DNA from: an uncultured Candidatus Saccharibacteria bacterium | GTDB taxonomy: Bacteria > Patescibacteriota > CPR2 > UBA1875 > CAIMLA01 | Assembly: GCA_964641375.1 (NCBI GenBank) | Contig: CAZXMN010000001.1 | Location: 2,185 to 66,184 of the forward strand | Direction: 5' to 3' | DNA: 64,000 nucleotides | In this document: positions 1-64,000 of the stretch, piece after piece | Layout of the letters: each line of letters starts with the position of its first letter | Position numbering within the stretch: position 1 is the stretch's first letter | Made by a program: the position numbers and the translations under genes | Notes under the pieces: generated by a model | What the model saw: the letters and a program-made list of their open reading frames with translations, nothing else | What the model was told of the DNA's origin: nothing | Database searches by the model: none

Positions 1-1
1 T

Positions 2-778
2 GTCGCAACTAGTTTGAGACAACCAGGGTCTTCTTTCAAACCAATTGTTTATGCAACGGCTCTCATGAACGGCTTTACTGACACGACGATACTTCATGAT
101 ATATATGTAAATTATGGGGGTAATCCACCATATATTCCTCATAATTATAGTGGCGGATATTCTGGAAATGTGACCCTCAGAAACGCTCTAGCCGAATCTC
201 TTAACACTTGCGCAGTCGCTGTCGGTAAAGCCGTTGGACTAGATAAAATTATTAACACTGCTCATGCCATGGGGATAACTAGCCTCAATAGTGAGCCTTC
301 TAGTTATGGTTTGCCACTAGCCCTGGGTGCAGGCGAAGTAAAGCTTGTAGACATGGTAGAAGCATTTTCCGCGTTCGCCGATGGCGGCAAACGTATGCCA
401 CAAACGGCCATATTGAAAGTCTTAGATAATAAAGGAGATGAAATCCCCATGCCAGAGAGACATGAGCAACAAGTTATTCCCGAGCAAGTTGCCAAAACTA
501 TTTCTAGCATTCTATCGGATAACAAGGCCCGGTCGGCTACCTTTGGAACCAACAGTCCACTAAAGACAATCAAGACTACTGCAGTAAAAACAGGAACGAC
601 TGATAACTATGACGATTCTTGGACACTAGGCTATTCTGCAGACTACACCGTCGGGGTTTGGATGGGGAACAATGATCATACTCCGATGAAGCAGGTGAGT
701 GGCGTTGAGGGTGCTGCCTATGTTTGGCATGATATTATTACCGACATACTTGCCAACGTTCCGGATAAAGCCTTATAA
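2..778 (+). CDS. Penicillin-binding protein, transpeptidase domain, C-terminal part (5' truncated by window edge)
   Basis: In-frame from window start. SxxK (RQPGSSFKP), SGN and KTGTT motifs of acyl-serine transpeptidases are present. Confidence 0.75.
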   Translation, partial: VATSLRQPGSSFKPIVYATALMNGFTDTTILHDIYVNYGGNPPYIPHNYSGGYSGNVTLRNALAESLNTCAVAVGKAVGLDKIINTAHAMGITSLNSEPSSYGLPLALGAGEVKLVDMVEAFSAFADGGKRMPQTAILKVLDNKGDEIPMPERHEQQVIPEQVAKTISSILSDNKARSATFGTNSPLKTIKTTAVKTGTTDNYDDSWTLGYSADYTVGVWMGNNDHTPMKQVSGVEGAAYVWHDIITDILANVPDKAL

Positions 779-794
779 TCAACCCAGAGGAAAT

Positions 795-1199
795 ATGACA
801 AAAATATTATTAGTTGAAGATGAGAAGTCTATCCGAGATCTTTATGAGATAAAGCTTACAAAGAGCGGCTTTAACGTAGTTACTGCTGATAATGGCGGAA
901 AGGGTTGGGAACTTGCTCAAAAGGAGATTCCTGATCTAATACTCCTAGACGTGATGATGCCTGTGATGAACGGATTTGATGTCCTGAAAAAATTACGTGA
1001 AAAAGCCGAGACCAAGGATATCCCTGTCATCATCCTTTCAAATTATGGTGAAGTCGACCAAGTAACTAACGGCTTTTTGGTTGGAGCGACTGACTATCTG
1101 ATCAAGGCCGAGCATACTCCTTCAGACGTTGTACAAATTATCAATGAAACACTGAAAATTAAGGGCAATATTGCTGGCCATGCTTTCAAAGAAGAATAA
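795..1199 (+). CDS. Single-domain response regulator (CheY-like receiver, no output domain)
   Basis: ATG at 795 preceded by AGAGGA RBS. Receiver-domain motifs are present (LLVEDE, DLILLDVMMP). Paralogous to 44574-44942. Confidence 0.8.
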   Translation: MTKILLVEDEKSIRDLYEIKLTKSGFNVVTADNGGKGWELAQKEIPDLILLDVMMPVMNGFDVLKKLREKAETKDIPVIILSNYGEVDQVTNGFLVGATDYLIKAEHTPSDVVQIINETLKIKGNIAGHAFKEE

Positions 1200-1930
1200 T
1201 GGCTAGCTACAAGACCGCTGCTATTATTATAGCCAGATTGAACCTAGGAGAGTCAGATCGTATCTTGACTCTTTTTTCACCCTCGAAAGGAAAAACTCGG
1301 GCAATCGCAAAAGGCTCGAGAAAAACAAAGAGCAAATTTAGCGGTCATACTGAGCTTTTTACTCTCTGTGATTTAATTATTTCTACAGGCAAAAGTCTCG
1401 ATATAATCACGGACAGTGAGCTTACCACGAATTTTCTCGCCTCCAAACCTGATTTAGAAAGTGTCAAAACTGCTTATTTCATGGCCGAGGCCATTAATAA
1501 GCTACTACCAGACGATCAACCAAACATTGATATCTACAATCTCTTTCTTTGGTGTCTCAAACATTTAGATTCAGACAAGACAAATCTGGTTAGACTAATT
1601 TTTGTGACTAGGATTCTGAAAATATTAGGCATCTATCCTGAACTTTCGAAGTGTGTAAAATGTGAGATAAGACCCGACCCCGAAACTATCTATTTCAGTA
1701 AGGAAGCCGGTGGCGTTATCGATAAGGGCTGTTCGCTTCATTTTGCCGACGCAACGAGGACTAATCAAGATGTGATTAAACTATGGCGATTTCTGGCTGA
1801 TAGTAACTTCTCGGAGTTAAATAAAATTCGACCCTCTGCCGCTCTAGTGAACACGGCAAGTGAACTAGCCTTGGAATACATGAGGTGCGTAACTATGATT
1901 GACTACCGCAGCATCAGGGTGCTATCATAG
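1199..1930 (+). CDS. recO: DNA repair protein RecO
   Basis: N-terminal OB-fold sequence typical of RecO (KTAAIIIARLNLGESDRILTLFS), about 240 aa. Four Cys (CxxC x2) in the C-terminal half are consistent with the RecO zinc motif. Confidence 0.8.
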   Translation: MASYKTAAIIIARLNLGESDRILTLFSPSKGKTRAIAKGSRKTKSKFSGHTELFTLCDLIISTGKSLDIITDSELTTNFLASKPDLESVKTAYFMAEAINKLLPDDQPNIDIYNLFLWCLKHLDSDKTNLVRLIFVTRILKILGIYPELSKCVKCEIRPDPETIYFSKEAGGVIDKGCSLHFADATRTNQDVIKLWRFLADSNFSELNKIRPSAALVNTASELALEYMRCVTMIDYRSIRVLS

Positions 1931-1934
1931 CTCT

Positions 1935-2249
1935 ATGAAAAATCAGGGCGAAGATATATCAACATTGGCTTGGACAAGGGCAGATTTCGAGAAAGAGGGT
2001 GAAGAAATCCCTGATTGTTTACAAGAAGACGACGTTCACACTGAAGGCGAGTTAATGAGCCGCGAAGAAATTGACACCTGGATTGCTGATTCCCATAAGT
2101 CATTCTGTATATTTCAAGAGCAGAATCCGGAACTTTTTAGTTTGCTCTATGACGAATTCGTCGTTGATGTTCATTATCTACAAGAGTTGGGAAAAATTAC
2201 AGACGATGAAGCGAGTGTTATACTAGATAAAAGTAATTACACGTTTTAG
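1935..2249 (+). CDS. Hypothetical small acidic protein
   Basis: ATG immediately after recO stop. 104 aa, no recognisable domain. Confidence 0.4.
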   Translation: MKNQGEDISTLAWTRADFEKEGEEIPDCLQEDDVHTEGELMSREEIDTWIADSHKSFCIFQEQNPELFSLLYDEFVVDVHYLQELGKITDDEASVILDKSNYTF

Positions 2250-2256
2250 GAGAAAT

Positions 2257-3636
2257 ATGGCTGCAAAAGACGAAAAACTGATGGAAAAAGTTCAAACTCT
2301 CGCTAGAAACAGGGGCTTTGTATATCCTGATTCCGAAATTTATGGTGGCATGGCAAACACTTGGGATTTTGGACCCCTGGGTGTTGAACTCAAAAATAAC
2401 TTAAAACGCGAATGGTGGAAGTTTTTTGTACAGTCTCATATCAATATGGTCGGTGTCGATTCAGCTATTATTATGAACCCACGCGTTTGGGAAGCTTCAG
2501 GTCACGTTGGACAGTTTGGCGATGTCTTAGTCGATTGTAAAAAATGCAAAAATCGCTTTCGAGCCGATCATCTCATCGAAGATGCTATCAAGATTGACGT
2601 TGAAGGAAAACCGCTCTCAGAGATCTCCAAAGTTATCAAAGAAAACAACATTAAATGTACTGTTTGCGGCGCTTCTGACTGGACTGAGGCTAGAAATTTC
2701 AATATTTTATTCCAGACAAGCATAGGTGTTGTTGAAGATGAAAAATCCCTGGCCTATTTGAGGGGAGAGACTGCCCAAGGTATGTTTGTGAATTTCAAAA
2801 ATATTGTCGCTACATCTAGAAAACGAGTCCCTTTCGGTATCGCTCAAATCGGGAAAGCTTTTCGAAATGAAATCACTCCAGGTAACTATATCTTCCGAAC
2901 TCGAGAATTCGAAATTGCCGAGTTTGAGTATTTCATTAACCCAAAAGAATGGGAAAAATCTTTCGAATTCTGGCTTACAAAGATGCATGAATTTGCGGAA
3001 GTTATTGGTTTACCCAAAGGAATGCTTCATGATCATGAAATACCAAAAGAAAAGATGGCTCATTATTCTAAACGAACTGTTGACATAGAATTCGATTTTC
3101 CTTTTGGTCAAAAAGAACTTTGGGGCCTCGCATATAGACAAGATTATGATCTCTCAAAACATATTGAGTATTCCAAAGAAGATCTTTCATATACCGACCC
3201 TGTCACTAATGATAAGTTCGTTCCACACGTCATCGAGCCAACCTTTGGCGTTGAGAGAACAATGCTAGCAATATTATGCTCAGCTTATAGCGAGGAAGAT
3301 GTTCACGGCGAGTCTAGAACGGTCCTACGTTTACCGGTTACACTTGCACCTTTCAAATTCGCTGTCTTGCCACTCTCGAAAAAACCGGAGCTTGAAGAAA
3401 AAGCCAAGGAAGTATGGGATATACTTTCAAAAAAGGGCAATACAGATTATGACGAAACCCAAAGTATTGGCAGACGTTACCGTCGTCAGGACGAGATTGG
3501 AACACCCTATTGCGTCACTGTCGATTTTGAATCGCTTACAGATAACGCCGTTACGATCCGTGACCGAGATACCATGGAACAAAAACGTATAAAAATCTCT
3601 GAATTATCCACTTTTCTTGAACAATCGGGTCAATAA
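2257..3636 (+). CDS. glyQS: Glycyl-tRNA synthetase, alpha2 dimeric type
   Basis: 459 aa. N-terminus (RGFVYPDSEIYGGMANTWDFGPLG) and class II motifs are typical of GlyQS. RBS AGGAGAAAT precedes the start. Confidence 0.9.
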   Translation: MAAKDEKLMEKVQTLARNRGFVYPDSEIYGGMANTWDFGPLGVELKNNLKREWWKFFVQSHINMVGVDSAIIMNPRVWEASGHVGQFGDVLVDCKKCKNRFRADHLIEDAIKIDVEGKPLSEISKVIKENNIKCTVCGASDWTEARNFNILFQTSIGVVEDEKSLAYLRGETAQGMFVNFKNIVATSRKRVPFGIAQIGKAFRNEITPGNYIFRTREFEIAEFEYFINPKEWEKSFEFWLTKMHEFAEVIGLPKGMLHDHEIPKEKMAHYSKRTVDIEFDFPFGQKELWGLAYRQDYDLSKHIEYSKEDLSYTDPVTNDKFVPHVIEPTFGVERTMLAILCSAYSEEDVHGESRTVLRLPVTLAPFKFAVLPLSKKPELEEKAKEVWDILSKKGNTDYDETQSIGRRYRRQDEIGTPYCVTVDFESLTDNAVTIRDRDTMEQKRIKISELSTFLEQSGQ

Positions 3637-3642
3637 AAATAC

Positions 3643-3671
3643 TTGACATTATTCGTTTAAAAAAGTAAGAT
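3643..3671 (+). promoter_or_regulatory. Putative sigma70 promoter for greA (TTGACA-N17-TAAGAT)
   Basis: Consensus -35 seen in sequence. The -10 matches 4 of 6 positions. Confidence 0.35.
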
Positions 3672-3700
3672 TTCAAAAGTAATTATTACCTCTATACCAC

Positions 3701-3730
3701 ATAGGAGTGAACGAAACTCCTATCTTTTTA
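3701..3730 (+). promoter_or_regulatory. greA leader hairpin plus U-tract (attenuator/terminator-like)
   Basis: Perfect 8 bp stem ATAGGAGT/ACTCCTAT with 7 nt loop, followed by CTTTTTA. Lies between the putative promoter and the greA RBS. Confidence 0.4.
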
Positions 3731-3749
3731 CTCTAAAAAGGAGAAAATC

Positions 3750-4220
3750 ATGGACACAACCAAAGAAGTTTACCTGACAAAAGATGGCTTGGAAAAGTTA
3801 CAAAAAGAATACGATGAACTTACGACAACTGGTCGCAAGAAAATTGCTGAAATGATTAAAACTGCCAAAGAATATGGTGACCTTTCTGAAAATTCTGAAT
3901 ACGCCGATGCTAAGGATCAACAAGTCTTTATCGAAGGCAGAATCTCAGAATTAGAACATATTCTAAAAAACGCCGTAATGATTGACGAATCTCACAATAA
4001 TTGTTCAGTAGTTAATGTTGGCTGCAGTGTAAACGTGGAGCTTGAGACTGGTGAAATGGAATTCAGGATAGTTGGTTCGGCTGAGGCTGATCCTTCTAAG
4101 GGCTGGATATCAAACGAGTCGCCAATCGGCAAGGCGCTGCTCGGAAAAAAATCCGGTGATGTCGTAGAGGTCGCGGTCCCAGCCGGTAATATGCAGTACA
4201 AAATCAAGAAAATCAAATAA
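3750..4220 (+). CDS. greA: Transcription elongation factor GreA
   Basis: 156 aa. N-terminal coiled coil and C-terminal FKBP-like domain are conserved in GreA. Confidence 0.9.
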   Translation: MDTTKEVYLTKDGLEKLQKEYDELTTTGRKKIAEMIKTAKEYGDLSENSEYADAKDQQVFIEGRISELEHILKNAVMIDESHNNCSVVNVGCSVNVELETGEMEFRIVGSAEADPSKGWISNESPIGKALLGKKSGDVVEVAVPAGNMQYKIKKIK

Positions 4221-4238
4221 TTTGTTATGAAACCCCTT

Positions 4239-4277
4239 CAAAAGCCCATTAGCGGCAACGTCAAAAGGGGTTTTTTG
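4239..4277 (+). terminator. Rho-independent terminator after greA
   Basis: AACCCCTT...AAGGGGTT stem followed by TTTTTTG. Confidence 0.7.
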
Positions 4278-4398
4278 ATAGCAATTTAGCCACAACTACG
4301 CTAAAATATGTTTATTGTTCGAGCCTGTCGAGAACCAGTTTGTAGGTTCACTTTGTTCACTCGAAGAATATAATATTTTATACGAAAGAACTTGGACG

Positions 4399-5949
4399 AT
4401 GTTTTGGGCAGATGAAATTGCAATCAAATTAGATAAAAAGAAAAAGCAACTAGTAGATGATGCTTTCAGTACTTCAGGACCAGCCCACGTGGGCAGTCTT
4501 CGTGGTTTTGTAATACACGATATAGTTCACAAAACTTTACTTGCTGATGGGTTGGACGCAAGATTCACTTTTATCCTTGATGACTTTGATCCCGTGGACG
4601 AACTTCCGGGAGTCAATTTTGATAAGAAAATTATTGAGGCCGAGATGGGCAAACCTCTCTTCATGGCAATCTCACCAGACAAAAACAAATCTTTAGCTGA
4701 CTACTATTCGGAACAAATTGTCGGATCAGCTAGCAAGGCTGGGGTCCATCCTGAATATCTGAAAAACTCTGAGCTTTATCAAACTGGCAAATTTAACGAA
4801 GTTATTCGTGTTGCCCTAGATAACGCGACAAAAATACGTGAAATTTATAAAAAAGTTACTGGTTCTGAACGGCCCGATAATTGGTATCCCTTTCAGCCGA
4901 TTTGTGAAAATTGTGGGAAAGTTGGAACTACAACAGCCGTTGATTGGGACGGCGAGCAAGTTTCATACGAATGTGAAGTGGATAAAGTTGACTGGGCAAA
5001 AGGATGTGGTCACAAAGGAAAAGTGTCACCCTTTAATGGAACTGGGAAACTCTACTGGCGTGTCGAATGGCCTGCTCGCATGACTGCTCTAGGAGTTACT
5101 GTCGAGGGTGAGGGCAAGGACCATTGGGTAGCCGGTGGGTCCAGAGAAATGGCAGACATTATTATGAGGGAAATATACAAATATCCATCACCACAAGACA
5201 TCCGCTATGAATTCTTTGTCATTGATGGCAAAAAAATGAGTAAATCCAAAGGCACCGGAATCACTGCTGACGAAATTACCGATATTTTGCCAGTTGAACT
5301 ATTACGATACTTACTGGCCAAGAATCCACGAAAAGAAGTTGATTTTAATCCTAAGGGTGTCACGATTCCAAACCTTTTCGATGACTATGATCGCGCCATG
5401 CATGCTTTTAACAAAGAAGTCGACTTCCCGGATCTTGGCAGGGCTTACGAAATTGTGCAGGAGAAAGGCTTCGAACCAGGCTATAGGATGAGATTTTCCA
5501 AAGTAGCACAAGCTATCCAAATGCCAAAAATTGATATTTTTATCGATGCTGAAACAGAGAAGGGTAGTAAACTTACCAAATATGAAATAGGGAAGCTGAA
5601 CGAAAGAATCGAATATGCTAGGAAATGGCTTGAGAAATATGCTCCTGCTGATTTTGTTTTCAAAGTCCTAGACAAAGAACCGGATATTAAACTTTCCGAA
5701 ATCCAGAAAGAATTCCTCGACAAACTTTCAGCTGTTTTTAATGAGAATAAAACTTGGTCAGGAGACGATCTACATTCAGCTATCCACGAGGTCAAGAAAT
5801 CAACGGATATAACCCCACAGGATGCTTTCTCGGCCATTTATCTATCTTTCCTAGGCAAAGACTCGGGACCTCAGGCTGGCTGGCTCCTTGCTTCCCTAGA
5901 ACATGATTTTGTAACAAACCGCTTGTATAATATATGTAGGAGTAAATAA
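4399..5949 (+). CDS. lysK: Lysyl-tRNA synthetase, class I type
   Basis: N-terminus MFWADEIAIK resembles archaeal-type class I LysRS. A HIGH-like motif (PAHVGSLRG) and KMSKSKG are present. Start moved from the TTG at 4315 to the ATG at 4399 based on the family N-terminus. Confidence 0.8.
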   Translation: MFWADEIAIKLDKKKKQLVDDAFSTSGPAHVGSLRGFVIHDIVHKTLLADGLDARFTFILDDFDPVDELPGVNFDKKIIEAEMGKPLFMAISPDKNKSLADYYSEQIVGSASKAGVHPEYLKNSELYQTGKFNEVIRVALDNATKIREIYKKVTGSERPDNWYPFQPICENCGKVGTTTAVDWDGEQVSYECEVDKVDWAKGCGHKGKVSPFNGTGKLYWRVEWPARMTALGVTVEGEGKDHWVAGGSREMADIIMREIYKYPSPQDIRYEFFVIDGKKMSKSKGTGITADEITDILPVELLRYLLAKNPRKEVDFNPKGVTIPNLFDDYDRAMHAFNKEVDFPDLGRAYEIVQEKGFEPGYRMRFSKVAQAIQMPKIDIFIDAETEKGSKLTKYEIGKLNERIEYARKWLEKYAPADFVFKVLDKEPDIKLSEIQKEFLDKLSAVFNENKTWSGDDLHSAIHEVKKSTDITPQDAFSAIYLSFLGKDSGPQAGWLLASLEHDFVTNRLYNICRSK

Positions 5950-7208
5950 TGCTAGACATCAAATATATTCGCGATCATGCGGACGAAGTAAAAGAGAATA
6001 TCAAAAACCGTGGACTGAATGTAGATGTTGACGAGCTGCTTAAGCTCGACAAAAGTCGTTTGGAGTTACTATCAGAAGTTGAAAAACTCAGAAATACCAA
6101 AAATAAACCGAGTGGTAAGCCAACTCCTACCGAACTCACTGAGTTAAAGAAGGTTAAAGAAAAAGAGGACAAGCTTTCTGCCGAACTGGACAATGTCGAA
6201 GTAAGTTACAAGGCTTTGCTTTTTGCCATCCCAAATACGACCCATCCTGACTCTCCAATTGGTAAGGACGATAGTGAAAATGTCGAGATTCGTAAAGTCG
6301 GGAAAGTTCCCAAATTTGATTTCTCACCTCTTGACCATGTCGAGCTGGGCGAAAAACTTGGCATCATAGATTTCGAGGCCGGTTCTAAGGTTACTGGGGC
6401 TAAATTTTATTTTCTAAAGAATGAGGCTGTTCTTCTAGAACAGGCACTAATTAATTACGGCCTTGATATTCTCCAGAAGGAAGGTTTTTCTCTCATAGCC
6501 ACACCTGATCTTGCAAAAACCGAAATTGTGAATAATATGGGATATCAACCACGTGGACCAGAAGCCCAGATATATAATATAGAGGGAGGCGACCTTTCAC
6601 TAATAGGTACTGCCGAGATTACCCTGGGTGGACTTTATGCCGGAGAAATTATTGATGAGAAAAAGTTGCCCATAACTCTCGCTGGCCTGTCTCATTGTTT
6701 TCGTACTGAAGCAGGTGCATATGGCCGCCATTCTAAGGGTCTCTACCGCGTTCATCAATTCTCCAAGCTCGAAATGTTCGTATTTTGTAAACCTGAAGAT
6801 TCAGATAAGTGGCACGAGAAACTGGTCAAACTGGAGGAAAAAATATTTGCTGGTCTCGAAATACCATATCGCGTAGTCGACATCTGCACCGGTGATATGG
6901 GTGCCGTCGCTTATAGAAAGTATGACCTCGAAGGCTGGATGCCAGGCCGTGGTGATTATGGCGAAATAACATCAACATCCAATTGCACCGATTATCAGGC
7001 TAGAAACTTAGGTATTAAATATCGCAAAGCGGATGGCTCGTCTGAATATCTTCATATGTTGAATGGCACTGGAATCGCAATCTCTAGAGCGTTAATTGTA
7101 CTTCTGGAAAATAATCAGCAAGCCGATGGCAGTGTGAAAGTTCCAAAAGTCTTACAAAAATACATTGGAAAATCTGTTATTAAACTAGGAGGCAAAGATG
7201 AAGGTTAA
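5949..7208 (+). CDS. serS: Seryl-tRNA synthetase
   Basis: 419 aa. N-terminal coiled-coil arm and class II core are present, starting MLDIKYIRDHADEVKENIKNRG. Confidence 0.9.
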   Translation: MLDIKYIRDHADEVKENIKNRGLNVDVDELLKLDKSRLELLSEVEKLRNTKNKPSGKPTPTELTELKKVKEKEDKLSAELDNVEVSYKALLFAIPNTTHPDSPIGKDDSENVEIRKVGKVPKFDFSPLDHVELGEKLGIIDFEAGSKVTGAKFYFLKNEAVLLEQALINYGLDILQKEGFSLIATPDLAKTEIVNNMGYQPRGPEAQIYNIEGGDLSLIGTAEITLGGLYAGEIIDEKKLPITLAGLSHCFRTEAGAYGRHSKGLYRVHQFSKLEMFVFCKPEDSDKWHEKLVKLEEKIFAGLEIPYRVVDICTGDMGAVAYRKYDLEGWMPGRGDYGEITSTSNCTDYQARNLGIKYRKADGSSEYLHMLNGTGIAISRALIVLLENNQQADGSVKVPKVLQKYIGKSVIKLGGKDEG

Positions 7209-7557
7209 CATCACGGGTCATGAGACAATTTTAACCCCCCAAGTCAAGAAATATGCTGAACAAAAACTGAATAAACTCTGTAAGCGTTATAAACAAATTA
7301 TGAGCGCTGACGCGGTGTTAGAAGAAGACCACAACAAGAAGGAGAAAACAGCTGCAACTGCAAAAGTTTTGCTCAAAATGAAGGGGCAAGACATCACGGC
7401 AACATCATCAGAGAGAACCGTATTCGCAGCTATCGACGAAACCGAGAGAAAACTCGTAAAACAGCTTGACCGTGAAAAATCAAAATACGATCCTAATAAT
7501 TTGAGGGTTTTAAAGGGTAAAAAACTACTTCAGAAACTTTTCCATTGGGATCAATAA
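7198..7557 (+). CDS. hpf: Ribosome hibernation promoting factor / RaiA family
   Basis: 119 aa, typical YfiA/HPF N-terminus (MKVNITGHETILTPQVKKYAEQKL). Confidence 0.85.
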   Translation: MKVNITGHETILTPQVKKYAEQKLNKLCKRYKQIMSADAVLEEDHNKKEKTAATAKVLLKMKGQDITATSSERTVFAAIDETERKLVKQLDREKSKYDPNNLRVLKGKKLLQKLFHWDQ

Positions 7558-7564
7558 GGACATT

Positions 7565-10162
7565 ATGACAATTTTTTCAAATATATTCGGTGATCCGAAC
7601 CAGAAGAAGATTAATAAGATTAAACCTATCGTTGACAGCACAAATGCCCTCGAAGAAGGTGTAAAGAAGCTCAGCGATAAGGCTATTCGTGATCGTATCG
7701 TTACTCTACGCCAAGAAATTGAGATAAAACTCGGGAAAGAAAAGGGGAAAGAGGAAGATAACGAATCGGTAAGAACGGTTGAAAATGACGTATTGGAGCC
7801 CTATATTCCTGAAGTCTTTGCGTTGACTCGTGAAGCCTCATGGAGGGCTATTGGTCAAAGACACTTCGACGTTCAACTTATTGGTGGATATGTTCTTCAC
7901 GAAGGCAGTATCGCCGAAATGATGACAGGTGAAGGCAAAACACTGGTGGCAACACTAGCGACAACCTTAAATGCACTTACTGGTAAGGGTGTTCACATTA
8001 TTACCGTTAATGATTATCTGGCGCGCCGTGACGCTGGCTGGATGGGACAGATCTACCATTTTCTTGGACTCTCTGTAGGTGTAATTGTTCACGATGAGGC
8101 CTTCCTCTTTGACCCTGGGTACGATAACGAAAAGGTTTTAGACGAAGCAACTGAGCACTTGAGACCTGTTTCTCGTAAGGATGCTTATGCCGCCGATATC
8201 ACTTATGGCACAAATAATGAATTTGGTTTCGACTACTTACGCGACAATATGGTCCAATCTCTCGATCAAATGGTTCAGAGACCACTTCACTTCGCCATCG
8301 TTGACGAAGTTGACTCTATCTTGATTGACGAAGCCAGAACTCCGCTTATTATTTCCGCTCCAGCAGAGGAAAGCACTGATAAATACATGCAAATCGATCG
8401 CTTGGTCAAACAGTTAAATAGTGAGAAGGATTATACCGTAGACGAGAAGCAAAAAGCCGTCTCACTGACCGATGAAGGCATCGCACATATGGAAAAACTC
8501 CTTGGCGTTGATAACATTTATGAGGAATATGGCATCGAGAATGTCCATCATATCGAACAAGCCCTGAAAGCAAATATACTTTTCAAGCTCGATAAAGATT
8601 ACGTCGTCAAAGACGGTGAAATCGTCATCGTTGATGAGTTCACTGGACGTCTGATGCTCGGGCGTCGTTTCAGTGAAGGCCTTCACCAGGCTATTGAAGC
8701 AAAAGAAGGCGTTGAGGTTAAACGTGAGTCTTTAACTTTAGCTACCATCTCTTTTCAAAATTTATTTCGTCTGTATGTAAAGCTTGCAGGTATGACCGGT
8801 ACGGCCGTTACTGAAGCTGAGGAATTTTCAAAAATATACAAACTTGAAGTTATCAAGATTCCTACCAATAGGACAAATGTTCGTCATGACGAAACTGACA
8901 TGATTTACAAAAACGAACGTGGCAAGTTTATGTCAGTAGTAAATGACATCAAAGAGAGAAACCAGAAAGGTCAACCGGTTCTCGTTGGTACAGTTTCTAT
9001 CGAAAAGAATGAGATACTGGGTGATCTACTTAAGCGTGCCGGAATCAAACACGAACTTCTGAACGCCAAGAATCACGAACGTGAAGCTATGATTATCAAA
9101 AATGCCGGCCAAAAAGGCGCTGTTACTGTAGCTACCAATATGGCTGGTCGTGGTACAGATATTGTTCTTGGTGACGGTGTTGCCGAACTGGGTGGATTAC
9201 ATGTTATAGGCACAGAAAGACATGAATCCAGACGTATCGATAATCAGCTCCGTGGTCGTTGTGCTCGTCAGGGCGACCCCGGCTCGACTCAATTCTTTGT
9301 TTCATTAGATGACGACCTCATGCGTATTTTCGGCAGTGAGCGAGTCGGTCAAATAATGGAAACTCTCGGTCTTCCAGAAGATCAACCAATCCAACATGCT
9401 ATGATTTCTAAATCTCTTGAATCTGCTCAACGTAAGGTTGAAGGTCACAACTTCGATATCCGTAAACATCTCGTGGAATACGATGATGTTATGAATAAAC
9501 AGCGCGCCTATATCTACAATTTACGCTATCGAATCCTCTCAAAAGAAAGTCTGAAGGATGATTATTTCGAGATTTTACACAATACAGCTGCGGGTCTGGT
9601 GGCTTTGAACACAAACGCTGAAACGAATGAAATCATGCTAGAGGGCCTCAAGAAAGAACTGGTCGGCATTACAGGTCAAACGGTTGAGCTTGACAAGAAA
9701 CTCATTCACAGGCCGGTTGCAGAGGTTACAGAGGCTATTTATGATATGCTCGCAAAGGTTTATGATGACAAAGAGAAACGCACCACACCAGAGATGATGA
9801 GAATCTTAGAACGTGCTCTTTATCTACGTACTATTGACATGCTCTGGATTGATCACCTAGACGCTATGGATCATCTGAGAGACGGTATTGGCCTTCGTGG
9901 TTATGGTCAGAAAGATCCACTTGTTGAGTACAAAAACGAGTCTTATCGAATGTTTAAGACATTGCTTGGTGCAATCGAAAGTGAGCTTGTCGGACTAGTT
10001 TACAAAGTTGAAATCACCTCGAATCTGACATCACCAACTCAGAAAAGAGCTGCAGCTGATTCTGCTGGTAGATTATCCAGAGACATCAACAAAACCATAG
10101 GGCGAAATGACCCTTGTCCATGTGGTAGCGGTAAGAAATATAAAAAGTGCTGCGGTAAATGA
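7565..10162 (+). CDS. secA: Preprotein translocase ATPase SecA
   Basis: 865 aa. DEAD-like motor motifs and the C-terminal zinc finger CPCGSGKKYKKCCG are present. Confidence 0.95.
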   Translation: MTIFSNIFGDPNQKKINKIKPIVDSTNALEEGVKKLSDKAIRDRIVTLRQEIEIKLGKEKGKEEDNESVRTVENDVLEPYIPEVFALTREASWRAIGQRHFDVQLIGGYVLHEGSIAEMMTGEGKTLVATLATTLNALTGKGVHIITVNDYLARRDAGWMGQIYHFLGLSVGVIVHDEAFLFDPGYDNEKVLDEATEHLRPVSRKDAYAADITYGTNNEFGFDYLRDNMVQSLDQMVQRPLHFAIVDEVDSILIDEARTPLIISAPAEESTDKYMQIDRLVKQLNSEKDYTVDEKQKAVSLTDEGIAHMEKLLGVDNIYEEYGIENVHHIEQALKANILFKLDKDYVVKDGEIVIVDEFTGRLMLGRRFSEGLHQAIEAKEGVEVKRESLTLATISFQNLFRLYVKLAGMTGTAVTEAEEFSKIYKLEVIKIPTNRTNVRHDETDMIYKNERGKFMSVVNDIKERNQKGQPVLVGTVSIEKNEILGDLLKRAGIKHELLNAKNHEREAMIIKNAGQKGAVTVATNMAGRGTDIVLGDGVAELGGLHVIGTERHESRRIDNQLRGRCARQGDPGSTQFFVSLDDDLMRIFGSERVGQIMETLGLPEDQPIQHAMISKSLESAQRKVEGHNFDIRKHLVEYDDVMNKQRAYIYNLRYRILSKESLKDDYFEILHNTAAGLVALNTNAETNEIMLEGLKKELVGITGQTVELDKKLIHRPVAEVTEAIYDMLAKVYDDKEKRTTPEMMRILERALYLRTIDMLWIDHLDAMDHLRDGIGLRGYGQKDPLVEYKNESYRMFKTLLGAIESELVGLVYKVEITSNLTSPTQKRAAADSAGRLSRDINKTIGRNDPCPCGSGKKYKKCCGK

Positions 10163-10683
10163 CCCTACAAGAACAAGCCGAAAAAATAATTACCGATTTG
10201 AAATTAGTAGAGTTACTAAGCGTATTCGGTGAAACACATGTTGTTGGTAGTATTGCATTTGGCACGACAACAAAACCCGACATAGACATACAAGTCTATG
10301 CGGCCGGACATTATGAAAATATTTCTAGTGATATCATAAGTAAGCTTTCCGAGATTGGGCTTACTGATATTAAGGAGCGTCGGCTCAAAAAGAGTAAAAA
10401 ATACCTTATTACTGGTAAACTTCAATCTGAAGATTTAGTGTGGGATATTGACATCACCCTGACTCAACCAGACGCTCGCTATATTCGTGATTCCTATCAT
10501 TTCTATCTGGATTACTTTCCAAAAATGACTGATGAAAAGAGAGAGAAAATTATTAAATTCAAAAATGAGTTCGCAGACAATAAGGTAACAGGTGATAATT
10601 CAGCCTTTTACATCTATATTGGAGTCCTAGACAAAGATATCAAATCCACTGAAGCAATGAAGGAGTATCTGAAGACATTATGA
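10159..10683 (+). CDS. Hypothetical protein with minimal nucleotidyltransferase-like motif
   Basis: A GS...DIDIQV motif resembles the Pol-beta superfamily nucleotidyltransferase signature. No further identification. Confidence 0.4.
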   Translation: MTLQEQAEKIITDLKLVELLSVFGETHVVGSIAFGTTTKPDIDIQVYAAGHYENISSDIISKLSEIGLTDIKERRLKKSKKYLITGKLQSEDLVWDIDITLTQPDARYIRDSYHFYLDYFPKMTDEKREKIIKFKNEFADNKVTGDNSAFYIYIGVLDKDIKSTEAMKEYLKTL

Positions 10684-11363
10684 TTAAAGCCGTTTTTTTT
10701 GATGCCATCAAGACGATCTTTGACCCACAACCTAGTGAGGTTGAATTACATAGAAAAGTCCTTGAGAAAGTTACTGGACGTAGTATCGATGAGACAGAGT
10801 TAGAACAAATTATCAAACAGGCTATTACGGAAACGGAAAAGCTAGATATAGTCAAAACCAATGGTTTGCAGCAATGGGAATACTATCCAAATAAGGTCGC
10901 AGAACTCATTGGCTGTGAAAAGTCTGAATGTAAAAATGTTGGAGACCAATTACGTTTCGAGACCTGGGGTAATCCAGATAATTACAAACTATTCGACGAT
11001 GTTTTACCAACCTTAAAAACATTGAAAGAACATGGAATATATGTGGCTTGCGTGTCTAATGAAGATGGTTGGCTGAGTAAATTTTTTGATCATTTCGGGA
11101 TCAGTGAATACTTTCAATTTATCATAACTTCACAGGAAATTGGTTTTGAAAAACCAGACTCAAGAGTTTTTCACGCTGCACTTATCAAGACGGAATTTGC
11201 TCAAAATGAAGTTCTCTTCGTAGGCGACAGTGAGGTAAGTGATTACCAGGGCTCTCTGAGTGCTGGAATGATGCCACTGCTTATTGACAGAGACCACAAA
11301 AACCACGATGATAATATAGTTAAAATTGATAATCTCGAAAGAGTTTTGGAGTATATAAAATGA
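10680..11363 (+). CDS. HAD-superfamily hydrolase
   Basis: N-terminal FFDAIKT motif and C-terminal VGDSEVSDYQG motif typical of HAD hydrolases. Confidence 0.6.
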   Translation: MIKAVFFDAIKTIFDPQPSEVELHRKVLEKVTGRSIDETELEQIIKQAITETEKLDIVKTNGLQQWEYYPNKVAELIGCEKSECKNVGDQLRFETWGNPDNYKLFDDVLPTLKTLKEHGIYVACVSNEDGWLSKFFDHFGISEYFQFIITSQEIGFEKPDSRVFHAALIKTEFAQNEVLFVGDSEVSDYQGSLSAGMMPLLIDRDHKNHDDNIVKIDNLERVLEYIK

Positions 11364-12037
11364 TTAATGGACCTATTTTGCCAGTTATACTGATCACCGG
11401 TTTTCTAAATAGCTTCAACCCTTGCGCGATTTCGCTCCTACTTATCTATATATCAATGATGTTCACCTTACAGAAAGATCGCAAGGAAATATTTGCGTTT
11501 GGTTTAACATATGTAATATCTATTTATTTGACATATTTATTTATCGGCTTAGGACTTTTACGAGCCGGGACGCTGATTACTTCATATCCAATTAGCAAAA
11601 TTGGAGCTGTACTCGTGATTATCTTTGGTCTTCTGAATATCAAAGAATACTTTTTTCCAAATGCGCCTTTCAGTATTCGCATCCCACTGAAAGTCCGTGC
11701 AATAGTTGGTAAGTATGCATATCAGGCAACGGTTCTGTCAGCGGCTATCGTTGGTGTACTCATCGGATTATTCGAATTCCCATGTTCTGGCGCAATTTAT
11801 CTTGCTATTGTTTCTTTATTATCAACAAAAACTAGCTTTTTTGTCGGGTTACTATATCTGTTACTCTATAATCTGATGTTTGTTCTTCCTCTGATTTTTA
11901 TCTTCGTAGCTGCTACAAATAAGCTTACTACAGAGAAATTTATCAATCTTCAAGAGAAGCACGGTCGCAAGCTTCACCTCTTTTTGGCCCTCGTCATGAT
12001 AGTCCTAGGTGGAGTTATCCTTTACTTAGTGCGATAA
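11360..12037 (+). CDS. CcdA/DsbD-family transmembrane thiol-disulfide transporter
   Basis: Polytopic membrane protein with paired Cys motifs (FNPCAIS and EFPCSGA), as in the CcdA/DsbD transmembrane domain. Confidence 0.6.
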   Translation: MINGPILPVILITGFLNSFNPCAISLLLIYISMMFTLQKDRKEIFAFGLTYVISIYLTYLFIGLGLLRAGTLITSYPISKIGAVLVIIFGLLNIKEYFFPNAPFSIRIPLKVRAIVGKYAYQATVLSAAIVGVLIGLFEFPCSGAIYLAIVSLLSTKTSFFVGLLYLLLYNLMFVLPLIFIFVAATNKLTTEKFINLQEKHGRKLHLFLALVMIVLGGVILYLVR

Positions 12038-12062
12038 ATTGCACATAGGGTTATAATATTTA

Positions 12063-12090
12063 AGGAGAGTAATATCTCCTTTTTATTTTC
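12063..12090 (+). terminator. Terminator after ccdA-like gene
   Basis: AGGAGA/TCTCCT stem followed by TTTTATTTT. Confidence 0.5.
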
Positions 12091-12108
12091 CGTTACCAGC
12101 TAAACTAC

Positions 12109-12137
12109 TTGACAATTTTCAGATATTATGATATTAT
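12109..12137 (+). promoter_or_regulatory. Sigma70-like promoter (TTGACA-N17-TATTAT) upstream of GC-rich cassette A
   Basis: Consensus -35 and a 5/6 -10 seen in sequence, in AT-rich DNA. Confidence 0.5.
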
Positions 12138-12186
12138 GACCAGTCAACTCGAACTTAGGTTCAAGATGACTTGCACCTTACCATTC

Positions 12187-12216
12187 ACAATATTCGCAAC
12201 CGGTCGCGAATATTGT
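12187..12216. promoter_or_regulatory. 30 bp perfect palindrome (operator-like) ACAATATTCGC-aaccggtc-GCGAATATTGT
   Basis: 11 bp perfect inverted arms with 8 bp spacer, between the promoter and the RBS of cassette A. Confidence 0.5.
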
Positions 12217-12257
12217 TGCATACCCATCAGAAATCGACCCGGAAGGGGGTCCTCATC

Positions 12258-13196
12258 GTGAGCGATGAGAGCACGGTGGTTGTGCCCGATCCGGGCCAGC
12301 CCGCAGTAACGACGGTGGAGACAAGGCCTTTCTACAAGACCGACAGAGGAATAGTGACGATTATCGTCGCTGCCCTCGTTGTTCTTGCGGCACTGGCGGC
12401 GTTCATAGTCGTCGTAACGTTCGTGATCTACACGCTCAGCTCCCAGTTCAACCCGGCGAACATCGCTGGGAAGATGGAAGCACCGCCCGCGAACCCAGGT
12501 CCAGCCTACTCCTTCGGAGTCAGAAGCTGGACCCAGTTCAAGACGGCTGCTGACGCACTGGACACGGACACAGTCGAAGGGAACATCATGTATGATTCCC
12601 TCCACGAACTCCATCCAGAGCAAGGCGACATCCGACAGGCCGTTGCAGCAATGGTTGCGCTCGAGAAGTCGGGCAAGACCTACCTGTATACCGCTCCCAA
12701 GGGCGCCGCTTTCATCAACACCGACTACAAGGTCGTTGGGGACAGCAAGCTGGGCTACCGTTTCTTCGAAGACGTGACCAAGAACAACACTACGGAGTTC
12801 CTGAAGTTCGCCGACGGAACGGTTGCCGTGAAGGCAGGATGTGCTAACGCCGTCCGCTTCCACAAGAGCGTGCCGTCTACCAAGAAGATCGTCTTCAGAC
12901 CTCCGGGAAAGAAGAAGCCCCCCACGAAGTGTGACAACAACACGGGCCAGTACAAGAAGTACGCCAGGCAAGACCCTCGCAAGAACGTCGGCAAAACCGT
13001 CGGCTACAAGCGCGGCAATGCCGAAACAGTCAGTAAGCGGCAGCAAGGTGAACCCAAGGGTGGGACAGACCCCACCCCAAGCGGTACACCTGGCACTGGT
13101 TCTGGCGGTACGACACCTGGTGGTAGCGGGAGCGGATCTCCTGCACCCAACCCTGGCTCTGGCCAGACAATCGGTGGCACCGTGCCACACCCATAG
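12258..13196 (+). CDS. GC-rich foreign-looking gene: single-pass membrane protein with extracellular domain and Gly/Thr/Pro-rich C-terminal tail
   Basis: GTG start with GGAAGGGGG RBS. The region is about 60% GC against a 40% backbone. It has an N-terminal TM helix (IVTIIVAALVVLAALAAFIVVV) and a C-terminal low-complexity GTPGTGSGGTTPGG tail. The overlapping antisense ORF is judged a GC artefact. Confidence 0.6.
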   Translation: MSDESTVVVPDPGQPAVTTVETRPFYKTDRGIVTIIVAALVVLAALAAFIVVVTFVIYTLSSQFNPANIAGKMEAPPANPGPAYSFGVRSWTQFKTAADALDTDTVEGNIMYDSLHELHPEQGDIRQAVAAMVALEKSGKTYLYTAPKGAAFINTDYKVVGDSKLGYRFFEDVTKNNTTEFLKFADGTVAVKAGCANAVRFHKSVPSTKKIVFRPPGKKKPPTKCDNNTGQYKKYARQDPRKNVGKTVGYKRGNAETVSKRQQGEPKGGTDPTPSGTPGTGSGGTTPGGSGSGSPAPNPGSGQTIGGTVPHP

Positions 13197-13212
13197 ACCG
13201 GTAGCTGCTGGA

Positions 13213-13248
13213 GGCGGCCCGATAGGCGTACATCGCCATCGGGCCGCC
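13213..13248 (+). terminator. GC-rich hairpin after cassette A (GGCGGCCCGAT...ATCGGGCCGCC)
   Basis: 11 bp perfect stem. No strong U-tract. Confidence 0.45.
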
Positions 13249-13322
13249 CCAGCGGATTCAAATTTTGTATAATGCCCAAAATAGTTAATAAAGTAAAAAA
13301 CAATTCTCGAAGGGAGAAAAGT

Positions 13323-14483
13323 ATGAAAAAAATGTTTAAAAAATCAAAAGTATTACTCGTATACTTATTTGCCGTGCTTTTTGGATTAAGCACAGCAGTA
13401 ATGGCAGCCTCGACTGCCGTCCCAGTTGGTGGCTCAGAACTACAGGCCACTTTGAAGGTTGCAAACTCAACAGCCGGTACAGACTACGAGCAGTCTGTGT
13501 CAGCAAAAGTCGATGATGTCGCCAAATACGAGATTTGGTTCCACAACAACGAAAACGAGAACTCGGGTAAAAATATCGATGACCTTAATATCAAGGTGAC
13601 TTTACCAACAGATCAATCAACATCCCACACCGCCAATCTATCAATTGGTGGAGAAAACTCAAACAAGATTACTGACAGCGCTACTGTAACGACCGAAATT
13701 CCAACATCAATGCAATTCATTGCGGGTACTGTCTATCGTAGATATAACACTGGCACGAATGCTGATCCGGATTGGGTAACCGAAAAGATTACTGATGCTG
13801 TTGTTAATGGTAATGGCTTCACGATTGCTTCTCTGAAACCTTGCTACAACTTCCAAGAAACTATTACATTCCAAGCTCGCGTAATGGCCCCTGTTGTTTC
13901 AATTGTTAAACAGGTTAAAGTAAAAGGTTCTAGTACCTGGGCAACAGAAATTAACGCTAATCCCGGAGATACGCTAACCTACTTGATAGGATTCAAGAAC
14001 GAAGGTAACGTCACACTTGATAATCTTATTATCAGAGACAATTTACCTGAAGGTCTAACCTATGTTAATGGTAGCACGAGTATTACCAATACTTTGTATC
14101 CAAATGGGGTACAAGGAACCGATGATGTTACAAAAGGTGGATTAATTATCGGAAACTTCCTACCGGGTTCAAACGGCTACGTAAGCTTTGATGTAAAAAT
14201 TCCAACCACTGTAAGCGTTTGTGGTAATAAGACATACACCAATGTTGGCGTAGTCAAAGCTGACGAAATTGGCGAGTTTTATAACACAGCCAAAACAACC
14301 GTCAATTTCCCTTGTAAAGTTCCAACTCCTCCAGTTGTAACACCTCCATCTAACCCGCTCCCAACCTCTGGACCGGTTGAGTCGGCCACGGGTGCATTCG
14401 GACTTACAGCCGCTGGTGGTGCCGGATTCGCTTGGCTGAAGAGCAAAAAAGCTTTACTATCAGCTCTCAAGAAAATTAAATAA
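13323..14483 (+). CDS. Secreted DUF11-repeat surface protein with C-terminal sortase-type sorting signal (candidate)
   Basis: RBS AAGGGAGAAAAGT plus ATG. Signal peptide present. A DUF11-like repeat (NPGDTLTYLIGFKNEGNVTLDNLIIRDNLPEGLTYVNGS) is present. The C-terminus has LPTSG, a hydrophobic stretch and KSKK. Confidence 0.6.
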   Translation: MKKMFKKSKVLLVYLFAVLFGLSTAVMAASTAVPVGGSELQATLKVANSTAGTDYEQSVSAKVDDVAKYEIWFHNNENENSGKNIDDLNIKVTLPTDQSTSHTANLSIGGENSNKITDSATVTTEIPTSMQFIAGTVYRRYNTGTNADPDWVTEKITDAVVNGNGFTIASLKPCYNFQETITFQARVMAPVVSIVKQVKVKGSSTWATEINANPGDTLTYLIGFKNEGNVTLDNLIIRDNLPEGLTYVNGSTSITNTLYPNGVQGTDDVTKGGLIIGNFLPGSNGYVSFDVKIPTTVSVCGNKTYTNVGVVKADEIGEFYNTAKTTVNFPCKVPTPPVVTPPSNPLPTSGPVESATGAFGLTAAGGAGFAWLKSKKALLSALKKIK

Positions 14484-14491
14484 TCACAAAA

Positions 14492-14516
14492 AGAGCCCCG
14501 CAAGGGCTCTTTTTTG
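14492..14516 (+). terminator. Rho-independent terminator
   Basis: AGAGCCC/GGGCTCT stem plus TTTTTT. Confidence 0.75.
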
Positions 14517-14532
14517 ATGTATAATTGTCCTC

Positions 14533-15618
14533 ATGAACGATATCAAAGAGAGACTGAAAAACTTATCAGAAAGACTCGAAAAGGCCTTTGCTATTTTGAA
14601 TTTGGAAAAGGATAGAACAGAGCTTGCGGAGCTTGAGACACAATCAACGAAAGAAGATTTCTGGAATGATTCAGACGCTGCCCAAGAAACGATGCAGCAG
14701 ATAGGTAACATCAGAAACAGACTAGAAGCCTGGGATACTATTACTAAAAGTATTAATGACCTCGCTGAACTTGCTGGCGATACAGACGAACAGGACACTG
14801 AAATGATGGGCGAGATTGTGGCAAACCTCGAAGAACTTGAAAAAAAGTTCGAGGGACTTGAATTCGAACTTCTATTTTCCGGGCCACATGATTCTGAAAA
14901 TGCTATTGTATCTATCAGCGCGGGTAGCGGTGGCACTGACGCCCAAGACTGGGCCGAGATGCTCCTCACTATGTATTTGAAGTTTGCAGAAAAACACAAT
15001 TTTACGGTGTCTCTACTGGACCGAGCAGACGGTGAAGAAGCCGGCATCAAGGGAGCAACGATCGAGATAAAAGGGGATCATGCCTTCGGATATCTGAAGA
15101 GCGAACATGGCGTCCATAGACTGGTCCGCATTTCGCCTTACGACGCCGCCAAAGCAAGGCATACATCTTTTGCGCTAGTGGAGGTTACTCCCGAAATGAA
15201 AGAGATCGACTATAACCTGGATGAAAATGATCTGAGAATCGATACCTTCCGCTCCGGCGGTCACGGCGGACAAAGCGTCAACACCACTGATTCAGCCGTC
15301 CGTATCACTCACATCCCAACTGGCCTTACTGCCACATGTCAAAACGAGCGTAGTCAGTTGCAGAATAAAGAAATGGCTATGAAAGTGCTCAAATCGAAGC
15401 TTGCCATATATGAAGAGCAGAAACAAGCTGAAGAATTCGCGGTCCTGAAAGGGGAGAATGTTCCCGCTGCTTGGGGCAATCAGATCCGCTCATACGTGCT
15501 CCAACCTTATACCCTCGTCAAAGATCACAGAACAAATTATGAGACTGGAGACGTCCAAAAAGTCCTAAATGGCTACATTGACGAATTTATCGAAGCCTAT
15601 CTCAGAAAACAAGCATAA
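14533..15618 (+). CDS. prfB: Peptide chain release factor 2 (single intact ORF, no programmed frameshift)
   Basis: GGQ motif (SGGHGGQSVN). RF2-type region RISPYDAAKARHTSFA, with SPY in place of SPF. Strong overall similarity to RF2. Confidence 0.85.
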   Translation: MNDIKERLKNLSERLEKAFAILNLEKDRTELAELETQSTKEDFWNDSDAAQETMQQIGNIRNRLEAWDTITKSINDLAELAGDTDEQDTEMMGEIVANLEELEKKFEGLEFELLFSGPHDSENAIVSISAGSGGTDAQDWAEMLLTMYLKFAEKHNFTVSLLDRADGEEAGIKGATIEIKGDHAFGYLKSEHGVHRLVRISPYDAAKARHTSFALVEVTPEMKEIDYNLDENDLRIDTFRSGGHGGQSVNTTDSAVRITHIPTGLTATCQNERSQLQNKEMAMKVLKSKLAIYEEQKQAEEFAVLKGENVPAAWGNQIRSYVLQPYTLVKDHRTNYETGDVQKVLNGYIDEFIEAYLRKQA

Positions 15619-15685
15619 AAAAACTTTTGCTAGCGCTTGACCCGAATCCCAAATTCGCCTAGAATAGATACGAAGAGAGGGACAA

Positions 15686-16378
15686 TTGATTTATTTCGAG
15701 AAGGTATCCAAGATTTACAAGCAGGTTGAGGGCGGCACATCAGAAGCTCTCAAAAATGTAACCTTACATATAAAACCAAGTGAATTTGTCATAGTCGTCG
15801 GTGCATCTGGCGCCGGTAAATCAACTCTTATTAAACTTATTAACCGAGAAATAAGGCCAGACAAAGGCAAGATATTTGTCGGTGGTCTAGATTATTCAGA
15901 ACTTAAGAAACGCGATATTCCATACCTTCGTCGCAAAATCGGCGTTGTTTTTCAGGATTATAAGCTTCTACCGAAGAAAACTGTTTTTGAGAACGTCGGT
16001 TATGCCCTAGAAGTAGCCGGCATCAGACCAAAAGAAATCAAGGAACGTGTGCCGAAGATTCTCGACCTTGTTGGTCTCTCAACAAAAATTAATTGCTTTC
16101 CTAGGGAGCTCTCTGGTGGCGAAAGGCAACGTGTTGCCATCGCTCGCGCCCTAGTTCATCAACCTCGCATTTTGATAGCTGACGAACCAACGGGCAATCT
16201 AGATCCAAAAACATCGTGGGAGATCGTCGAGATTTTGCAGAAGATTAATCAGCTTGGTACTACAATCATTATGACAACTCACAATTCTCATATCGTGAAT
16301 AAGTTAAAAAAGAGAGTTATCAAACTCAGTGACGGTAAAGTTGTTTCAGATGAACAGATGGGGAGGTACGAAGCCTAA
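15686..16378 (+). CDS. ftsE: Cell division ATP-binding protein FtsE
   Basis: Walker A GASGAGKST, ABC signature LSGGERQRVAIARAL, about 230 aa. TTG start. Confidence 0.9.
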   Translation: MIYFEKVSKIYKQVEGGTSEALKNVTLHIKPSEFVIVVGASGAGKSTLIKLINREIRPDKGKIFVGGLDYSELKKRDIPYLRRKIGVVFQDYKLLPKKTVFENVGYALEVAGIRPKEIKERVPKILDLVGLSTKINCFPRELSGGERQRVAIARALVHQPRILIADEPTGNLDPKTSWEIVEILQKINQLGTTIIMTTHNSHIVNKLKKRVIKLSDGKVVSDEQMGRYEA

Positions 16379-17289
16379 TGCATTCATTTATACGTATGAT
16401 AAAATCCGGTTTCTCGAGCTTCATCCGCAACGGCTGGCTTTCTGTCGCTTCTATCACTGTGATGGTACTGACACTGCTTACACTGTCTATATTTTTCATT
16501 CTCAACATTGTTTTAAACACCGGCATTAAAACTATTCAAGACAAGATCGATATCTCAGTTTATTTGAACGACAACATCCAACAAAGCCAGGTTATTGATC
16601 TACAGAATAATCTTGCCGGCATGAGTGAAGTCAAATCCATAAACTACATATCAAAGGACGAAGCACTTACTAAGTTCAAAGAACAAAACAAAGATAATCA
16701 GAAACTACTTGATTCTATAAATGGCATCGACAACTCCTTGCCGGCCAGTCTAGAAATCAAAGTTTATGACCCCGGCAAGTTAGATAAGATCACAACTGTT
16801 ATTGATGCTGCAGTCTATAAACCAATAGTTATGAAGATAAGCTACCAACAGAACAAAGAGATTATCGACAAACTTTTTCGAGCAACGAATATTACGAGAC
16901 AAATCGGAATTATTATTACAATTGCTTTCACACTAGTATCACTCATCATTATCTTTAACACTGTTCGTATTGCTATTTTCTCCAGGATGGAAGAGATAGA
17001 GATTATGAAACTTGTCGGGGCCACGCCAGGTTTCATTAAGGGGCCATTTTTGATAGAAGGAACACTTTATGGCATCATAGCCACATTGATTTCGATGCTT
17101 ATTCTTTCCTCGATTCTATACTTCGCTGCACCAGCAGTCGCCAACTACATCGGCGGAGTAGGTGATAGTATCTCCAATTTCCTCCGAGACAACATCCTAG
17201 AAGTTTTGCTCATCCAACTCGGGGTCGGTATCTTTATCGGTGTCTTCTCTAGCTGGCTCGCAATCCGAAAACATCTCAGATTCAACTAA
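16378..17289 (+). CDS. ftsX: Cell division permease FtsX
   Basis: 303 aa with 4 TM helices and a large extracellular loop. Immediately follows ftsE, with GGGAGGT RBS. Confidence 0.9.
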   Translation: MHSFIRMIKSGFSSFIRNGWLSVASITVMVLTLLTLSIFFILNIVLNTGIKTIQDKIDISVYLNDNIQQSQVIDLQNNLAGMSEVKSINYISKDEALTKFKEQNKDNQKLLDSINGIDNSLPASLEIKVYDPGKLDKITTVIDAAVYKPIVMKISYQQNKEIIDKLFRATNITRQIGIIITIAFTLVSLIIIFNTVRIAIFSRMEEIEIMKLVGATPGFIKGPFLIEGTLYGIIATLISMLILSSILYFAAPAVANYIGGVGDSISNFLRDNILEVLLIQLGVGIFIGVFSSWLAIRKHLRFN

Positions 17290-17476
17290 TCGTCCCGGTC
17301 ATCCTGAGTCGGAACGAAGGGTCCAGGACCCAAATCCTAGATTCTTCACTCGGTTCAGAATGACGAGTAGTAAATCGACTGTCGTTCCGGCCCTCCCTTT
17401 CATTCCTGCGAATGCAGGGATCCACGTGGATCCCCGTGACAAGCACGAGGATGACAACGAGAGAAAACACCCAATA
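17290..17476. other. GC-richer, palindrome-dense noncoding block (candidate structured RNA or foreign remnant)
   Basis: About 53% GC against a 40% backbone. It contains GGGTCCAGGACCC, CCTGCgaatGCAGG, the perfect 16 bp palindrome GGATCCACGTGGATCC, and long-range complementarity CGGAACGA / TCGTTCCG. No credible ORF. Confidence 0.3.
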
Positions 17477-17512
17477 TTGACACATTCTTTCATAAATATG
17501 TTATAATACCCA
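17477..17512 (+). promoter_or_regulatory. Promoter with extended -10 (TTGACA ... TGtTATAAT) for the hydrolase gene
   Basis: Seen in sequence directly upstream of RBS AAGGAGGG. Confidence 0.5.
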
Positions 17513-17522
17513 AGGAGGGTAA

Positions 17523-18746
17523 ATGCACCGCCAGTATAAGGAATCCCAAAAAGCCAAAAAATCTATGTTTAAAAGAATGATAAAACCATCATTAGTGTTG
17601 GTTTTATTTGTTTATACAATTTGTGCGACATTTTCATACCCAATGCCAACAAAAGCAGACTCGAATGTCGATCAGCTTTTGCAACAAAATCAGCAATATC
17701 AACAACAGCTAAATTCACTATATGCTCAACAAAATTCTCTTGCTAACCAGATCGCAATTGCAAACACACAGGCTGCTGCAATTCAATCGCAAATAAATTT
17801 AACATCCGCTCAACTTCAAGATGTAAACAACCAAATAGATAAGACTAATCAAGATATTACGGCGGCACAGGCTAATCTGGACAAACAGAAAGTGCTGCTT
17901 GGTGAGTATATAAAGACCATGTATGTTAATAGTCAAACCTCACAAATCGAGTTAATTCTTACCTCATCAAGTTTTTCAGACTTCGTTGACCAGAGTCAAT
18001 ACCTCGACTCCATGACACAGCAAGTCCAAAATACGACTAATCAAATCGAAAGCTTAAAGAAGGATCTAGATTCTAAGAAGAAAGACCTTCTAACTCAGCA
18101 AGACAAAATCAATTCTTTATTGGCCTCACAAACTGATCAAAAATCGGCCCTAAACGCGCAAAACGATCAAACAAGTTCTTTGCTAGCGCAATCGAAAAAT
18201 TCTGCAGCTGCAGTGTCTGGACAGATTGCAAAGAATAATTCTCAACTGAATATACTTCGAGCTATCGCATCCGGGAATACAGGCGGAGTCATCAATGGTA
18301 ACTTGATTGTCGTTAATCAATCTTTTTTCGTGAATGGAGTGGAACACTCTTATGAATCACAGAGAATGTATGGTCAGGGAGCCTATATACAAGGGAATTC
18401 TAACGCTGACGATAACTTTATTGACATGTACAACAGTGGCTGCCTAGTTACGAGTCTGGCGATGGCCTATGGAGAAACACCTGCACAAGAAGCCGCTAGA
18501 CATCGCTTTAGTTATAGTTATATGGAGGACTCTGGAGGAAGTGCAATCAGTAGTTCTGCGGCCGATAGTTTGTTAGCAAATGGCTCCCCAGTTATATTTG
18601 GGATTGACTGGAACGGAGATGGTTATGCTGATCACTACATTCTTTGTTTCGCTCACACAGACGGAAAATACTACATTGACGATCCTTATTTCGGTGCTGG
18701 CAAAGAGTATTCGTCGTCAGAGGTCGTTAAATACTTAAAACCTTAA
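17523..18746 (+). CDS. FtsEX-associated coiled-coil peptidoglycan hydrolase candidate (PcsB/CwlO/RipC analogue) with C-terminal Cys/His papain-like domain
   Basis: Signal/TM segment followed by about 200 aa Q-rich coiled coil. A C-terminal domain carries candidate catalytic Cys (NSGCLVTSLAMAYG) and His (DHYILCFAHTDG). Lies directly downstream of ftsEX. Confidence 0.55.
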   Translation: MHRQYKESQKAKKSMFKRMIKPSLVLVLFVYTICATFSYPMPTKADSNVDQLLQQNQQYQQQLNSLYAQQNSLANQIAIANTQAAAIQSQINLTSAQLQDVNNQIDKTNQDITAAQANLDKQKVLLGEYIKTMYVNSQTSQIELILTSSSFSDFVDQSQYLDSMTQQVQNTTNQIESLKKDLDSKKKDLLTQQDKINSLLASQTDQKSALNAQNDQTSSLLAQSKNSAAAVSGQIAKNNSQLNILRAIASGNTGGVINGNLIVVNQSFFVNGVEHSYESQRMYGQGAYIQGNSNADDNFIDMYNSGCLVTSLAMAYGETPAQEAARHRFSYSYMEDSGGSAISSSAADSLLANGSPVIFGIDWNGDGYADHYILCFAHTDGKYYIDDPYFGAGKEYSSSEVVKYLKP

Positions 18747-18775
18747 TTGACCTCATTAGCTGAATAGATTAGAAT

Positions 18776-18805
18776 AGTAGGCAGGGTAATGCCTACTATT
18801 TTTTT
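18776..18805 (+). terminator. Terminator hairpin plus T-run
   Basis: AGTAGGCA/TGCCTACT stem followed by ATTTTTTT. Confidence 0.6.
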
Positions 18806-20041
18806 ATGAAAAAAGAAGAAGAATCTACAACAGAAATATACAGGAAGCAAAAGAACACCAAGATACTTATCGGTGCGGTGATTTTCTTGTCATTCCTTTT
18901 TGGCTGGGCTTTTGGTCATCTAGATTTTCAAGCTCAGAATGCTGGACTTTCCTCAACTATCATCAACAAGGATAACTCTGCCGTTGATTTTGGCATTTTC
19001 TGGCAGACCTGGGACAAAATCACCGGTGAGTTCGATGGCAAGATAGACACTCAACAAATGATTTATGGTGCTGTCAGCGGAATGGTAAATTCTCTTGGTG
19101 ATCCATACACGGTCTTCATGACCCCAGATCAGACAAAATCCTTCAACCAAGACCTGTCCGGTAGTGTTACCGGTATCGGCGCTGAAGTCGGTGCGAAGGA
19201 TAGTCGCGTCATTATAGTTGCTCCACTTGCTGGTTCACCGGCAGACAAAGCCGGCCTCAAAGCCCAGGATATCATCCTCACAATTGATGGAGTGGATACT
19301 ACCAACATGGACCTGAACACTGCAGTAACAAAGATTCGTGGTAATGCCGGAACCACAGTGAAGCTCCAAATCCAAAGGGGGGATAAGAAACTCGACTTCA
19401 CTATTACCCGTGCTACTGTCGAGACGAAGAGCGTCACCTGGGAAGTTAAGAACAACAACATCGGCTATATCCAGATTTCTCAGTTCGATAGTAATACTTC
19501 AGACCTGATAAAACAGGCTACAGCCGATCTCAAGTCCAAAAACGTGAAGGGAATTATTCTCGATTTACGTAATAACCCGGGTGGATATCTGGATGCCGCC
19601 GTCACGGTTACTAGCGAATTTCAACAAAGTGGTACTGTCGTCACCGAGAAGCCAACTTCTAGGACTGGCACTGAGCAGAAATTTACTGCTACAGGTAAAG
19701 GTAATCTAATGGATACTTCTATCCCGATGGTCGTTCTCGTAAATGGTGGTTCGGCCTCTGCTGCAGAAATTGTCTCAGGCGCTTTGCACGACAATGGTAG
19801 AGCTACGCTTATCGGCGAGAAAACTTTCGGTAAAGGTTCAGTTCAATCTGTTGAGGACCTTCCAGGGGGTGCCAGTCTCCGCGTGACTATCGCTCACTGG
19901 TTTACGCCAAAAGGCGTCAACATCAACAAGGCCGGCATTTCACCTGATATCCAAGTGACTCTGAGTGATGCCGATGCTAACGCCGGTAAAGACCCACAAA
20001 TGGATAAAGCTATAGAGTTCGTAACAAGCAAAATTAAGTAG
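18806..20041 (+). CDS. ctpA: C-terminal processing (tail-specific) protease, S41 family with PDZ domain
   Basis: PDZ segment GSPADKAGLKAQDIILTIDG and S41 core VVLVNGGSASAAEIVSGAL. Confidence 0.85.
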   Translation: MKKEEESTTEIYRKQKNTKILIGAVIFLSFLFGWAFGHLDFQAQNAGLSSTIINKDNSAVDFGIFWQTWDKITGEFDGKIDTQQMIYGAVSGMVNSLGDPYTVFMTPDQTKSFNQDLSGSVTGIGAEVGAKDSRVIIVAPLAGSPADKAGLKAQDIILTIDGVDTTNMDLNTAVTKIRGNAGTTVKLQIQRGDKKLDFTITRATVETKSVTWEVKNNNIGYIQISQFDSNTSDLIKQATADLKSKNVKGIILDLRNNPGGYLDAAVTVTSEFQQSGTVVTEKPTSRTGTEQKFTATGKGNLMDTSIPMVVLVNGGSASAAEIVSGALHDNGRATLIGEKTFGKGSVQSVEDLPGGASLRVTIAHWFTPKGVNINKAGISPDIQVTLSDADANAGKDPQMDKAIEFVTSKIK

Positions 20042-20049
20042 GAGAATCC

Positions 20050-20493
20050 ATGAAACTGTTATTTTTACAAAGTCTAGAACACAACAAAGTCGGTGATATC
20101 AAAGATGTACCAGATGGCTATGCGCGCAACTATCTACTGCCAAAAGGCATTGCTGTACCGGCAACTCCGGAGAAAGTTGCCGAATTAGAATCAAAAATGG
20201 CGAAGATCCAAAAAGAAGAAGAAAAGGTTCTTACTGACTTGCAGGCTATCGCTGACAAAATTGAAGCTAAAACATTCACCGTTGAAGCTCAAGCTGGTGA
20301 AGAAGACAAACTCTTTGGTGCAGTCACAAATAGAGACCTAGCTGAGGCTCTTGCCAAGGATAAGATTGAAATAGAAAAACAAGAAATAGAGATCCAGAAC
20401 CCTATCCACGAGCTTGGCGAACACGAAGCCTTGGTCAAGCTAGGTCATGGCGTTCACGCTACCATGAAGGTGAAGGTCGAAAGAGCGAAATAG
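20050..20493 (+). CDS. rplI: 50S ribosomal protein L9
   Basis: N-terminus MKLLFLQSLEHNKVGDIKDVPDGYARNYLLPKG, about 147 aa. Confidence 0.9.
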   Translation: MKLLFLQSLEHNKVGDIKDVPDGYARNYLLPKGIAVPATPEKVAELESKMAKIQKEEEKVLTDLQAIADKIEAKTFTVEAQAGEEDKLFGAVTNRDLAEALAKDKIEIEKQEIEIQNPIHELGEHEALVKLGHGVHATMKVKVERAK

Positions 20494-20495
20494 CC

Positions 20496-20524
20496 TTGAC
20501 GAATAGGCACTTTTCCGTTATAAT
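20496..20524 (+). promoter_or_regulatory. Sigma70 promoter TTGACG-N17-TATAAT upstream of rpmA
   Basis: Near-consensus hexamers with 17 nt spacing, seen in sequence. Confidence 0.55.
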
Positions 20525-20552
20525 TTTTTAGTCTTATATACAGGAGTAACCC

Positions 20553-20834
20553 ATGTCACATACAAAAGCAGGCGGTAGTACAAGAAACGGACGCGACTCT
20601 AGGTCTCAGAGACTTGGCGTGAAGCTTTTTGGTAGCCAAACAGTCAAGGCTGGCGAGATTATCGTACGTCAACGCGGCTTCAAGTGGCATCCGGGTGAAA
20701 ATGTAGCCGTTTCTGGTGACGACTCACTCTATGCAAAGATTTCTGGAATCGTCGAATTTACTGAGAAACGCCTGACAAAGTTCACTGGACACAGAGTCCG
20801 TAAAACTATCGTCAACGTCACACCAAACAAATAA
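20553..20834 (+). CDS. rpmA: 50S ribosomal protein L27
   Basis: N-terminus [16 protein letters not shown], 93 aa. Confidence 0.92.
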
Positions 20835-20837
20835 TAC

Positions 20838-20866
20838 AAGGCCCTACGGGGCCTTTTTTATAACAT
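20838..20866 (+). terminator. Rho-independent terminator after rpmA
   Basis: AGGCCC/GGGCCT stem plus TTTTTT. Confidence 0.75.
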
Positions 20867-20885
20867 TTAGTGCTATAATCTAAAT

Positions 20886-21728
20886 ATGAAATTAGGCGTT
20901 CACGTATCATCAGCCGGAAAGATAGACCAAGCCGTCGACAGAGCGGTAGCTCTTGGTTGTAATACTTTTCAGGTTTTTATTTCTAACCCCAGGGGTTGGC
21001 GCCCAACCATGATCCCTGATACCGATGTACGAAACTTCAAAGAGAAGTATCAAAAGACCAGTATGCAAGGAGCAGTTGCTCACGCCATTTATCTTATCAA
21101 CCTAGCGTCACCAAATAGTTACCTTAGAGAGCAATCTATAGAATCTCTCATTTCCAGCTTAGTAAATGTAGAACGTCTAGGACTCTCCGGATTAGTCACA
21201 CATATAGGCTCACATCAGGGTGATGGCTTAGAGATAGGCATAAGTCGTGTAGTGGAAAGCCTTGATCAAATCCTTACTGATACTACTTGCTGCGCTATGC
21301 TTCTTCTCGAGAATACAGCCGGTGCCGGCAACCTAGTAGGGAAGACTATCAAAGAAATTGGCGACATCCTCAGAAAAGCAGACTCAGAACGTTTAGGATT
21401 TTGTCTAGATACGGCTCATGCTTTTGAATATGGATATGAATTGAATACTGCCGCTGGACTAGAGGCATTAGTTACAGAGATTGAAAAAGAAATCGGACTC
21501 GATAAACTTCGTGCAATTCATCTCAATGACTCCATGACAGACCTTGGTAGTAATAGAGATCGACACGAAACATTCGGTAAGGGCTTCATTGGCGAAGAAG
21601 CCATGGTCAGAATTATTAACCATCCAAAGCTTCGAGATAAACCCTTTATTATGGAAACTCCAGAGATCAACAAAGGAGAATCTGGCCGACAAATTGTCAA
21701 TCATGTACGATCCCTCTGGAAGGTCTAA
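20886..21728 (+). CDS. nfo: Endonuclease IV (AP endonuclease family 2)
   Basis: TIM-barrel Nfo N-terminus MKLGVHVSSAGKIDQAVDRAVALGCNTFQVFISNPRGW, 280 aa. Confidence 0.85.
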   Translation: MKLGVHVSSAGKIDQAVDRAVALGCNTFQVFISNPRGWRPTMIPDTDVRNFKEKYQKTSMQGAVAHAIYLINLASPNSYLREQSIESLISSLVNVERLGLSGLVTHIGSHQGDGLEIGISRVVESLDQILTDTTCCAMLLLENTAGAGNLVGKTIKEIGDILRKADSERLGFCLDTAHAFEYGYELNTAAGLEALVTEIEKEIGLDKLRAIHLNDSMTDLGSNRDRHETFGKGFIGEEAMVRIINHPKLRDKPFIMETPEINKGESGRQIVNHVRSLWKV

Positions 21729-22672
21729 TGAACAAAATAATTTATCAGGATAAACCTCTTTACCCAAAGCTTTTGTGGCAAAGGCCAGTTCACTTCTATA
21801 AAGCCGAGGCGGGTAAGATTTTGGTACTCGCAGGTTCAAAGGGCATGACTGGAGCTGCAATACTCACTTGCGAGGCTGTTTTCCGCAGTGGAACCGGTAT
21901 TTTGATCCTCGGTTTCCCAGAAGGTCTCAGATCTATTTATAGCGAAATACTACCGGAGGCCATGACTCTAGAATTACCAGAAACCCCCAGTGTGTCACTT
22001 GCCAAAAAGGCTGATACACTCATTCTGGAAAACGCTAGAACCTGTGACGTTGTCATTATTGGCCCCGGCTTGTCTCAGAATGCAGAAACTATTCAGCTAA
22101 TATGGGAACTTATCTTCGCTATCGATAAACCAATAGTCCTAGATGCCGACGGTATCACTGCCTTAGCGAAAGGGATTGACGTGATGAGGACTCATGAAAG
22201 CGAAGAGTTTCTCGAAAATTATTTCGCCAAAAAACCGGGGCAACTAATTATCACACCACATCCTGGCGAAGCTGCCAAACTGGCTAGCGCTCTTAGACTT
22301 GATAAAAAATATGTGAGTAAATACATTGAAAATCACAAATCTGAAGCTGCAGAAATTTTGGCAGAGAAATTAGGTTGTATCGTCGTTCTGAAGGGTCACA
22401 ACACGGCGATAGCCACAAATATGGGTAAGACAATAATCACACGCCTAGGGGGCCCAGAACTCGCCACAGCTGGTTCTGGAGACGTTTTGTCTGGCGTTAT
22501 CGGTTCATTTATAGGACAAAACCCTGGTAGACTAGTTGAAGCAGCTACAACCGCTGTTTATCTACATAGTCTTGCAGGTGTTATCGCAAAAGAGAAAATT
22601 GGTGAACGAAGCGTTATTGCTTCCGATATCATCAGATATTTACCTGAAGCAATTAAAAAAGCCGAGGAATAA
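21728..22672 (+). CDS. nnrD: ADP-dependent NAD(P)H-hydrate dehydratase (YjeF C-terminal domain family)
   Basis: GSGDVLSGVIGSF motif and carbohydrate-kinase-like fold typical of YjeF-C/Nnr2. Confidence 0.8.
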   Translation: MNKIIYQDKPLYPKLLWQRPVHFYKAEAGKILVLAGSKGMTGAAILTCEAVFRSGTGILILGFPEGLRSIYSEILPEAMTLELPETPSVSLAKKADTLILENARTCDVVIIGPGLSQNAETIQLIWELIFAIDKPIVLDADGITALAKGIDVMRTHESEEFLENYFAKKPGQLIITPHPGEAAKLASALRLDKKYVSKYIENHKSEAAEILAEKLGCIVVLKGHNTAIATNMGKTIITRLGGPELATAGSGDVLSGVIGSFIGQNPGRLVEAATTAVYLHSLAGVIAKEKIGERSVIASDIIRYLPEAIKKAEE

Positions 22673-22691
22673 ATCCACGGTTGAAGGTCCT

Positions 22692-22778
22692 TGGTGGGCA
22701 AGGAGGGGGTCGAACCCTCAAGAGATTGCTCCCATAGGTGTTTGAGACCTACGCGTATACCAGTTCCGCCACTTGCCC
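22692..22778 (-). tRNA. tRNA-Leu (anticodon CAA), type II with long variable arm
   Basis: Cloverleaf folded by hand. Acceptor GGGCAAG/CTTGCCC, anticodon loop CUCAAAC, T-arm GGGTTCGAACCC, encoded CCA. 87 nt. Confidence 0.85.
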
Positions 22779-22852
22779 AAAAAAGGTCACCAAATTCCAC
22801 CATACTGACATTTAGCCCAAGCGCCAGCAACAAGAGATATTATAGCTGAGAA

Positions 22853-23860
22853 GTGGCATTTGGTCAACAAACTATGTATGATATGAGTATGTTAAAAGAA
22901 CCAACTATACATCAACTGGAACAACTTCTTGAGGCATTTCGTGCCCAAGGTGGTACCGATGCTGAGATTAATACTCTCGCTCAAGACATAATTAGGGATT
23001 TCAGACCGGAAAAGCAACGCTCCGCAGCCGAAGTTTTTGGTACCGAACAGCATCCAAGCATTAGAAAGATTACGGATTTCAAAAAAGATCCTTCGTCACC
23101 AATCAAAGAAGCCATTTCTAAGTTCTGGAATCATTGGTATACAAAATACCCAATAGTTTTTATCAGTGCCTTTGTCTTGATTTTTGTCGGGTCAAATTTG
23201 CCTCTGTATATAACAAAACTGCAACCTACGAAGACTGTCGTGAAAGAGGTAGCGTCAACAAAAGTACTGGTCCAGAATATGGACAAAAGCGCGCCACTAG
23301 AACCGGGTGAAGTAGTGCCATCATATCCGACTCTGGTTATACCAAAACTCGGAGTCACTGCTCCAATTCTTTTCATCAATACCTATGACGAAGCAACAAT
23401 TGAGGATAATCTTCGCAATGGCGTTGTTCACTATTACCAGACAGCCGAGCCGGGAAAAGTTGGAAATACATTTATCACCGGTCATAGCTCAAACTATTGG
23501 TGGAAAACAGGTGCAGATAATTATATATTTGCCAATTTGGATAAACTAGCGGTTGGTGATCAAGCCAAGATATATTACGAAGGCAACAAGTTCCTGTACC
23601 AGATAACGGAAATCAAGGTTGTTGATCCAACTGACCTTAGTGTTTTAGAACAAACAAGCAAACCAACATTGACTTTGATGACCTGCACACCACCAGGAAC
23701 TAGTTGGAAAAGACTAATAGTGAAATTTGACCAAATCGCACCTGTTTACAAAGCGCCAACCTTAGTAGAAATCCCAACAAGCCAAAAGAATCTGCCTAGC
23801 ATATTGCCGAGTAGCGACACGAGCCTTTTGGACTGGATAGCTAAAATATTTAGATTTTAG
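22853..23860 (+). CDS. Sortase (class E-like transpeptidase)
   Basis: TM anchor, catalytic His (FITGHSS) and the TLxTC active-site motif (LTLMTCTPPG). Confidence 0.8.
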   Translation: MAFGQQTMYDMSMLKEPTIHQLEQLLEAFRAQGGTDAEINTLAQDIIRDFRPEKQRSAAEVFGTEQHPSIRKITDFKKDPSSPIKEAISKFWNHWYTKYPIVFISAFVLIFVGSNLPLYITKLQPTKTVVKEVASTKVLVQNMDKSAPLEPGEVVPSYPTLVIPKLGVTAPILFINTYDEATIEDNLRNGVVHYYQTAEPGKVGNTFITGHSSNYWWKTGADNYIFANLDKLAVGDQAKIYYEGNKFLYQITEIKVVDPTDLSVLEQTSKPTLTLMTCTPPGTSWKRLIVKFDQIAPVYKAPTLVEIPTSQKNLPSILPSSDTSLLDWIAKIFRF

Positions 23861-25299
23861 AACTCAGAAATATATCTATAGAACGAAATTTTATTATCTG
23901 TAGATTTTGTCGAATAGATAATATTATTGTTCCCCTGATCAAGATCAGAATTCACGGTAGTACCATCAGAAATGGAAACTTTATTCGAGCCGTCAAAATC
24001 AATTACGTAGAGCCCCTCGTCAGAATTCACAATGTAGTGGTTCTCGTCAAAGTACCAATCAACCGAAAGGGTGATATCGGATAAAGAAGCAGCGACCTCT
24101 TTATTCTTTTCCCAATCATAACGCTTTACGAAGTTCGTCCCGAAATAGTTCAGCTTCTGACCGTTCTTTGACCAATCAAAACCAAGAACATCACTAGACA
24201 TTTTAAGTGAGTACTTCTTGACGGCATTGCCGATATAGTAGGCGTTGAGTTCTTTGGTATCGTTATTAAGAACGGCAACGATATTGTTTTGAGTAGAAAA
24301 TCCAATCTTGTAACTCACACTTGGGGCGATACTATCAACCAAAGTTTCTTTCTGAGTACCATCTAAATTCATCTTGCTAAGAACATATGTGCCGTTCGCA
24401 TTCTTGGCGACATAATAAATCAGATGATTATCGGCGATATTCAGAGAGACAACATCGGTTGCAATCGGATTACCTAGACTCGTATCATTTACATTCACGA
24501 GATAAATATTTTCACCATCTCTCATGAATAGTTCATTATCGTTTGATGGATTCCACCAACTCTCGGCAAAATTTTTGCCAAGAACTGTGCTAAGTTTAGT
24601 AAGTTTAGGTTGAGAACCGGTAGCGTCCGCAATCACGGACTCAACTTTGTCACCATTCTTAACCATGACTAGAAGTCTGTCATTACCGGAGCTGTACTCA
24701 GCGGATACAATCTGAGGAGAAGTCAGCCAAGTATCGGTGATTCCAGTTTGCGGCCAGAAATCTTTCACAGATAGGTTATTCGTATCTACACTCCTCAGAG
24801 TAAAACTAGACTGTGAAGAATCTGAAAAAAGTAGGTGACGACCGTTTAGACTCTGAGCAATCATCGTGCCGGTTGGAACGTCAACTTTGTTTACGTTTAA
24901 TTTCTCAGCAAAAAGTAATACATAATTTGCCCAAGTAACCATGTTCGGGGTTATTTCTAAATGATCTTCCCAAGTTCTATAGCCAGATTTTTTGATTTGG
25001 ACGTCATAATTACCGGGATTGAGGCCAGAAATCTTGGCCGGTAAAAGATAAAAACCACTTAAGGTTTTACTGTCTTTTCCGTTCAAAAATATCTGCCCAT
25101 TAAATGGTCTGCTGGTGACAATCAACATCCCTGTTTTTACTAAGCCGACTTTGCCGCCATTAAAGGTGAATCTATAACCCTGGGCCATGATTAAAATAAC
25201 CGTTAGTACAGCTAAAAACAGTAATCCTCCAAAGGGATAGATTACAAACCTCGTAAATTTACCTGGTCTGTAGTGCTTTTCTGTAACCATCGAGAACAT
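23857..25299 (-). CDS. Membrane-anchored PEGA-domain protein with beta-propeller-like repeats
   Basis: N-terminal TM, PEGA-like segment (NPGNYDVQIKKSGYRTWEDHLEI), and a long beta-rich repeat region. Confidence 0.5.
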   Translation of the reverse strand: MFSMVTEKHYRPGKFTRFVIYPFGGLLFLAVLTVILIMAQGYRFTFNGGKVGLVKTGMLIVTSRPFNGQIFLNGKDSKTLSGFYLLPAKISGLNPGNYDVQIKKSGYRTWEDHLEITPNMVTWANYVLLFAEKLNVNKVDVPTGTMIAQSLNGRHLLFSDSSQSSFTLRSVDTNNLSVKDFWPQTGITDTWLTSPQIVSAEYSSGNDRLLVMVKNGDKVESVIADATGSQPKLTKLSTVLGKNFAESWWNPSNDNELFMRDGENIYLVNVNDTSLGNPIATDVVSLNIADNHLIYYVAKNANGTYVLSKMNLDGTQKETLVDSIAPSVSYKIGFSTQNNIVAVLNNDTKELNAYYIGNAVKKYSLKMSSDVLGFDWSKNGQKLNYFGTNFVKRYDWEKNKEVAASLSDITLSVDWYFDENHYIVNSDEGLYVIDFDGSNKVSISDGTTVNSDLDQGNNNIIYSTKSTDNKISFYRYISEF

Positions 25300-25358
25300 A
25301 TTATAGCGTATTTTCTATATAATTGCTAACTTTAGTATTTACTGCTAGAATATTTTGG

Positions 25359-26621
25359 ATGGAAAAACTTGTTATAAACGGACCCTGCAGTCTCAAGGGA
25401 GAAATCACAGTAAGCGGTTCCAAGAACGCGGCCCTACCGATTATTGCTGCAACTATTCTCGCAAAAGGCAAATATAAGATCTCAAATGTTCCAATGATTT
25501 TAGACATTGAGCACATGCTTAATATACTTGAAGGCATTGGGGCGACAACAAAACTTGAAAATAATGCTTGTGAGATAGACACCACTGCTATTAACTCCTT
25601 TGAGCCCGATGCTAAAATGGTTAGAAATATACGTGCTTCTATCCTCTTACTTGGACCACTCCTGGCTAGATTCAAAGAGGTGATTATCGCTCAACCAGGC
25701 GGTTGTCTTATTGGTGCTCGTCCAGTAAAAACTCACCTTGAGTCACTTGGAGAACTAGGCGCCAAAGATGTTAACGGCAGAGATTCATATCATTTGAAGG
25801 CTGATCGGCTTATTGGTAAGAAAATTGTTTTAAATGAGTTTAGTGTTACCGGAACTGAAAATCTGATTATGGCATCTGTTCTCGCTGAAGGTAGAACTGA
25901 GATTAGGCTTGCTGCGACCGAACCCCACGTTGTGGACCTCTGCAATTTCCTTTGCAAAATGGGAGCCAAAATAGAAGGAATCGGTTCTCACAATCTTATA
26001 ATCACGGGTGTAAAAGAGTTAGTGCCGACCGATTATTCTGTCATCCCTGACCAGATAGAGGCTGGGACCTTTGCGATTGCCGCCGCTGCTTCCAGGGGAA
26101 ACATCAGAATTAAGGGCTTTGTAGAAGATCATCATGAAATATTGTTAAAAAAACTTGATGAAGCCAATGTAAACTTTAGTTTCGTCGACAAAGATGTCCT
26201 TGAGGTTCGACTCTCAACAAATATTAAACCGGTGAATATTCGAACTGACATTTACCCTGGTTTTCCGACTGATCTCCAGGCACCGTTTGGCGTGCTTATG
26301 ACACAAGCTGAGGGTACTAGTAGTATCTACGAAACTTTATTTGAGGGTCGCCTAAATTACCTTGATGAACTAAACAAAATGGGTGCCGATTGTATTCATC
26401 AGGGCGCGCATGAAGCTACAATAATTGGTCCTACACCTCTGCATGGCACAACCATTGAGAGCTTCGATCTTCGTGCTGGAGCCACATTGCTAATTGCATC
26501 CTTTATTGCTCAAGGTGAGAGTATTATCGAGAAAGCCGAAATAATTGATCGAGGCTATGAAAAAATTGATGAACGTCTGAACGCTTTGGGCGCTAATATC
26601 CGCCGAGTTAGCGAGAACTAA
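25359..26621 (+). CDS. murA: UDP-N-acetylglucosamine 1-carboxyvinyltransferase
   Basis: MEKLVINGPCSLKGEITVSGSKNAALPI N-terminus. Start moved to the internal ATG at 25359. Confidence 0.9.
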   Translation: MEKLVINGPCSLKGEITVSGSKNAALPIIAATILAKGKYKISNVPMILDIEHMLNILEGIGATTKLENNACEIDTTAINSFEPDAKMVRNIRASILLLGPLLARFKEVIIAQPGGCLIGARPVKTHLESLGELGAKDVNGRDSYHLKADRLIGKKIVLNEFSVTGTENLIMASVLAEGRTEIRLAATEPHVVDLCNFLCKMGAKIEGIGSHNLIITGVKELVPTDYSVIPDQIEAGTFAIAAAASRGNIRIKGFVEDHHEILLKKLDEANVNFSFVDKDVLEVRLSTNIKPVNIRTDIYPGFPTDLQAPFGVLMTQAEGTSSIYETLFEGRLNYLDELNKMGADCIHQGAHEATIIGPTPLHGTTIESFDLRAGATLLIASFIAQGESIIEKAEIIDRGYEKIDERLNALGANIRRVSEN

Positions 26622-26652
26622 TCGGTTGCTCTAAAACCGTTTTTCTGCTAGA

Positions 26653-27663
26653 ATGACAAACGTGTTAGCAAAAAGAATCGGAATTGATCTAGGAACTGCA
26701 AACGTGCTTGTATATGTCCCCAAAAGGGGCATTGTTATCAATGAGCCATCTGTTGTTGCCGTCTCCGAAGACAATAGAGTTCTCGCGGTTGGAAACGAAG
26801 CCAAAGAGATGGTTGGACGTACTCCGGATACTATTACTGCATATAGACCGCTTCGCGACGGTGTTATTGCCGATTATCGTGTTACAGAAGCTATGATTCA
26901 CTATTTCATTAATAAAGTTAGCGGCAATATTCGCCTCTTTAGACCGGATGTGATGGTTTGTGTTCCGGCTGGAGTAACATCCACAGAGAAGAGAGCGGTT
27001 ATCGACGCAACCAAAGCTGCCGGTGCCAAAAACGTTTATATTATTCCAGAGCCGGTTGCCGCTGCAATCGGAGCAGATGTACCAATCGATTCTGCCGCCG
27101 GTAATTTAATTGTAGACATTGGTGGTGGCACGACAGAAGTCGCCGTTATTTCACTTGGCGGTATTGTTGCCGCTACCTCAGTCCGTGTCGGTGGTAATCG
27201 ACTTGATCAATCAATTGCCGATTACATCCGCAAGAAATATGGCCTTGCCATTGGGGACAGAACTGCAGAAGAGATTAAAATTGAAATTGGTAGTGCTCTG
27301 CCAAGCGAAAAAGAAAAAACCATGGAGATTCGCGGCCGTGATATGATCGCGGGACTGCCAAAAACTATTACTATTTCATCGAACGAAGTCACTGAGGCTA
27401 TGCAGAACGAGATTGAGAAGATTATCCTGGCCGTTCGAAATGTGCTTGAGCAAACTCCACCTGAACTTTCTAGCGACGTTATCGATAGGGGAATGGTTAT
27501 GACGGGTGGCGGTTCACTCCTGAGAAATCTCGATAAACTACTTACTAAGGCAACTGGTATCCCAAGCTATGTTGCTGAAGACGCACTATTCTGTGTCGCC
27601 AAAGGTACCGGTGTCGCTCTAGACAACCTTGATGATTATAAACGAAGTGTACTCGCGAAATAA
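26653..27663 (+). CDS. mreB: Rod shape-determining protein MreB
   Basis: Actin-fold ATPase N-terminus GIDLGTANVLVYV, 336 aa. Confidence 0.92.
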   Translation: MTNVLAKRIGIDLGTANVLVYVPKRGIVINEPSVVAVSEDNRVLAVGNEAKEMVGRTPDTITAYRPLRDGVIADYRVTEAMIHYFINKVSGNIRLFRPDVMVCVPAGVTSTEKRAVIDATKAAGAKNVYIIPEPVAAAIGADVPIDSAAGNLIVDIGGGTTEVAVISLGGIVAATSVRVGGNRLDQSIADYIRKKYGLAIGDRTAEEIKIEIGSALPSEKEKTMEIRGRDMIAGLPKTITISSNEVTEAMQNEIEKIILAVRNVLEQTPPELSSDVIDRGMVMTGGGSLLRNLDKLLTKATGIPSYVAEDALFCVAKGTGVALDNLDDYKRSVLAK

Positions 27664-27682
27664 TATTTGATACACTAAAGAT

Positions 27683-28651
27683 ATGAAAACACTTTACGTA
27701 AAAGATTTAAAAGCAAATGACAGCCTCTTCGGCGAATTTTTCGCTATAAAAAGTTTCCAACGTAAGGTCGGTAAAAATGGAGAATTTGCTGATCTTGTAC
27801 TTTCCGATAAAACTGATGAGATTAAGGCAAAAATGTGGTCAGAGGCTCTTACCAAAGCTGAACCGGTGACTGAAGGAGAGATAGCTGCAGTAACAGCAAC
27901 CGTTCAGGATGATCCAAAATACGGCAAACAACTGATTATTACAGATATGGTTAAGGCAAAAGACTTCGATGCAAGTGATTATATGGCCACATCAAAGTTT
28001 GATATTGAAAAAATGTGGCTGGAACTCTCAGTATTTAAATCAAAAATAAAGAATAAATATCTGAAAGCTACTCTAAGTGCGGTTTTTACACCCGAGGTTG
28101 TAGATAGTTTCAAAACTTCAGCTGCTGCAATGTCTGTTCATCATGCTTATCAAGGTGGTCTTCTGGAACACACGCTAGAAATGCTCAAGATGAGTGATTC
28201 TCTTTCTGAAAGCTATCCAAAGCTAAATAAGGATATGCTTATATCTGGAATTATCCTTCATGATTTAGGTAAAATTGTTGAATACGAGACTGGACTTACA
28301 ATCAATATCTCCACGCGAGGCAAACTGCTTGGCCACATCTTTATTGGAGCTGAAATGGTCCAGGCTGCGGCCCCTAAGGACATACCGGAAAATCTTCTGG
28401 ACGAACTGCTACACATGATACTTAGTCATCATGGCGAACTGGAATTTGGTAGCCCAGTCAAACCAAGGACTGTAGAAGCAATTGCCATTTCTCGTTTCGA
28501 TGATACTTCAGCTAAAATCAATGCCTCCTATAATATGATTCAAAACCTTAGCGAAGGAACCGAATTTACCGCTTATCATCGTCATCTTGGCGTAGAGCTA
28601 TATCGTTCACCTTATCTCGACGAGTTAGTTAACGAAGATTTACCTTTTTAA
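27683..28651 (+). CDS. YhaM-like 3'-5' exonuclease (OB-fold plus HD domain)
   Basis: N-terminal OB fold and HD motif (HHAYQGGLLEHTLEM...ILHDLGK). Confidence 0.65.
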   Translation: MKTLYVKDLKANDSLFGEFFAIKSFQRKVGKNGEFADLVLSDKTDEIKAKMWSEALTKAEPVTEGEIAAVTATVQDDPKYGKQLIITDMVKAKDFDASDYMATSKFDIEKMWLELSVFKSKIKNKYLKATLSAVFTPEVVDSFKTSAAAMSVHHAYQGGLLEHTLEMLKMSDSLSESYPKLNKDMLISGIILHDLGKIVEYETGLTINISTRGKLLGHIFIGAEMVQAAAPKDIPENLLDELLHMILSHHGELEFGSPVKPRTVEAIAISRFDDTSAKINASYNMIQNLSEGTEFTAYHRHLGVELYRSPYLDELVNEDLPF

Positions 28652-28669
28652 AAATAATTTTGGAGGGGG

Positions 28670-29749
28670 TTGGACATGGTTTGTCCTTATTGCAGCACTG
28701 ATATGGAGCCAATTGAGCTAAACGGTAAAGTTTTTTGCTCAAATTGTGGTCTCACTATAAAAAGCGGCCAACCAACCGAACCTGTTAGACATGCGAGTCA
28801 ACAGTCCGAAAAGGTGGAAGATGTCGCTACAAATGTGCCAGAAGAGGTTCAGTTTCCAGTTGTTCCAGAAGTAGCAGAGACGCTCGAAGCTGAAACAAAA
28901 AGTGTTCCAGATGTGGTTCTACCAAGTGCCGATGAAAACCCTATCGCGACCACACCACAAGAAGAACAGCCTGAACCGATAGAACAATTCAAACCTATTA
29001 CTCAGGCTGCTGAGGAAGAACTTGGACTAACACGTCCAGAAACGGTGGCTGAGCCAGAACAAGAGTCAGTACCGGGGCTAGAATCAAAAATTCCTGACAT
29101 TGCAATACCATCTGAAAGTGATTTTGAAGATACTACAAACCCCGAGTTACCACAGACATCATACCTTGAGCTTAATAATCCAGGAAACGAGAAAGAGGCT
29201 TTAGATGCTAGCAGTATTTTACTTGATATCCTGGCAGAAGAGCCAAAGGAAGCTAAGCCAGCCACCAAGGAACCAAGAAAACTAAAAGTTAACATCCTTA
29301 AAGATAAGCCTGAAAATCCAGTTGAGCACCCAGAGATTGAACCTGCGACAACCATCCCAGAAGAAGTAAAAGATGCGCCAGAGACAATTGACCCAAAAAT
29401 TGAGAAAAAAATAGAAAATCTTGAAAAGAAAATAGAAGATCTACCGGAGCCAGAAGTTGAAGTAAAGCCGGAAGATGCTAACGAATATGATCCCGATACT
29501 CTAGATAAAGCCAAAGCTATCAAGGAATATTTCGATTCCGCAATTAGTGAGACCAGAAACCCACCAAAGAAAAACACAAAAAAGCCCGTTTCCGCCCATT
29601 CGACAAGCTCAGGGTCTTCGAAAAAACCAAAGAAAAAACTTAAAGAACATGGACCACAAGTTATTTTTGCTATTACTTTGGCTATTGTGATTGCTGTCTT
29701 ACTTGGCGGTTTGGCGTATTATATATTTACAACGTTTGTGAGGTTTTGA
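28670..29749 (+). CDS. Hypothetical protein: N-terminal zinc ribbon, acidic Pro/Glu-rich linker, C-terminal TM anchor
   Basis: CPYCS...CSNCG ribbon, about 250 aa low-complexity acidic region, C-terminal hydrophobic helix. Confidence 0.5.
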   Translation: MDMVCPYCSTDMEPIELNGKVFCSNCGLTIKSGQPTEPVRHASQQSEKVEDVATNVPEEVQFPVVPEVAETLEAETKSVPDVVLPSADENPIATTPQEEQPEPIEQFKPITQAAEEELGLTRPETVAEPEQESVPGLESKIPDIAIPSESDFEDTTNPELPQTSYLELNNPGNEKEALDASSILLDILAEEPKEAKPATKEPRKLKVNILKDKPENPVEHPEIEPATTIPEEVKDAPETIDPKIEKKIENLEKKIEDLPEPEVEVKPEDANEYDPDTLDKAKAIKEYFDSAISETRNPPKKNTKKPVSAHSTSSGSSKKPKKKLKEHGPQVIFAITLAIVIAVLLGGLAYYIFTTFVRF

Positions 29750-30099
29750 TGAAAGAAGAGCTTTGGGGAGATATACTCGACCGGCTAGAGGAACAATACG
29801 GTGAACTTGAAGTTGAGAAACTTAGCGAGACAAGGGAAGATGATACTGGTCAAAAGCTGACTTCAGAAATTCAAAGGGTCGAGTTCGAAACCAAGATGGG
29901 TAAAATGCGAGTAGAACTAGTAAAGGCCCCTCTTATTTTGGATAAAAAAACACATTATACTCATACTGCTGGCGCTAGAGCCAATGTCGAATATGTACTT
30001 TCCGATACAGAAACAACTACAAAAGTCCGTGCATTTCGCTACGACGAAGATATGCATGAGTGGATTGAGATTAATAGTAATGCAGGCTTTTTAGCCTAG
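29746..30099 (+). CDS. Hypothetical protein
   Basis: 117 aa ORF translationally coupled to the upstream gene. No recognisable domain. Confidence 0.4.
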   Translation: MMKEELWGDILDRLEEQYGELEVEKLSETREDDTGQKLTSEIQRVEFETKMGKMRVELVKAPLILDKKTHYTHTAGARANVEYVLSDTETTTKVRAFRYDEDMHEWIEINSNAGFLA

Positions 30100-30109
30100 A
30101 TAGGAACAA

Positions 30110-30811
30110 ATGGGAACAAAAAACCCAGATCAACGAGTCGGAATATTTATAGATGTTCAGAACTTATATTACTCAGCTCGTGCACTATATGGCACAAAGG
30201 TAAACTTTGGAGAAATAGTTAGAACTGCCACAGCTGGTCGTAAACTCGTGCGTGCGATTGCTTATGCTGTGAAGGCTGAAATGCCCGAAGAACAAAGTTT
30301 TTTCGATGCTCTGGAAAAGGCAGGATTAGAAGTAAAGACAAAAGATTTACAGACGTTTGTCAGCGGCCAGAAGAAAGCCGACTGGGATGTCGGGATTGCC
30401 GTCGATATTTTGAATATGGCACCGAAACTTGATGCCGTTGTTCTTTGTTCAGGTGATGGTGACTTTCAAATCCTGATGCATCAGGCCAAGACAGAGGGTT
30501 GTCGGGCTGAGGTTATGTCTTTTGGCAGATCAACGTCCGCAAAACTGATTGAAGAATCTGACGACTTTACGGATTTGGATGCTGAACCAGAAAAATACTT
30601 ACTGAATTACCACAAGCCACAGACACCGGCTTCAACAACAGTTCCAGAAAAAACGGTCCCCCAAGCTACGCCTGCGAAGGTCTCGCCTTCAAAAGTTACG
30701 GCGAATGTGCCACGTTCGGTCGGCAGTTTAGAGGGTGAAATTATTAATGCCATAAATAAAACCCCAGACTCGACGTCCAAGAAACCAAGAAGATTTTTCG
30801 GCAAAAGTTAG
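30110..30811 (+). CDS. NYN-domain (LabA-like) predicted ribonuclease
   Basis: RVGIFIDVQNLYYSA and LCSGDGDF motifs of the NYN/LabA family. Confidence 0.7.
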   Translation: MGTKNPDQRVGIFIDVQNLYYSARALYGTKVNFGEIVRTATAGRKLVRAIAYAVKAEMPEEQSFFDALEKAGLEVKTKDLQTFVSGQKKADWDVGIAVDILNMAPKLDAVVLCSGDGDFQILMHQAKTEGCRAEVMSFGRSTSAKLIEESDDFTDLDAEPEKYLLNYHKPQTPASTTVPEKTVPQATPAKVSPSKVTANVPRSVGSLEGEIINAINKTPDSTSKKPRRFFGKS

Positions 30812-30842
30812 TTTTTGCCTCTATCTGTGCTAAAATATTCCT

Positions 30843-32273
30843 ATGAAATACAAAACACGTTTTGCTCCAAGTCCAACTGGGATGCTACATATCGGTGGCG
30901 TCCGTACCGCACTTTTTGATTATCTGGCGGCCAAATCAACGAACGGTGTTTTTAGTTTGCGCATTGAAGATACTGACAGAGAACGTTTTGTTGAGGGCGC
31001 CGTTGGTGCTATTCACGAAGGACTTGATTGGCTCGGGATAAAACATGACGGAGAAGTAGTTTATCAATCCGAGCGACTGCCAATTTATCAAGAATATGCT
31101 CATAAACTTTTAGAGAACGGCTTGGCTTATAGGTGTTACTGCACTACTGAGAGACTCGCCGAACTGAAAGAGAAGCAAGAAGCCGCACACAAACCACCGG
31201 TTTATGATAGATGTTGCCTTGGACTATCTACAGAAGATGTTGCTGCCAAGGAGAAGGCCGGGGAAAGTTTTGTCATCCGTTTTCGCATCCCAGGAAGTGT
31301 AAGCGGAAAATCAACGAAAGTCAGCTGGAAAGATAGGGTTAGGGGCGAGATAACAATAGATTCTGATACGCTCGAAGATTTTATTATTATCAAATCTGAT
31401 GGTTGGCCAACCTATAATTTTGCCAACGTTATTGACGATCACGAACAAGGATTCAACCTGATTGTCCGTGGTGATGAATTTGTGCCATCCACGCCAAAAC
31501 ACATTTTGTTGTACCAAGCTCTCGGTTGGGAACCGCCAGAATTTGCACATGTACCGGTTATAGTCGGAACGGATATGAAAAAACTTAGTAAGCGTAATGG
31601 AGACACTGCTATTTCAGATTACAAGGCAAAAGGGTATCTACCTGAGGCTATGATCAATTTCCTGGTTCTCCTGGGCTGGAATCCAGGGACAGAAGAAGAA
31701 ATATTCTCACTTGGTGAGCTTGAAAAAGCCTTTTCTGTAGAAAGGATAGGGAAGTCGCCATCAGTTTTTGACCCCGAAAGACTCGACTGGATGAATGGGA
31801 TATATATTCGAAAACTATCTGTCAGTGAACTTGCAGATAGACTGATTGATTTTGACAAAGGCTCAGCCAGCGTAGACCGAGCATTCCTTGAGAAAGTGCT
31901 GACCGTAGAACAAAATAGACTGAAGACCCTTGCAGAATTCGGCGAAATAGCTGCCTTCTACTGGAAGTTACCCAGTTATTATAAAGATATACTCATATTC
32001 AAGAAAAGCTCACCAGAGGCCACCCAAAAGGGTCTAGAGGCATTTCTGGCAGCAGTTTCTGCTTTTACGGAAAAAAGTTGGCAAGAAAAGACAGTAGATG
32101 ACTGGAATACACTTCTTAGTGAAATAGTTGAAAAAAATAATCTAAATAACGCTGATGTTTTCTGGCCTGTACGTGTTGCACTTTCGGGCCTGGAAAAATC
32201 AGCCAGCCCGGCAGAATTACTATGGGTGCTTGGCCAAAAAGAATCAATAGATAGGATACATAAGGCAATATAA
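30843..32273 (+). CDS. gltX: Glutamyl-tRNA synthetase
   Basis: HIGH region PSPTGMLHIGGVRTALF and KLSKRNGD (KMSKS) motif. 476 aa. Confidence 0.92.
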   Translation: MKYKTRFAPSPTGMLHIGGVRTALFDYLAAKSTNGVFSLRIEDTDRERFVEGAVGAIHEGLDWLGIKHDGEVVYQSERLPIYQEYAHKLLENGLAYRCYCTTERLAELKEKQEAAHKPPVYDRCCLGLSTEDVAAKEKAGESFVIRFRIPGSVSGKSTKVSWKDRVRGEITIDSDTLEDFIIIKSDGWPTYNFANVIDDHEQGFNLIVRGDEFVPSTPKHILLYQALGWEPPEFAHVPVIVGTDMKKLSKRNGDTAISDYKAKGYLPEAMINFLVLLGWNPGTEEEIFSLGELEKAFSVERIGKSPSVFDPERLDWMNGIYIRKLSVSELADRLIDFDKGSASVDRAFLEKVLTVEQNRLKTLAEFGEIAAFYWKLPSYYKDILIFKKSSPEATQKGLEAFLAAVSAFTEKSWQEKTVDDWNTLLSEIVEKNNLNNADVFWPVRVALSGLEKSASPAELLWVLGQKESIDRIHKAI

Positions 32274-32698
32274 TGGAAGAAACAAAGATACTGATGTCTA
32301 TCCGAGCTATTATTCGCAAAGGTAATGATATTCTACTTGTGCAAAGAGCTGAAAATGATTCATTTGAACCAAACACCTGGGAGTTCCCTGGCGGCAAAGT
32401 AGACCCTGGGGAAGATCTCAACGAGTCACTTTACCGTGAAATCCATGAAGAGACGGGCCTAATGATCACAATTCTTGAGCCTTTATTCTATTGGGACGAG
32501 AAAAGTATCAAAGAAAAATATGCCGACTTCAGACATGTTTCACTATACTTTGAGTGTTCTGTCCCCATCAACGCAAAAGTAAAAACAAGTTTTGAGCATG
32601 ATCATTTTGTTTGGCAAAGCCTTGCAGAAATTTTTACTAGAGAAGACCTCTCATCTTCAACCAAAGAAGCAATGTCCAAACTCAAGAATTCAATTTAA
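32273..32698 (+). CDS. NUDIX hydrolase
   Basis: Nudix box GGKVDPGEDLNESLYREIHEETGL. Confidence 0.85.
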   Translation: MEETKILMSIRAIIRKGNDILLVQRAENDSFEPNTWEFPGGKVDPGEDLNESLYREIHEETGLMITILEPLFYWDEKSIKEKYADFRHVSLYFECSVPINAKVKTSFEHDHFVWQSLAEIFTREDLSSSTKEAMSKLKNSI

Positions 32699-32793
32699 TT
32701 CACACATCGGTGCTATAATATTAGTAGAGAAACTTCAATATCCAAACATTATTTATCTGGGTTAATTAATGCGGAGTGGAGAAAGGAGTTCAA

Positions 32794-33348
32794 ATGGATG
32801 CTAAAAAAACGTCCGGTGCATCACTCATGACTGATGGTGTAATTAGTTTTCTTGCCGGTATTGCTCTATTGTTTTTGACGGGTATTTCGCAGAGCGCGAT
32901 AGTACTTGTTTTCGCAGCTTATGCAGTAGTACTGGGAATTACTCAAATGGTAGCCTCGACTGGTGAAAGAGAGGAAGGTAAGGGGACTGGATATCTGACT
33001 CTGCTTGGTCTTTATAGTCTTCTAGCTGGAGTCGGATTATTGTTCTTCCTCGGATCACCACTAACTACTGTTATCGCACTTGTTGGAGCCTACGTGATTA
33101 TTACTGGAATCGCTGAAGCTATAGCTGCCTACGTTTATCGTACAGAAATGGGTGGCTATTCGTGGCTAATCGGTTCTGGAGTAATCAGGGGCATATTCGG
33201 TATTTTCCTGCTTTTCAATACAGGTGTGGCACTATCAACATTCATTCTATATATCGCTATGTATGCCGTTGTGGAAGGAATAGTTACCAGTGTCTTCGGT
33301 TATGAAGTCAGACAACAGTTGGGCAAATACCATCGTCAAATGTTATAA
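32794..33348 (+). CDS. HdeD/DUF308-family membrane protein
   Basis: Repeated short TM hairpins with GxxxIxxG spacing. RBS GAAAGGAG upstream of the ATG at 32794. Confidence 0.5.
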   Translation: MDAKKTSGASLMTDGVISFLAGIALLFLTGISQSAIVLVFAAYAVVLGITQMVASTGEREEGKGTGYLTLLGLYSLLAGVGLLFFLGSPLTTVIALVGAYVIITGIAEAIAAYVYRTEMGGYSWLIGSGVIRGIFGIFLLFNTGVALSTFILYIAMYAVVEGIVTSVFGYEVRQQLGKYHRQML

Positions 33349-33446
33349 GTTATTGTAGTCCGAACGAGAAGAAGAGCCATCTGGCTCTTCTTTTTATTGA
33401 ATTATCGGCAATTTTAGGCTAAAATATACCCCGTACCACATAATAA

Positions 33447-33521
33447 TCGGGAGTGGCCAAGTGGTAAGGCGCTGGTTTCTGGTACCAGTATTCGGGGGTT
33501 CGAATCCCTCCTCCCGAACCA
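33447..33521 (+). tRNA. tRNA-Gln (anticodon CTG)
   Basis: Hand-folded cloverleaf. U1:A72 acceptor TCGGGAG/CTCCCGA, anticodon loop UUCUGGU, T-loop GGTTCGAATCC, encoded CCA. Confidence 0.8.
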
Positions 33522-33531
33522 AAATAACAAT

Positions 33532-33560
33532 CACCTAAATAGTAGGTGGTTTTTATTTTT
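33532..33560 (+). terminator. Terminator after tRNA-Gln
   Basis: CACCTA/TAGGTG stem plus GTTTTTATTTTT. Confidence 0.6.
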
Positions 33561-33581
33561 ATTCTTTGCTATAATCTCCTC

Positions 33582-33926
33582 ATGGGATTTATGAGAGAGG
33601 CGCCAGCGCCGGAAACAACTGAATGGACGATATCCGAGGCCGAAAAGCCTCTGTCCCTCGAACCAATTTCGGCCGAGGCCTTAAACCTTGCGAATGAAAT
33701 CCCGGACAAAGACACCCAAAACATCGTACTTCGATACGCTTCTTTATATCTAAATACGCTTTTACATAAAGTAAATGAGGCCGAACAGTATGAATTGCGT
33801 CGACTTGAAGATGTCGAAATGCCTGAAATTGAAGAAGGTGATCCTAGGTTAGTTGAAACGATTAGAAAAATTGAAAAAGTACTGTGCAAGCAAGAAGCAG
33901 AAATAAGACAAGATCAAGCTGCATAA
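33582..33926 (+). CDS. Hypothetical acidic protein (possibly leaderless)
   Basis: ATG lies 6 nt after a TATAAT box (33570-33575) with no RBS. 114 aa. Confidence 0.4.
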   Translation: MGFMREAPAPETTEWTISEAEKPLSLEPISAEALNLANEIPDKDTQNIVLRYASLYLNTLLHKVNEAEQYELRRLEDVEMPEIEEGDPRLVETIRKIEKVLCKQEAEIRQDQAA

Positions 33927-33953
33927 AAAAAGAGCCTCGAAAGGCTCTTTTTT
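33925..33953. terminator. Bidirectional terminator between convergent genes
   Basis: AGAGCC/GGCTCT stem flanked by an A-run and a T-run. Confidence 0.75.
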
Positions 33954-33966
33954 AATAACAAACTCT

Positions 33967-35091
33967 TTAGGCTCGTTGTGCTTTTAGAAAATCGAAACTC
34001 ATAGTAACGAGTGTGCCAAAAACAATAAGGAAGAGCACAAAGACTGCAAGCCAACCGATTATGGGAATGAATTTAAGAAGTGCAACTATTAGTACTCCGA
34101 CGAAGGCTGTTTTCCAATTGACTAATAGTTCTTTATCCTTAGCAGCAAATTTCCAAGTGTAAGAACCAGCCAATATCGCCGATATAGTACCTGCAAGAGC
34201 AATCAAAGCGACATATACGACAAGCAAATAGCCCATAATCCCAAGACCGAAGAAAGTGATAGCAAATAAGAACATTACTATCGGTGCAACAATAAACGCA
34301 AGGAGGCCAATACCTATCTTGGACCAAGGTTTTACCACGGCATTATTCACGACATTCTTTGTGAACTTCGGTGCAAGTAGAATAAAGGCCATAATCGTAA
34401 CAAACGCAATCAATAAGCCAAATATAACACTGCCAAGATTTGGTACTAAGCTACTTAATGTGTTATTGGCTGCAACTTTGTTGTATACTGTCTTGCCGCC
34501 GATTTTGGCGCTGGAAGATATTGTTCCTTCGTTTTGTGAGGAATATTCTAACTCGCCAGTTACAGCTGCATCAGATGTAACTACAAGTGTACCAACTCTG
34601 TTGAAAGTGACATCACCCGAAACTGAACCACCCAGGTTTACGCTTCCAATGTAGCCATCTTTGATACTACCAAGAACGCTCCCTTTGAAGTCCACAGTAC
34701 CACCGAAAACTAGAACGTCGCCATCAATGATAGATTTGGTACCGAAGACAACATTGCCACCGAAGACCACCACATCTCCACCGACTTCACCATTTATGTT
34801 GACGTTACCGCCCGCGACACGTAGGCTGCCGCTCACTTTTCCGTTAAAATTAAGCGTACTCCCGGCAACAAGTACTCCACCTGATACATCACCGTCGACC
34901 GTGACTGTACTGCCTGCCGCCACGAGATCACCGGTGACATTAGCCTCTACGGTTGGATTTTGACCTGCTAGATACAGGTTTTTAACTGTTTCGTTTTTGC
35001 CAACAGTTTCAACATTCCGAAGATCGGCTGCAAACCCTGTGGCAGGTAGAAGGAATAAAAACATTGTCATAAGCATGACAAACTTTTTCAT
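33967..35091 (-). CDS. Secreted/membrane protein with bactofilin-like beta-helical Gly-rich repeats and C-terminal polytopic TM domain
   Basis: Signal peptide, tandem GDVxVxGGxVxFxG-type repeats, then about 6 TM helices. Confidence 0.5.
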   Translation of the reverse strand: MKKFVMLMTMFLFLLPATGFAADLRNVETVGKNETVKNLYLAGQNPTVEANVTGDLVAAGSTVTVDGDVSGGVLVAGSTLNFNGKVSGSLRVAGGNVNINGEVGGDVVVFGGNVVFGTKSIIDGDVLVFGGTVDFKGSVLGSIKDGYIGSVNLGGSVSGDVTFNRVGTLVVTSDAAVTGELEYSSQNEGTISSSAKIGGKTVYNKVAANNTLSSLVPNLGSVIFGLLIAFVTIMAFILLAPKFTKNVVNNAVVKPWSKIGIGLLAFIVAPIVMFLFAITFFGLGIMGYLLVVYVALIALAGTISAILAGSYTWKFAAKDKELLVNWKTAFVGVLIVALLKFIPIIGWLAVFVLFLIVFGTLVTMSFDFLKAQRA

Positions 35092-35160
35092 TTTTTCCCT
35101 TTCGTTAACTATTAATACTACGTATTATTATACAACAGTTGTGTTAGAATATAGCAAGAA

Positions 35161-36645
35161 ATGACAATAAAAAAGCATTATCTTTCAAAATCAGATTTTC
35201 TGAAATACCAGACGTGTCCTGGTTATCTTTGGTTATGGAAAAACAAAAGGGAAGTCGTTCCAGAAGAAATGACTGAGGACGTCGAACGCAGGATTGAGCA
35301 GGGCATTGAAGTTGAAAGTTATGCCAGGAAATTGTTTCCTACCGGAGTTCTTGTCGAGAAAAGACTAGAAGAGGCCAGGATGGAAACGGAGAGATTGGTC
35401 CAAGCTGGCAATGAGATAATTTTTCAAGCCACTGTCATTACCGAACATGGTCTGCTTGCTATGGCAGATGTATTAGCAAAAGAAAATGACAAATGGACCA
35501 TTTATGAAGTAAAATCAACCACAGATATAAAGAAAGAACATATCATTGACTCCGCTTTTCAAAAAGTCGCATTTAGTCAAGCCGGCTATGACATCACTGA
35601 TGTAAACATAATTTATTTAAATAAGGATTACAGACTCCACGGCAAAGTTGATCCAAAAGGTCTTTTTATTACTAAGTCTGTGAATGACAAGATTTCTGAA
35701 ATATATGGTGACATAGAAGCAATGACCGAAGATGCTATAGCCTATATTCATAAAGCCGATGAACCAAAAACTTGCAGTTGTCGGACGAAGACCAAGTCAA
35801 ATCATTGCCCAACTTTCAAATATTTTAATCCCGATATCCCTGAATACTCTATATATAATCTCACGCGCGTTAGCTCAAAAAAAGTAAATACATTAGTAGA
35901 TATGGAAATTTATGAAATTCCTGATATCCCTGATGATTTCGACCTCTCTGAGGCCCAAAGAAATCAGGTTACAGCAGCCAAGATTGGGCAACCGATTATA
36001 GATAGTGACGAAATCAGAAAAATTCTGAACTCTCTCAAATTCCCTTTATATTTTCTCGATTATGAAACGGTTAGCACTGCCGTTCCACTTTTTGAAGGCA
36101 CGTGGCCGTACCAACAAGTGCCTTTTCAATATTCGCTGCATATCTTACGTGAGCCAAATGGAGAACTAGAACATTATGAGCATTTGTCTCAAAAGAAAGA
36201 TGGACACCCGATCCCCAGTTTACTGGCGCAGATGAGAGAAGATATCGGCCCGATTGGTAGCGTTATTGTCTGGAATAAAGGTTTTGAAATGGGCAGAAAT
36301 AAGGAAATGGCAAAGAGTTATCCGGAATATTCTGACTTTTTGCTGGAAGTAAACGAACGGGTTTTTGATTTGATGGAAATATTCTCGAAGCAACATCATG
36401 TCCACCCGGATTTTCATGGTAGTAACTCCATTAAATATGTTCTACCGGTACTGGCACCTGATCTGAGTTACAAATTAATGAACATTCCAAATGGCGGGAT
36501 TGCCACTTTGCGTTGGTACGAGAGTATAGCCAAAGATATGACAGAGACAGAACGTTCAAAGATCTACGCCGATTTGCTAAAATACTGTGAACTTGATACA
36601 CTCGCAATGTACAGAATATATGAACATTTAATGGGGATAATATAA
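35161..36645 (+). CDS. DUF2779-like predicted nuclease (RecB/Cas4-like N-terminus plus DEDD-like exonuclease region)
   Basis: N-terminal YQTCPGYLWL motif. Internal FLDYETVS (DxE) exonuclease-like motif. Confidence 0.45.
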   Translation: MTIKKHYLSKSDFLKYQTCPGYLWLWKNKREVVPEEMTEDVERRIEQGIEVESYARKLFPTGVLVEKRLEEARMETERLVQAGNEIIFQATVITEHGLLAMADVLAKENDKWTIYEVKSTTDIKKEHIIDSAFQKVAFSQAGYDITDVNIIYLNKDYRLHGKVDPKGLFITKSVNDKISEIYGDIEAMTEDAIAYIHKADEPKTCSCRTKTKSNHCPTFKYFNPDIPEYSIYNLTRVSSKKVNTLVDMEIYEIPDIPDDFDLSEAQRNQVTAAKIGQPIIDSDEIRKILNSLKFPLYFLDYETVSTAVPLFEGTWPYQQVPFQYSLHILREPNGELEHYEHLSQKKDGHPIPSLLAQMREDIGPIGSVIVWNKGFEMGRNKEMAKSYPEYSDFLLEVNERVFDLMEIFSKQHHVHPDFHGSNSIKYVLPVLAPDLSYKLMNIPNGGIATLRWYESIAKDMTETERSKIYADLLKYCELDTLAMYRIYEHLMGII

Positions 36646-36860
36646 TGAACGAACTTCACACAATCGTTTCAATGACATTTCTGGGGTTACCTCTGGTAGC
36701 TTGGGGTGGGATAACAACCTTAACCTTACTAGTCTTACAAATGCTGGTCGGTCTACGTGTGATAAAAGTTGATTTCAAGTACCATACGTACCTTGCTTGG
36801 ACACTCTTTGCGGTGGCAATCATTCATGCTACGGCCGCTTTAATATTCATCTTCGGCTAA
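36645..36860 (+). CDS. Small membrane protein
   Basis: 71 aa, two hydrophobic helices, coupled to the upstream gene. Confidence 0.4.
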   Translation: MNELHTIVSMTFLGLPLVAWGGITTLTLLVLQMLVGLRVIKVDFKYHTYLAWTLFAVAIIHATAALIFIFG

Positions 36861-36861
36861 A

Positions 36862-38235
36862 ATGACAAATAAACATTATTATTTTATCGGTATAGGTGGC
36901 ATTGGTATGAGCGGGCTCGCAAGGATTTTGCTAGAGCGCGGCTACAAGGTTAGCGGTTCTGATCCAGCCATTAATAAACAAACAGAGGATTTAGCCGCTG
37001 CTGGTGCAACCATACACCACGAACAAACTGGAGCAAATATTCGTGGGGTGATTGATACTGTGGTTGTTACCTCAGCTATTCGAGAAAACAATCCCGAGCT
37101 GATTGCTGCGAGACAACAAAAACTAACTATTGTCCCGCGCTCGGTACTTCTAAATGAAATACTTATTGAACAAAAACCTATCGCGGTCACGGGTACTCAT
37201 GGGAAAACTACGACCTCGAGTATGCTTGCACTTGCATTAGATGAAGCCGGCATGGATCCTACGGCTGTCATCGGTGCCGAGGTTCATAGCATCTCCGGTA
37301 ATGCCAAACAAGGCAAAGGAGAATATTCTGTGGCGGAAGTTTGTGAGTATGAAAGAGCTTTTCTAGATATATATCCTTTTGGAGCCATCATCACGAATAT
37401 CGAAGCCGACCATCTAGATTGCTACAAAGATATCGACGACATTGTCGATGCTTTTACAGAATTTGTCACACATTTGCCCAAAGATGGTTTCCTCGTTTAT
37501 CAAGGCGAGGATGAGAATTGTCGCAAAGTGGCAGACACATACACGGGTCGCAAATTCTCATACGGTTTTTCTGATAATAATGATTACGTTGCAAGAGACA
37601 TAAACGTTCCTGATCACATTTCTACATTCACAGTACATAAAGACGGTAATCAAATCGCTGACTGTACACTTAGTATCCCTGGTAAACACAATATCTTAAA
37701 TGCCCTCGCCGTTATTGCAACCGCAGATATCATTGGTGCCGACCTTGATGCCATTATTCTGGCTCTCAGTAAGTTTACAGGGGCCGACAGACGTTTTCAG
37801 ATCAAAGCGAAAATAGATGGAATAACAATTATCGACGATTATGCACATCACCCGACAGAAATTGCAGCCACTCTGAACGGAGCTCGACAATTCTATTCTA
37901 AGAATCGAATTATAGTTGTATTCCAGCCACATCAACATAGTCGTACACGACTACTTCTAGAGGAGTTCTCTCGGGCATTTGTGAATGCTGATATCGTTTA
38001 TATACCTGAAATTTACGCTGTTCGTGATACCGAGGAAGACATTAGATCCGTTTCTTCCAAGGATCTGGTTAAGCTAATAACAACTAGAGGTCAGAATGCA
38101 AAATACTTCCCAGACTTCGATTCTTGCCTTTCCGAACTGATAAAAACAGTTCGTCCTGGAGACGTTGTTATTACTATTGGCGCTGGACCTGTATATAAAA
38201 TAGGCGAAGAGTTATCCACTCGTTATCCACACTAG
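36862..38235 (+). CDS. murC: UDP-N-acetylmuramate--L-alanine ligase
   Basis: YYFIGIGGIGMSGLA N-terminus and Mur ligase GTHGKTTTS P-loop. Confidence 0.92.
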   Translation: MTNKHYYFIGIGGIGMSGLARILLERGYKVSGSDPAINKQTEDLAAAGATIHHEQTGANIRGVIDTVVVTSAIRENNPELIAARQQKLTIVPRSVLLNEILIEQKPIAVTGTHGKTTTSSMLALALDEAGMDPTAVIGAEVHSISGNAKQGKGEYSVAEVCEYERAFLDIYPFGAIITNIEADHLDCYKDIDDIVDAFTEFVTHLPKDGFLVYQGEDENCRKVADTYTGRKFSYGFSDNNDYVARDINVPDHISTFTVHKDGNQIADCTLSIPGKHNILNALAVIATADIIGADLDAIILALSKFTGADRRFQIKAKIDGITIIDDYAHHPTEIAATLNGARQFYSKNRIIVVFQPHQHSRTRLLLEEFSRAFVNADIVYIPEIYAVRDTEEDIRSVSSKDLVKLITTRGQNAKYFPDFDSCLSELIKTVRPGDVVITIGAGPVYKIGEELSTRYPH

Positions 38236-38486
38236 TAGAGTTGACAAAATCATAAAAGAGTTTCATGATACCTGTAAGGTAATGAAACCAACATATATTA
38301 CAATTACAGTAAATAACAAAAACCACATTTAATAATGGGGGAGTCAAATGGCTCTCTCTTTTTTTTTGAAAGGAGATTTGGTGAAGGACAGTGAAATAGC
38401 AAAACTCATAAAGAGTTACCGCCTTGGTCAACTTACGGCCAAAGAGCTAATCGCAATCCTGGAACAAAAGCTCTATAATACTAGCC

Positions 38487-39287
38487 ATGGGAAAGAAAAC
38501 TCCTAAATTAAGGAAAATCAGACATAAACTCTTTGCACTCCTGTCTGGTAGCTTAGTGTTCTCTCAGATTATGATGGGAGTAACATATTATTCCGGTCCC
38601 GGTATCAACACTGAGACGCCTGCTGTAATGAGCCATAACATTATCACACTTACTAACACTAACCGGACTTCTGCAAATGTACCGGTTCTCACTGAGAGCT
38701 CTGTTTTAGATAAAGCTGCCGATATGAAGCTGAATGATATGTTTGTCAATAATTATTGGGATCACGTGGCACCATCGGGAATGCAAGCTTGGGACTTTAT
38801 GAAACAAGCCGGCTACGACTATGAAGTCGCGGGAGAAAATCTTGCGAAAGGTTACCACGATTCAGGTTCTACGGTGACCGCCTGGATGAATTCACCAAGT
38901 CACAAAGAGAATTTACTAAGCCCAAAATATACTGAAATTGGTGTCGCCGTGGGTAGTGGTACGCTTGATAGCAAGCCCGTTACTCTCGTGGTGCAACTTT
39001 TCGGCAAACCCCAGGTGGCTTTAGCTGCTTCTCCTGTCACGGAAACCAAAGTACTGGCCGCCAGTCAAAGTGCTGGTTTTGATATTTTGTCGCCAATCAC
39101 ACTCTCGAGATTACCATATTTTATTGCGTGGCTCGTTCTCTTTGCCTTAATTGTTTTTGATGGTATCACGCTACGTAAACTTGGTCTCCATAAGAGCAAA
39201 AAACATATGTTTGAGTTTAGGTCAGCGCTCCTTATCAACTCTCTAGCTTTTATTATTCTCTTTATCAATTTTGCTGCTGTACGATAA
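38487..39287 (+). CDS. CAP/SCP (PR-1-like) domain protein with C-terminal TM
   Basis: NYWDHVAPSG...GENLAKG...WMNSPSHKENLL CAP-domain motifs. Confidence 0.75.
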   Translation: MGKKTPKLRKIRHKLFALLSGSLVFSQIMMGVTYYSGPGINTETPAVMSHNIITLTNTNRTSANVPVLTESSVLDKAADMKLNDMFVNNYWDHVAPSGMQAWDFMKQAGYDYEVAGENLAKGYHDSGSTVTAWMNSPSHKENLLSPKYTEIGVAVGSGTLDSKPVTLVVQLFGKPQVALAASPVTETKVLAASQSAGFDILSPITLSRLPYFIAWLVLFALIVFDGITLRKLGLHKSKKHMFEFRSALLINSLAFIILFINFAAVR

Positions 39288-39321
39288 TCTAGTATAATTA
39301 AACGGTAAGTCAGGAGTAACT

Positions 39322-40227
39322 ATGTATGATCTCGCGATAATTGGAGCCGGTCCGGCCGGAATGTCGGCAGCTGTTTACGCAGCCAGATACAAAATGAATG
39401 TGGTTATGTTCGGTCAATTTCCGGGTGGCTATGTCAATGAAGCTCATCTAGTCGAGAATTGGCTTGGTGAGAAAAGTATTGCCGGATCAGAACTAGCCGC
39501 CAAATTTGTCGATCATGTGAAAAGTCTAGACATTGATATGAGACTCAATGGTGTTCGTGGAATAGTAAAAAAAGATGATCATTTTGAAATTACGACAGAC
39601 AAGGGCACAGAAAATGCTGAGAGAATCATTCTTGCAATGGGTACAGAAAGAAACAAGCTCGGTATAAAAGGTGAAGATCAATTCCTCGGCAAAGGTGTTT
39701 CTTACTGCACTACTTGTGATGCATTTTTCTATCGAGACAAAACCGTAGCCGTTATCGGTGGTAGCGATAGTGCTTGCACAGGCTCACTACTACTTGCTGA
39801 CATCGCCAGTAAAGTTTACTTAGTTTATAGACAAGGTGAACTGAGAGCTGAGCCATCCTGGGTTTCTGACGTAAAGAAGAATCCTAAAATTGAAATCGTT
39901 TTGAACGCTAATCCGGTCGAGATAGAAGGTGACAATGTAGTTCGTAAATTAAAACTCGACACCGGCAAAGAACTAGCCGTGGATGGAATTTTTGTCGAGA
40001 TCGGGACAACTCCCGGCGCAGCATTAGTGAATCAACTTGGCGTCAAAACTGACGAAAAAGGGTACATTATCGTCGACGATGCACAGAAAACCAACACTTC
40101 GAGAGTCTGGGCCGCTGGGGATATCACAACCAAAAATAATAAGCTCAAACAAATAATTGTTGCAGCCTCAGAAGGCTCGGTAGCAACATATTCTGCCTAT
40201 TTAGACAAAAAATCTACTGATAAATAA
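39322..40227 (+). CDS. trxB: Thioredoxin reductase
   Basis: FAD GxGxxG motif (IIGAGPAG) and redox-active CTTCD motif. Confidence 0.9.
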   Translation: MYDLAIIGAGPAGMSAAVYAARYKMNVVMFGQFPGGYVNEAHLVENWLGEKSIAGSELAAKFVDHVKSLDIDMRLNGVRGIVKKDDHFEITTDKGTENAERIILAMGTERNKLGIKGEDQFLGKGVSYCTTCDAFFYRDKTVAVIGGSDSACTGSLLLADIASKVYLVYRQGELRAEPSWVSDVKKNPKIEIVLNANPVEIEGDNVVRKLKLDTGKELAVDGIFVEIGTTPGAALVNQLGVKTDEKGYIIVDDAQKTNTSRVWAAGDITTKNNKLKQIIVAASEGSVATYSAYLDKKSTDK

Positions 40228-40370
40228 TTTACCTATATATAAGCAAAATATCACTCATTACGCACAAAATATTTTAGATTATTCACACTTCGCGCTTGAC
40301 AATGCAGGTGCCTTAGTTCAAATTATACCTAGGCGTGAGCCGAATCCAGTGAGAGGAGGTGGATCAAAAG

Positions 40371-40514
40371 ATGGCAACAGAAGGATATTGTGTTAAATGT
40401 AAAGCCAAGAAAGAAATGAAAGACGCTAAGTCTATCACTATGAAGAATGGCCGTCCTGCAACTCAGGGTGTTTGCCCAAGCTGTGGTACAAAAATCTTCC
40501 GAATCGGAAAATAG
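40371..40514 (+). CDS. Small zinc-ribbon protein (47 aa), not in the ORF track
   Basis: Strong RBS GAGAGGAGGTGG upstream of the ATG. Sequence is MATEGYCVKCKAKKEM...GVCPSCGTKIFRIGK, with CxxC...CxxC. Confidence 0.5.
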   Translation: MATEGYCVKCKAKKEMKDAKSITMKNGRPATQGVCPSCGTKIFRIGK

Positions 40515-40657
40515 TAATATTCAAACTAGTTTATAAATAACTCCTTGGTTTACCAGGGAGTTATTTATTTATTGAAGGTTAGGCCATTTTCTGCTATAAT
40601 CTTCGGGCAATTTGTAATTAGAAATTATAAATTTTAAGTAGCTCACAACTCTGACAT

Positions 40658-40732
40658 GGTCCCATCGTCTAGTGGTTAGGACGCTAGGTTCTCATCCTAG
40701 TAACACCGGTTCGAATCCGGTTGGGACTACCA
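40658..40732 (+). tRNA. tRNA-Glu (anticodon CTC)
   Basis: Hand-folded. Anticodon stem CTAGG/CCTAG with loop UUCUCAU, T-loop GGTTCGAATCC, encoded CCA. 75 nt. Confidence 0.8.
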
Positions 40733-40733
40733 A

Positions 40734-40768
40734 AGAAACCACAATCAACTGATTGTGGTTTCTTTTTG
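40734..40768 (+). terminator. Terminator after tRNA-Glu
   Basis: AAACCACAATC/GATTGTGGTTT stem plus CTTTTTG. Confidence 0.75.
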
Positions 40769-40789
40769 TTTCTATGTTATGATTTCTTT

Positions 40790-41404
40790 ATGAATAAACC
40801 AGTAATAATTTTTGATTTTGACGGTGTTATAGTCGATAGCCTTGACCTTTCATTTGGAATTAATAAGGCAATAATGCCGGATCTTGAATACGAGGAATGG
40901 CAAAGTTGGTTTGAGGGAAATTTATATAAGAGAATACGCAAAGAACATGCCAATGAAGCTTCCCAGAATGCATTCTTTGAAAAATACAATGAAGGCATAG
41001 TTAATATATTACCCATTAATGGAATGACTGACATTATTAAAAAATTGACTAAGAAGTATACTTTGATAATAATTTCTTCATCTTCTCAAAAGGGGATAAA
41101 TTCATATCTGAAGAAATATGGATTGAACGATTACTTCACTGAAGTTCTTGGTAAAGAAACTCATAAAAGAAAAGTTGATAAATTTCATATGATTTTAGAA
41201 AAATATAATATTGCCCCCCATGAGACACTTATCATTACAGATTCTGTCGGAGATATACTTGAAGCAAAAGAGGTTGGTGTCAAAACCCTTGCAGTTTTAT
41301 GGGGAGTGCATAGCAACGACAAAATTGAAAAATCTAACCCTCATTTTATAGCGTCAAAGCCAGATGAAATAATTGTGGGTATTAATACCGTTCTTGGCAA
41401 GTAA
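40790..41404 (+). CDS. HAD-family phosphatase
   Basis: IIFDFDGVIVDS motif I and ITDSVGD motif. The upstream TTG extension overlaps the tRNA and is rejected. Confidence 0.8.
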   Translation: MNKPVIIFDFDGVIVDSLDLSFGINKAIMPDLEYEEWQSWFEGNLYKRIRKEHANEASQNAFFEKYNEGIVNILPINGMTDIIKKLTKKYTLIIISSSSQKGINSYLKKYGLNDYFTEVLGKETHKRKVDKFHMILEKYNIAPHETLIITDSVGDILEAKEVGVKTLAVLWGVHSNDKIEKSNPHFIASKPDEIIVGINTVLGK

Positions 41405-41432
41405 TTACCAGCTTTTGTAGTATAATGATTCT

Positions 41433-41837
41433 ATGAAAAGTGATGACATTTTTTGCAAAATAGTTGCTGGTGAAATTCCGAGTTACAAAGTCTACGAAGA
41501 TAATGATTTTTTCGCGTTTCTCGACATCAATCCAGTGAATCCTGGACATACACTTCTGATACCAAAAGAACATTATGAATATCTCTTCGACATGCCAAAT
41601 GAACTATATTCAGCCCTCTGGCTCAAAGCAAAAGACCTTGCTCCAGCAATCCAGCGCGCAACCGGTGCCAAGCGCATTGGCGTCGTCGTGGAAGGATTCG
41701 CCGTACTTCATGTTCATATCCACCTTGCCCCAATTAATAGTCCAAGAGAACTAGATTCGACTAATCAGAAACCTGCCAATCCAGAAGACCTTGCCGAAAT
41801 GACAAAGAAGATAAAAACCGAGATTGCCGCGTCCTAA
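41433..41837 (+). CDS. HIT-family hydrolase
   Basis: Histidine triad HVHIHL. Confidence 0.85.
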   Translation: MKSDDIFCKIVAGEIPSYKVYEDNDFFAFLDINPVNPGHTLLIPKEHYEYLFDMPNELYSALWLKAKDLAPAIQRATGAKRIGVVVEGFAVLHVHIHLAPINSPRELDSTNQKPANPEDLAEMTKKIKTEIAAS

Positions 41838-41878
41838 ACTCCTCGCAATGACAATCCATTTAATTTATACTAATTATC

Positions 41879-42871
41879 ATGCGAATATTTAAGAAACTCT
41901 TTTCCAGGTTTGTGGGGTATCTCAAATCAAATAAGAAACTCATGGCTCTCCTCGGAGTTATTACCGTCGTGGCAGCCACGGCAATTATTTCTACAATGAG
42001 TATAGAAATCCCAAAAGTTATCTCGGCCAAACCAACAGGACTATCGGCTGCTGAGATGCAAAAAGAGATTGCTGCAAATAAAGCAAAATATTATCCCAAG
42101 ATGGATTGGCTGACAGCTCACCCACAAACTTTACCAGTCTCAACAAAGGCTTCAATTATTCTCGATTACAACACCAGAGAAGTACTCTTTGCACAGAACG
42201 AACATGCCAAATTACCGCCTGCCAGCATCACGAAAGTGTTGACCGCTACCGTTGTCCTAGAAAATATGAAAACTGACAAGCTTTGTCCAATTTCTCAGGA
42301 AGCCGCCGATACTGAACCGGACAAGATTGGGATGCGAGTAGGCGAGCAGATGAGCGTTGAGGATCTGCTCTATGGAATGATGATGCTTTCAGCTAATGAT
42401 GCCGCAGAAGCTCTCTCTGAGTGCTACGACGGTGGTAAACCGGCCTTCATGGCGAAGATGAATGAGAAGGTAAAGTCGCTCGGTCTCACTGACAGCAACT
42501 TTGTAACCCCAAATGGCTTAGATGACCCGAATCACTATGTTTCGGCCTTCGACATGGCCACTATCACTGAGTATGCTATCCGAACAATACCAAATTTTCT
42601 TGATTATATGGGTCGAAAAACAGATTATTCTGTCGCGGCCACGGATCATAACGATGCTCATTCTTATTATCAGCTAAGTACATTACTAAAAACTTATCCA
42701 GGAATGGATGGGGCCAAAACCGGATTTACTTACGATGCTGGTAACACATATATTGGTACTGCTATGCGTAATGGTCGTAGGATAATCATTGTCTATCTCA
42801 ATGCATATTCCAGTACATATGATGCGACACTACTCTTAGATCAAGGATTTTTCTTGAATCCGAGCTCATAA
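41879..42871 (+). CDS. D-alanyl-D-alanine carboxypeptidase (S11, PBP5/6-like)
   Basis: SITK (SxxK), SAND (SxN), KTG motifs. Confidence 0.8.
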   Translation: MRIFKKLFSRFVGYLKSNKKLMALLGVITVVAATAIISTMSIEIPKVISAKPTGLSAAEMQKEIAANKAKYYPKMDWLTAHPQTLPVSTKASIILDYNTREVLFAQNEHAKLPPASITKVLTATVVLENMKTDKLCPISQEAADTEPDKIGMRVGEQMSVEDLLYGMMMLSANDAAEALSECYDGGKPAFMAKMNEKVKSLGLTDSNFVTPNGLDDPNHYVSAFDMATITEYAIRTIPNFLDYMGRKTDYSVAATDHNDAHSYYQLSTLLKTYPGMDGAKTGFTYDAGNTYIGTAMRNGRRIIIVYLNAYSSTYDATLLLDQGFFLNPSS

Positions 42872-42903
42872 TAAACTATTCTTACATTAGAAGCGGAGGG
42901 AAT

Positions 42904-44553
42904 TTGTTACCACTTACCGAGAAAGCTCATAAGCTTATCAACATTATTTCTGTAGTCGCAAGTAGTCTGTTACTTTTTGGCTATATAATTTTGGCTATTT
43001 TTACAAAATCAAATATCGTTTATTACGATGGCATCAAATTCTTTCTCGGTATTGCCGTTATCACGTTTCTGTATGGTATTATCTTTACCGATTTTTACAG
43101 TAGAAACGCGAAGCTTACTATGAGTGGTCTGCTGTTTTTAGACTCACTATTACCAATATTCTTGATTGACTATATGGGCGGCCCACTGACACCGTTCGTA
43201 TTTATTTTTTATATTTTGATTTCAATGAACTTCCTGTTTGCAACCGGTTTCGGAATACTCATAACAGGAGTATTCCTCTCATATCTTGGTTTGTCTATAT
43301 TTTTACATCCCGGGAATCTTCTGGCTTACACCAGTGTGGCTCTATCCTTTTTGATAGCTGCGATATTCTTTGATTATTTCGGACGTAAATATCGATCCTT
43401 ACTAACCCAAAGTCATGACTTAGAAAACAGTAACTTAGATCTGACAGCGAACCAAAACAAGGAAGATGCTCTTCTCTCGAGTATTGCCGATGGCGTTTAT
43501 GTAGTCGATATGGACAGGAATCTAACTATGTTCAACGCCGCTGCTGAGGAAATGACTGGTTGGAAAGACGCTGAGGCGATTGGCCTCAAATGTTGGAATG
43601 TGATGAATCTAAAGAATGATACTGATGTCTCGGTTTGTCAGAAGGATTGTCCGGCTATGGCGGTCTGGAATACCGGTGAAAATGTGATGCGTGACGATAC
43701 TTGTTTCGTGAAAAAACGTGGTAACAAAAAAATCCAAATATCGAGTTCTTATTCACCAATCAAAGACAAAAACGGCAAACTGACCGGCGCCATCTGTGTT
43801 TTTCGCGACATCACTGCTGGTAAAGAAGTTGAGCGTCAGCGAAGCGAATTCGTCTCAACTGCTTCTCATGAACTTCGCACTCCGATTACTGCGATGGAAG
43901 GTTATCTTGAACTGATTGAAAATACGAAAATTTGTAGCATTGATGATAAAGCTCAGGAATATGCTGAAAAGGCACGTAATGTTGCTCTCGGAATGTCCAC
44001 ATTAGTTAAGAATCTGCTGGCGGTAACTAAAATAGAAGAGGGTAAGGTCCAAACAAACATTACTAATTTCAGTATTCATGACCTTTCTTCTGAGGTTGTA
44101 GAAGCATTGGGTCCAAACGCAAAAAATCGAAATTTGTATCTCAAAATTGTTGAGGCGACGAACCAAAAAATTGTTGGTGAGAAAGCTGTTGGACGAAGCC
44201 TGAATGTTACTGCAGATCGTGAACAAATCCGTGAGGTTTTATTTAATCTGGTTGAGAACGGGTTGAAGTTTACCCAACAAGGTGGTGTATCTCTTAGTAT
44301 TACTTATGACAAAGATTTTGCGACAGTTTGCGTCGCAGATACCGGCATGGGGATTCCTGCTGATGGTCAGAAACACATTTTCGAGAAGTTTTATCGTTAT
44401 GATAATTCTGCCACTAGAGAGGTTGGAGGAACAGGACTTGGACTTTTCATTACTCGTTCAATAGTCGAAATGTTTGGTGGCAGTATCTGGCTTGAGAGCC
44501 AAACTGGCAAGGGAACGAGATTTTACTTTACAATACCTAGAAGTCTAGATTAA
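42904..44553 (+). CDS. Sensor histidine kinase (multi-TM, PAS, HisKA, HATPase)
   Basis: H-box ASHELRTPITAMEG, plus N, G1 and G2 boxes. N-terminal polytopic membrane domain. Confidence 0.85.
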   Translation: MLPLTEKAHKLINIISVVASSLLLFGYIILAIFTKSNIVYYDGIKFFLGIAVITFLYGIIFTDFYSRNAKLTMSGLLFLDSLLPIFLIDYMGGPLTPFVFIFYILISMNFLFATGFGILITGVFLSYLGLSIFLHPGNLLAYTSVALSFLIAAIFFDYFGRKYRSLLTQSHDLENSNLDLTANQNKEDALLSSIADGVYVVDMDRNLTMFNAAAEEMTGWKDAEAIGLKCWNVMNLKNDTDVSVCQKDCPAMAVWNTGENVMRDDTCFVKKRGNKKIQISSSYSPIKDKNGKLTGAICVFRDITAGKEVERQRSEFVSTASHELRTPITAMEGYLELIENTKICSIDDKAQEYAEKARNVALGMSTLVKNLLAVTKIEEGKVQTNITNFSIHDLSSEVVEALGPNAKNRNLYLKIVEATNQKIVGEKAVGRSLNVTADREQIREVLFNLVENGLKFTQQGGVSLSITYDKDFATVCVADTGMGIPADGQKHIFEKFYRYDNSATREVGGTGLGLFITRSIVEMFGGSIWLESQTGKGTRFYFTIPRSLD

Positions 44554-44573
44554 TATAGTAAAAAGAGGGGATT

Positions 44574-44942
44574 ATGGCAAAAGTATTGCTAGTCGAAGAC
44601 GACATCGCACTTAGGGATATTTATTCCGCTAGATTTATGGCTGAAGACTTCGACATCGTCACCGCTTCTGATGGAGAAATGGCCCTTACCCAAGCCGTAA
44701 AAGAGAAGCCAGATCTAATTATCCTCGATGTAATGATGCCAAAGATAAGCGGTTTCGATGTTTTGGATATTCTCAGGGCTACACCAGAGACCAAAAATAC
44801 GAAGGTTATCATGATGACCGCGCTTTCACAAAGTTCTGATATTGATAAAGGCAAATCCCTCGGCGCAGATGAGTATCTCGTCAAGTCTCAAGTGACTCTG
44901 ACGGACGTCATTAAGAAAGCCAAAGAAGTCTTAGCCAGATAA
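44574..44942 (+). CDS. Single-domain response regulator (receiver only)
   Basis: VLLVEDDIALRDIY...LIILDVMMP receiver motifs. Directly downstream of the histidine kinase. Confidence 0.85.
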   Translation: MAKVLLVEDDIALRDIYSARFMAEDFDIVTASDGEMALTQAVKEKPDLIILDVMMPKISGFDVLDILRATPETKNTKVIMMTALSQSSDIDKGKSLGADEYLVKSQVTLTDVIKKAKEVLAR

Positions 44943-44944
44943 TA

Positions 44945-44975
44945 AAAACAAAGAGAGACACCTAGTCTCTTTTTT
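44945..44975 (+). terminator. Terminator
   Basis: AGAGAGAC/GTCTCTCT-like stem plus TTTTTT. Confidence 0.6.
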
Positions 44976-44989
44976 GGTACTATTAATAC

Positions 44990-45688
44990 ATGTTCACTAT
45001 TAAAGATGAAACTTTTGAAGGTCCGCTTGATTTACTTCTTTCTCTCATTGAGAAAGAGCAACTAGATATAACTCAGATTTCTCTGGCAAAGATAACCGAA
45101 AGTTATCTTGCTAGAATTAATGAAATAGAAGGCGATAGCAACGAAATCGCCGACTTTCTAGTTATTGCTGCCAAACTACTCTACATTAAGTCCCGAAACC
45201 TTATTCCAGCTCTGGCTACAGAGGAGGAAGAAGCCGAGATTGACGATCTAGAAACAAGGCTTAGAGAATATAAGCAGTACAAGTTAGCAGCAAAACATCT
45301 AGAGAAAGTGCTCTCCACCGAATCACGCAGCTATGCTCGCCGCGGCAAAAACGATATCGCAATCACTTTCACACCGCCAAATAACTTGGACAATCAGGGT
45401 CTTTTTGCCCTTTTCCAGGAAATTCTAAATAAGGTTGAAGTGGATTCACCTAGAGAAATCATTATGGATAACGTACCGAAAGTTACCCTGGGACAGAGAA
45501 GGGACCATATTCTGAAACATATTAGAAATGGCGGCAAGATCAGTTTCCGCACCGCGCTTGCCGATGCGAAGACAAAGGTTGATGTCATTGTCACCTTCCT
45601 TGCTATTCTGGAAATGGTTAAACAGAAAGAAGTCCGTGTCGAGCAAGATAATAATTTTTCAGATTTCATGATAATCGGAGTAAAATAA
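44990..45688 (+). CDS. scpA: Segregation and condensation protein A
   Basis: FEGPLDLLLSLIEKEQLDITQISLAKITESYL N-terminus. Confidence 0.85.
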   Translation: MFTIKDETFEGPLDLLLSLIEKEQLDITQISLAKITESYLARINEIEGDSNEIADFLVIAAKLLYIKSRNLIPALATEEEEAEIDDLETRLREYKQYKLAAKHLEKVLSTESRSYARRGKNDIAITFTPPNNLDNQGLFALFQEILNKVEVDSPREIIMDNVPKVTLGQRRDHILKHIRNGGKISFRTALADAKTKVDVIVTFLAILEMVKQKEVRVEQDNNFSDFMIIGVK

Positions 45689-45693
45689 GATTA

Positions 45694-46233
45694 ATGACAA
45701 AAGATAACCTAAAATCAATAATCGAGAGCCTTCTCTTTGTCGCCGAGAAACCGGTCAGCGTGAAAGAGATTGCCGATGTTACCGGCAAGATGATTAGTGA
45801 TGTTCAGAGTTGTTTGAACGAAATCAGTAAAGACTACGAAATTCGTGGTATTCGCTTAGTAAGGAAAGGGGAATATTTCAGCTTCGTTTCTGCTCCAGAG
45901 AATGCCAAAGAAGTCAGTACTCTATTAAATGAAGAACTTAGACATGATCTTTCCCAAGCTGCACTTGAAACTCTAGCCATAATTACTTACAAACAACCGA
46001 TTACACGCATGGAGATTGAGGAGATTCGCGGCGTCAACTCTGACCAGCTAGTTCGGAATCTGATGATTCGAGGGCTTATTACTGAAGTTGGCCGCAGAGA
46101 ATCTGTCGGCAAACCTATTCTCTACGGCACTACCATGGAATTTATCCAGTATTTTGGCCTCGATGCCGAAGAGTCCTTACCAAAAATTGAAGAACTACAA
46201 CTTTTTGAGACAAAAAATTCCGATGAAAGTTAG
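45694..46233 (+). CDS. scpB: Segregation and condensation protein B
   Basis: Tandem winged-helix ScpB sequence. Follows scpA. Confidence 0.85.
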   Translation: MTKDNLKSIIESLLFVAEKPVSVKEIADVTGKMISDVQSCLNEISKDYEIRGIRLVRKGEYFSFVSAPENAKEVSTLLNEELRHDLSQAALETLAIITYKQPITRMEIEEIRGVNSDQLVRNLMIRGLITEVGRRESVGKPILYGTTMEFIQYFGLDAEESLPKIEELQLFETKNSDES

Positions 46234-46918
46234 AATTGCCAAATATTTAGCTTCCGCTGGCCTCGGGTCAAGGAGAAAAAGTGAGGAACTAATCATGGCA
46301 GGTAAAGTGAAAGTGAATGGGGAAGTCATCAAATCACCGGCGCTTTCGATCGATCCGGCTCTCGACAAAATTGTGTACGAAGGCAAGATTGTTGAGCCCT
46401 CAACCAAAGTCTACTATCTTTTGAATAAACCGGCTGGCCACACTTCCAGCGCATCCGATAGCCATGCAAAAAAACTTGTTACTGAGCTTGTCCCGGCCGA
46501 CCCTGTAGTTTGGCCGGTGGGGCGTTTGGACCGCGAGACCTCTGGTCTCCTAATTCTCACAAATGACGGCGATTTGACTCAGAAACTCACGCATCCGAGC
46601 TTCGAAAAAAGAAAAACATATATAGCGACCGTTGATAAACCTCTCAGCGACGAGCAGGTAACTGAACTTTCAAAAGGGATAGCTCTAGAGGACGGGGTAA
46701 TAAAACCCGATGGTTTAAAACCCTTAAGTGGCGGCAGCTACAAAATCACTATTCATGAGGGTCGTAACAGACTGATTCGACGAATGTTTGAACATTTTGA
46801 TAGACAAGTAATAACCCTGGAACGAACCGGGCTCGCTTTTCTGAATCTTGGAAACTTGAAATCAGGTGAGTATCGTGAACTTACTACAACAGAAATAAGT
46901 AGGCTCAAAAATGTATGA
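46223..46918 (+). CDS. RsuA/RluB-family pseudouridine synthase with S4 domain
   Basis: S4 domain N-terminus MKVRIAKYLASAGLGSRRKSEELI. Catalytic-Asp region in VGRLDRETSGLLILTNDGDL (GRLD motif). Confidence 0.8.
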   Translation: MKVRIAKYLASAGLGSRRKSEELIMAGKVKVNGEVIKSPALSIDPALDKIVYEGKIVEPSTKVYYLLNKPAGHTSSASDSHAKKLVTELVPADPVVWPVGRLDRETSGLLILTNDGDLTQKLTHPSFEKRKTYIATVDKPLSDEQVTELSKGIALEDGVIKPDGLKPLSGGSYKITIHEGRNRLIRRMFEHFDRQVITLERTGLAFLNLGNLKSGEYRELTTTEISRLKNV

Positions 46919-47816
46919 ATTTCTACTACTCATTACGATTTTCTTAGGCCAACTGGCCCCAAATAGCCATGTTTTGTCGCAGTTGACAAAAAATCTCCTC
47001 ACTAAATCGCAGGCCGCTACGACTCAAACCGCTGAAAAGCTCCCAACTGCCCTTATCGCTGCCCCGATCAGACTAGCTTCCGATGATTACTCCGCAAACG
47101 CCGCTGCTGTCTACAGTATTGATCTAGTGTCTGATAAAGTTCTGACATCAAAAAATACTGATAGTCGTTTGCAGGTGGCCAGTCTAACGAAACTAATGAC
47201 AGCTTATGTAATTTTGAAAGAAGAACCAAATCTCGACCGTGTAGTCACAGTGCCGGCTCTGACTGAACAGACAGACGATGCTGTAATGGGACTTACTACG
47301 GGAGATCAAGTTACTATCAAAACTCTTCTGGATGGACTCCTAATCAATAGCGGCGCTGATGCCGCTCAGACGCTCGCCATAGAAAATGCCGGATCAATAG
47401 AGAACTTCGTTACTAAGATGAATACTGCAGCAGAAAATTTAAACCTTACAAATACCCATTTCGCAAATCCAATAGGTCTTGACGACCCTAATAACTATTC
47501 CAGCGCCAAGGATTTGACCGAACTAGTCCGTATATTGCTTCGTAATCAGACTTTCGCAAAAATCGTAGCTACAAAAACGATGACGGCTACAACTACGACC
47601 GGCCGCACAATCCCGCTAGCAACGACAAATCAGTTACTATATAGCTCAGGTTATATCGGTGTCAAAACTGGTTTTACTGGTGGAGCTAATGAATGCCTTA
47701 TCTCATTATACAAAGACGGAAATAATGAGATACTCACTACCGTTCTCGGTTCAAGCAACAGATTTTTGGAAACTGATAGTATAAAAGGATGGATTTTAAG
47801 CCACTTTTCGTGGTAA
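46911..47816 (+). CDS. D-alanyl-D-alanine carboxypeptidase (S11 family), second copy
   Basis: SLTK, NSGAD and KTG motifs. Confidence 0.75.
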   Translation: MYEFLLLITIFLGQLAPNSHVLSQLTKNLLTKSQAATTQTAEKLPTALIAAPIRLASDDYSANAAAVYSIDLVSDKVLTSKNTDSRLQVASLTKLMTAYVILKEEPNLDRVVTVPALTEQTDDAVMGLTTGDQVTIKTLLDGLLINSGADAAQTLAIENAGSIENFVTKMNTAAENLNLTNTHFANPIGLDDPNNYSSAKDLTELVRILLRNQTFAKIVATKTMTATTTTGRTIPLATTNQLLYSSGYIGVKTGFTGGANECLISLYKDGNNEILTTVLGSSNRFLETDSIKGWILSHFSW

Positions 47817-47868
47817 AATGATACGTCGCAAGAAATTTAGTATTTATAATTAGTAATTGGAAATTTAA

Positions 47869-49266
47869 ATGTATCCCGTAGTCGCTATCATTGGTCGACC
47901 AAATGTCGGCAAATCAACACTATTTAACCGAATTACCGGTAGAAGGAGAGCTGTCACAGCTGACCTTGCCGGGACTACTCGTGATCGTTTGTACGCAAAG
48001 TGTGACTGGAATAGCCATGAATTTATTCTCGTTGATACAGCCGGAATCGAAGTTGGTGATGCAAAAAACAGTGTTTATGCCCGCCTTGACTCAGACGTTC
48101 AGGAACAAGTTTTGCTTGCCCTAGATGAAGCTGACGTTATTCTATTCGTTGTTGACGTCCAAACAGGGCCGACCGACCAAGATAGACGCGCTATCAAATT
48201 AGTTTTCAAAAGCGGAAAACCTTTTGTTCTTATAGCCAATAAATACGATAGCGAGAAATACCTGCCCAACGTTTCTGATCTTTATTCTCTTGGAGCCAAA
48301 GAAGTTCTGCCGATTGCAGCTCTAACCGGTAGGGGAACCGGTGATTTAATGGATAAAATCGTTGAAAATATTGAGAACGTCATCCCTACAGACAAGGGGA
48401 TTGAGCTAGAGCAAGAAGGAATCAATGTTGCCATTGCTGGTAGACCAAATGTGGGAAAATCCAGCACTATGAATGCTCTTATCGGTAAGAATAAGGCTGT
48501 TGTCTCTGAAGTCGCCGGTACCACAAGAGACTTTACTATTGCCACACTCACGACCGAGAAGGGCAAAATTAATTTTATTGATACCGCAGGTATCCGTCGT
48601 CGTGGCAAAGTAGGCAAGGTAGAAGAGGGTCGTGTAGAAGGCCAAATTGAGAAGTACTCGGTTATGCGCTCCTTCAGAGCTATAGAAGGTGCTGATGTGG
48701 TTTTACTAATCGTGGATCCTACTGAAGGGCTCACGGCTCAGGATTTACACATAGCAGGCTTCGCCAAAGATCAACACAAGGGCATCATAATCGTCGTCAA
48801 TAAGTGGGACGCGGTAGAGAAAGACGAGATGGACATGAATCGTTATCTGACATATTTTCATAACAAAATCTCTTTCTTGCCTTATGCGCCTATCGTCTTT
48901 ATTTCAGCAAAAAATGGTAAAAACGTCGACAAAATAGCTGATATCATTTTCGAAGTTGGTGTCAGTAGATCAAAACATATTCCAACTGCAGAATTAAACT
49001 TAAGACTCGGTGACGATGTCCTCAGAAAGCCACCGTCAGCTGTCCGTGGCAGTTTACCTAAGATTAACTATATTACACAGGCCGAGACTAATCCGCCAAC
49101 ATTTATTTTTTTCGTCAATAAACCAGAATTAATTCATTTCTCGTACAAACGCTTTCTAGAGAACAGGATTCGCGAACATTGGGACTTCACCGGAACGCCG
49201 GTAAACCTAGTTTTCAAGAGAAAGAATGTAGACTATAATATGGACAAGAAAAAGAAACGCAACTAG
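47869..49266 (+). CDS. der: Ribosome-associated GTPase Der/EngA
   Basis: Two tandem G domains (GRPNVGKS x2) plus a KH-like C-terminus. Confidence 0.92.
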   Translation: MYPVVAIIGRPNVGKSTLFNRITGRRRAVTADLAGTTRDRLYAKCDWNSHEFILVDTAGIEVGDAKNSVYARLDSDVQEQVLLALDEADVILFVVDVQTGPTDQDRRAIKLVFKSGKPFVLIANKYDSEKYLPNVSDLYSLGAKEVLPIAALTGRGTGDLMDKIVENIENVIPTDKGIELEQEGINVAIAGRPNVGKSSTMNALIGKNKAVVSEVAGTTRDFTIATLTTEKGKINFIDTAGIRRRGKVGKVEEGRVEGQIEKYSVMRSFRAIEGADVVLLIVDPTEGLTAQDLHIAGFAKDQHKGIIIVVNKWDAVEKDEMDMNRYLTYFHNKISFLPYAPIVFISAKNGKNVDKIADIIFEVGVSRSKHIPTAELNLRLGDDVLRKPPSAVRGSLPKINYITQAETNPPTFIFFVNKPELIHFSYKRFLENRIREHWDFTGTPVNLVFKRKNVDYNMDKKKKRN

Positions 49267-49275
49267 GAGGGTTCG

Positions 49276-49830
49276 TTGAAACTGATTGTTGGACTTGGTA
49301 ACCCAGGAAAAGAATATGACGGCACTCGTCACAACTTTGGTTTTGCTGTACTCGATGCCATTGCCGCGAAACATGATGCATCCTTCAATCTCGACAAGAA
49401 ATTTAAGGCTGAAATCTGCGAGCTTTTTATAAACGGCGAGAAAATAATTATGGCAAAGCCACAAACTTTTATGAACAAATCAGGCGAATCTGTTCGTGAA
49501 ATCGTTGGCTACTTTAATATTTCCAACGACCGCGTCTGGGTAACTTATGATGACATCGATCTCGAGATTGGTAGTGTCAGAGTCAGGAAGAACGGAAGCT
49601 CTGGCGGCCACAAAGGAGTGCAGTCGATTATCGATAATATCGGCACTGAGAATTTCGTTCGTTTCCGTCTGGGCATCAAATCAGCTGAATGTGATTTTCT
49701 CTCTACTGAAGAGGTTGTTCTCCAGAAATTCTGCAAAGATGAAGAAAAGCCAATGAAGGAAGCTATAAATAAAGCTGTTGCTGAGATTGAAAAAGCTATT
49801 AATGAAGGTGTGGTACATTTAAGCATTTAG
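49276..49830 (+). CDS. pth: Peptidyl-tRNA hydrolase
   Basis: MKLIVGLGNPGKEYDGTRHNFGF N-terminus. Confidence 0.92.
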   Translation: MKLIVGLGNPGKEYDGTRHNFGFAVLDAIAAKHDASFNLDKKFKAEICELFINGEKIIMAKPQTFMNKSGESVREIVGYFNISNDRVWVTYDDIDLEIGSVRVRKNGSSGGHKGVQSIIDNIGTENFVRFRLGIKSAECDFLSTEEVVLQKFCKDEEKPMKEAINKAVAEIEKAINEGVVHLSI

Positions 49831-49862
49831 CTTAATAAATCATTATTGTTCAAGCATCTCGA

Positions 49863-49882
49863 GAACCTCCCGGTTCTTTTTT
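49863..49882 (+). terminator. Terminator after pth
   Basis: GAACC/GGTTC stem plus TTTTTT. Confidence 0.65.
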
Positions 49883-49883
49883 A

Positions 49884-49912
49884 TTTACAAAATCATAGAA
49901 ATCTTGTATAAT
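49884..49912 (+). promoter_or_regulatory. Sigma70-like promoter TTTACA-N17-TATAAT upstream of GC-rich cassette B
   Basis: Seen in sequence. Confidence 0.5.
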
Positions 49913-49973
49913 GCCGTGGAATCTAACAAGAACAATGATTTGTACACATCGGATAACCTGGGAGGTGAACGGC

Positions 49974-50192
49974 ATGACTATTAGCCAGCCGGCTCAAACG
50001 GCTACATTCTTTGGTTGGCAAGAAGATCCACAAGGCATCGGGGATCCACACCAGGTCGAGCCTGACAACGCCTGCGTCATCGAGATCTGCTTCTTCTGTC
50101 ATCGGAAATTCGAGGTGGCCAAGGGGGAGCCCAAGAGCAACGTCTGCCCGGCCTGCTACCACCGTTCTACGGCGTCCACTGAAGGAAGGTGA
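49974..50192 (+). CDS. GC-rich small zinc-ribbon protein (cassette B, gene 1)
   Basis: GGAGGTG RBS plus ATG. CFFCH...CPACYH arrangement. About 62% GC. Confidence 0.45.
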   Translation: MTISQPAQTATFFGWQEDPQGIGDPHQVEPDNACVIEICFFCHRKFEVAKGEPKSNVCPACYHRSTASTEGR

Positions 50193-50197
50193 AAGGC

Positions 50198-50389
50198 GTG
50201 CCCGATAGGATATTCCTAACTGGCCTTACCGATAAGCAAGACGATCGAGTTCGGATTCCTCTCCTCGAAGAGGATGGGGTCACTCCGAACGACAACGCTC
50301 ACGCTATCGTTCAAGTTCTCGGCATGATGGGCATCAGCATCCCGAATGTCATGCGCGGGACTGGCCTGGAGAGGATTGGCGGACACTAA
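50198..50389 (+). CDS. GC-rich small protein (cassette B, gene 2)
   Basis: GTG start after GGAAGG RBS. 63 aa. No domain recognised. Confidence 0.4.
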   Translation: MPDRIFLTGLTDKQDDRVRIPLLEEDGVTPNDNAHAIVQVLGMMGISIPNVMRGTGLERIGGH

Positions 50390-50423
50390 TCCACCAACTC
50401 TCTCAAGAACAAGGTAAATGACA

Positions 50424-50478
50424 CGACCCGTCTAGGGAGGACACACGACACTCGTCGTACCGTCTTTCACTGACGGGT
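50424..50478 (+). terminator. GC-rich hairpin closing cassette B (GACCCGTC...GACGGGTC) followed by T-rich tract
   Basis: 8-9 bp perfect stem with a structured 39 nt loop, then TTCTCTTTATCT. Confidence 0.4.
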
Positions 50479-50839
50479 CTTCTCTTTATCTAATTTTGTC
50501 CACTTTTATAGCCAAAATATATTATATAAAGTAAAAGAGCCGCGAATAGCGACTCTTTTACTTTGTTTCAAAGTTCTCCCAGATATGCAACACCGTCCGA
50601 AGACTTGACCTAGCCCAAAACTAATTGGCTGGCGGTTGCAGGGAGAACCCTACCAACAAGTAAGCTTAAAGGAGGGTGTCTAAGGCATTACTCATTGATA
50701 GGGCACTCGCGGCAACGTGCTGATGGGGAAACTTACTGTCAAACGTCATCCTGTTTTTAGGTTGACATATTATTCTAGCATTAATAACACTTTTTGTCAA
50801 GCATTTTTTGGAGGGGATGTGGATAAGGTATTAGACTAG

Positions 50840-51133
50840 TATAAATATTGGCTTACACTAGGTAAAAACACGAGCTTCTCTGCAGGACTTTTCAAGGAAA
50901 TTTACGCTTGTGGCGAGCCAATTAACGAAGTTTTTCATACTGAGGAGTCCAAACTTCGAAGTCTCAAACTCTCAAAGAAGTGCATTGAAGAGATTGTAAA
51001 TTCTAGGAATAATTATGATCCAAAAGAGGTAATTAACGAACTTTCGAAGATTCATGTGAAGCCTCTATTTATCTTTGATAGTGATTATCCGGCGCAGTTA
51101 CGCGAAATTGCTGATCCGCCATTCTTACTCTAA
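50840..51133 (+). pseudogene. dprA: dprA remnant (N-terminal about 95 codons only, no start codon) immediately upstream of topA
   Basis: Open frame encodes ...KIHVKPLFIFDSDYPAQLREIADPPFLL, matching the conserved DprA motif (B. subtilis Smf IQIVTIFDDDYPQALREIYDPPAVLF). Stop follows directly. The Rossmann-fold body is absent. Confidence 0.55.
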
Positions 51134-51181
51134 CTCTATATCTATATGAGAGGAGAGAATGACAATTGACATTGAGCAGAA

Positions 51182-53194
51182 ATGTCTATACCATTTAATA
51201 TTGCTATGATACTCGTAATAGTTGAATCGCCCGCGAAAGGCAAAACAATTGAGAAATATCTGGGGGAAGGCTACAAAGTCCTGGCCTCTTTTGGCCATGT
51301 CCGTGATTTACCAAAAAGCAAACTTGGTATCGACATCGAGAATGGTTTCGAACCCGAATATGTCATTCCGATTAAAGCAAAGAAAGTTCTGACAAACCTT
51401 CGAACGGCTGCCAAAAGTGCAGATAAAGTCTTGCTCGCAACTGACCCCGACCGCGAGGGAGAGGCAATTTCTTGGCACCTTCGGGAAGCTTTGGGTCTGA
51501 AAGAGAAAGACTACGACCGTATCGAATTTCACGAGATTACAAAAGACGCAATTCAGTTCGCCGCGGGGCATCCGCGCAAAATTAATGAAGATCTAGTTGA
51601 TGCTCAGCAGGCCCGTCGCGTCCTCGATAGACTCGTCGGCTATAACCTTAGTCCGCTCCTGTGGCGCAAGATTCGTAAAGGACTATCAGCTGGTCGTGTC
51701 CAGTCTGTGGCCGTCAAACTTATCGTCGATCGTGAGCGCGAGATACAGGACTTCAAACCGGTCGAATATTGGGAAATCAGCGCTGATCTAAAGGCGTCAG
51801 ATAGTCATGAATTTAATGCGAGACTTGCCAAGAAAGACGGCAAAAGCGTTGAGATAGGGAACAAGAAAACGGCTGATGCTATCTTGTCCGATTTGGAAAA
51901 AGCTAATTATGTAGTTAGTAAGGTTGAAACCAAAGATGTTAAACGTAGCCCAGCGGCGCCTTTTACAACTTCTACACTTCAGCAAGAGGCCGCGCGCAAA
52001 TTGAGATATAGCTCCAAGAGAACTATGGCAATTGCCCAACAACTTTATGAAGGTATCGATGTCGGCGAAGGTTCTGCCGGTCTCATCACCTATATGCGTA
52101 CAGATTCAACAAACCTATCTAGCCAAGCCCTAAACGAGATTCGTAAATATATTGAACAAAAAATTAGTTCAGATTTCTTGCCTGCAAAACCTCGTGTATA
52201 TAGAAAAGCCAAAGCAGCTCAAGAAGCTCATGAAGCCGTCAGACCAACCAGTGTGAGTCACACTCCTGAAAGCATCAAGAGTTACCTCAGCCCCGAGCAA
52301 TTTAAGCTCTACGAGCTTATCTGGAAACGAACTGTTGCCAGTCAAATGGCTGATGCTATTTATGCCCAGACAAGTGTAGATGTTGCTGCGGGAGTTTACA
52401 CTCTCCGCGCCAGTGGCCGCACTATCAAATTCAAAGGTTTTATGTCTGTTTATCTGGAAGGTGAAGAAGAAACACAGACAGAAGAAATGGCCGAATTTAG
52501 GCTGCCAAATTTGAAAGAAAATGATAAATGTGATCTTCAGAAATTGAACTCTGATCAAAAATTCACTGAGCCACCAGCTAGATATACCGAGGCTTCTCTC
52601 ATTAAAACACTTGAAGAAAATGGTATTGGTCGTCCATCGACATACGCCCCAACTATCTCAACTATTCAGGACAGGGGATATGTCCGTATTGAACAAAGAA
52701 AGTTCTATCCTGAGGACATCGCTTTTATAGTCACAGACCTACTTCGCGATCATTTTCCATTTGTTGTCAGTGTCGATTTCACAGCCAATATGGAAAAGGA
52801 ACTCGATGAAATCGCCGAAGGACACATGGATTGGGTTCTTGTCATGAAGGAATTCTGGGAACCTTTCAAACAAGATTTGGATAAAGCTCAGACAAATGTT
52901 GAGAAAGTGAACACTGACCGCGAAACTGACGAAATCTGTGAGAAATGCGGCAAGCCAATGGTAATTAAGACTGGCCGATATGGTGAGTTCCTGGCCTGTA
53001 CCGGTTTCCCAGAATGCAAAAACGCCAAGCCTTTACCCCAGAAATCCCTCGGCAAATGTCCTGATTGTAAAGAAGGTGATATAGTAGAACGCAAGACTAA
53101 ACGAGGTAAGAAATTCTGGGGCTGCTCTAGATACCCGGAATGCAAATGGGCAACTTGGGATAAACCAAAAACAAAAGAAAACGAGGAGGAATAA
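51182..53194 (+). CDS. topA: DNA topoisomerase I
   Basis: TOPRIM N-terminus LVIVESPAKGKTIEKYLG, active-site Tyr region, C-terminal zinc ribbons (CEKCGKP...CTGFPECK). Confidence 0.93.
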   Translation: MSIPFNIAMILVIVESPAKGKTIEKYLGEGYKVLASFGHVRDLPKSKLGIDIENGFEPEYVIPIKAKKVLTNLRTAAKSADKVLLATDPDREGEAISWHLREALGLKEKDYDRIEFHEITKDAIQFAAGHPRKINEDLVDAQQARRVLDRLVGYNLSPLLWRKIRKGLSAGRVQSVAVKLIVDREREIQDFKPVEYWEISADLKASDSHEFNARLAKKDGKSVEIGNKKTADAILSDLEKANYVVSKVETKDVKRSPAAPFTTSTLQQEAARKLRYSSKRTMAIAQQLYEGIDVGEGSAGLITYMRTDSTNLSSQALNEIRKYIEQKISSDFLPAKPRVYRKAKAAQEAHEAVRPTSVSHTPESIKSYLSPEQFKLYELIWKRTVASQMADAIYAQTSVDVAAGVYTLRASGRTIKFKGFMSVYLEGEEETQTEEMAEFRLPNLKENDKCDLQKLNSDQKFTEPPARYTEASLIKTLEENGIGRPSTYAPTISTIQDRGYVRIEQRKFYPEDIAFIVTDLLRDHFPFVVSVDFTANMEKELDEIAEGHMDWVLVMKEFWEPFKQDLDKAQTNVEKVNTDRETDEICEKCGKPMVIKTGRYGEFLACTGFPECKNAKPLPQKSLGKCPDCKEGDIVERKTKRGKKFWGCSRYPECKWATWDKPKTKENEEE

Positions 53195-53297
53195 TGTCAA
53201 AAGGTAAAGACGCGAAAAAACAGGTAAAAAAACCGAAAAGAGACAAAAAGCCAAAGGGCGTCCAAATAGCTTCTTCTACACAAACCAATTAGTAAAA

Positions 53298-53322
53298 AGA
53301 GACCAGAAGGTCTCTTTTTTTT
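53298..53322 (+). terminator. Rho-independent terminator after topA and small ORF
   Basis: AGAGACC/GGTCTCT stem plus TTTTTTTT. Confidence 0.75.
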
Positions 53323-53389
53323 GTTCGACCAGTCATGGTCATACCTATAGTGGTAAAATATAATAGTAAGGAAAGCTAAAAAAGGAGTA

Positions 53390-53737
53390 TTGATGAACGT
53401 TTTATACGTATATGGTTATTTCGTCGTAGCAATAATCTTTTTACTCTTGGGCTGGATCCTCGGTAGAGCCGACCTAAAACAAACTAGAACATATGCGCTT
53501 AGTCGCGACAATCTGATTAATGGTCTCCTCGGTGTTAGCTTGCTCCAATTTCAGAAAGTAGTTGGTCTCAGCAAACAAAATATGGAAATGATAGCAGACA
53601 CATTGGTACCTCCAAAAAATAAAAAGGAAGCCAGTCAAATCATTGACCATACATTTACCGATTTTTCCAGAGAGCTATTTATCGAGACTCTAGAGAAAAT
53701 GTTAGGAGTTACAATTAATGAGAAAAAACCATTATAA
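53390..53737 (+). CDS. Hypothetical protein with N-terminal TM helix
   Basis: 115 aa ORF. Hydrophobic N-terminus. Confidence 0.4.
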   Translation: MMNVLYVYGYFVVAIIFLLLGWILGRADLKQTRTYALSRDNLINGLLGVSLLQFQKVVGLSKQNMEMIADTLVPPKNKKEASQIIDHTFTDFSRELFIETLEKMLGVTINEKKPL

Positions 53738-53746
53738 GGAGAAAAA

Positions 53747-54133
53747 ATGACTAATCAGATAGAAAAAGTTTATACTATAGGTGTCGATATCGATAAAGTC
53801 TGGGCTGCACTGACAGATCCGACTGAGATCAGAGGCTGGGGTGGTGGTCCTGCAAAGATGAATGCTTTCGAAGATACAGATTTTTCGCTCTGGGGTGGTG
53901 ATATATATGGCCGAAACATTGAAATAAGTGCACCAAACTATTTGAAACAAGAGTGGTATAGCGGAACCTGGAAAGAGCCATCATTTGTCGAGTTTCATTT
54001 GACAGAAAGAAATGGTCAAACTGAGCTTAGACTAATTCAGAACAAAGTACCAGAGAATGAAAAAGATGAGATCGATGCCGGTTGGGATGATTATTACCTC
54101 GGCGCTATAAAAAGCTATTTAGAATCAAAATAA
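53747..54133 (+). CDS. SRPBCC-superfamily protein (AHSA1/Aha1-like domain)
   Basis: VYTIGVDIDKVWAALTDPTEIRGW typical of the Aha1/SRPBCC fold. Confidence 0.65.
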   Translation: MTNQIEKVYTIGVDIDKVWAALTDPTEIRGWGGGPAKMNAFEDTDFSLWGGDIYGRNIEISAPNYLKQEWYSGTWKEPSFVEFHLTERNGQTELRLIQNKVPENEKDEIDAGWDDYYLGAIKSYLESK

Positions 54134-54651
54134 TGACTAGAAAAACAGAGAAAACATATTTTGCCGGAGGTTGTTTCTGGTGTATGGAAGCAGCCTTTGA
54201 GTTGGTACCCGGCGTGGTAAACATTACCTCTGGCTACACTGGTGGTTTAACTGAAAATCCTAAATATGAGCAAGTTCTTACCGGTAAAACCGGCCATGCC
54301 GAAACGGTTGAAATCGAATATGATCCGGTTGCGGTTAGTTTCTCTAAGCTGTTGGACTTATTTTTCAAAGTTCATGATCCGGGCCAGAAGAATCGCCAAG
54401 GAAACGATATTGGCAATCAATATCGTTCGGCCATCTTTTACACGAACGACGAACAAAAGAAGGCTGCCGAGAAGGCCATAGAGAAACTAAAAAATCTAGG
54501 TAGTTATCTCGATATATATACTGAGATTTCTCTATTTACGAAGTTTTGGCCAGCTGAAGCTTATCATCAAAATTATTTTGAGAAACATCCGGAACAAGCT
54601 TATTGTCAGGCAATTATCAGACCAAAAGTGGATAAATTTAAAATATTTTAG
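54133..54651 (+). CDS. msrA: Peptide methionine sulfoxide reductase A
   Basis: GGCFWCMEAAF active-site motif. Confidence 0.92.
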   Translation: MTRKTEKTYFAGGCFWCMEAAFELVPGVVNITSGYTGGLTENPKYEQVLTGKTGHAETVEIEYDPVAVSFSKLLDLFFKVHDPGQKNRQGNDIGNQYRSAIFYTNDEQKKAAEKAIEKLKNLGSYLDIYTEISLFTKFWPAEAYHQNYFEKHPEQAYCQAIIRPKVDKFKIF

Positions 54652-54660
54652 GAAAATAAT

Positions 54661-55041
54661 ATGGCAAAACAGATAAACCCCAACCTGAACGAAGAACAGA
54701 AAAAAATCCTCTTTGAACATGGCACTGAAGTGCCGTTTAGCGGCGAGTTCTATTTGAATAGAGAAGAAGGCATCTTTCACTGCGCCAATTGCGATAACTC
54801 TCTTTTTCGTTCCAAAGAACAATTTGACAGCGGCTGTGGTTGGCCTAGTTTTACAGATCCTATAATCAAAGAAGCTGTAATTTACCGAGAAGATGACTCA
54901 CTGGGCGTGCTCCGTACAGAAGTTCTGTGTGGAAAATGTGGTGCTCATCTCGGTCATGTTTTTCCTGACGGACCAGCACCAACGCACCAAAGATTCTGTA
55001 TCAATTCTGCTGTTTTGAATCTAGAAAAACCAGAAAAATAA
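54661..55041 (+). CDS. msrB: Peptide methionine sulfoxide reductase B
   Basis: CxxC zinc pairs and GWPSF/HLGHVF motifs. Confidence 0.92.
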   Translation: MAKQINPNLNEEQKKILFEHGTEVPFSGEFYLNREEGIFHCANCDNSLFRSKEQFDSGCGWPSFTDPIIKEAVIYREDDSLGVLRTEVLCGKCGAHLGHVFPDGPAPTHQRFCINSAVLNLEKPEK

Positions 55042-55042
55042 A

Positions 55043-55067
55043 TAGAGGCTGAAAGGGGCAGCCTCTA
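55043..55067. terminator. Hairpin (weak terminator) after msrB
   Basis: TAGAGGCTG/CAGCCTCTA stem. Poor U-tract. Confidence 0.4.
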
Positions 55068-55271
55068 TTATAGGGTGAGGTGAACTATATTATTTTGTTG
55101 TTTGTTGTTTGTAAGTGACACCCCGTGTCATATATTTTTCGTATACTTCCTCCTTTCTTTATTTGCGTTAACAGTATTCTAAAACCCATTTCTGTGATGC
55201 GGCTGAGGATTATTTCTGCCCTTGCCGAAAGTAGAATAAAACGATACGATAGGTATGTAATAGGAGGGAAT

Positions 55272-56057
55272 ATGCCAACAAAGACAAAATCAACTGAAAA
55301 AACATTCAGCGGACTTCGTAAGTTCAATATTTTTATGGGTTTTCTGCATCTCGTCCAGGGAGTTGCTATTCTGAAGCTCGCAACTTCTTTCGCGCTTCCA
55401 GTCACAACTTCATTTTTACAATTTAATTTGATGTCTCATAAACTACTACCAGTGACGGAGCAGAGGTTTACGCTTCAAATCGCTCCACTAATTGCACTCT
55501 TTCTGTTTCTCTCGGCTGCAGCCCATTTCATTATTTCACTACCCAAAGTTTATGAATGGTACGTCGCTAATCTGAAGAAGGGGGCGAATTATATGCGTTG
55601 GGTTGAATATGCTTTCAGCTCTTCAATTATGATGGTAGTCATCGCAATGCTTGTTGGCGTTTATGACGGCGTCAGTCTAATGTTAATCTTCGCCTTGAAC
55701 GCCTGTATGATACTCTTCGGTTGGATGATGGAACTTCACAACCAATCGACTCAGAAGACGAACTGGACAGCCTATATATTCGGCACATTAGCCGGCATCG
55801 TGCCTTGGATTGCAGTCGCTATCTATTTATTTGGAGCCGGCGGGGTCACTGGCCACACTCCTACATTCGTATACTGGATATTCTTCTCAATATTCGTATT
55901 CTTTGACATTTTTGCCTTAAATCAATTTCTACAATATAAAAAGATTGGTCCATGGAAGAACTATATCTATGGAGAAAGAGTCTATATAATTCTCTCGCTA
56001 GTTGCCAAATCTCTGCTAGCCTGGCAAGTCTTTTTCGGCACTTTACGACCACTTTAA
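55272..56057 (+). CDS. Heliorhodopsin (7TM retinal-binding, inverted topology family)
   Basis: TAGGAGGG RBS plus ATG. Long collinear matches to heliorhodopsin 48C12 recalled from memory: NIFMGFLHLVQGVAILKL, MRWVEYAFSSSIMMVVIA, NACMILFGWMMEL, GIVPWIAVAIYLFGAG, YKKIGPWKNYIYGERVYIILSLVAKSLLAWQ, including the TM7 Schiff-base Lys in SLVAKS. Confidence 0.85.
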   Translation: MPTKTKSTEKTFSGLRKFNIFMGFLHLVQGVAILKLATSFALPVTTSFLQFNLMSHKLLPVTEQRFTLQIAPLIALFLFLSAAAHFIISLPKVYEWYVANLKKGANYMRWVEYAFSSSIMMVVIAMLVGVYDGVSLMLIFALNACMILFGWMMELHNQSTQKTNWTAYIFGTLAGIVPWIAVAIYLFGAGGVTGHTPTFVYWIFFSIFVFFDIFALNQFLQYKKIGPWKNYIYGERVYIILSLVAKSLLAWQVFFGTLRPL

Positions 56058-56082
56058 GCTATAACTATTCTATAAAACATTA

Positions 56083-56110
56083 TTGACTAATAGGTTTTTT
56101 AGGGTATAAT
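56083..56110 (+). promoter_or_regulatory. Near-consensus sigma70 promoter TTGACT-N16-TATAAT upstream of GC-rich cassette C
   Basis: Seen in sequence. Followed by the GTCCGA-gtttgaa-TCGGAC hairpin at 56123-56141. Confidence 0.55.
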
Positions 56111-56168
56111 ATCTCTCGAATAGTCCGAGTTTGAATCGGACAACCACTATCTCGAGGGGAGAACGGGG

Positions 56169-56546
56169 ATGAGGGGGCAAGGGTTCGATTGGCTTGCTCG
56201 CAGACTCAGGGCAAGTCGCTCATGCAAGGCGTATTTCGATCACACGGTTCCGAACCCGCCGGCCATCAAGGTCATCTGGTATGACCACGTCGACGAGCCC
56301 CACTCCATGATCTTCCGTCTCGACTTCAAGGATGCTGACTGGGCGAGATGCTCCAGTTGGTTCACCAACGACGAGCTCATGTCCGTCTGGGACTGTCTGA
56401 GCGATCTGGGGGAGCATAGCTCCACCGAGTACGAACTGCTCAGGCATTTCCGCCGGCTTCTGCTCGACCGTTCGATCCGGGTGGTCCTGCCGACGAAGAC
56501 GACCGTGACAACTACCACCGAAGCCGCCCCCGCATTCGCGGCCTGA
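56169..56546 (+). CDS. GC-rich hypothetical protein (cassette C), 125 aa
   Basis: GAGGGGAGAACGGGG RBS plus ATG. About 62% GC. Thr-rich C-terminus. No domain recognised. Confidence 0.5.
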   Translation: MRGQGFDWLARRLRASRSCKAYFDHTVPNPPAIKVIWYDHVDEPHSMIFRLDFKDADWARCSSWFTNDELMSVWDCLSDLGEHSSTEYELLRHFRRLLLDRSIRVVLPTKTTVTTTTEAAPAFAA

Positions 56547-56551
56547 CCACA

Positions 56552-56610
56552 CAACGCGCGCCCGCAACGAGCACTCTCAAGAGAGCCCGTTCCGGGCGCT
56601 CTTGCTTTTC
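56552..56610 (+). repeat. About 57 bp 3' cassette element, copy 1 (contains 12 bp-stem GC hairpin CAAGAGAGCCCG/CGGGCGCTCTTG plus CTTTT)
   Basis: About 85% identical to 57984-58040, including the identical core CCCGTTCCGGGCGCTCTTGCTTT. Confidence 0.6.
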
Positions 56611-56761
56611 AACCTTAAATGATATGCACTTATTCCCTATGGTTGGGCTATTAGTTGAAAAGGGGAGTATAATATAAATATCAAGCAATAACTCCAAATA
56701 TGGAGATGTTTAATGTTTAACGTCCATTACCGGCCTCGGTTAGGGGTCAGAAAGAGATAAC

Positions 56762-57154
56762 ATGGAGACACACACAGAGGAAACCGTAACTACAGAGAAA
56801 AATAACACTGGTCAGTCGACCCGTAAACCAACTAGAAGAGAAGCTACCGGCTCTCAGACGACTGCATACATAGTTTATTTTATTTTTGGAGTACTTGAAG
56901 TGCTTTTGGCTTTCCGTCTAGTACTTAGACTGTTAGGAGCAAACCCAGTTAGTTCATTTGTAAACTTCATTTACAATCTATCCGCAGCCTTCATCTGGCC
57001 ATTCCAAGGAATATTTCACACCGCTGTAACGGCAGGTGCAGAGACTACCGCAGTTTTTGAACCAGCAACACTTATAGCCATCATTGTCTATGCAATAGTT
57101 GCTTGGGGTATAGTAAAATTGATAATTATCCTTTCAGGCGCGAAGGAGGAATAG
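56762..57154 (+). CDS. YggT-like small membrane protein
   Basis: Two TM helices with an FRLVLRLLGANP...P motif reminiscent of the YGGT family. AT-rich native composition. Confidence 0.4.
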   Translation: METHTEETVTTEKNNTGQSTRKPTRREATGSQTTAYIVYFIFGVLEVLLAFRLVLRLLGANPVSSFVNFIYNLSAAFIWPFQGIFHTAVTAGAETTAVFEPATLIAIIVYAIVAWGIVKLIIILSGAKEE

Positions 57155-57409
57155 ATGGACATCATATATTGGATTGTTTTTGGTCTCATCGCAGGAAGCA
57201 TCGCAAACTTCATATCTCCCAGCGGTCGAGGCGGGATACTGTGGTCCATTATCTTAGGTATTATTGGAGCAGTTGTCGGCGGGTTTCTCGGTCAAATGTT
57301 CTTCGGTGTTGGAGTTACTGGCTTCAACCTGAGTTCATTTTTTCTGGCTGTAATTGGCTCCCTTATTGTTCTTTTTACCGCCCGTTTATTCACTCGTAAC
57401 CAATCATAA
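57155..57409 (+). CDS. GlsB/YeaQ/YmgE-family (transglycosylase-associated) membrane protein
   Basis: 84 aa Gly-rich 3-TM protein (IVFGLIAGSIANFI...GIIGAVVGGFLG). Confidence 0.6.
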   Translation: MDIIYWIVFGLIAGSIANFISPSGRGGILWSIILGIIGAVVGGFLGQMFFGVGVTGFNLSSFFLAVIGSLIVLFTARLFTRNQS

Positions 57410-57433
57410 TATTGGCTGACGCGAAATATTAAG

Positions 57434-57480
57434 CGAAACTAAATAGAGTGCCTTTTTATGGGCGCTCTATTTAGTTTCGC
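57434..57480. terminator. 15 bp perfect inverted repeat CGAAACTAAATAGAG / CTCTATTTAGTTTCG (hairpin with 17 nt loop)
   Basis: Seen in sequence between the GlsB-like gene and cassette D. Terminator or protein-binding site. Confidence 0.45.
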
Positions 57481-57553
57481 TATGCTTGATTTATTCTCAT
57501 TTTTATGGTTTAATGTTCGAGCTCTTTCCGAAAACCGTATAAGGAGGCTGACA

Positions 57554-57982
57554 TTGAGAGGCATAGCTCACGACCCACACAGTGTCACCGCCATCGTAAA
57601 AGATGAGGAATCTGTGTTGGTACGAGGGTGGGTGAGTAGGGTTGAAGAAGAAAAGAAAGGGACCTTCGTCTACCTCAGGACAGAGCGATATCCTGATCGG
57701 GAGTTCCGTGCCGCTGTAAGACGCAAGAAACAGCCTTTTGGCTCTATGCGAACTGTCAAGCTACAAAAGGACCAAGTGTACCCGGTGGTATGGTGGCCTG
57801 CCGATCTCAGGCTTGAGATTGAGACCCGAGTTTGCTTCGGTGTGAACCTAGTCGATAATGTCGCATTCCCGGTAATCCTGGAGGCGACTTACGACAGACT
57901 CTCAGCAAAGCTGACGGATCGTGACTTCACTCCACTTACCATCACTACGAATGGCCAGCATCGTTGGACGGAAGACACCTAA
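57554..57982 (+). CDS. GC-rich hypothetical protein (cassette D), 142 aa
   Basis: AAGGAGG RBS, then a TTG start 7 nt downstream. GC-rich body after an AT-rich leader. No domain recognised. Confidence 0.45.
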   Translation: MRGIAHDPHSVTAIVKDEESVLVRGWVSRVEEEKKGTFVYLRTERYPDREFRAAVRRKKQPFGSMRTVKLQKDQVYPVVWWPADLRLEIETRVCFGVNLVDNVAFPVILEATYDRLSAKLTDRDFTPLTITTNGQHRWTEDT

Positions 57983-57983
57983 C

Positions 57984-58040
57984 TCACGCGCCCGTAATGA
58001 GAACTCGCAAGAGCTCCCGTTCCGGGCGCTCTTGCTTTCT
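57984..58040 (+). repeat. About 57 bp 3' cassette element, copy 2 (hairpin CAAGAGCTCCCG/CGGGCGCTCTTG plus CTTTCT)
   Basis: Paralogous to 56552-56610. Confidence 0.6.
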
Positions 58041-58109
58041 ATAATTAGACCAAGGTCGAAATTTTGTCTTCACGAAGATATGTTGTATCATAAACAAAAG
58101 GAGACTGGA

Positions 58110-58370
58110 ATGAAAAAGTTTATTTACGAAGAATTATGGTTAATCACCGGCGTATTACTTGGAGTTCTTGTCGGTGGACTGATAGAATACACGCTTCTTA
58201 GTACGAATTTGCTGACTTTTTCCAGATATTATATCTACTTACCAACCATGATTGCCGGGTATGTCCTAGGCATGTGGCTCGGACCAGTTGCTTGGCGGAA
58301 AATTTACGTAGAGGGCGCCCGTGGACAGAAATATGTGCTCAAAAATAACAAAAAAACTCAAAAATCCTAG
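58110..58370 (+). CDS. Small membrane protein (86 aa)
   Basis: AAAGGAGACTGGA RBS plus ATG. Two TM helices. The upstream ORF-track extension overlaps cassette D and is rejected. Confidence 0.45.
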   Translation: MKKFIYEELWLITGVLLGVLVGGLIEYTLLSTNLLTFSRYYIYLPTMIAGYVLGMWLGPVAWRKIYVEGARGQKYVLKNNKKTQKS

Positions 58371-58416
58371 GCAATAAAATTTTATTTTTTGCCTATAAAT
58401 CAGTGCTTAATCGTGC

Positions 58417-59295
58417 TTGACTCACAATTACACAAATGTTAGACTGACCTTCGTGGAGAGTGCCAAAAATTTAGTCAGCAAAAGACACCCTATAATATGT
58501 ATTATTGCTTCAATAATCCTCCTTTTTGTCCTCGCAACGGGAGGATTTTATTTATTACATTTACAAAGTTCAAACATAGCATCAAAACCTGCGGTACAAG
58601 AGATAACTGCAATCCGTGATAATATAGCGAAAGACTCAGAGATATCTATTACAGCACCAATTTCAGATTCACAACCAAGCACTGCCACAAGCGAAACGAC
58701 AAGCGTGCCAATCGTGCCCATTGCTCCGGCTCCTGCCCTGGATAAACCTGCCCCAGTTCCCACAAGAGCATCAGCTTATATTCAACCTACTAAAACAACC
58801 CCTCCATCCGCATCAGCGTCCGACGGCTCTGGAATATATACAGAAGTTGCCGCCGAAAGCTACATGAACTCAGTTATGCTCCAACTAGTGAACACCGAGA
58901 GAGCTGCTCATGGTCTAGCCGCGTTCAGCTATAATAACCAGCTTGCCCAAGCAGCTAACATTCGAGTGCTAGAAGAATCAGTTCCTTCGTTTGTCGGCGT
59001 GGATCACGTGAGACCCGATGGGCGCACCTTTGACACCGTTTACGCCCAAGTTGGCTATACAGGATTTAGAACGGCTGGGGAAAACTTAGTTTGGGGTTAT
59101 GTGCCTCCCGTTACCTTCAATCAGGCAGAACTTTACGCACTTGCATCTCAAATGTTCACTACCTGGAAAAACAGTCCCGAACATTACGTCCAGATTATTA
59201 GCTCAGCTTATAACCAAACCGGCATTAGCATTAATTTGATGAATTTGAACGGTCACACATACTATTTTGGAATCGAGGAGTTCGGCCAGAAATAA
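58417..59295 (+). CDS. CAP/SCP-domain protein with N-terminal TM anchor, second copy
   Basis: LVNTERAAHGL...GENLVWG...WKNSPEHY CAP motifs. Pro/Thr/Ser-rich linker. Confidence 0.7.
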   Translation: MTHNYTNVRLTFVESAKNLVSKRHPIICIIASIILLFVLATGGFYLLHLQSSNIASKPAVQEITAIRDNIAKDSEISITAPISDSQPSTATSETTSVPIVPIAPAPALDKPAPVPTRASAYIQPTKTTPPSASASDGSGIYTEVAAESYMNSVMLQLVNTERAAHGLAAFSYNNQLAQAANIRVLEESVPSFVGVDHVRPDGRTFDTVYAQVGYTGFRTAGENLVWGYVPPVTFNQAELYALASQMFTTWKNSPEHYVQIISSAYNQTGISINLMNLNGHTYYFGIEEFGQK

Positions 59296-59325
59296 GCCGA
59301 TACTCAAATGTGGTAAAATGTAAAC

Positions 59326-59691
59326 ATGAATAAAGATTTACATTTTGCCATTAGTACTGGAATAGTCGTATTACTTAATTTAGTCATCTTCCTATATCTG
59401 TTAGCCGATTTCGACATCAACTCAGCCGTTGCGAGGGGAGTAGCTTTCGCTATAGTACTAGGTTTATTATCGGTTTTTTATGGTTATTTTGTAGAGAAGT
59501 GGTGGTTGGTTTTCTTGGGAGCGGCCGGTATATTTTTCCTAGGAATTAGAGCAATTTTTCTAATTGGTGGAATAAATGTTCAGTGGTTTCACGACTTCAC
59601 GGCCCTCCTCGGTCCACTGGTACTGATGGAGGCTTTTGCTTTCAGCGGTTCTAGAGGTAAGAAGCTCAGTATCGACAAGACAAAGCAATAA
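59326..59691 (+). CDS. Hypothetical membrane protein
   Basis: 121 aa, four hydrophobic helices. Confidence 0.4.
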   Translation: MNKDLHFAISTGIVVLLNLVIFLYLLADFDINSAVARGVAFAIVLGLLSVFYGYFVEKWWLVFLGAAGIFFLGIRAIFLIGGINVQWFHDFTALLGPLVLMEAFAFSGSRGKKLSIDKTKQ

Positions 59692-59706
59692 AGTTACAAT
59701 AAGCTC

Positions 59707-60435
59707 ATGATTATTATCCTCATCGTTATTGCGACAGCCATCAGCACCACTCTTGGTGGACTTTTCGCCGTGAAATTCAAAGATCAGCTACACTTAATCC
59801 TAGGCTTTAGCGCAGGGGCAGTACTCGGCGTCGCTCTGTTCGATCTTTTGCCAGAATCAATAGATTTAGCCACCAAAGTTTATAGTACTTCTCTGGTAAC
59901 GCTTCTAGTTGCTGTGGGGTTTGCTACTTTCATGATTCTTGATCGAATGTTTTTAATTCATGCACACTCAGAAGAAGAGTGCGAGAATCCATCACACAGT
60001 CATAAATCGGGAGGCTTAGGTGCCTTAGCACTAACTTTCCACAGCTTCTTAGACGGATTTGGTATCGGTCTCGCCTTCAAGGTTTCCCCGGCTATCGGCT
60101 GGGTAGTTGCCGCGGCCGTATTAACTCATGACTTCTCTGATGGCATCAACACAGTCAATATGGTCATTAAAAATAAAGGGAACAGAAAAGAGGCCCTCGG
60201 ATGGCTTGCCGCCGATGCATTAGCCCCCGCCATTGGCGTCGCTTCAACCTTTTTTATTCACATTTCAGAATCATCACTGGGCCTTGTTTTGGCTGTATTC
60301 GTAGGTCTTTTTCTATATATTAGTGCCAGTGATCTAATTCCTGAAAGCCATCACAGGCATCCGACCTCCTGGACAACTTTTTCAACAATCCTCGGTATGG
60401 CTGTGATCTATATTGCCATACACTTCGCCGGCTAG
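59707..60435 (+). CDS. ZIP-family divalent metal transporter (ZupT-like)
   Basis: HSFLDGFGIG and HDFSDGIN motifs with 8 TM helices. Confidence 0.8.
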   Translation: MIIILIVIATAISTTLGGLFAVKFKDQLHLILGFSAGAVLGVALFDLLPESIDLATKVYSTSLVTLLVAVGFATFMILDRMFLIHAHSEEECENPSHSHKSGGLGALALTFHSFLDGFGIGLAFKVSPAIGWVVAAAVLTHDFSDGINTVNMVIKNKGNRKEALGWLAADALAPAIGVASTFFIHISESSLGLVLAVFVGLFLYISASDLIPESHHRHPTSWTTFSTILGMAVIYIAIHFAG

Positions 60436-60447
60436 AACTTTTTTGTT

Positions 60448-60476
60448 GACACATTGGGCTGTTTTATGCTATAATT
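60448..60476 (+). promoter_or_regulatory. Sigma70 promoter TTGACA-N18-TATAAT
   Basis: Consensus hexamers seen in sequence immediately upstream of the 60477 gene. Confidence 0.5.
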
Positions 60477-61604
60477 GTGTTGTTAAAAATTATGGCGACA
60501 AAAACAGCAAAATCTATTCTGGATCGCATCGCTGATAGCGAACAGAGCAAAAAAATCCTATCCTTGGACATTGAAGCCGAGGTTGATTTTGTGCTGTCTG
60601 CCCCAAAGGTCAAAAAAGACCGTGATATAGCCGTTATTCGTGAAAGATATGGTCTAGGCGGTGAGAGACCAAAGACACTTGAAGAAATTGGCAAAGAGCT
60701 AGGAATTACTCGTGAAAGAGTTCGCCAAATCGAAAAAAATGCTCTCAGAAAACTTTCTGAGTTTTTGGCCAGTGAAATCCGAGGTCAAGAGATTTTGACC
60801 ACTCTAGAAACTAAGATTCTGAAAGACGGTGGTACTGTTACTAACCTTAGACTTTACGAACTTTTGCTCGGCGGTAATGCTTCTAGCGCCAAACTGAAAC
60901 ACATGGTTTCTTTCCTGGCTATGTTAGATAAAAAAATCAATCAAACCCTTGAAACTACTGATGTAAAAGCCGGTTTTTACCTTGATAACATCACAAAAGC
61001 AAATTTGTTAGAAATTATCAAGATTGCTACCGATATTTTGGACACTGAGAAACAGCCACTCGAGGAGAAGGCCTTCCTAAATAGAGTAGAAAAAAAAGAG
61101 ATTGGATTCACAAACGATCAGGTAATCGCCATCATTTCAATGAGCAAAAAAATTCTTCGTACTGATAATGGTAGTTTGGGCTTAAGTCACTGGCGTGAAA
61201 TTAATCCGAAGAGTATCCGCGACAAAACTTATTATATATTGAAAAAATATCAAAAACCGCTTCATTTCACCGAGATCTCGAAACATATTGAAGCCCTCGA
61301 TGAGAAGAAGAAAAAGGTTACCAGACAAGCCGTCCACAACGAACTTATCCGTGATGATCGTTTTGTTCTGATCGGCCGTGGCATCTATGCCCTGAGTGAA
61401 TGGGGTTACAAAGCCGGTGTAGTTGAAGATGTTATCGAAGAAGTTCTGATTACGGCTGGTAAACCTATGCACAAAGATGATATTGTATCTGAGGTTATGA
61501 AACGTAGAATCGTTAAAGAAACTACAATCCTTTTGAACTTACAGAAGGATAAATTTACTCGAGTTGCTAGAGCAACTTACACAATCACCAAACTGGAGGG
61601 GTAA
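60477..61604 (+). CDS. Sigma-70 region-4-like HTH protein with C-terminal winged-helix (HARE-HTH-like) domain
   Basis: [44 protein letters not shown] is a textbook sigma70 region 4.2. The C-terminal FTEISKHI...[12 protein letters not shown] is winged-helix-like. Confidence 0.5.
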
Positions 61605-61605
61605 C

Positions 61606-64000
61606 TTGTTAGTACAGAATATTAGTCTCGCAATACTTAGCGGCCTCTGGACGTTAGTTGTTTGGACTTGGTGGCTCGTTGTCCCAGTCATTCTTTATTT
61701 TGCTTGGAAAAACTTCAAAAAGGCTGAATTCGTCGATAAGATAGAATCAGTTGTACTTTCGATGAAGGTCCCAAAAAATAACGAGAAAGGACCGGTCTCA
61801 GCGGAGATGATGTTTGCCGCTCTACATGGTATTCTACAGCCACCAAGTCAGTCAAATAAGGGGACTACGGTCCAAGAACACATTAGTATGGAATTTGTGG
61901 CCAGTTTGGATGCCATCGAATTCTTTATCTGGACACCAAAACATCTAAAAGACTTCGTTGAGGGACAAATCTATGCTCAATTTCCAACGGCAGAAATAGC
62001 TATTGTTGATGACTATTCACTAAATCTCGACATTGATCACGATCAAATACCCGATGCTGTAGTCGGAACCGAATTGACACTCGTCAAAGATGAAATTTAC
62101 CCAATCAAAACCTTTCAAAACTTTGACGTGGATCCACTTGCAGGCATCACCGGCATGCTTTCCAAACTTGATCATGGCAGCGAACGCGTCTGGATTCAGA
62201 TATTGGCCAAACCGGTTCCTGACGACTGGAGAGATATGGGGCTCGGTCATGTTGCTAACAAGAAAAGTGGCGGCAAATCGATAAGTAAAACAATTCCACA
62301 ACACATTGTTGACTTTCTTGGTGTAACTCTCGGACTCGTTCATACTCTTATTACGACACTATTATCACCCTTGAGTGATGAACAAAAGAAAAAGAAATCA
62401 GAAGCAGAAAAGAAAAAGAAGGAAAAAGCCGAAAAAGAAGGTGTTAAATTATCTCATTCAGAAGAAACGGAACTGACCGCCATTGAAGAAAAGTCCAATA
62501 AACTCGGTTATAAAGTTATTATCCGTGTCCTTTATCTATCCAAAACTTCTGAAAAGGCGACAGAGCGTATCCAAGCTGTCCTTGGAGCCTTTAAACAATT
62601 TAATACGACAAATTTAAATGGTTTTGTCGGAACTGGTCTCTACTCGGGTCATGAATTCTTAGATGCCTACCGTGCTAGATTATTCAATAAAGCCGGCTAT
62701 GTATTAAATATTGAAGAACTCGCCAGTCTTTATCATCTTCCACATGTATCGGTGGAGACACCAAACATTGTTTGGACTTCTTCCAAAAAAGGAGAACCAC
62801 CTTCAAGTTTAGCCATGATTGATGGGGGACCAGAGGCTTGCCCCGATGAGATCACTCCACTCGGCATGACTACTTTCCGTAACGGGCTACGTACTTTCGG
62901 CATCAAAAGAGATGATAGACGTCGTCATATGTACCTCGTCGGTAAGAGTGGCACGGGTAAATCAAGACTGCTTGAGAACCTAGCAATTCGTGACATTCAG
63001 CAAGGTGAAGGCGTCGCAGTTATCGACCCTCATGGCGAACTTATCGAACGTATTATGAAGTTTATTCCAAAGGATCGAATCAAAGACGTCATTTATCTAA
63101 ATCCTGCTGACAAAGACTTTCCAATAGCATTTAACCCACTCGAGAGTCCAGAGGGTATGAGAGAAGAAACTGCAAAAGGTTTCATCTCTGTATTAAAGCG
63201 TATGTTTGGTTTCTCTTGGGGACCTAGACTTGAATACGTCTTGAACCATACAGTAATGGCTCTTTCCGAAGTTGAAGGTTCTACTATGCTTGGTATTGTC
63301 CGCATGCTAACAGATAGAACTTACCGTAACAAAATCGTATCCCAAGTAACCGATCCTGTCGTACAGATGTTTTGGCTCAAAGAATTCTCATCTTATAATG
63401 ACAAGATGGCTACTGAGACCGTCGCACCTATCTTGAACAAAGTAGGTCAATTTACGGCTTCACCAATTATTCGTAATATTGTTGGTCAACCAAAGAGTAG
63501 CATTGATTTTGCAGATATAATGAATAGTGGAAAAATATTACTCGTCGACCTATCAACTGGCAAGATAGGGGAGGTGAACTCTGAGTTACTGGGTTCTCTT
63601 ATTATTACAAAACTCCAACTAGCTGCAATGCAACGTGCCTTTATGCCCGAGGAAGAGCGTCGTGACTTCTATTTATATGTAGATGAATTCCAGAATTTTG
63701 CAACTGATTCATTCGCAACAATACTATCCGAGGCACGTAAATATCGTTTGTCACTCACGGTTGCCAACCAATACATCGCTCAGATGGAAGAGACGGTCCG
63801 TGACGCTGTTTTTGGCAACGTAGGCTCACTTGTTGCTTTCCGTGTTGGTGCGACCGATGCAGCCTATCTAGAGAAGGAATTCGAGCCTGTCTTCACACAA
63901 AACGACCTTATTAACCTCGATAATAGACATATTTATCTCAATATGCTTATTGACGGCGTCACAACTGTACCCTTCTCGGCCATGACTTTGGATTCGCCAG
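61606..64000 (+). CDS. VirD4/TraG-family type IV secretion coupling ATPase-like protein (3' end beyond window)
   Basis: TTG start after GGAGGGG RBS. N-terminal TM helices, Walker A GKSGTGKS, DEFQNF Walker-B-like motif. The ORF remains open to the window end. Confidence 0.5.
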   Translation, partial: MLVQNISLAILSGLWTLVVWTWWLVVPVILYFAWKNFKKAEFVDKIESVVLSMKVPKNNEKGPVSAEMMFAALHGILQPPSQSNKGTTVQEHISMEFVASLDAIEFFIWTPKHLKDFVEGQIYAQFPTAEIAIVDDYSLNLDIDHDQIPDAVVGTELTLVKDEIYPIKTFQNFDVDPLAGITGMLSKLDHGSERVWIQILAKPVPDDWRDMGLGHVANKKSGGKSISKTIPQHIVDFLGVTLGLVHTLITTLLSPLSDEQKKKKSEAEKKKKEKAEKEGVKLSHSEETELTAIEEKSNKLGYKVIIRVLYLSKTSEKATERIQAVLGAFKQFNTTNLNGFVGTGLYSGHEFLDAYRARLFNKAGYVLNIEELASLYHLPHVSVETPNIVWTSSKKGEPPSSLAMIDGGPEACPDEITPLGMTTFRNGLRTFGIKRDDRRRHMYLVGKSGTGKSRLLENLAIRDIQQGEGVAVIDPHGELIERIMKFIPKDRIKDVIYLNPADKDFPIAFNPLESPEGMREETAKGFISVLKRMFGFSWGPRLEYVLNHTVMALSEVEGSTMLGIVRMLTDRTYRNKIVSQVTDPVVQMFWLKEFSSYNDKMATETVAPILNKVGQFTASPIIRNIVGQPKSSIDFADIMNSGKILLVDLSTGKIGEVNSELLGSLIITKLQLAAMQRAFMPEEERRDFYLYVDEFQNFATDSFATILSEARKYRLSLTVANQYIAQMEETVRDAVFGNVGSLVAFRVGATDAAYLEKEFEPVFTQNDLINLDNRHIYLNMLIDGVTTVPFSAMTLDSP

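Follow-up and report, generated by a model that had tools for sequence, protein, structure and literature searches.

Hydrolases under the control of the FtsEX complex serve as a model for the way in which enzymes that cut the cell wall can be gated from inside the cell. A 2024 review distinguishes three types of FtsEX partner, which carry a degenerate LytM domain (EnvC), a CHAP domain (PcsB) or an NlpC/P60 domain (RipC/CwlO) (PMC11627006). Members of the C39-like family PF13529 have been described in a review as single-domain peptidases (PMC10318531); the C39-type enzyme PeiR cleaves pseudomurein isopeptide bonds of the cell wall (PMC13642728), and a C39-like domain, N5, has been predicted in the LysA protein of a mycobacteriophage (PMC3314691). 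We found no published account of an FtsEX partner with a C39-like domain in the literature on FtsEX and C39, on PF13529 and peptidoglycan, or on PcsB, CwlO and EnvC in the Patescibacteria. The 64-kb stretch of DNA analysed here as a whole (the window) encodes, at 17523-18746, a protein that we read, with a probability of roughly 0.6, as an extracytoplasmic partner of FtsEX: a cysteine peptidase gated by the complex and directed at the cell wall. An earlier note on this DNA had proposed that the protein would be an uncharacterised variant of the FtsEX-controlled hydrolases, which agrees with our reading of the literature; the domain itself, however, belongs to a recognised Pfam family and is therefore non-canonical only as the partner of FtsEX.

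The ftsEX locus of the window

The features of the locus are collected in Table 1. The triplet of ftsE, ftsX and a coiled-coil ORF was confirmed at the positions and with the motifs that the earlier note had given for it. As in most of the related loci that were compared, ftsEX is preceded by prfB. A promoter-like element, TTGACC-17-TAGAAT, was detected by a consensus scan ahead of ftsE (15637-15665), and the stop codon of ftsE overlaps the ATG of ftsX in the sequence TAATG. FtsX exhibits Pfam matches to PF18075 (FtsX_ECD, E 7e-21) and PF02687 (E 6e-13), and its extracellular domain comprises residues 58-142. Downstream of the triplet lies a gene for an S41 protease, which is found in the same position in loci L004, L005/L008, L009, L022, L027, L088 and L089 and is a conserved downstream neighbour in the lineage of the window organism. 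No paralogue with a CHAP, M23 or C39 domain was found elsewhere within the window. Identical copies of the 407-aa protein are encoded on 18 contigs from several sources and the triplet recurs in many diverged genomes, so that the gene arrangement is not a matter of chance.

The distance between ftsX and the hydrolase gene is 233 nt in the window versus a median of 15.5 nt in relatives. Most of this distance is taken up by a spacer of 186 nt, for which no repeat copy elsewhere in the window and no Rfam match were found. Beyond the spacer, the hydrolase gene likely has a promoter of its own in the window, as judged from a TTGACA element (17477-17482) separated by 19 nt from an extended -10 element, TGtTATAAT (17499-17507), and followed by a putative ribosome-binding site, AAGGAGG, at 17512-17518. 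The consensus scan covered spacers of 16-18 nt only and for that reason did not report this candidate.

Table 1. Positions in the window of the genes, protein regions and candidate signals discussed in the text
Feature	Position	Strand	Basis or remark
prfB (peptide chain release factor 2)	14533..15618	+	PCRF E 6e-53, RF-1 E 1e-38
ftsE, ATPase of the FtsEX complex	15686..16378	+	TIGR02673 equivalog, 280.8 bits vs cutoff 264.85
ftsX, membrane subunit	16378..17289	+	NF038347 FtsX_Gpos, 234.7 vs cutoff 225
ftsX-hydrolase spacer, unusually long and GC-richer, with palindrome GGGATCCACGTGGATCCC	17290..17475	.	sequence reading
Candidate promoter and ribosome-binding site of hydrolase gene	17477..17518	+	read directly from the sequence
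Gene for coiled-coil/C39-like protein	17523..18746, stop codon included	+	ORF, 407 aa
Hydrophobic N-terminal segment, residues 19-37	17577..17633	+	hydropathy maximum, mean Kyte-Doolittle 1.88
Predicted coiled-coil hairpin, residues 44-250	17652..18272	+	AlphaFold2 full-length model
Hairpin-tip block, residues 125-165, LGEYIKTMYVNSQTSQIELILTSSSFSDFVDQSQYLDSM	17895..18017	+	conserved across C39, CHAP, M23 and 3D versions
Predicted C39-like papain-fold peptidase domain, residues ~262-407	18306..18743	+	AlphaFold2 domain model, PF13529
Codons of predicted tetrad	Q280 18360-18362; C307 18441-18443; H371 18633-18635; D387 18681-18683	+	
S41 C-terminal processing protease, CtpA/B-like, with PDZ	18806..20041	+	PF03572 E 4e-55; TIGR00225 349.5 bits

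The coiled-coil scaffold and the C39-like domain

The N-terminal hydrophobic segment is preceded by basic residues and followed by PTKA/DS, and to the eye it looks like a signal peptide or membrane anchor, in keeping with the signal anchor proposed earlier. The Gln-rich coiled coil of about 200 aa that had been described along with it was likewise recovered: Gln makes up 17.9% of residues 44-250, and the CC_PcsB family (PF24568) is matched above its cutoff over residues 112-185 (29.5 bits vs 27). In the full-length AlphaFold2 model, which is of moderate confidence only (pLDDT 70, pTM 0.44), this region is predicted to form a hairpin composed of a helix (44-135), a tip (136-150) and a second helix (151-250). 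In the PDB, the model is matched best by RipC of the M. tuberculosis FtsEX/RipC complex (8idc_E), and EnvC (8tzl_E), PcsB (4cgk) and RipA-N (6ewy) are also among its fold matches, all of them weak, with E-values from 2e-3 to 4e-2. A PDB search with the single sequence returned coiled-coil matches only, among them EnvC (8tzk_E, E 0.0027), and the EnvC model NF008644 aligns with residues 57-229 only and scores 23 bits where its cutoff is 270 (E 3.5e-5). The assignment of the coiled coil to the PcsB/EnvC/RipC type is thus supported.

Residues Y134, S140, S148, D153 and F154 in the region of the hairpin tip are invariant in our alignment A4. The tip block occupies the same position as the Lip region of RipC and residues 114-160 of EnvC (PMC11627006), and we propose that it might be the site at which the protein contacts the extracellular domain of FtsX. 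The support for such a putative contact of the coiled coil with FtsX is the conservation of this tip among the C39, CHAP and M23 versions of the protein. The segment of residues 221-270 is conserved as well.

The C-terminal domain, of ~150 aa, is best regarded as a divergent Peptidase_C39_2 (PF13529, clan CA) domain with a papain-like fold and a predicted Q280-C307-H371-D387 site. A prediction of its structure, which the earlier note had recommended as a check, gave a confident model (pLDDT 85.5, pTM 0.82) whose PDB fold matches include cathepsins, a papain-like toxin and the C39 double-glycine peptidases 6mpz, 7n87 and 8vp6; every one of these matches is weak (best E 9e-3, TM <=0.44). No solved CHAP or NlpC/P60 structure was present among the top 50 PDB matches, and the closest viral fold matches were a tape-measure domain and a phi29 gp13-like hydrolase. 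Searched alone, the domain of the window protein has PF13529 as its sole Pfam match, at 18-18.7 bits and below the cutoff of 24. Among 12 aligned members of its family, 11 match PF13529 (best E 2.2e-9), and a search with the family profile recovered PF13529-annotated proteins down to E 4e-44. When compared with solved C39-like structures, the profile yielded marginal matches (PeiR 8z4h, 9jdd and 3erv, E 0.02-0.07).

Of the C39/C70-like fold that had been suggested for the domain, the C39 part is upheld by these results; the C70 similarity was not found for this protein. The suggestion that the domain is neither CHAP nor M23 agrees with our searches: there was no match to PF05257 (CHAP) for the domain even at E <=10, nor in the 12 family members, and no match to PF01551 (M23) in the window protein. 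PF00877 (NlpC/P60) was matched neither by the window protein nor by the 12 family members; the sole NlpC/P60-related match, NF046048 (E 0.0054), falls within the coiled coil. We also considered the PF03412 domain of bacteriocin-processing exporters, which has no match in the window protein, and rejected it since the domain sits C-terminal to a coiled coil in a separate secreted protein.

The Cys and His residues that had been noted lie in the motifs SGCLVTSLAMAYG (residues 305-317) and DHYILCFAHTDG (370-381), and together with a Gln, assigned to the oxyanion hole, and an Asp they complete a tetrad that is nearly invariant in all of the samples of the family that we examined. All four residues are conserved in each of the 84 aligned sequences; Cys, His and Asp are kept throughout the 81 sequences of a genome scan (those of 80 loci and that of the window), and among 146 cluster representatives Gln is found in 142, Cys in 145, His in 141 and Asp in 136. 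The placement of Q280 was taken from alignment A3 and from the alignment of representatives, as a second MAFFT alignment shifts the Gln motif at an insertion peculiar to the window protein. The family is represented in no fewer than 157 species genomes, almost all of them from Patescibacteria, and, among the best-matching clusters at 50% identity, in at least about 136; the window protein is no one-off but a member of a large Patescibacteria family. The short PF13529 proteins recovered by the family profile were considered as possible stand-alone peptidases, but many of them are probably truncated coiled-coil proteins because their consensus spans the end of helix 2 and most of their contigs are only ~1 kb long.

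Alternative cassettes among relatives and the proposed function of the protein

Co-conservation of the triplet, another of the checks suggested earlier, is borne out by the related loci. In 60 of the 75 that could be assessed, a same-strand ftsX lies immediately upstream of the family gene; ftsX is within 1.6 kb in 3 more, and 11 or 12 have no upstream ftsX. The gene for family member P0018 is also not adjacent to ftsEX. The scaffold is retained where the catalytic module is not. Loci L088 and L089 have the gene order of the window and encode FtsE and FtsX proteins that are 90-93% and 81-85% identical, respectively, to those of the window, and their coiled-coil proteins exhibit 40-45% identity to the window protein over residues 1-225 and then continue into a CHAP domain. 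An M23 domain is encoded directly downstream of the C39 gene in L005/L008, L009, L011, L018 and L039, and the downstream M23 gene of L005 also carries CC_PcsB. One relative bears a 3D domain on the same coiled-coil scaffold. The cassette on this Patescibacteria scaffold appears to be interchangeable among C39-like, CHAP and M23 domains and, in one relative, a 3D domain.

In the mechanism that we propose, the protein would be exported or anchored by its N-terminus, and its hairpin, by analogy with EnvC and RipC, would dock via the conserved tip on the extracellular domains of FtsX. The binding and hydrolysis of ATP by FtsE, relayed by FtsX and the coiled coil, might then release or activate the C-terminal domain, which according to the computed fold and residues would be a cysteine peptidase of C39-like papain fold whose active site consists of Gln, Cys, His and Asp, and which would most likely cut peptide or amide bonds of the cell's own peptidoglycan during division. 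With such a mechanism, the protein would play a role like that of PcsB, CwlO and RipC with a different catalytic cassette. We infer peptidoglycan as the target because CHAP or M23 replaces the domain in the same slot and because there are precedents for cell-wall peptidases of the C39 type, to which the viral fold matches may be added. Several observations weigh against the reading: the window protein itself falls below the PF13529 cutoff, the fold and profile matches to solved structures are weak, the full-length model is of moderate confidence, some loci lack an upstream ftsX, and in the window the hydrolase gene stands 233 nt from ftsX with what seems to be a promoter of its own. With somewhat less assurance, we lean towards a broader view in which the Patescibacteria possess a plug-and-play FtsEX partner, where C39-like, CHAP and M23 modules are swapped in one slot of one scaffold even between near relatives. 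The C39-like module would then be a fourth, unrecognised class of FtsEX-activated peptidoglycan hydrolase, with perhaps a different bond specificity that is matched to wall chemistry or to an epibiotic lifestyle.

Enzymes of the C39 family are known above all for cleaving proteins or leader peptides. In the case of one C39-like archaeal protein neither activity was detected (PMC13642728), and on both counts the substrate is not readable from the C39 fold. An FtsEX-gated protease might cut a secreted or surface protein, e.g., a leader peptide, a pilin, an adhesin or a component of the divisome, rather than peptidoglycan. We regard this as unlikely, even though the canonical C39 and PF03412 enzymes are leader-peptide proteases, PF03412 is matched by 5 of the 12 aligned members, double-glycine peptidases are among the fold matches named above, and sortase substrates as well as the S41 protease are encoded nearby. 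The CHAP and M23 domains that relatives bear in the same slot of the same scaffold are both directed at peptidoglycan, and in the 80 loci we saw no gene for a candidate substrate that is conserved along with the family.

Patescibacteria are often epibionts, and the wall to be cut might be that of a host or a competitor; the neighbouring ftsEX would then do no more than regulate deployment of the enzyme, or its proximity would be incidental. The restriction of nearly all homologues to the Patescibacteria, the virion-associated lytic domains that are the nearest viral fold matches and the fast turnover of modules between close relatives, as might suit a protein that faces a host, would fit such a lysin. 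Against it stand the tight and often near-overlapping linkage to ftsX in ~80% of loci from very diverged lineages, the conserved hairpin tip common to the CHAP and M23 versions, and the lack of any cell-wall-binding or toxin-delivery domain in domain searches of the window protein. In all known FtsEX partners, moreover, the target is the wall of the cell itself (PMC11627006), and we consider a lysin of this kind a slightly poorer candidate than the protein-cutting protease. That the C-terminal domain is a non-catalytic, EnvC-like adaptor that activates a separate hydrolase, for which there is a precedent in EnvC, whose coiled coil and degenerate LytM domain activate amidases (PMC11627006), and for which the additional M23 gene that some relatives have in tandem might be cited, is very improbable given that the family keeps its Gln-Cys-His-Asp tetrad complete and essentially without variation, quite unlike EnvC with its degenerate site.

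If the reading of the protein as an FtsEX-gated wall peptidase is true, the scaffold would bear a fourth kind of catalytic module, which would show that mechanotransmission through it does not depend on the enzyme under its control. Part of PF13529, a family that has been poorly characterised, would then gain a physiological role, and something would be added to what little is known of cell biology in the Patescibacteria, a group with some members that have become amenable to genetics (PMC10633639). Near relatives in which the cassette alone differs are natural chimeras with which autoinhibition and release might be probed.

Comparison with known FtsEX partners and C39-like enzymes

The FtsEX-activated CHAP hydrolase PcsB of Streptococcus pneumoniae resembles the window protein, itself predicted to be secreted, in having a CC_PcsB coiled coil and a C-terminal Cys/His domain of the papain superfamily, and close relatives of the window organism bear a true coiled-coil plus CHAP protein in the identical slot. 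The two proteins differ in their catalytic domains, CHAP (C-H-E) in PcsB versus PF13529 C39-like (Q-C-H-D) in the window, and in their coiled coils, which consist of five helices in PcsB (PMC11627006) versus a predicted two-helix hairpin in the window protein. RipC of Mycobacterium and Corynebacterium and CwlO of Bacillus subtilis share with it a hairpin with a tip that is joined by a linker to a cysteine peptidase at the C-terminus. Their peptidase, however, is NlpC/P60 with C-H-H rather than Q-C-H-D, and the linker of RipC is Pro-rich and 52 residues long (PMC11627006) versus ~10-15 residues in the window protein. The Gram-negative partner EnvC is similar in that the gene for its coiled-coil hairpin adjoins ftsEX, in its weak sequence matches to the window protein and in the M23-bearing paralogues that occur in tandem in some relatives; it differs as a non-catalytic activator of amidases from the window family, which has another fold and intact catalytic residues. 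PeiR (PDB 8z4h), the N5 domain of mycobacteriophage LysA and the PF13529 proteins, which are stand-alone or phage lysin domains without a coiled coil or a link to FtsEX, have in common with the window domain the order Q...C...H...D of their residues.

The ftsEX cluster and its surroundings

The 14.5-20 kb region of the window carries a run of plus-strand genes in which ftsE and ftsX, the ATG of the latter overlapping the stop of the former, are followed by an ORF for a 407-residue protein, an S41 C-terminal processing protease and then rplI, rpmA and nfo. The arrangement of ftsE, ftsX and a third ORF, claimed in an earlier note from the sequence, is present, and FtsE and FtsX are each identified by a score above the respective equivalog-type cutoff (see the table). 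Eighteen contigs in ENA, JGI and NCBI assemblies carry the exact 407-residue protein with unchanged neighbours.

Features of the window considered in this analysis
Feature	Coordinates	Strand	Basis or content
Overlapping ORFs	12144-13196	+ and -	341 aa (+), 348 aa (-)
DUF11/CLIPPER surface protein	13272-14483		C-terminal LPTSG, hydrophobic stretch, basic tail
prfB	14533-15618	+	ORF call and Pfam
Promoter-like site just before ftsE	15637-15665		TTGACC-17-TAGAAT
ftsE	15686-16378	+	NCBIfam FtsE equivalog, 280.8 bits (cutoff 264.85)
ftsX	16378-17289	+	FtsX_Gpos, 234.7 (cutoff 225); Pfam FtsX_ECD and FtsX permease domains
Spacer	17290-17475		186 nt, GC-richer; palindrome GGGATCCACGTGGATCCC
407-aa ORF	17523-18746	+	
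Residues 221-270 of the 407-aa protein	18183-18332		end of helix 2 and linker
Promoter-like site just before S41 gene	18747-18775		TTGACC-17-TAGAAT
S41 protease (CtpA/B-like)	18806-20041	+	
Promoter-like site before rpmA	20496-20524		near-consensus TTGACG-17-TATAAT
Sortase	22853-23860		PF04203

The spacer that separates ftsX from the putative hydrolase gene contrasts with the gap of only about 15 nt in most relatives, and it has no repeat elsewhere in the 64-kb window and no Rfam match. Read directly, the sequence upstream of the hydrolase gene offers TTGACA and, with a 19-nt spacer, an extended -10 element (TGtTATAAT), followed by AAGGAGG; the gene seems to possess a promoter of its own and might therefore be transcribed separately from ftsEX. 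Identical promoter-like hexamers precede ftsE and the S41 gene, and together with the site before rpmA they suggest gene-by-gene promoters in a compact genome. An S41 protease gene also lies directly 3' of the FtsEX partner gene in the related loci L004, L005/L008, L009, L022, L027, L088 and L089, being conserved in the window's lineage and not at most other Patescibacteria loci. Ctp/Prc proteases control hydrolase levels elsewhere, and this one may exert similar proteolytic control.

A locally GC-rich segment upstream (0.497 vs about 0.42 elsewhere) is covered on each strand by an almost full-length ORF, the two overlapping, and gene callers picked opposite strands for it in the identical contigs L001 and L002. 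Of the two products the plus-strand one was scanned, with no Pfam match; it combines a hydrophobic segment with a tail rich in Gly, Pro and Thr. By eye, the end of the DUF11/CLIPPER protein resembles a sortase sorting signal; together with a sortase gene about 8 kb downstream, this suggests that proteins are anchored to a Gram-positive-like wall.

A C39-like domain on a PcsB-type coiled coil

The sole strongly hydrophobic stretch of the 407-residue protein (residues 19-37) is preceded by basic residues and followed by PTKA/DS, a layout that we interpret as a signal peptide or anchor. In the full-length AlphaFold2 model (pLDDT 70) it is followed by an antiparallel hairpin containing 17.9% Gln (helix 44-135, short tip 136-150, helix 151-250), which is a PcsB-type coiled coil: Pfam CC_PcsB covers residues 112-185 (29.5 vs a gathering score of 27), and Foldseek matches of the model, all with weak E-values (2e-3 to 4e-2), begin with RipC of the M. 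tuberculosis FtsEX/RipC cryo-EM structure (8idc_E) and include EnvC of the V. cholerae FtsEX/EnvC complex (8tzl_E), 8jia_E, PcsB (4cgk) and the RipA N-terminal domain (6ewy). Across the broad family, residues 221-270 are as conserved as the catalytic core, with the consensus LLAETQGSEANYQRLL...CD.WGCYYNQRD and its Cys pair; the window protein is divergent here and lacks the pair. Speculatively, this region may act as a restraining element.

Taken alone, the C-terminal ~150 residues match only Peptidase_C39_2 (PF13529), at 18-18.7 bits and below the cutoff of 24. Several homologues of the same architecture have precomputed PF13529 matches, and among 12 aligned C-terminal domains PF13529 is found in 11 (best E 2.2e-9) and PF03412 in 5, a single Peptidase_C10 match being the sole further family; CHAP, NlpC/P60 and M23 gave no match in these 12. 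With a profile of the aligned domains, 171 proteins were retrieved, most of which carry a PF13529 annotation, with E-values down to 4e-44. The domain model, built from an 84-sequence alignment, is confident (pLDDT 85.5, pTM 0.82). Against the PDB the model yields weak matches (best E 9e-3, TM <=0.44). CdiA-CT toxin domains rank highest, and many others are papain-like cysteine peptidases, among them cathepsins L and S, C39 double-glycine peptidases, a Josephin-type clippase and a papain-like toxin; the top 50 contain no solved structure of CHAP or NlpC/P60. Marginal profile matches to the C39-like structures 9jdd (E 0.021) and 3erv (0.038) and to the pseudomurein endoisopeptidase PeiR (8z4h, 0.074) point the same way.

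The two motifs singled out in the earlier note lie at residues 305-317 and 370-381, and the Cys/His conservation on which its papain-like reading depended is upheld: Gln280, Cys307, His371 and Asp387-Pro388 occur in 84/84 sequences, and in a set of 146, made up of the window protein and 145 cluster representatives at 50% identity, the counts are 142 for Gln, 145 for Cys, 141 for His and 136 for Asp. The 81 genome-scan sequences (80 loci plus the window protein) likewise all have the His, Asp and Pro; the Cys was part of the search pattern there and gives no independent test. This Q-C-H-D order is the canonical C39 arrangement (PMC13642728). The domain is predicted to be a C39-like papain-fold peptidase with an intact tetrad; the earlier note had proposed a papain-like (C39/C70-like) fold in preference to CHAP or M23.

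Linkage to ftsEX and exchange of catalytic modules

Relatives were found in at least 157 species genomes when one genome per GTDB species was scanned with a sequence pattern, and the 80 loci kept are nearly all Patescibacteria by record title. Among the 75 with enough upstream sequence, the end of ftsX directly precedes the gene on the same strand in 60 (61 if L085, where the ORF start call overshot, is included; median gap 15.5 nt), whilst ftsX lies within 1.6 kb in 3 more and was not found upstream in 11-12. The triplet, usually preceded by prfB, is still seen where identity of the partner protein has fallen to 22-27%, also in otherwise different neighbourhoods such as that of L006, and its linkage is conserved; for P0018, a more distant homologue from a cytochrome oxidase-encoding genome, ftsEX is not adjacent. 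Clustered at 50% identity, the family has 591 representatives at E <=1e-30, and matches cover both coiled coil and peptidase domain in most of the best 150 of these. Many MAGs labelled 'uncultured Gammaproteobacteria' or 'Pseudomonadales' (L011, L014, L015, L034, L037 and others, isolate names HK-STAS-PATE-15 and -17 among them) carry the Patescibacteria-type locus, and these labels are probably taxonomic mislabels.

Catalytic modules are exchanged within this one slot. The homologues P0010 and P0011 share the N-terminus and coiled coil of the window protein (40-45% identity over residues 1-225, with the nearly identical tip motif GEYIK.MY..GQTSQ.ELILTS..FSDFVDQSQYL) and then continue into CHAP. 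Their loci, L088 and L089, have the window's gene order (DUF11 protein, prfB, ftsE, ftsX, coiled-coil hydrolase, S41, rplI, rpmA, nfo) and 90-93% identity to it in FtsE, 81-85% in FtsX, 72-73% in S41 and 84-89% in L9, yet the equally close L004 (FtsX 85%) has the C39-like version at 63% identity. P0022 bears a 3D domain. In L005/L008 the coiled-coil/C39 gene is directly followed by one combining CC_PcsB and M23 (6208-7401 in L005, likewise in L008), and an M23 domain also lies directly downstream in L009, L011, L018 and L039, which gives two different putative FtsEX partners in tandem. The exchange in one slot makes these near relatives a useful natural experiment. Since CHAP and M23 occupy the same position in sister genomes, the C39-like domain sits where bona fide peptidoglycan-directed modules sit, the strongest available argument for its predicted action on the wall.

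The same swaps speak against a protein-processing protease, a reading that would suit the leader-peptide cleavage classical for C39 enzymes; the fold alone cannot tell the substrate, and an archaeal C39-like protein cleaved neither double-glycine nor cell-wall peptide (PMC13642728). An epibiont's lysin aimed at its host fits poorly with so tight and ancient a linkage to ftsX and with the lack of any targeting domain. A non-catalytic, EnvC-like activator is disfavoured by the invariant tetrad.

Predicted working and relation to known FtsEX partners

Most likely, the window protein works like PcsB, CwlO and RipC. By analogy with EnvC, RipC and PcsB (PMC11627006), the hairpin tip (residues ~125-165) would bind the two FtsX extracellular domains, the coiled coil would transmit the FtsE ATPase cycle, and the catalytic domain, freed from an autoinhibited state, would cut septal peptidoglycan peptides.

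At the family level the protein is assigned by sequence to PF13529, treated in a 2023 survey as single-domain peptidases of uncertain role (PMC10318531) and in phage work as a lysin-associated domain (PMC3314691, PMC10541714). The coiled-coil/C39-like family is wholly uncharacterised, its relatives bearing generic annotations ("C39 family peptidase", "CwlO-like protein"), and neither an account of a C39-like FtsEX partner nor one of Patescibacteria FtsEX partners in general turned up in our literature search. The partners in a 2024 review have LytM, CHAP or NlpC/P60 only (PMC11627006). A further cassette on this scaffold is in itself not very surprising; the window protein differs from PcsB in lacking CHAP, from CwlO and RipC in lacking NlpC/P60, and from EnvC in lacking LytM.

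What the first reader, a model, noticed from the sequence alone, without database searches (positions are those of the whole stretch)
50840..51182. Truncated dprA relic immediately upstream of topA
The conserved dprA-topA pair is recognisable. Only about 95 codons of the DprA N-terminus remain, the part upstream of the Rossmann core. The frame ends at a TAA stop immediately after the conserved ..DYPAQLREIADPPFLL motif, has no usable start codon, and the Rossmann domain is absent. Loss of DprA (RecA loading on incoming ssDNA) would impair natural transformation. That is interesting given that a VirD4-like coupling protein is still intact in the same window.
Basis: partly seen in the sequence, partly recalled or inferred. 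Interest (0 to 1): 0.55.

Follow-up and report, generated by a model that had tools for sequence, protein, structure and literature searches.

The report
Decayed dprA remnant upstream of topA
This is the broken remnant of dprA, a gene that helps bacteria recombine DNA taken up from outside, in an uncultivated ultra-small bacterium; it is an ordinary recent gene loss, notable mainly because a sister lineage also lacks the gene through a different deletion.

Summary
Window 50819-51169 (+) is a dprA pseudogene at the orthologous pth-dprA-topA position. The 97 open codons (50840-51130) match the N-terminus of full-length DprA: E=1.9e-22 against 1.84 billion proteins, and 55.5 bits against my own DprA profile. 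Nothing else DprA-like lies in the 64 kb.

Intact orthologues in relatives (362-364 aa) show three lesions:
- TAG at codon 7, after a preserved SD and GTG start.
- A 6-nt insertion that creates the TAA.
- An in-frame internal deletion of about 250 codons (Rossmann and winged-helix domains). It keeps the last codons and the original TGA, which overlaps the topA -35 box.

The same lesions occur in nine assemblies, so this is not an artefact. The remnant keeps all 31 residues invariant in 21 intact orthologues, so inactivation was recent. A sister lineage (TopA 94% identical) has a different, near-total dprA deletion.

Whether transformation is lost is inferred; the rest of the genome could not be searched.

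Side finding: a conserved, structured RNA of about 240 nt with no Rfam match is transcribed divergently just upstream of dprA.

Verdict: an ordinary pseudogene, modest interest.

The parts
50810..50816 (+). Retained Shine-Dalgarno sequence (GGAGGGG) of the former dprA
   Evidence: TGGAGG(G) sits at the same place before the GTG start in most of the relatives aligned, including all eight with the full-length RNA gene.
50819..50821 (+). Ancestral GTG start codon of dprA
   Evidence: GTG GAT AAG... aligns with the GTG start of the intact 362-364 aa dprA in L086, L090, L084, L088 and L082.
50837..50839 (+). Lesion 1: in-frame TAG at codon 7
   Evidence: Intact orthologues have K or D here. The sister lineage L096 has AAA. 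TAG is a normal stop in this genome (13 of 56 ORFs).
50840..51130 (+). 97 open codons: the N-terminal (SAM-like) domain of DprA plus the first motif of the Rossmann domain (..YPAQLREIADPPFLL)
   Evidence: E=1.9e-22 to full-length DprA P0001. 55.5 bits to my own DprA profile. 56-67% identical to 21 intact orthologues.
51131..51142 (+). Lesion 2: a 6-nt insertion (TAACTC) creating an in-frame TAA, followed by a 6-nt CTATAT tandem duplication that is polymorphic in the population
   Evidence: Relatives read PPFLL-Y(M/V)RG without interruption. The duplication is present in the window, L095, L111 and L112, and absent in L081, L092, L093, L094 and L108.
51143..51157 (+). Codons 105-109 of DprA (YMRGE), still in frame
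   Evidence: Aligns to YMRGS / YVRGE of intact orthologues.
51158..51169 (+). Lesion 3: junction of an in-frame internal deletion of about 250 codons, then the last codons and the original TGA stop of dprA
   Evidence: Window ...GAG AAT GAC AAT TGA CA compared with L086 ...CTG AAC AAT TGA CA. The Rossmann and winged-helix domains (residues about 110-360) are missing. The junction cannot be placed to the nucleotide.
51166..51194 (+). topA promoter (TTGACA-17-TACCAT); its -35 box overlaps the dprA stop codon
   Evidence: Scan scores 10 of 12. The same hexamers and 17-nt spacing occur before topA in L086, L090, L082 and L096. This explains why the deletion stops here.
50520..50800 (-). Neighbour, not part of the relic: a conserved structured small RNA gene. 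Promoter TTGACA 50800-50795 and TAGAAT 50777-50772; terminator hairpin 50528-50564
   Evidence: Present in every relative that carries the locus. 98% of cells pair, and 17 pairs show compensatory changes. No Rfam match. It bounds the relic on the 5' side.

Best explanation
Window 50819-51169 is a recently inactivated unitary pseudogene of dprA, sitting at the orthologous pth-(small RNA)-dprA-topA position of an uncultivated, probably Patescibacteria-type bacterium.

Three lesions disable it:
- A nonsense codon (TAG) at codon 7.
- A 6-nt insertion carrying TAA after codon 104.
- An in-frame internal deletion of about 750 bp. It removes the Rossmann fold (by established knowledge of DprA, the domain for ssDNA binding, dimerisation and RecA contact) and the C-terminal winged helix.

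Nothing useful can be translated. What remains is bounded by two elements that must be kept. One is the promoter of a divergently transcribed conserved small RNA, about 20 nt upstream of the dprA start. The other is the topA promoter, whose -35 box overlaps the dprA stop codon.

The pseudogene is fixed in a population sampled in nine assemblies. The remnant shows almost no decay beyond the three lesions, so the loss is young. A sister lineage lacks dprA through a different, almost complete deletion that spares the same two flanking elements.

Shown: homology, the lesions, synteny, reproducibility and lack of decay. Inferred: that the cell now lacks DprA activity and is therefore poor at recombining imported DNA.
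For: Homology:
- Searches give E=3e-16 and E=1.9e-22, covering the whole fragment against N-terminal positions of full-length DprA.
- The targets are true DprA by Pfam.

Orthologous position:
- The order S11 peptidase - der - pth - dprA - topA - 32-aa ORF holds in L082, L084, L086, L088 and L090. The more distant L098, L101, L103 and L104 keep the der-pth-dprA-topA core. All have dprA of 362-370 aa.

Lesions:
- They are read directly from the alignment with five intact orthologues.
- TAG and TAA are ordinary stops here: TAA 38, TAG 13, TGA 5 of 56 ORFs.
- No canonical start occurs before codon 80.

Not an artefact:
- Identical lesions occur in the window, L081, L092, L093, L094, L095, L108, L111 and L112, which come from different samples.
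- Within the relic these differ only by two SNPs (both non-synonymous) and a 6-nt indel.

Recent loss:
- Identity to 21 intact N-termini is 55.6-66.7%, against 52-86% (mean 64.6%) among the intact ones.
- All 31 invariant columns are kept.
- Four-fold degenerate sites between the window and sister L096 differ at 60%.

Second loss:
- L096 and L097 (TopA 93.8%, Der 89.7% identical to the window) have only 406 nt between pth and topA.
- Their dprA is reduced to 9 N-terminal codons plus ...CTC AAC AAT TGA, and codon 7 is still AAA.

Flanking constraints:
- Promoter scan.
- Conservation.
Against: - Only 64 kb of the genome was available, so a second dprA copy (paralogue or xenologue) cannot be excluded. 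The indirect argument is weak: among the 120 best DprA clusters in the 5.8-billion-protein collection, none has an N-terminus more than 67% identical to the relic.
- No expression data exist.
- The deletion is in frame. That fits a period in which a 112-aa N-domain-only protein was made, although chance alone gives this one time in three.
- The near absence of decay could also mean the DNA is constrained for another reason.
- Whether the L096 deletion is independent or nested in a shared earlier lesion is argued from divergence, not shown.
Confidence: 0.9

Rival explanations
1. The relic is real, but DprA function is retained by another copy elsewhere in the genome, so transformation is not affected.
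For: Only 64 kb could be searched. The source contig is about 210 kb and the genome is larger.
Against: All ten relatives with an intact gene carry dprA at this one locus. No intact DprA in the public collection has an N-terminus close to the relic; the best is 66.7%. Small genomes of this kind rarely keep duplicates (general knowledge).
Confidence: 0.1
2. The remnant still has a function, either as a stand-alone N-terminal (SAM-like) domain protein or as constrained non-coding DNA such as a spacer or transcript between the small RNA promoter and the topA promoter. That would explain why it is so well preserved.
For: The deletion is in frame and keeps the start, SD and stop. All 31 invariant residues are kept.
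Against: TAG at codon 7 and TAA at codon 105 are present in all nine assemblies, and no in-frame start occurs before codon 80. Both population SNPs are non-synonymous. The sister lineage L096 does without this stretch: it keeps only 9 codons. Preservation is equally explained by youth.
Confidence: 0.05
3. Assembly or sequencing artefact: a collapsed or chimeric contig that hides an intact dprA.
For: None found.
Against: The same junction, TAG and TAA occur in nine assemblies from ENA and JGI samples, with small genuine polymorphisms between them.
Confidence: 0.01
4. The dprA deletion is a by-product of replacement of topA by a foreign copy.
For: TopA falls into two types only 50% identical, while Der is 65-69% identical between the same genomes.
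Against: Relatives with the same TopA type as the window (L084, L086, L090; 85-87% identical) have intact dprA. Any replacement therefore long predates the deletion. The topA promoter and the last dprA codons are contiguous and conserved.
Confidence: 0.01

Closest known systems
DprA/Smf, DNA-processing protein A (Pfam PF02481 with PF17782; solved structures 3UQZ from S. pneumoniae and 3MAJ from R. palustris)
   Same: The N-terminal domain and the first Rossmann motif (YP..L..I.DPP.LL) are homologous. The intact orthologue P0031 matches 3UQZ at E=6e-50 over residues 82-293. It lies immediately upstream of topA in all ten intact relatives; from my own knowledge the pairing also occurs in other bacteria, e.g. 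smf-topA in Bacillus subtilis.
   Different: No Rossmann fold, no winged helix, two internal stops. It is a pseudogene, not a member able to load RecA.
Intact dprA of the nearest sampled relatives (L086, L090 and L084: 363 aa; P0031-P0051)
   Same: Same locus, same GTG start and SD, 56-67% identical over the first 109 residues, same stop overlapping the topA -35 in L086.
   Different: The window lacks codons of about 110-360 and carries TAG and TAA.
The dprA scar in sister lineage L096/L097
   Same: dprA is lost at the same locus. The small RNA gene and the topA promoter are spared.
   Different: A different 5' junction (codon 9 rather than about 109), no TAG at codon 7, more of the 3' end kept (CTC AAC AAT TGA), and no GC-rich cassette upstream.
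Competence-gene decay in lineages that no longer transform (general phenomenon, from my own knowledge). In Saccharibacteria the com genes comEC, comF and dprA are dispensable for growth (PMC10633639).
   Same: Loss of a non-essential competence gene by nonsense mutation and deletion.
   Different: PMC10633639 describes com genes as conserved across CPR phyla, so loss in two neighbouring lineages is the less common state. The state of comEC, comFC and recA in this genome is unknown.

Membership tests
DprA (functional member) | Rossmann-fold DNA_processg_A domain (PF02481, 212 positions) | tested here: not met
   Only profile positions 3-31 match: E=0.011, 15.4 bits against a cut-off of 29.6. 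TIGR00732 gives 10.6 bits against 191. The rest is deleted.
DprA (functional member) | C-terminal winged-helix domain (PF17782), present in close orthologues | tested here: not met
   Present in P0031-P0064. Absent from the window: the DprA profile finds nothing beyond position 106.
DprA (functional member) | Uninterrupted reading frame with a start codon | tested here: not met
   GTG start present, but TAG at codon 7 and TAA at codon 105. Standard genetic code.
DprA-derived sequence (homology only) | Significant similarity to the DprA N-terminal domain | tested here: met
   E=1.9e-22 against 1.84 billion proteins. 55.5 bits, E=3e-16, to my own profile.
DprA-derived sequence (homology only) | Orthologous position (pth ... 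dprA-topA) | tested here: met
   Same neighbours in ten relatives with intact dprA.
Unitary pseudogene | Disabling lesions reproducible in independent data | tested here: met
   Identical TAG, TAA insertion and deletion in nine assemblies.
Unitary pseudogene | No functional copy elsewhere in the genome | not testable with these tools
   Only the 64-kb window could be scanned, and it holds none.
Unitary pseudogene | Signature of relaxed selection | tested here: inconclusive
   Two of two population SNPs are non-synonymous, but there is no excess divergence and all 31 invariant residues are kept. This fits very recent inactivation.
6S RNA or other Rfam family (for the neighbouring small RNA) | Match to an Rfam covariance model | tested here: not met
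   No relevant hit up to E=10 (window) and E=5 (four relatives); only chance-level matches to unrelated families.

The most novel reading that the evidence does not exclude
Two neighbouring lineages of an uncultivated Patescibacteria-type clade lost dprA by separate deletions, suggesting that recombination of imported DNA was abandoned in this subclade. Both deletions stop exactly at a previously undescribed, strongly conserved small RNA of about 240 nt with an invariant anti-Shine-Dalgarno-like loop (CACCCUCCUUU). That RNA, not dprA, is the constrained element of the locus, and it may be a new RNA family acting on ribosome-binding sites.
Probability: 0.35. Interest if true: 0.55.

Novelty: new member of a known kind. 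Interest (0 to 1): 0.3.

Why it matters
The relic itself is a routine example of gene decay.

It matters a little for two reasons. First, PMC10633639 lists DprA among the core com genes conserved across CPR/Patescibacteria phyla. That paper used natural transformation to make the group genetically tractable. A lineage, and apparently a pair of lineages, without DprA would be predicted to resist that approach. Such lineages also give a natural test of whether the uptake machinery is kept for nutrition rather than recombination. Second, the fresh state of the relic, with its lesions fixed across many samples, shows how quickly such genomes erode a dispensable gene while sparing overlapping regulatory signals.

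The adjacent conserved small RNA is probably the more valuable lead.

Tried and rejected
- **Word-indexed protein search with the fragment:** no candidates.
- **phmmer of the fragment against PDB sequences:** only chance hits, E above 1.
- **GTDB genome scan with TopA:** no close relative; the best was 55% identity. It served only to build a DprA profile.
- **topA replacement as the cause of the deletion:** rejected.
- **Alternative genetic code or readthrough:** rejected by stop-codon usage. The three tRNAs in the window are Leu-CAA, Gln-CTG and Glu-CTC, none of them suppressors.
- **Rfam identity for the conserved non-coding element:** none. nhmmer found it only in this clade. I considered 6S RNA and SRP RNA by eye. 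No model supports either, and the predicted fold has a multi-branch region rather than an open central bubble.
- **GC-rich cassette ORFs:** no Pfam or PHROG family. My first BLAST of the 72-aa ORF against relatives used a wrong frame and is void. The all-against-all comparison included the ORF only as its longer 93-aa reading and found no relative for it. The 66-aa ORF (GTG start) was not in that comparison; its check against relatives is the correctly framed BLAST, which also found nothing.
- **TopA cluster fragments P0152 and P0153:** C-terminal pieces that say nothing about dprA.
- **Exact deletion junction and microhomology:** could not be resolved at this divergence.

Full report
**1. What is in the sequence**

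Frame 50840-51130 on the plus strand is open for 97 codons. It is preceded by TAG and followed by TAA, and it ends ...DYPAQLREIADPPFLL. Read one step further upstream, the same frame gives GTG GAT AAG GTA TTA GAC TAG, preceded by GGAGGGG.

**2. Is it DprA, and beyond chance?**

Curated models see little:
- PF02481 gives E=0.011 at 15.4 bits, and only its first 29 positions match.
- TIGR00732 gives E=0.23.
- The word-indexed search and a PDB sequence search found nothing.

This is expected, because the N-terminal domain of DprA lies outside the Pfam model and is poorly conserved.

Exhaustive and profile searches settle the question:
- phmmer against 1.84 billion representatives gave 30 hits at E<=1e-3, all aligned to N-terminal positions of the targets. 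The best was P0001 (364 aa): E=1.9e-22, 47% identity, query 1-97 on residues 8-104.
- Against the ORFs of 80 topA loci, the fragment hit only the ORFs upstream of topA. The three best of these, checked against Pfam, are true DprA.
- A profile built from those ORFs scored the fragment at 55.5 bits, E=3e-16, positions 11-106 of 371. It hit nothing else in the six-frame translation of the window.

**3. Orthologous position**

P0001 lies in L082 (GCA_041738615.1) in the order S11 peptidase - der - pth - dprA - topA - 32-aa ORF, which matches the window.

A metagenome scan with Der recovered closer relatives:
- L084, L086 and L090: Der about 80% identical, TopA 85-87% identical.
- L088: Der about 66% identical.

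All have an intact dprA of 362-363 aa with a GTG start and a TGGAGG ribosome-binding site. More distant relatives (L098, L101, L103, L104) keep the same core der-pth-dprA-topA order. Twenty-one clusters of intact DprA at 75-100% identity to the L086 protein exist in the public collection.

**4. Anatomy of the relic**

- **Start.** The window reads VDKVLD*YKYWLTLGK against VDKLLTKHKLWLTLGK (L086) and MEKSLEDYKYWLTLGR (L082). The ancestral start (50819) and SD are therefore retained, and codon 7 is a nonsense TAG. Relatives have K or D there.
- **TAA.** After PPFLL, relatives continue Y(M/V)RG. The window has a 6-nt insertion (TAACTC) that supplies the TAA. In this strain a further CTATAT duplication follows. 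The frame then continues YMRGE.
- **Deletion.** Codons of about 110-360, covering the Rossmann fold and the winged helix, are missing. The sequence resumes ...AAT GAC AAT TGA CA, which matches the end of L086 dprA (...CTG AAC AAT TGA CA).
- **Frame and stop.** The deletion is in frame. The original TGA (51167-69) is kept and overlaps the -35 box of a conserved topA promoter, TTGACA-17-TACCAT.
- **Genetic code.** TAA, TAG and TGA all serve as stops here, in 38, 13 and 5 of 56 ORFs.
- **Starts.** No canonical in-frame start occurs before codon 80.

The relic is therefore 50819-51169.

**5. Not an artefact, and fixed in the population**

The exact TopA, Der and Pth proteins of the window, and their 90% clusters, led to further contigs from separate ENA and JGI samples: L081, L092, L093, L094, L095/L110, L108, L111 and L112. 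All carry the same TAG, the same TAA insertion and the same deletion. Within the relic they differ only by two SNPs (N17K and T41A, both non-synonymous) and the 6-nt indel.

**6. Age**

The relic's first 109 residues are 55.6-66.7% identical to the 21 intact orthologues. Those orthologues are 52-86% identical to each other, mean 64.6%. The relic keeps all 31 columns that are invariant in them.

The nearest sister lineage (L096/L097; TopA 93.8%, Der 89.7% identical) differs from the window at 60% of four-fold degenerate sites. Had the relic been drifting since that split, it would be unrecognisable; this step is my inference. Inactivation is therefore much younger than that split.

**7. A second loss**

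In L096 and L097 only 406 nt separate pth from topA. There, dprA is reduced to GTG GAT AAG ATA TTA ATT AAA CAC AAA TGA CTC AAC AAT TGA: nine N-terminal codons joined to the last few codons. Codon 7 is still AAA.

The 5' junction differs from the window's, and more of the 3' end is kept. Together with the age argument, this points to an independent deletion. I rate that at about 70%. A nested second deletion in a shared ancestor cannot be excluded. Both scars spare the same two flanking signals.

**8. Why the edges are where they are**

*Downstream.* The -35 box of the topA promoter overlaps the dprA stop. The relatives' topA begins MKLVIVESPAK or MILVIVESPAK about 12 nt after the -10 box. The window's topA therefore probably starts at ATG 51206. 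The 670-aa gene call from 51182 begins inside the promoter.

*Upstream.* A conserved element of about 300 nt abuts the dprA ribosome-binding site in every relative.
- It is best read on the minus strand. There is a TG-extended TTGACA-17-TAGAAT promoter (50800-50772, 11 of 12). Its spacer varies between relatives while the hexamers do not. An intrinsic terminator lies at 50528-50564.
- The consensus fold is better on the minus strand: -79.7 against -63.8 kcal/mol. It holds many G-U pairs that would be A-C mismatches on the other strand, and UUCG/UACG tetraloops.
- On 11 sequences, 98.3% of cells pair, against 32-51% when the partners are slid. Seventeen pairs show compensatory changes, a count reached by 0 of 500 shuffles. 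Eleven of the seventeen lie in the terminator.
- The single-sequence fold has z=-7.2.
- The apical loop CACCCUCC(UUU) is invariant and resembles an anti-Shine-Dalgarno sequence.
- No Rfam family matches.

**9. Meaning**

By established knowledge, DprA loads RecA on incoming single-stranded DNA. Its dimerisation, DNA-binding and RecA-binding surfaces lie in the Rossmann domain. The intact orthologue matches solved DprA 3UQZ at E=6e-50 over residues 82-293, which is the part missing here. The locus therefore encodes no DprA activity.

PMC10633639 reports that ComEC, DprA and ComFC are conserved across CPR phyla. It also reports that Saccharibacteria are naturally transformable through the com system. 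In its Tn-seq screen these genes did not contribute to fitness in co-culture, so loss is tolerable. That this organism transforms poorly is an inference. I could not search the rest of its genome.

No evidence gathered here links it to DprA-dependent transformation.

**10. Verdict**

It is an ordinary, recent pseudogene: a new member of a known kind. The apparently repeated loss in a sister lineage adds modest evolutionary interest. The adjacent small RNA is an unplanned and more novel lead.

Noticed in passing
window 50520-50800, minus strand: A conserved structured small RNA gene of about 240 nt, transcribed divergently from dprA. It has its own TG-extended promoter and an intrinsic terminator, a long apical helix with an invariant loop CACCCUCCUUU (anti-Shine-Dalgarno-like), no Rfam match, and is present in all 11 relatives examined at the pth-dprA locus.
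   Followed up: partly
window 49884-50480 (+): A GC-rich cassette (56% GC against 42% for the window) with its own promoter (TTTACA-17-TATAAT, 49884-49912). It holds two translationally coupled small ORFs: 49974-50192 (72 aa, CxxC...CxxC) and 50189-50389 (66 aa). Neither has a Pfam or PHROG hit. The cassette is absent from sister L096 and from L082.
   Followed up: partly
L084, L086, L088 and L090, pth-to-small-RNA gap; L084 11420-12700; L088 and L104 between dprA and topA: The space after pth is a hotspot for different inserts of unknown ORFs (gap 330 nt in L082, up to 3257 nt in L090). The inserts in L084, L086 and L090 are GC-rich (50-55% GC); the one in L088 is not (35% GC). L084 has another GC-rich insert (1.25 kb) between dprA and topA, and L088 (one ORF) and L104 (two small ORFs) also carry ORFs there.
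   Followed up: partly
window 51166-51206: topA probably starts at ATG 51206 (MILVIVESPAK, as in relatives) with a very short leader. The 670-aa gene call from ATG 51182 begins inside the topA promoter.
   Followed up: yes
window 51206-53194 compared with L082 and L088: TopA falls into two types that are only about 50% identical, although Der is 65-69% identical between the same genomes. Within each type TopA is 81-90% identical. This suggests an old replacement of topA in one subclade, unrelated to the dprA loss.
   Followed up: partly
window 53194-53292 (+): A lysine-rich 32-aa ORF whose ATG overlaps the topA stop codon. It is conserved after topA in relatives (66% identity to L082, 79% to L096) and may be a real small protein.
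   Followed up: no
window 55125-56057 (+): A heliorhodopsin gene (PF18761, E=1.6e-99) in this small-genome bacterium.
   Followed up: no
window 61537-63999 (+): An ORF like a type IV coupling protein (TrwB_AAD_bind E=3e-10, TraG-D_C E=1e-5), open for 821 codons and cut by the end of the window.
   Followed up: partly
window 50495-50508 (+): A short motif TTTGTC(C/T)ACT(T/A)GTA, conserved just outside the small RNA terminator in most relatives (window, L082-L084, L086, L088, L090, L104) but not in L096. Function unknown.
   Followed up: no
window 51135-51140: A 6-nt CTATAT tandem duplication at the relic, polymorphic among otherwise nearly identical assemblies (present in 4 of 9).
   Followed up: yes

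What the first reader, a model, noticed from the sequence alone, without database searches (positions are those of the whole stretch)
56552..58040. Shared about 57 bp 3' element on two different GC-rich cassettes
The sequences after the stop codons of the unrelated ORFs 56169-56546 and 57554-57982 are about 85% identical (ACGCGC.CCCG.AA.GAG.ACTC.CAAGAG..CCCGTTCCGGGCGCTCTTGCTTT) and fold into a 12 bp-stem hairpin. The single stem mismatch falls at a different position in each copy. Two non-homologous genes carrying the same tail implies either the same donor terminator family or a cassette-associated recombination or structured site. I checked for integron attC features and found no GTTRRRY core.
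Basis: seen in the sequence. Interest (0 to 1): 0.65.

Follow-up and report, generated by a model that had tools for sequence, protein, structure and literature searches.

The report
Shared two-hairpin terminator on foreign cassettes
Two unrelated, GC-rich orphan genes in a small low-GC (Patescibacteria-type) bacterial genome end in the same ~55-base RNA tail, a conserved double-hairpin transcription terminator that also follows other orphan genes in cassette arrays in other metagenomes, so it marks a family of self-contained, horizontally moving expression cassettes, not a new kind of machinery.

Summary
There are two copies, 56557-56608 and 57987-58038. They are 46/52 identical, nothing else in the window matches, and none is expected by chance. 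Each starts 5-11 nt after the stop codon of an unrelated GC-rich ORFan.

The tail is not private to this locus. A weak homologue of ORF1 on another metagenomic contig (L015) carries a clearly homologous tail. Two further genes in that 4-cassette array carry it too, and there the stop codon lies inside the tail.

Across six aligned tails, two mutually exclusive hairpins are both supported by compensatory changes:
It has UUC/UUCG/CUUG loops and is followed by a U-run.
- Hairpin b is a longer 16-17-bp stem that uses an upstream heptamer GCGCCCG.

Each cassette has its own sigma-70-like promoter, RBS, ORFan and tail. Host terminators in the window are AT-rich simple hairpins.

No integrase, reverse transcriptase or transposase was found among about 50 window ORFs. 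The attC core motifs are absent. Rfam, phage, plasmid and viral-contig searches gave nothing.

Best reading: a conserved compound intrinsic terminator that belongs to moron-like foreign cassettes and is exchanged among them. A recombination-site role is not excluded but has no positive support. Interest is moderate.

The parts
56083..56110 (+). Promoter of cassette C: TTGACT, 16 nt spacer, TATAAT
   Evidence: Consensus scan, 11 of 12 matches. AT-rich, and lies 25 nt after the heliorhodopsin stop codon. Function is inferred.
56169..56546 (+). ORF1, a 125-aa GC-rich ORFan (60% GC, GC3 77%)
   Evidence: The codon-position GC pattern GC3 > GC1 > GC2 fits coding on the + strand. No Pfam or PHROG family. 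Only same-species hits in the 5.8-billion-protein search. Weak same-size homologues P0124, P0125 and P0127 in the exhaustive search. AF2 model has pLDDT 77 and no PDB fold match.
56550..56613 (+). Tail copy 1, whole element as matched by the covariance model
   Evidence: Model R1, 65.3 bits. Repeat family D1.
56558..56599 (+). Copy 1, long hairpin b. Outer stem GCGCCCG (56558-56564) pairs with CGGGCGC (56593-56599); inner helices are separated by three 1x1 loops
   Evidence: Minimum-energy fold, -27 kcal/mol. 100% of cells paired across the window copies and the strain variant. 97% paired across six tails with 4 compensatory pairs.
56578..56609 (+). Copy 1, short hairpin a (CAAGAGAGCCCG-TTC-CGGGCGCTCTTG) plus C-UUUU
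   Evidence: 90% paired with 5 compensatory pairs across six tails. Becomes the minimum-energy fold when the upstream heptamer is blocked.
57486..57514 (+). Putative promoter of cassette D: TTGATT, 17 nt spacer, TTTAAT
   Evidence: Read by eye. Not reported by the scan because of its -10 rule. Inferred only.
57554..57982 (+). ORF2, a 142-aa ORFan (52% GC), TTG start 6 nt after AAGGAGG
   Evidence: No family. Only same-species homologues. Gene callers extend it to 174 aa starting at 57458.
57980..58043 (+). Tail copy 2, whole element
   Evidence: Model R1, 58.9 bits. Repeat family D1.
57988..58029 (+). Copy 2, long hairpin b
   Evidence: Minimum-energy fold, -24.2 kcal/mol. Relative to copy 1 it has a C-G to A-U compensatory pair and a C-G to U-G change.
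58008..58038 (+). Copy 2, short hairpin a plus C-UUU
   Evidence: Centroid fold. Pair counts.
50425..50489 (+). Tail of another GC-rich island (B). The sequence is unrelated but the layout is the same: GACCCGTC ... ACCGTC-loop-GACGGGTC followed by a U-run
   Evidence: Related by architecture only; it cannot be aligned to the other tails.

Best explanation
The tails are two members of a conserved family of compound Rho-independent terminators. They are the 3'-UTR module of self-contained, foreign expression cassettes, each built as: own strong sigma-70-type promoter, RBS, GC-rich orphan ORF, tail. These cassettes sit between housekeeping genes of a low-GC Patescibacteria-type chromosome.

In the RNA, two direct-repeat arms compete for one inverted arm, CGGGCGC:
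- DR1 is GCGCCCG. It lies 4-11 nt after the stop codon, or overlaps it.
- DR2 is GnGCCCG.

Pairing with DR1 gives a long interrupted 16-17-bp hairpin (b). Pairing with DR2 gives a 12-bp hairpin (a) with a UUC, UUCG or CUUG loop. Either hairpin is followed directly by a U-rich run, so either can stop RNA polymerase.

My inference is that this is a fail-safe. A ribosome parked on the stop codon covers DR1 and would disable a simple terminator placed that close. DR2 lies out of its reach and takes over.

Unrelated ORFs share the tail because the module is inherited and exchanged among cassettes, by duplication, gene conversion or ORF replacement in arrays such as L015. It is not because the genes are duplicates.

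Shown:
- the repeat
- both structures with covariation
- homologous tails on other cassettes elsewhere
- the cassette anatomy
- the foreign base composition

Inferred:
- actual termination
- the role of the ribosome
- the mode of exchange
For: Repeat and position.

Both hairpins fold better than shuffles.

Hairpin b: 97% of 99 cells paired, 4 pairs with double changes, 0/500 shuffles reach the score, slid controls at most 51% paired.

Hairpin a: 90% of 72 cells paired, 5 pairs with double changes, 0/500 shuffles.

The loops of hairpin a are UUC, UUCG or CUUG. A U-rich run follows in every member.

Blocking DR1 switches the minimum-energy fold from b to a in all 9 tails examined. These include three remote tails (L014, L018 x2) whose sequence is barely or not alignable. 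Island B's tail shows the same layout but was not tested with the same blocked-DR1 result.

Homologous tails follow an ORF1 homologue and two unrelated paralogous genes in array L015, each followed by a consensus promoter.

Tail identity follows the genome, not the gene: 88% within the window, 71-74% within L015, 63-71% between them. The tails of ORF1 and of its L015 homologue are only 67% identical.

Host terminators in the window are AT-rich simple hairpins. The heptamers occur 3 and 2 times in 64 kb.

The ORFs are coding by GC3. They are under relaxed or diversifying selection, with 1 synonymous, 4 non-synonymous and 1 nonsense change against 64:19 in neighbouring genes, p = 0.005. Tail changes, by contrast, keep the structure.

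In E. coli, terminators placed a few bases after a stop codon are repressed by the ribosome (PMC4824070, abstract seen).
Against: - There are no transcript 3'-end data.
- The U-runs are short and interrupted (CUUUU, CUUU).
- The alignment for hairpin b was made by hand to fit the structure, with N used as gap filler. It holds six sequences from only two genomes plus one strain variant.
- With the three window-lineage sequences alone, the shuffle control is not significant (167/500).
- Conservation of primary sequence in DR1 and in CAAYGAG goes beyond what a terminator needs.
- Neither a donor nor an empty site was found.
Confidence: 0.6

Rival explanations
1. The tail is a cassette recombination or mobilisation site. 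It would be a folded single-strand DNA hairpin, analogous to integron attC or to the hairpin ends used by HUH transposases, through which ORF cassettes are captured or swapped. Terminator-like features would be secondary.
For: - An imperfect palindrome of 52-57 nt at the 3' end of every cassette, sometimes overlapping the stop codon.
- An array of non-homologous cassettes that share it (L015).
- Tails are more alike within a genome than between orthologous cassettes, as with species-specific attC sites.
- Primary sequence is conserved in the outer stem.
- The bottom strand folds even more stably, -36 and -28 kcal/mol.
Against: - No RYYYAAC or GTTRRRY cores. The AAC of copy 1 is AAT in copy 2.
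- The internal loops are symmetric 1x1 mismatches, not extrahelical bases.
- U.G wobbles keep the top-strand structure and would be A.C mismatches on the bottom strand.
- No integrase, transposase or reverse transcriptase among about 50 ORFs of the window.
- The cassettes carry their own promoters.
- There is no partial tail at the 5' edge of either window cassette.
- A U-run is always on the sense strand.
Confidence: 0.12
2. The tail is only the inherited 3' end of one ancestral gene: its last codons plus its terminator. Local duplication left it behind, and the upstream coding sequence was replaced or diverged beyond recognition. There would be no selection on the shared sequence as such.
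For: - In L015, genes 1 and 2 read into the tail and stop at its TGA, giving ...HNTRPQ* and ...TTCPQ*.
- ORF1 and ORF2 lie in that same frame relative to the tail (read).
- Only two copies exist in this species, 1430 bp apart and in the same orientation.
Against: - ORF1 and ORF2 show no similarity. Yet ORF1 still recognisably matches homologues whose tails are much more diverged (67%) than the two window tails are from each other (88%).
- Substitutions are structure-preserving or compensatory in two overlapping helices. That indicates selection on the RNA.
- The tail is better conserved than the proteins it follows (30-37% protein identity).
Confidence: 0.1
3. The two alternative hairpins form a true regulatory switch or a processing/stability element. 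One version is read-through control of the downstream gene coupled to translation of the cassette ORF. Another is a 3'-UTR-derived small RNA. In either case it is not a constitutive terminator.
For: - Two mutually exclusive helices are both kept by covariation.
- DR1 lies within ribosome reach of the stop codon in 8 of 9 tails.
- In arrays the next cassette follows within about 100 nt.
Against: - Both conformations end in a hairpin followed by a U-rich run, so neither is an obvious anti-terminator.
- Every downstream gene has its own consensus promoter.
- No Rfam family matches.
Confidence: 0.1

Closest known systems
Rho-independent (intrinsic) terminators, including multi-hairpin or clustered-hairpin terminators (PMC8355165, abstract seen)
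   Same: A GC-rich hairpin with stable UUCG/CUUG-type loops, directly followed by a U-rich run. It lies on the sense strand just after a stop codon.
   Different: - About 55 nt of primary sequence is conserved across non-homologous genes and across genomes.
- Two overlapping, mutually exclusive hairpins are both kept by compensatory changes.
- The 5' arm can lie over the stop codon.
Phage morons (PMC3594210)
   Same: An independent transcription unit with its own promoter and terminator. Its GC content differs from its neighbours, and it is inserted between genes that are otherwise housekeeping.
   Different: - The setting here is a bacterial chromosome with no phage genes nearby, and no PHROG hit.
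- Morons are not known to share one conserved terminator sequence.
Integron gene cassettes with attC sites, including species-specific chromosomal arrays and integrase-less attC clusters (compared from my own knowledge of the family; PMC8352920 was seen only as a title and abstract and was not read)
   Same: A 3' imperfect palindrome of about 55-60 nt on each of a series of unrelated small ORFs. It is sometimes overlapped by the stop codon, and it is more uniform within a genome than between genomes.
   Different: - The core motifs and extrahelical bases are absent.
- No integron integrase is present.
- The cassettes have their own promoters.
- A sense-strand U-run is present.
- The window cassettes are separated by host genes.
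REP/MITE-type intergenic palindromes and uptake-sequence pairs that double as terminators (from general knowledge, not tested against a library)
   Same: A conserved palindromic sequence downstream of unrelated genes.
   Different: Only 2 copies in 64 kb, and only this locus in all public sets searched. The heptamers are not over-represented. The orientation is fixed and the element is tightly joined to the stop codon.

Membership tests
Intrinsic (Rho-independent) terminator | Stable GC-rich RNA hairpin on the sense strand downstream of the stop codon | tested here: met
   Two hairpins, -21 to -31 kcal/mol, z about -4.
Intrinsic (Rho-independent) terminator | U-rich tract immediately 3' of the stem | tested here: met
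   After hairpin b: UCUUGCUUUU. After hairpin a: CUUUU or CUUU. Also present in all L015, L014 and L018 tails. The tracts are short and interrupted.
Intrinsic (Rho-independent) terminator | Transcripts end at the U-tract | not testable with these tools
   No RNA data are available.
Integron attC site | R''/R' core sites RYYYAAC ... GTTRRRY | tested here: not met
   Nearest strings are CCGCAAC / GTTCCGG in copy 1 and CCGTAAT / GTTCCGG in copy 2. None fits on either strand.
Integron attC site | Extrahelical bases and an unpaired central spacer in the folded bottom strand | tested here: not met
   The window copies have three symmetric 1x1 internal loops. The L015 copies have a single-base bulge at varying positions.
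Integron attC site | Integron integrase (tyrosine recombinase) next to the array | tested here: not met
   Pfam scan of about 50 ORFs of the 64-kb window found housekeeping genes only. The rest of the genome was not seen.
Integron attC site | Promoterless cassettes expressed from a common promoter | tested here: not met
   Each cassette has its own near-consensus -35/-10.
Phage moron | Own promoter and terminator, with GC content unlike the neighbours | tested here: met
   Definition taken from PMC3594210.
Phage moron | Located in a phage or prophage genome | tested here: not met
   Neighbours are topA, msrA/B, heliorhodopsin, der and pth. No PHROG hits. No match in phage records or viral contigs.
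REP / MITE repeat | Many dispersed copies per genome | tested here: not met
   2 copies in the window. The 20-mer core finds only this locus in metagenome and genome collections.
DGR target (variable region plus IMH and hairpin) | Reverse transcriptase and a template repeat whose differences fall at adenines | tested here: not met
   No reverse transcriptase in the window. Similarity starts only at the stop codon. The differences are C>T, C>A, T>G, A>C and G>T.
Any Rfam family | Match to a curated covariance model | tested here: not met
   Only 3 tRNAs at gathering score. Nothing at the tails even at E <= 10.

The most novel reading that the evidence does not exclude
The tail is the signature of an undescribed cassette system in Patescibacteria-type genomes. 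Orphan genes would be packaged as promoter-ORF-tail units, and the conserved double-hairpin tail would be the handle by which they are captured, swapped or homogenised. That would be an integron-like gene-shuffling platform without an integron integrase. At the RNA level the same tail would act as a ribosome-proof terminator.
Probability: 0.15. Interest if true: 0.8.

Novelty: new variant of a known kind. Interest (0 to 1): 0.5.

Why it matters
If the reading holds, it gives three things:
1. A recognisable sequence and structure tag, which can be searched with a covariance model. It would find a class of fast-evolving orphan-gene cassettes in ultra-small bacteria whose accessory genes are otherwise invisible to homology searches.
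2. A natural example of a terminator built with two alternative 5' arms. This may solve the known problem that a ribosome at a nearby stop codon disables a terminator. It would be useful as a compact synthetic-biology part.
3. A concrete test case for whether terminator-like hairpins can become cassette recombination sites, which is a long-standing idea about how attC sites arose.

If it is only a terminator, it is a tidy but ordinary result.

Tried and rejected
Searches that found nothing useful:
- Exact 20-mer core in the genome collection gave 2 hits, both chance matches inside GC-rich coding sequence of Achromobacter and an Acidimicrobiia MAG.
- The same 20-mer in the metagenome collection gave 5 hits. 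Three are this same locus in the same species and two are chance.
- Viral contigs gave 0 hits for the 20-mer and 0 for a family pattern.
- Phage and plasmid records gave no DNA or protein match for the cassettes, the tail or the L015 array. The one hit was a chance-level E = 0.4 match.

Empty-site comparison failed:
- All contigs that share the locus are at least 99% identical and carry both cassettes.
- Four relatives with 82-85% identical heliorhodopsin have entirely different neighbours.

Ideas tested and dropped:
- The GC-rich islands being structured non-coding RNAs. Dropped because the codon-position GC pattern is strongly periodic, whole-cassette folding reaches only z = -2.4, and Rfam is empty.
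- Coding on the minus strand of ORF1, which one gene caller had called in L010. Dropped because of GC3, the promoter, the RBS and the direction of the U-run.
- Uptake-signal sequence. Dropped because the heptamers are not over-represented.
- DGR. Dropped, see the membership test.

Dead ends:
- The ORF1 structure model gave no fold match. The afdb50 library was unavailable.
- Several calls were lost to coordinate errors.
Full report
**Setting**

The window is about 41% GC and almost all genes lie on the + strand. They are housekeeping genes: SecA, several tRNA synthetases, RecO, GreA, PrfB, FtsEX, MreB, MurC-like, ScpAB, Der, Pth, TopA and MsrA/B. There is also a heliorhodopsin, whose nearest named relatives are from Patescibacteria MAGs, and a TrwB-like protein at the end. 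Among about 50 ORFs scanned with Pfam there is no integrase, transposase, reverse transcriptase or phage gene.

**The observation**

The two tails are real.
- 56557-56608 and 57987-58038 are 46/52 identical without gaps.
- Nothing else in the window matches the core within 3 mismatches, and shuffles give none.
- Copy 1 begins 11 nt after the TGA of ORF1 (56169-56546). Copy 2 begins 5 nt after the TAA of ORF2 (57554-57982).
- The two proteins are unrelated.
- ORF1 is 60% GC and ORF2 is 52% GC.

**Cassette anatomy**

Each ORF is a complete transcription unit.
- ORF1 has TTGACT-16-TATAAT at 56083-56110, a GC-rich leader and a GGGGAG-type RBS.
- ORF2 has a weaker TTGATT-17-TTTAAT, found by eye, and AAGGAGG 6 nt before a TTG start.
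- The ORFs are coding. GC3 is 77% in ORF1, with the order GC3 > GC1 > GC2, and the antisense frames have the wrong pattern.
- They have no Pfam or PHROG family.
- In a 5.8-billion-protein word-indexed search they hit only the same species.

Two more islands in the window have the same build: A at 12120-13260 and B at 49884-50489. So does an island in a relative, L013 4340-5075.

Host terminators in the window are AT-rich simple hairpins with A and U runs. The GC-rich tails therefore belong to the foreign DNA.

**The tail is a family**

An exhaustive HMMER search with ORF1 found three weak homologues of the same size (114-128 aa, 30-37% identity). Their contigs could be fetched.

On L015, a 2.1-kb contig from JGI 3300025888, the homologue is followed by GCCACAACCGCGCCCGCAATGAGTACCATGAAAGGTGCCCGCTTGCGGGCGCCTTTCATTTT. 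This is plainly homologous to the window tails.

The two genes upstream on L015 are paralogues of each other and unrelated to ORF1. They end in two further copies, and in both the TGA stop codon is the TGA of the conserved CAATGAG/CAGTGAG.

Each L015 tail is followed within 10-25 nt by a near-consensus promoter for the next GC-rich ORF. L015 is therefore a contiguous array of promoter-ORF-tail units.

Remote members come after the homologues on L014 and L018, and another follows a neighbouring L018 gene. They keep the layout but little of the sequence. A model built on the six close tails scores them at 12-20 bits.

**Structure**

The conserved block holds two direct-repeat arms and one inverted arm. 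DR1 is GCGCCCG, DR2 is GnGCCCG, and the inverted arm is CGGGCGC plus the start of the U-rich run.
- DR2 with the inverted arm gives hairpin a: 12 bp, with loops UUC, UUCG or CUUG.
- DR1 with the inverted arm, plus inner helices, gives hairpin b: 16-17 bp with 1x1 loops, and GCAA loops in two copies.
- Hairpin b is the minimum-energy fold in 8 of 9 tails.

Within the window lineage, every difference fits hairpin b:
- two lie in internal loops
- one lies in the hairpin loop
- one is C-G to U-G
- one pair is C-G to A-U
- both strain variants of copy 1 (56565 C>A, 56577 T>G) lie in unpaired positions

Across six tails:
- Hairpin b has 97% of cells paired and 4 pairs with changes on both sides.
- Hairpin a has 90% of cells paired and 5 such pairs.
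- For both, 0/500 column shuffles reach the covariation score, and slid controls pair at most 52%.

In L015_a, a G>A change in the shared arm is matched by C>T in DR1 and by a T in DR2. That one change supports both helices at once.

Caveats:
- The alignment for hairpin b was hand-made, with N as gap filler.
- The sequences come from two genomes plus one strain variant.
- The alignment for hairpin a is ungapped and natural.

**Mechanism**

Both conformations are a hairpin followed at once by a U-rich run. The simplest function is therefore intrinsic termination at the end of each cassette.

DR1 lies over the stop codon, or 4-14 nt after it, in 8 of 9 tails. When DR1 and the upstream sequence are made unavailable in the folding calculation, the fold flips to hairpin a in every tail. 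In E. coli, a terminator placed a few bases after a gene is almost completely repressed by the translating ribosome (PMC4824070).

I therefore propose a fail-safe terminator. Hairpin b forms on untranslated RNA or after the ribosome has left. Hairpin a forms when the terminating ribosome covers DR1. This step is inference, and no RNA data were available.

**Why unrelated genes share the tail**

Tail similarity follows the genome, not the gene. It is 88% within the window, 71-74% within L015 and 63-71% between them. The tails of ORF1 and of its L015 homologue are 67% identical. This points to duplication, gene conversion or ORF replacement among cassettes, not gene duplication.

ORF1, ORF2 and L015 genes 1 and 2 all lie in the same frame relative to the tail. 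In that frame the tail reads H-N-x-R-P-Q-stop. This hints that ORFs have been joined to, or have grown into, a pre-existing 3' module. I could not test this further.

In the population, the cassette ORFs evolve loosely. They show 1 synonymous, 4 non-synonymous and 1 nonsense change, against 64:19 in 13 flanking genes (Fisher p = 0.005). The tails change only in ways that keep the structure.

**What it is not**

- *Not a canonical attC.* There are no RYYYAAC/GTTRRRY cores. The internal loops are symmetric mismatches, not extrahelical bases. The wobble pairs favour the top strand. There is no integrase. The cassettes carry promoters, and there is no partial site at their 5' edges.
- *Not a REP/MITE or uptake sequence.* There are two copies only and the heptamers are not enriched.
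- *Not a DGR target.*
- *Not in Rfam*.
- *Not found in phage, plasmid or viral-contig collections*.
- *Not a structured non-coding RNA island*.

**Limits**

- No donor organism, no empty site and no larger array could be obtained.
The true spread of the family is therefore unknown.
- The function of ORF1 remains unknown. Its AF2 model has pLDDT 77 and no PDB fold match.

**Verdict**

The finding is confirmed and is more than a local duplication. It is a conserved, structured 3' module of moron-like orphan-gene cassettes, and most likely a compound terminator. It is a new variant of known kinds and of moderate interest. There is a minority chance (about 0.15) that the tail is also the handle of an undescribed cassette-shuffling system.

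Noticed in passing
window 12120-13260 and 49884-50489: Two more GC-rich ORFan islands, A and B. Each has its own consensus-like promoter and a GC-rich hairpin tail. Island A holds ORF 12258-13196. Island B holds ORFs 49974-50192 and 50189-50389. Island B's tail (50425-50489) has the same two-arm, one-inverted-arm layout as the finding, but an unrelated sequence.
   Followed up: partly
window 56169-56546 and 57554-57982 compared with L003-L011: Population variants in the cassette ORFs are 1 synonymous, 4 non-synonymous and 1 nonsense (ORF2 W81* at 57795 in contig L005). In 13 flanking host genes the counts are 64 synonymous to 19 non-synonymous (Fisher p = 0.005). This fits relaxed or diversifying selection on the cassette proteins.
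   Followed up: yes
window 56544-56575, 57977-58000; L015 411-422 and 1014-1034: ORF1, ORF2 and L015 genes 1 and 2 are all in the same reading frame relative to the tail. In L015 genes 1 and 2 the tail supplies the last codons (..TRPQ / ..TCPQ) and the stop codon. In copy 2 the tail carries in-frame TAA TGA.
   Followed up: partly
window 54640: The window lacks one base here relative to all three related contigs that cover the site (L003, L004, L010). As a result the msrA ORF ends differently: 172 aa here against 158 aa called there. This is either a strain polymorphism or an assembly error.
   Followed up: no
window 56058 onward; L012, L013, L019, L020: The DNA downstream of the heliorhodopsin gene is completely different in four relatives whose heliorhodopsin is 82-85% identical. 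It holds restriction-modification, Fic, radical SAM and fn3 genes, among others. This position looks like a variable hot spot.
   Followed up: partly
window 17290-17470: A GC-richer intergenic stretch between ftsX and the next gene. It carries only a spurious-looking 88-aa ORF (17240-17506). It could be a repeat element or a small RNA.
   Followed up: no
ORF1 residues 69-120 (window 56373-56528): The C-terminal helices of ORF1 match a salmon epiplakin (P0123) in 12 repeated stretches, E = 6e-19. This could be a plakin-repeat-like helix pair or a compositional artefact.
   Followed up: no
L014 1-5858: The ORF1 homologue P0124 is the second gene of a two-gene GC-rich cassette. The cassette lies next to GIY-YIG, GNAT and GmrSD (type IV restriction) genes, which looks like a defence-island setting.
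   Followed up: no
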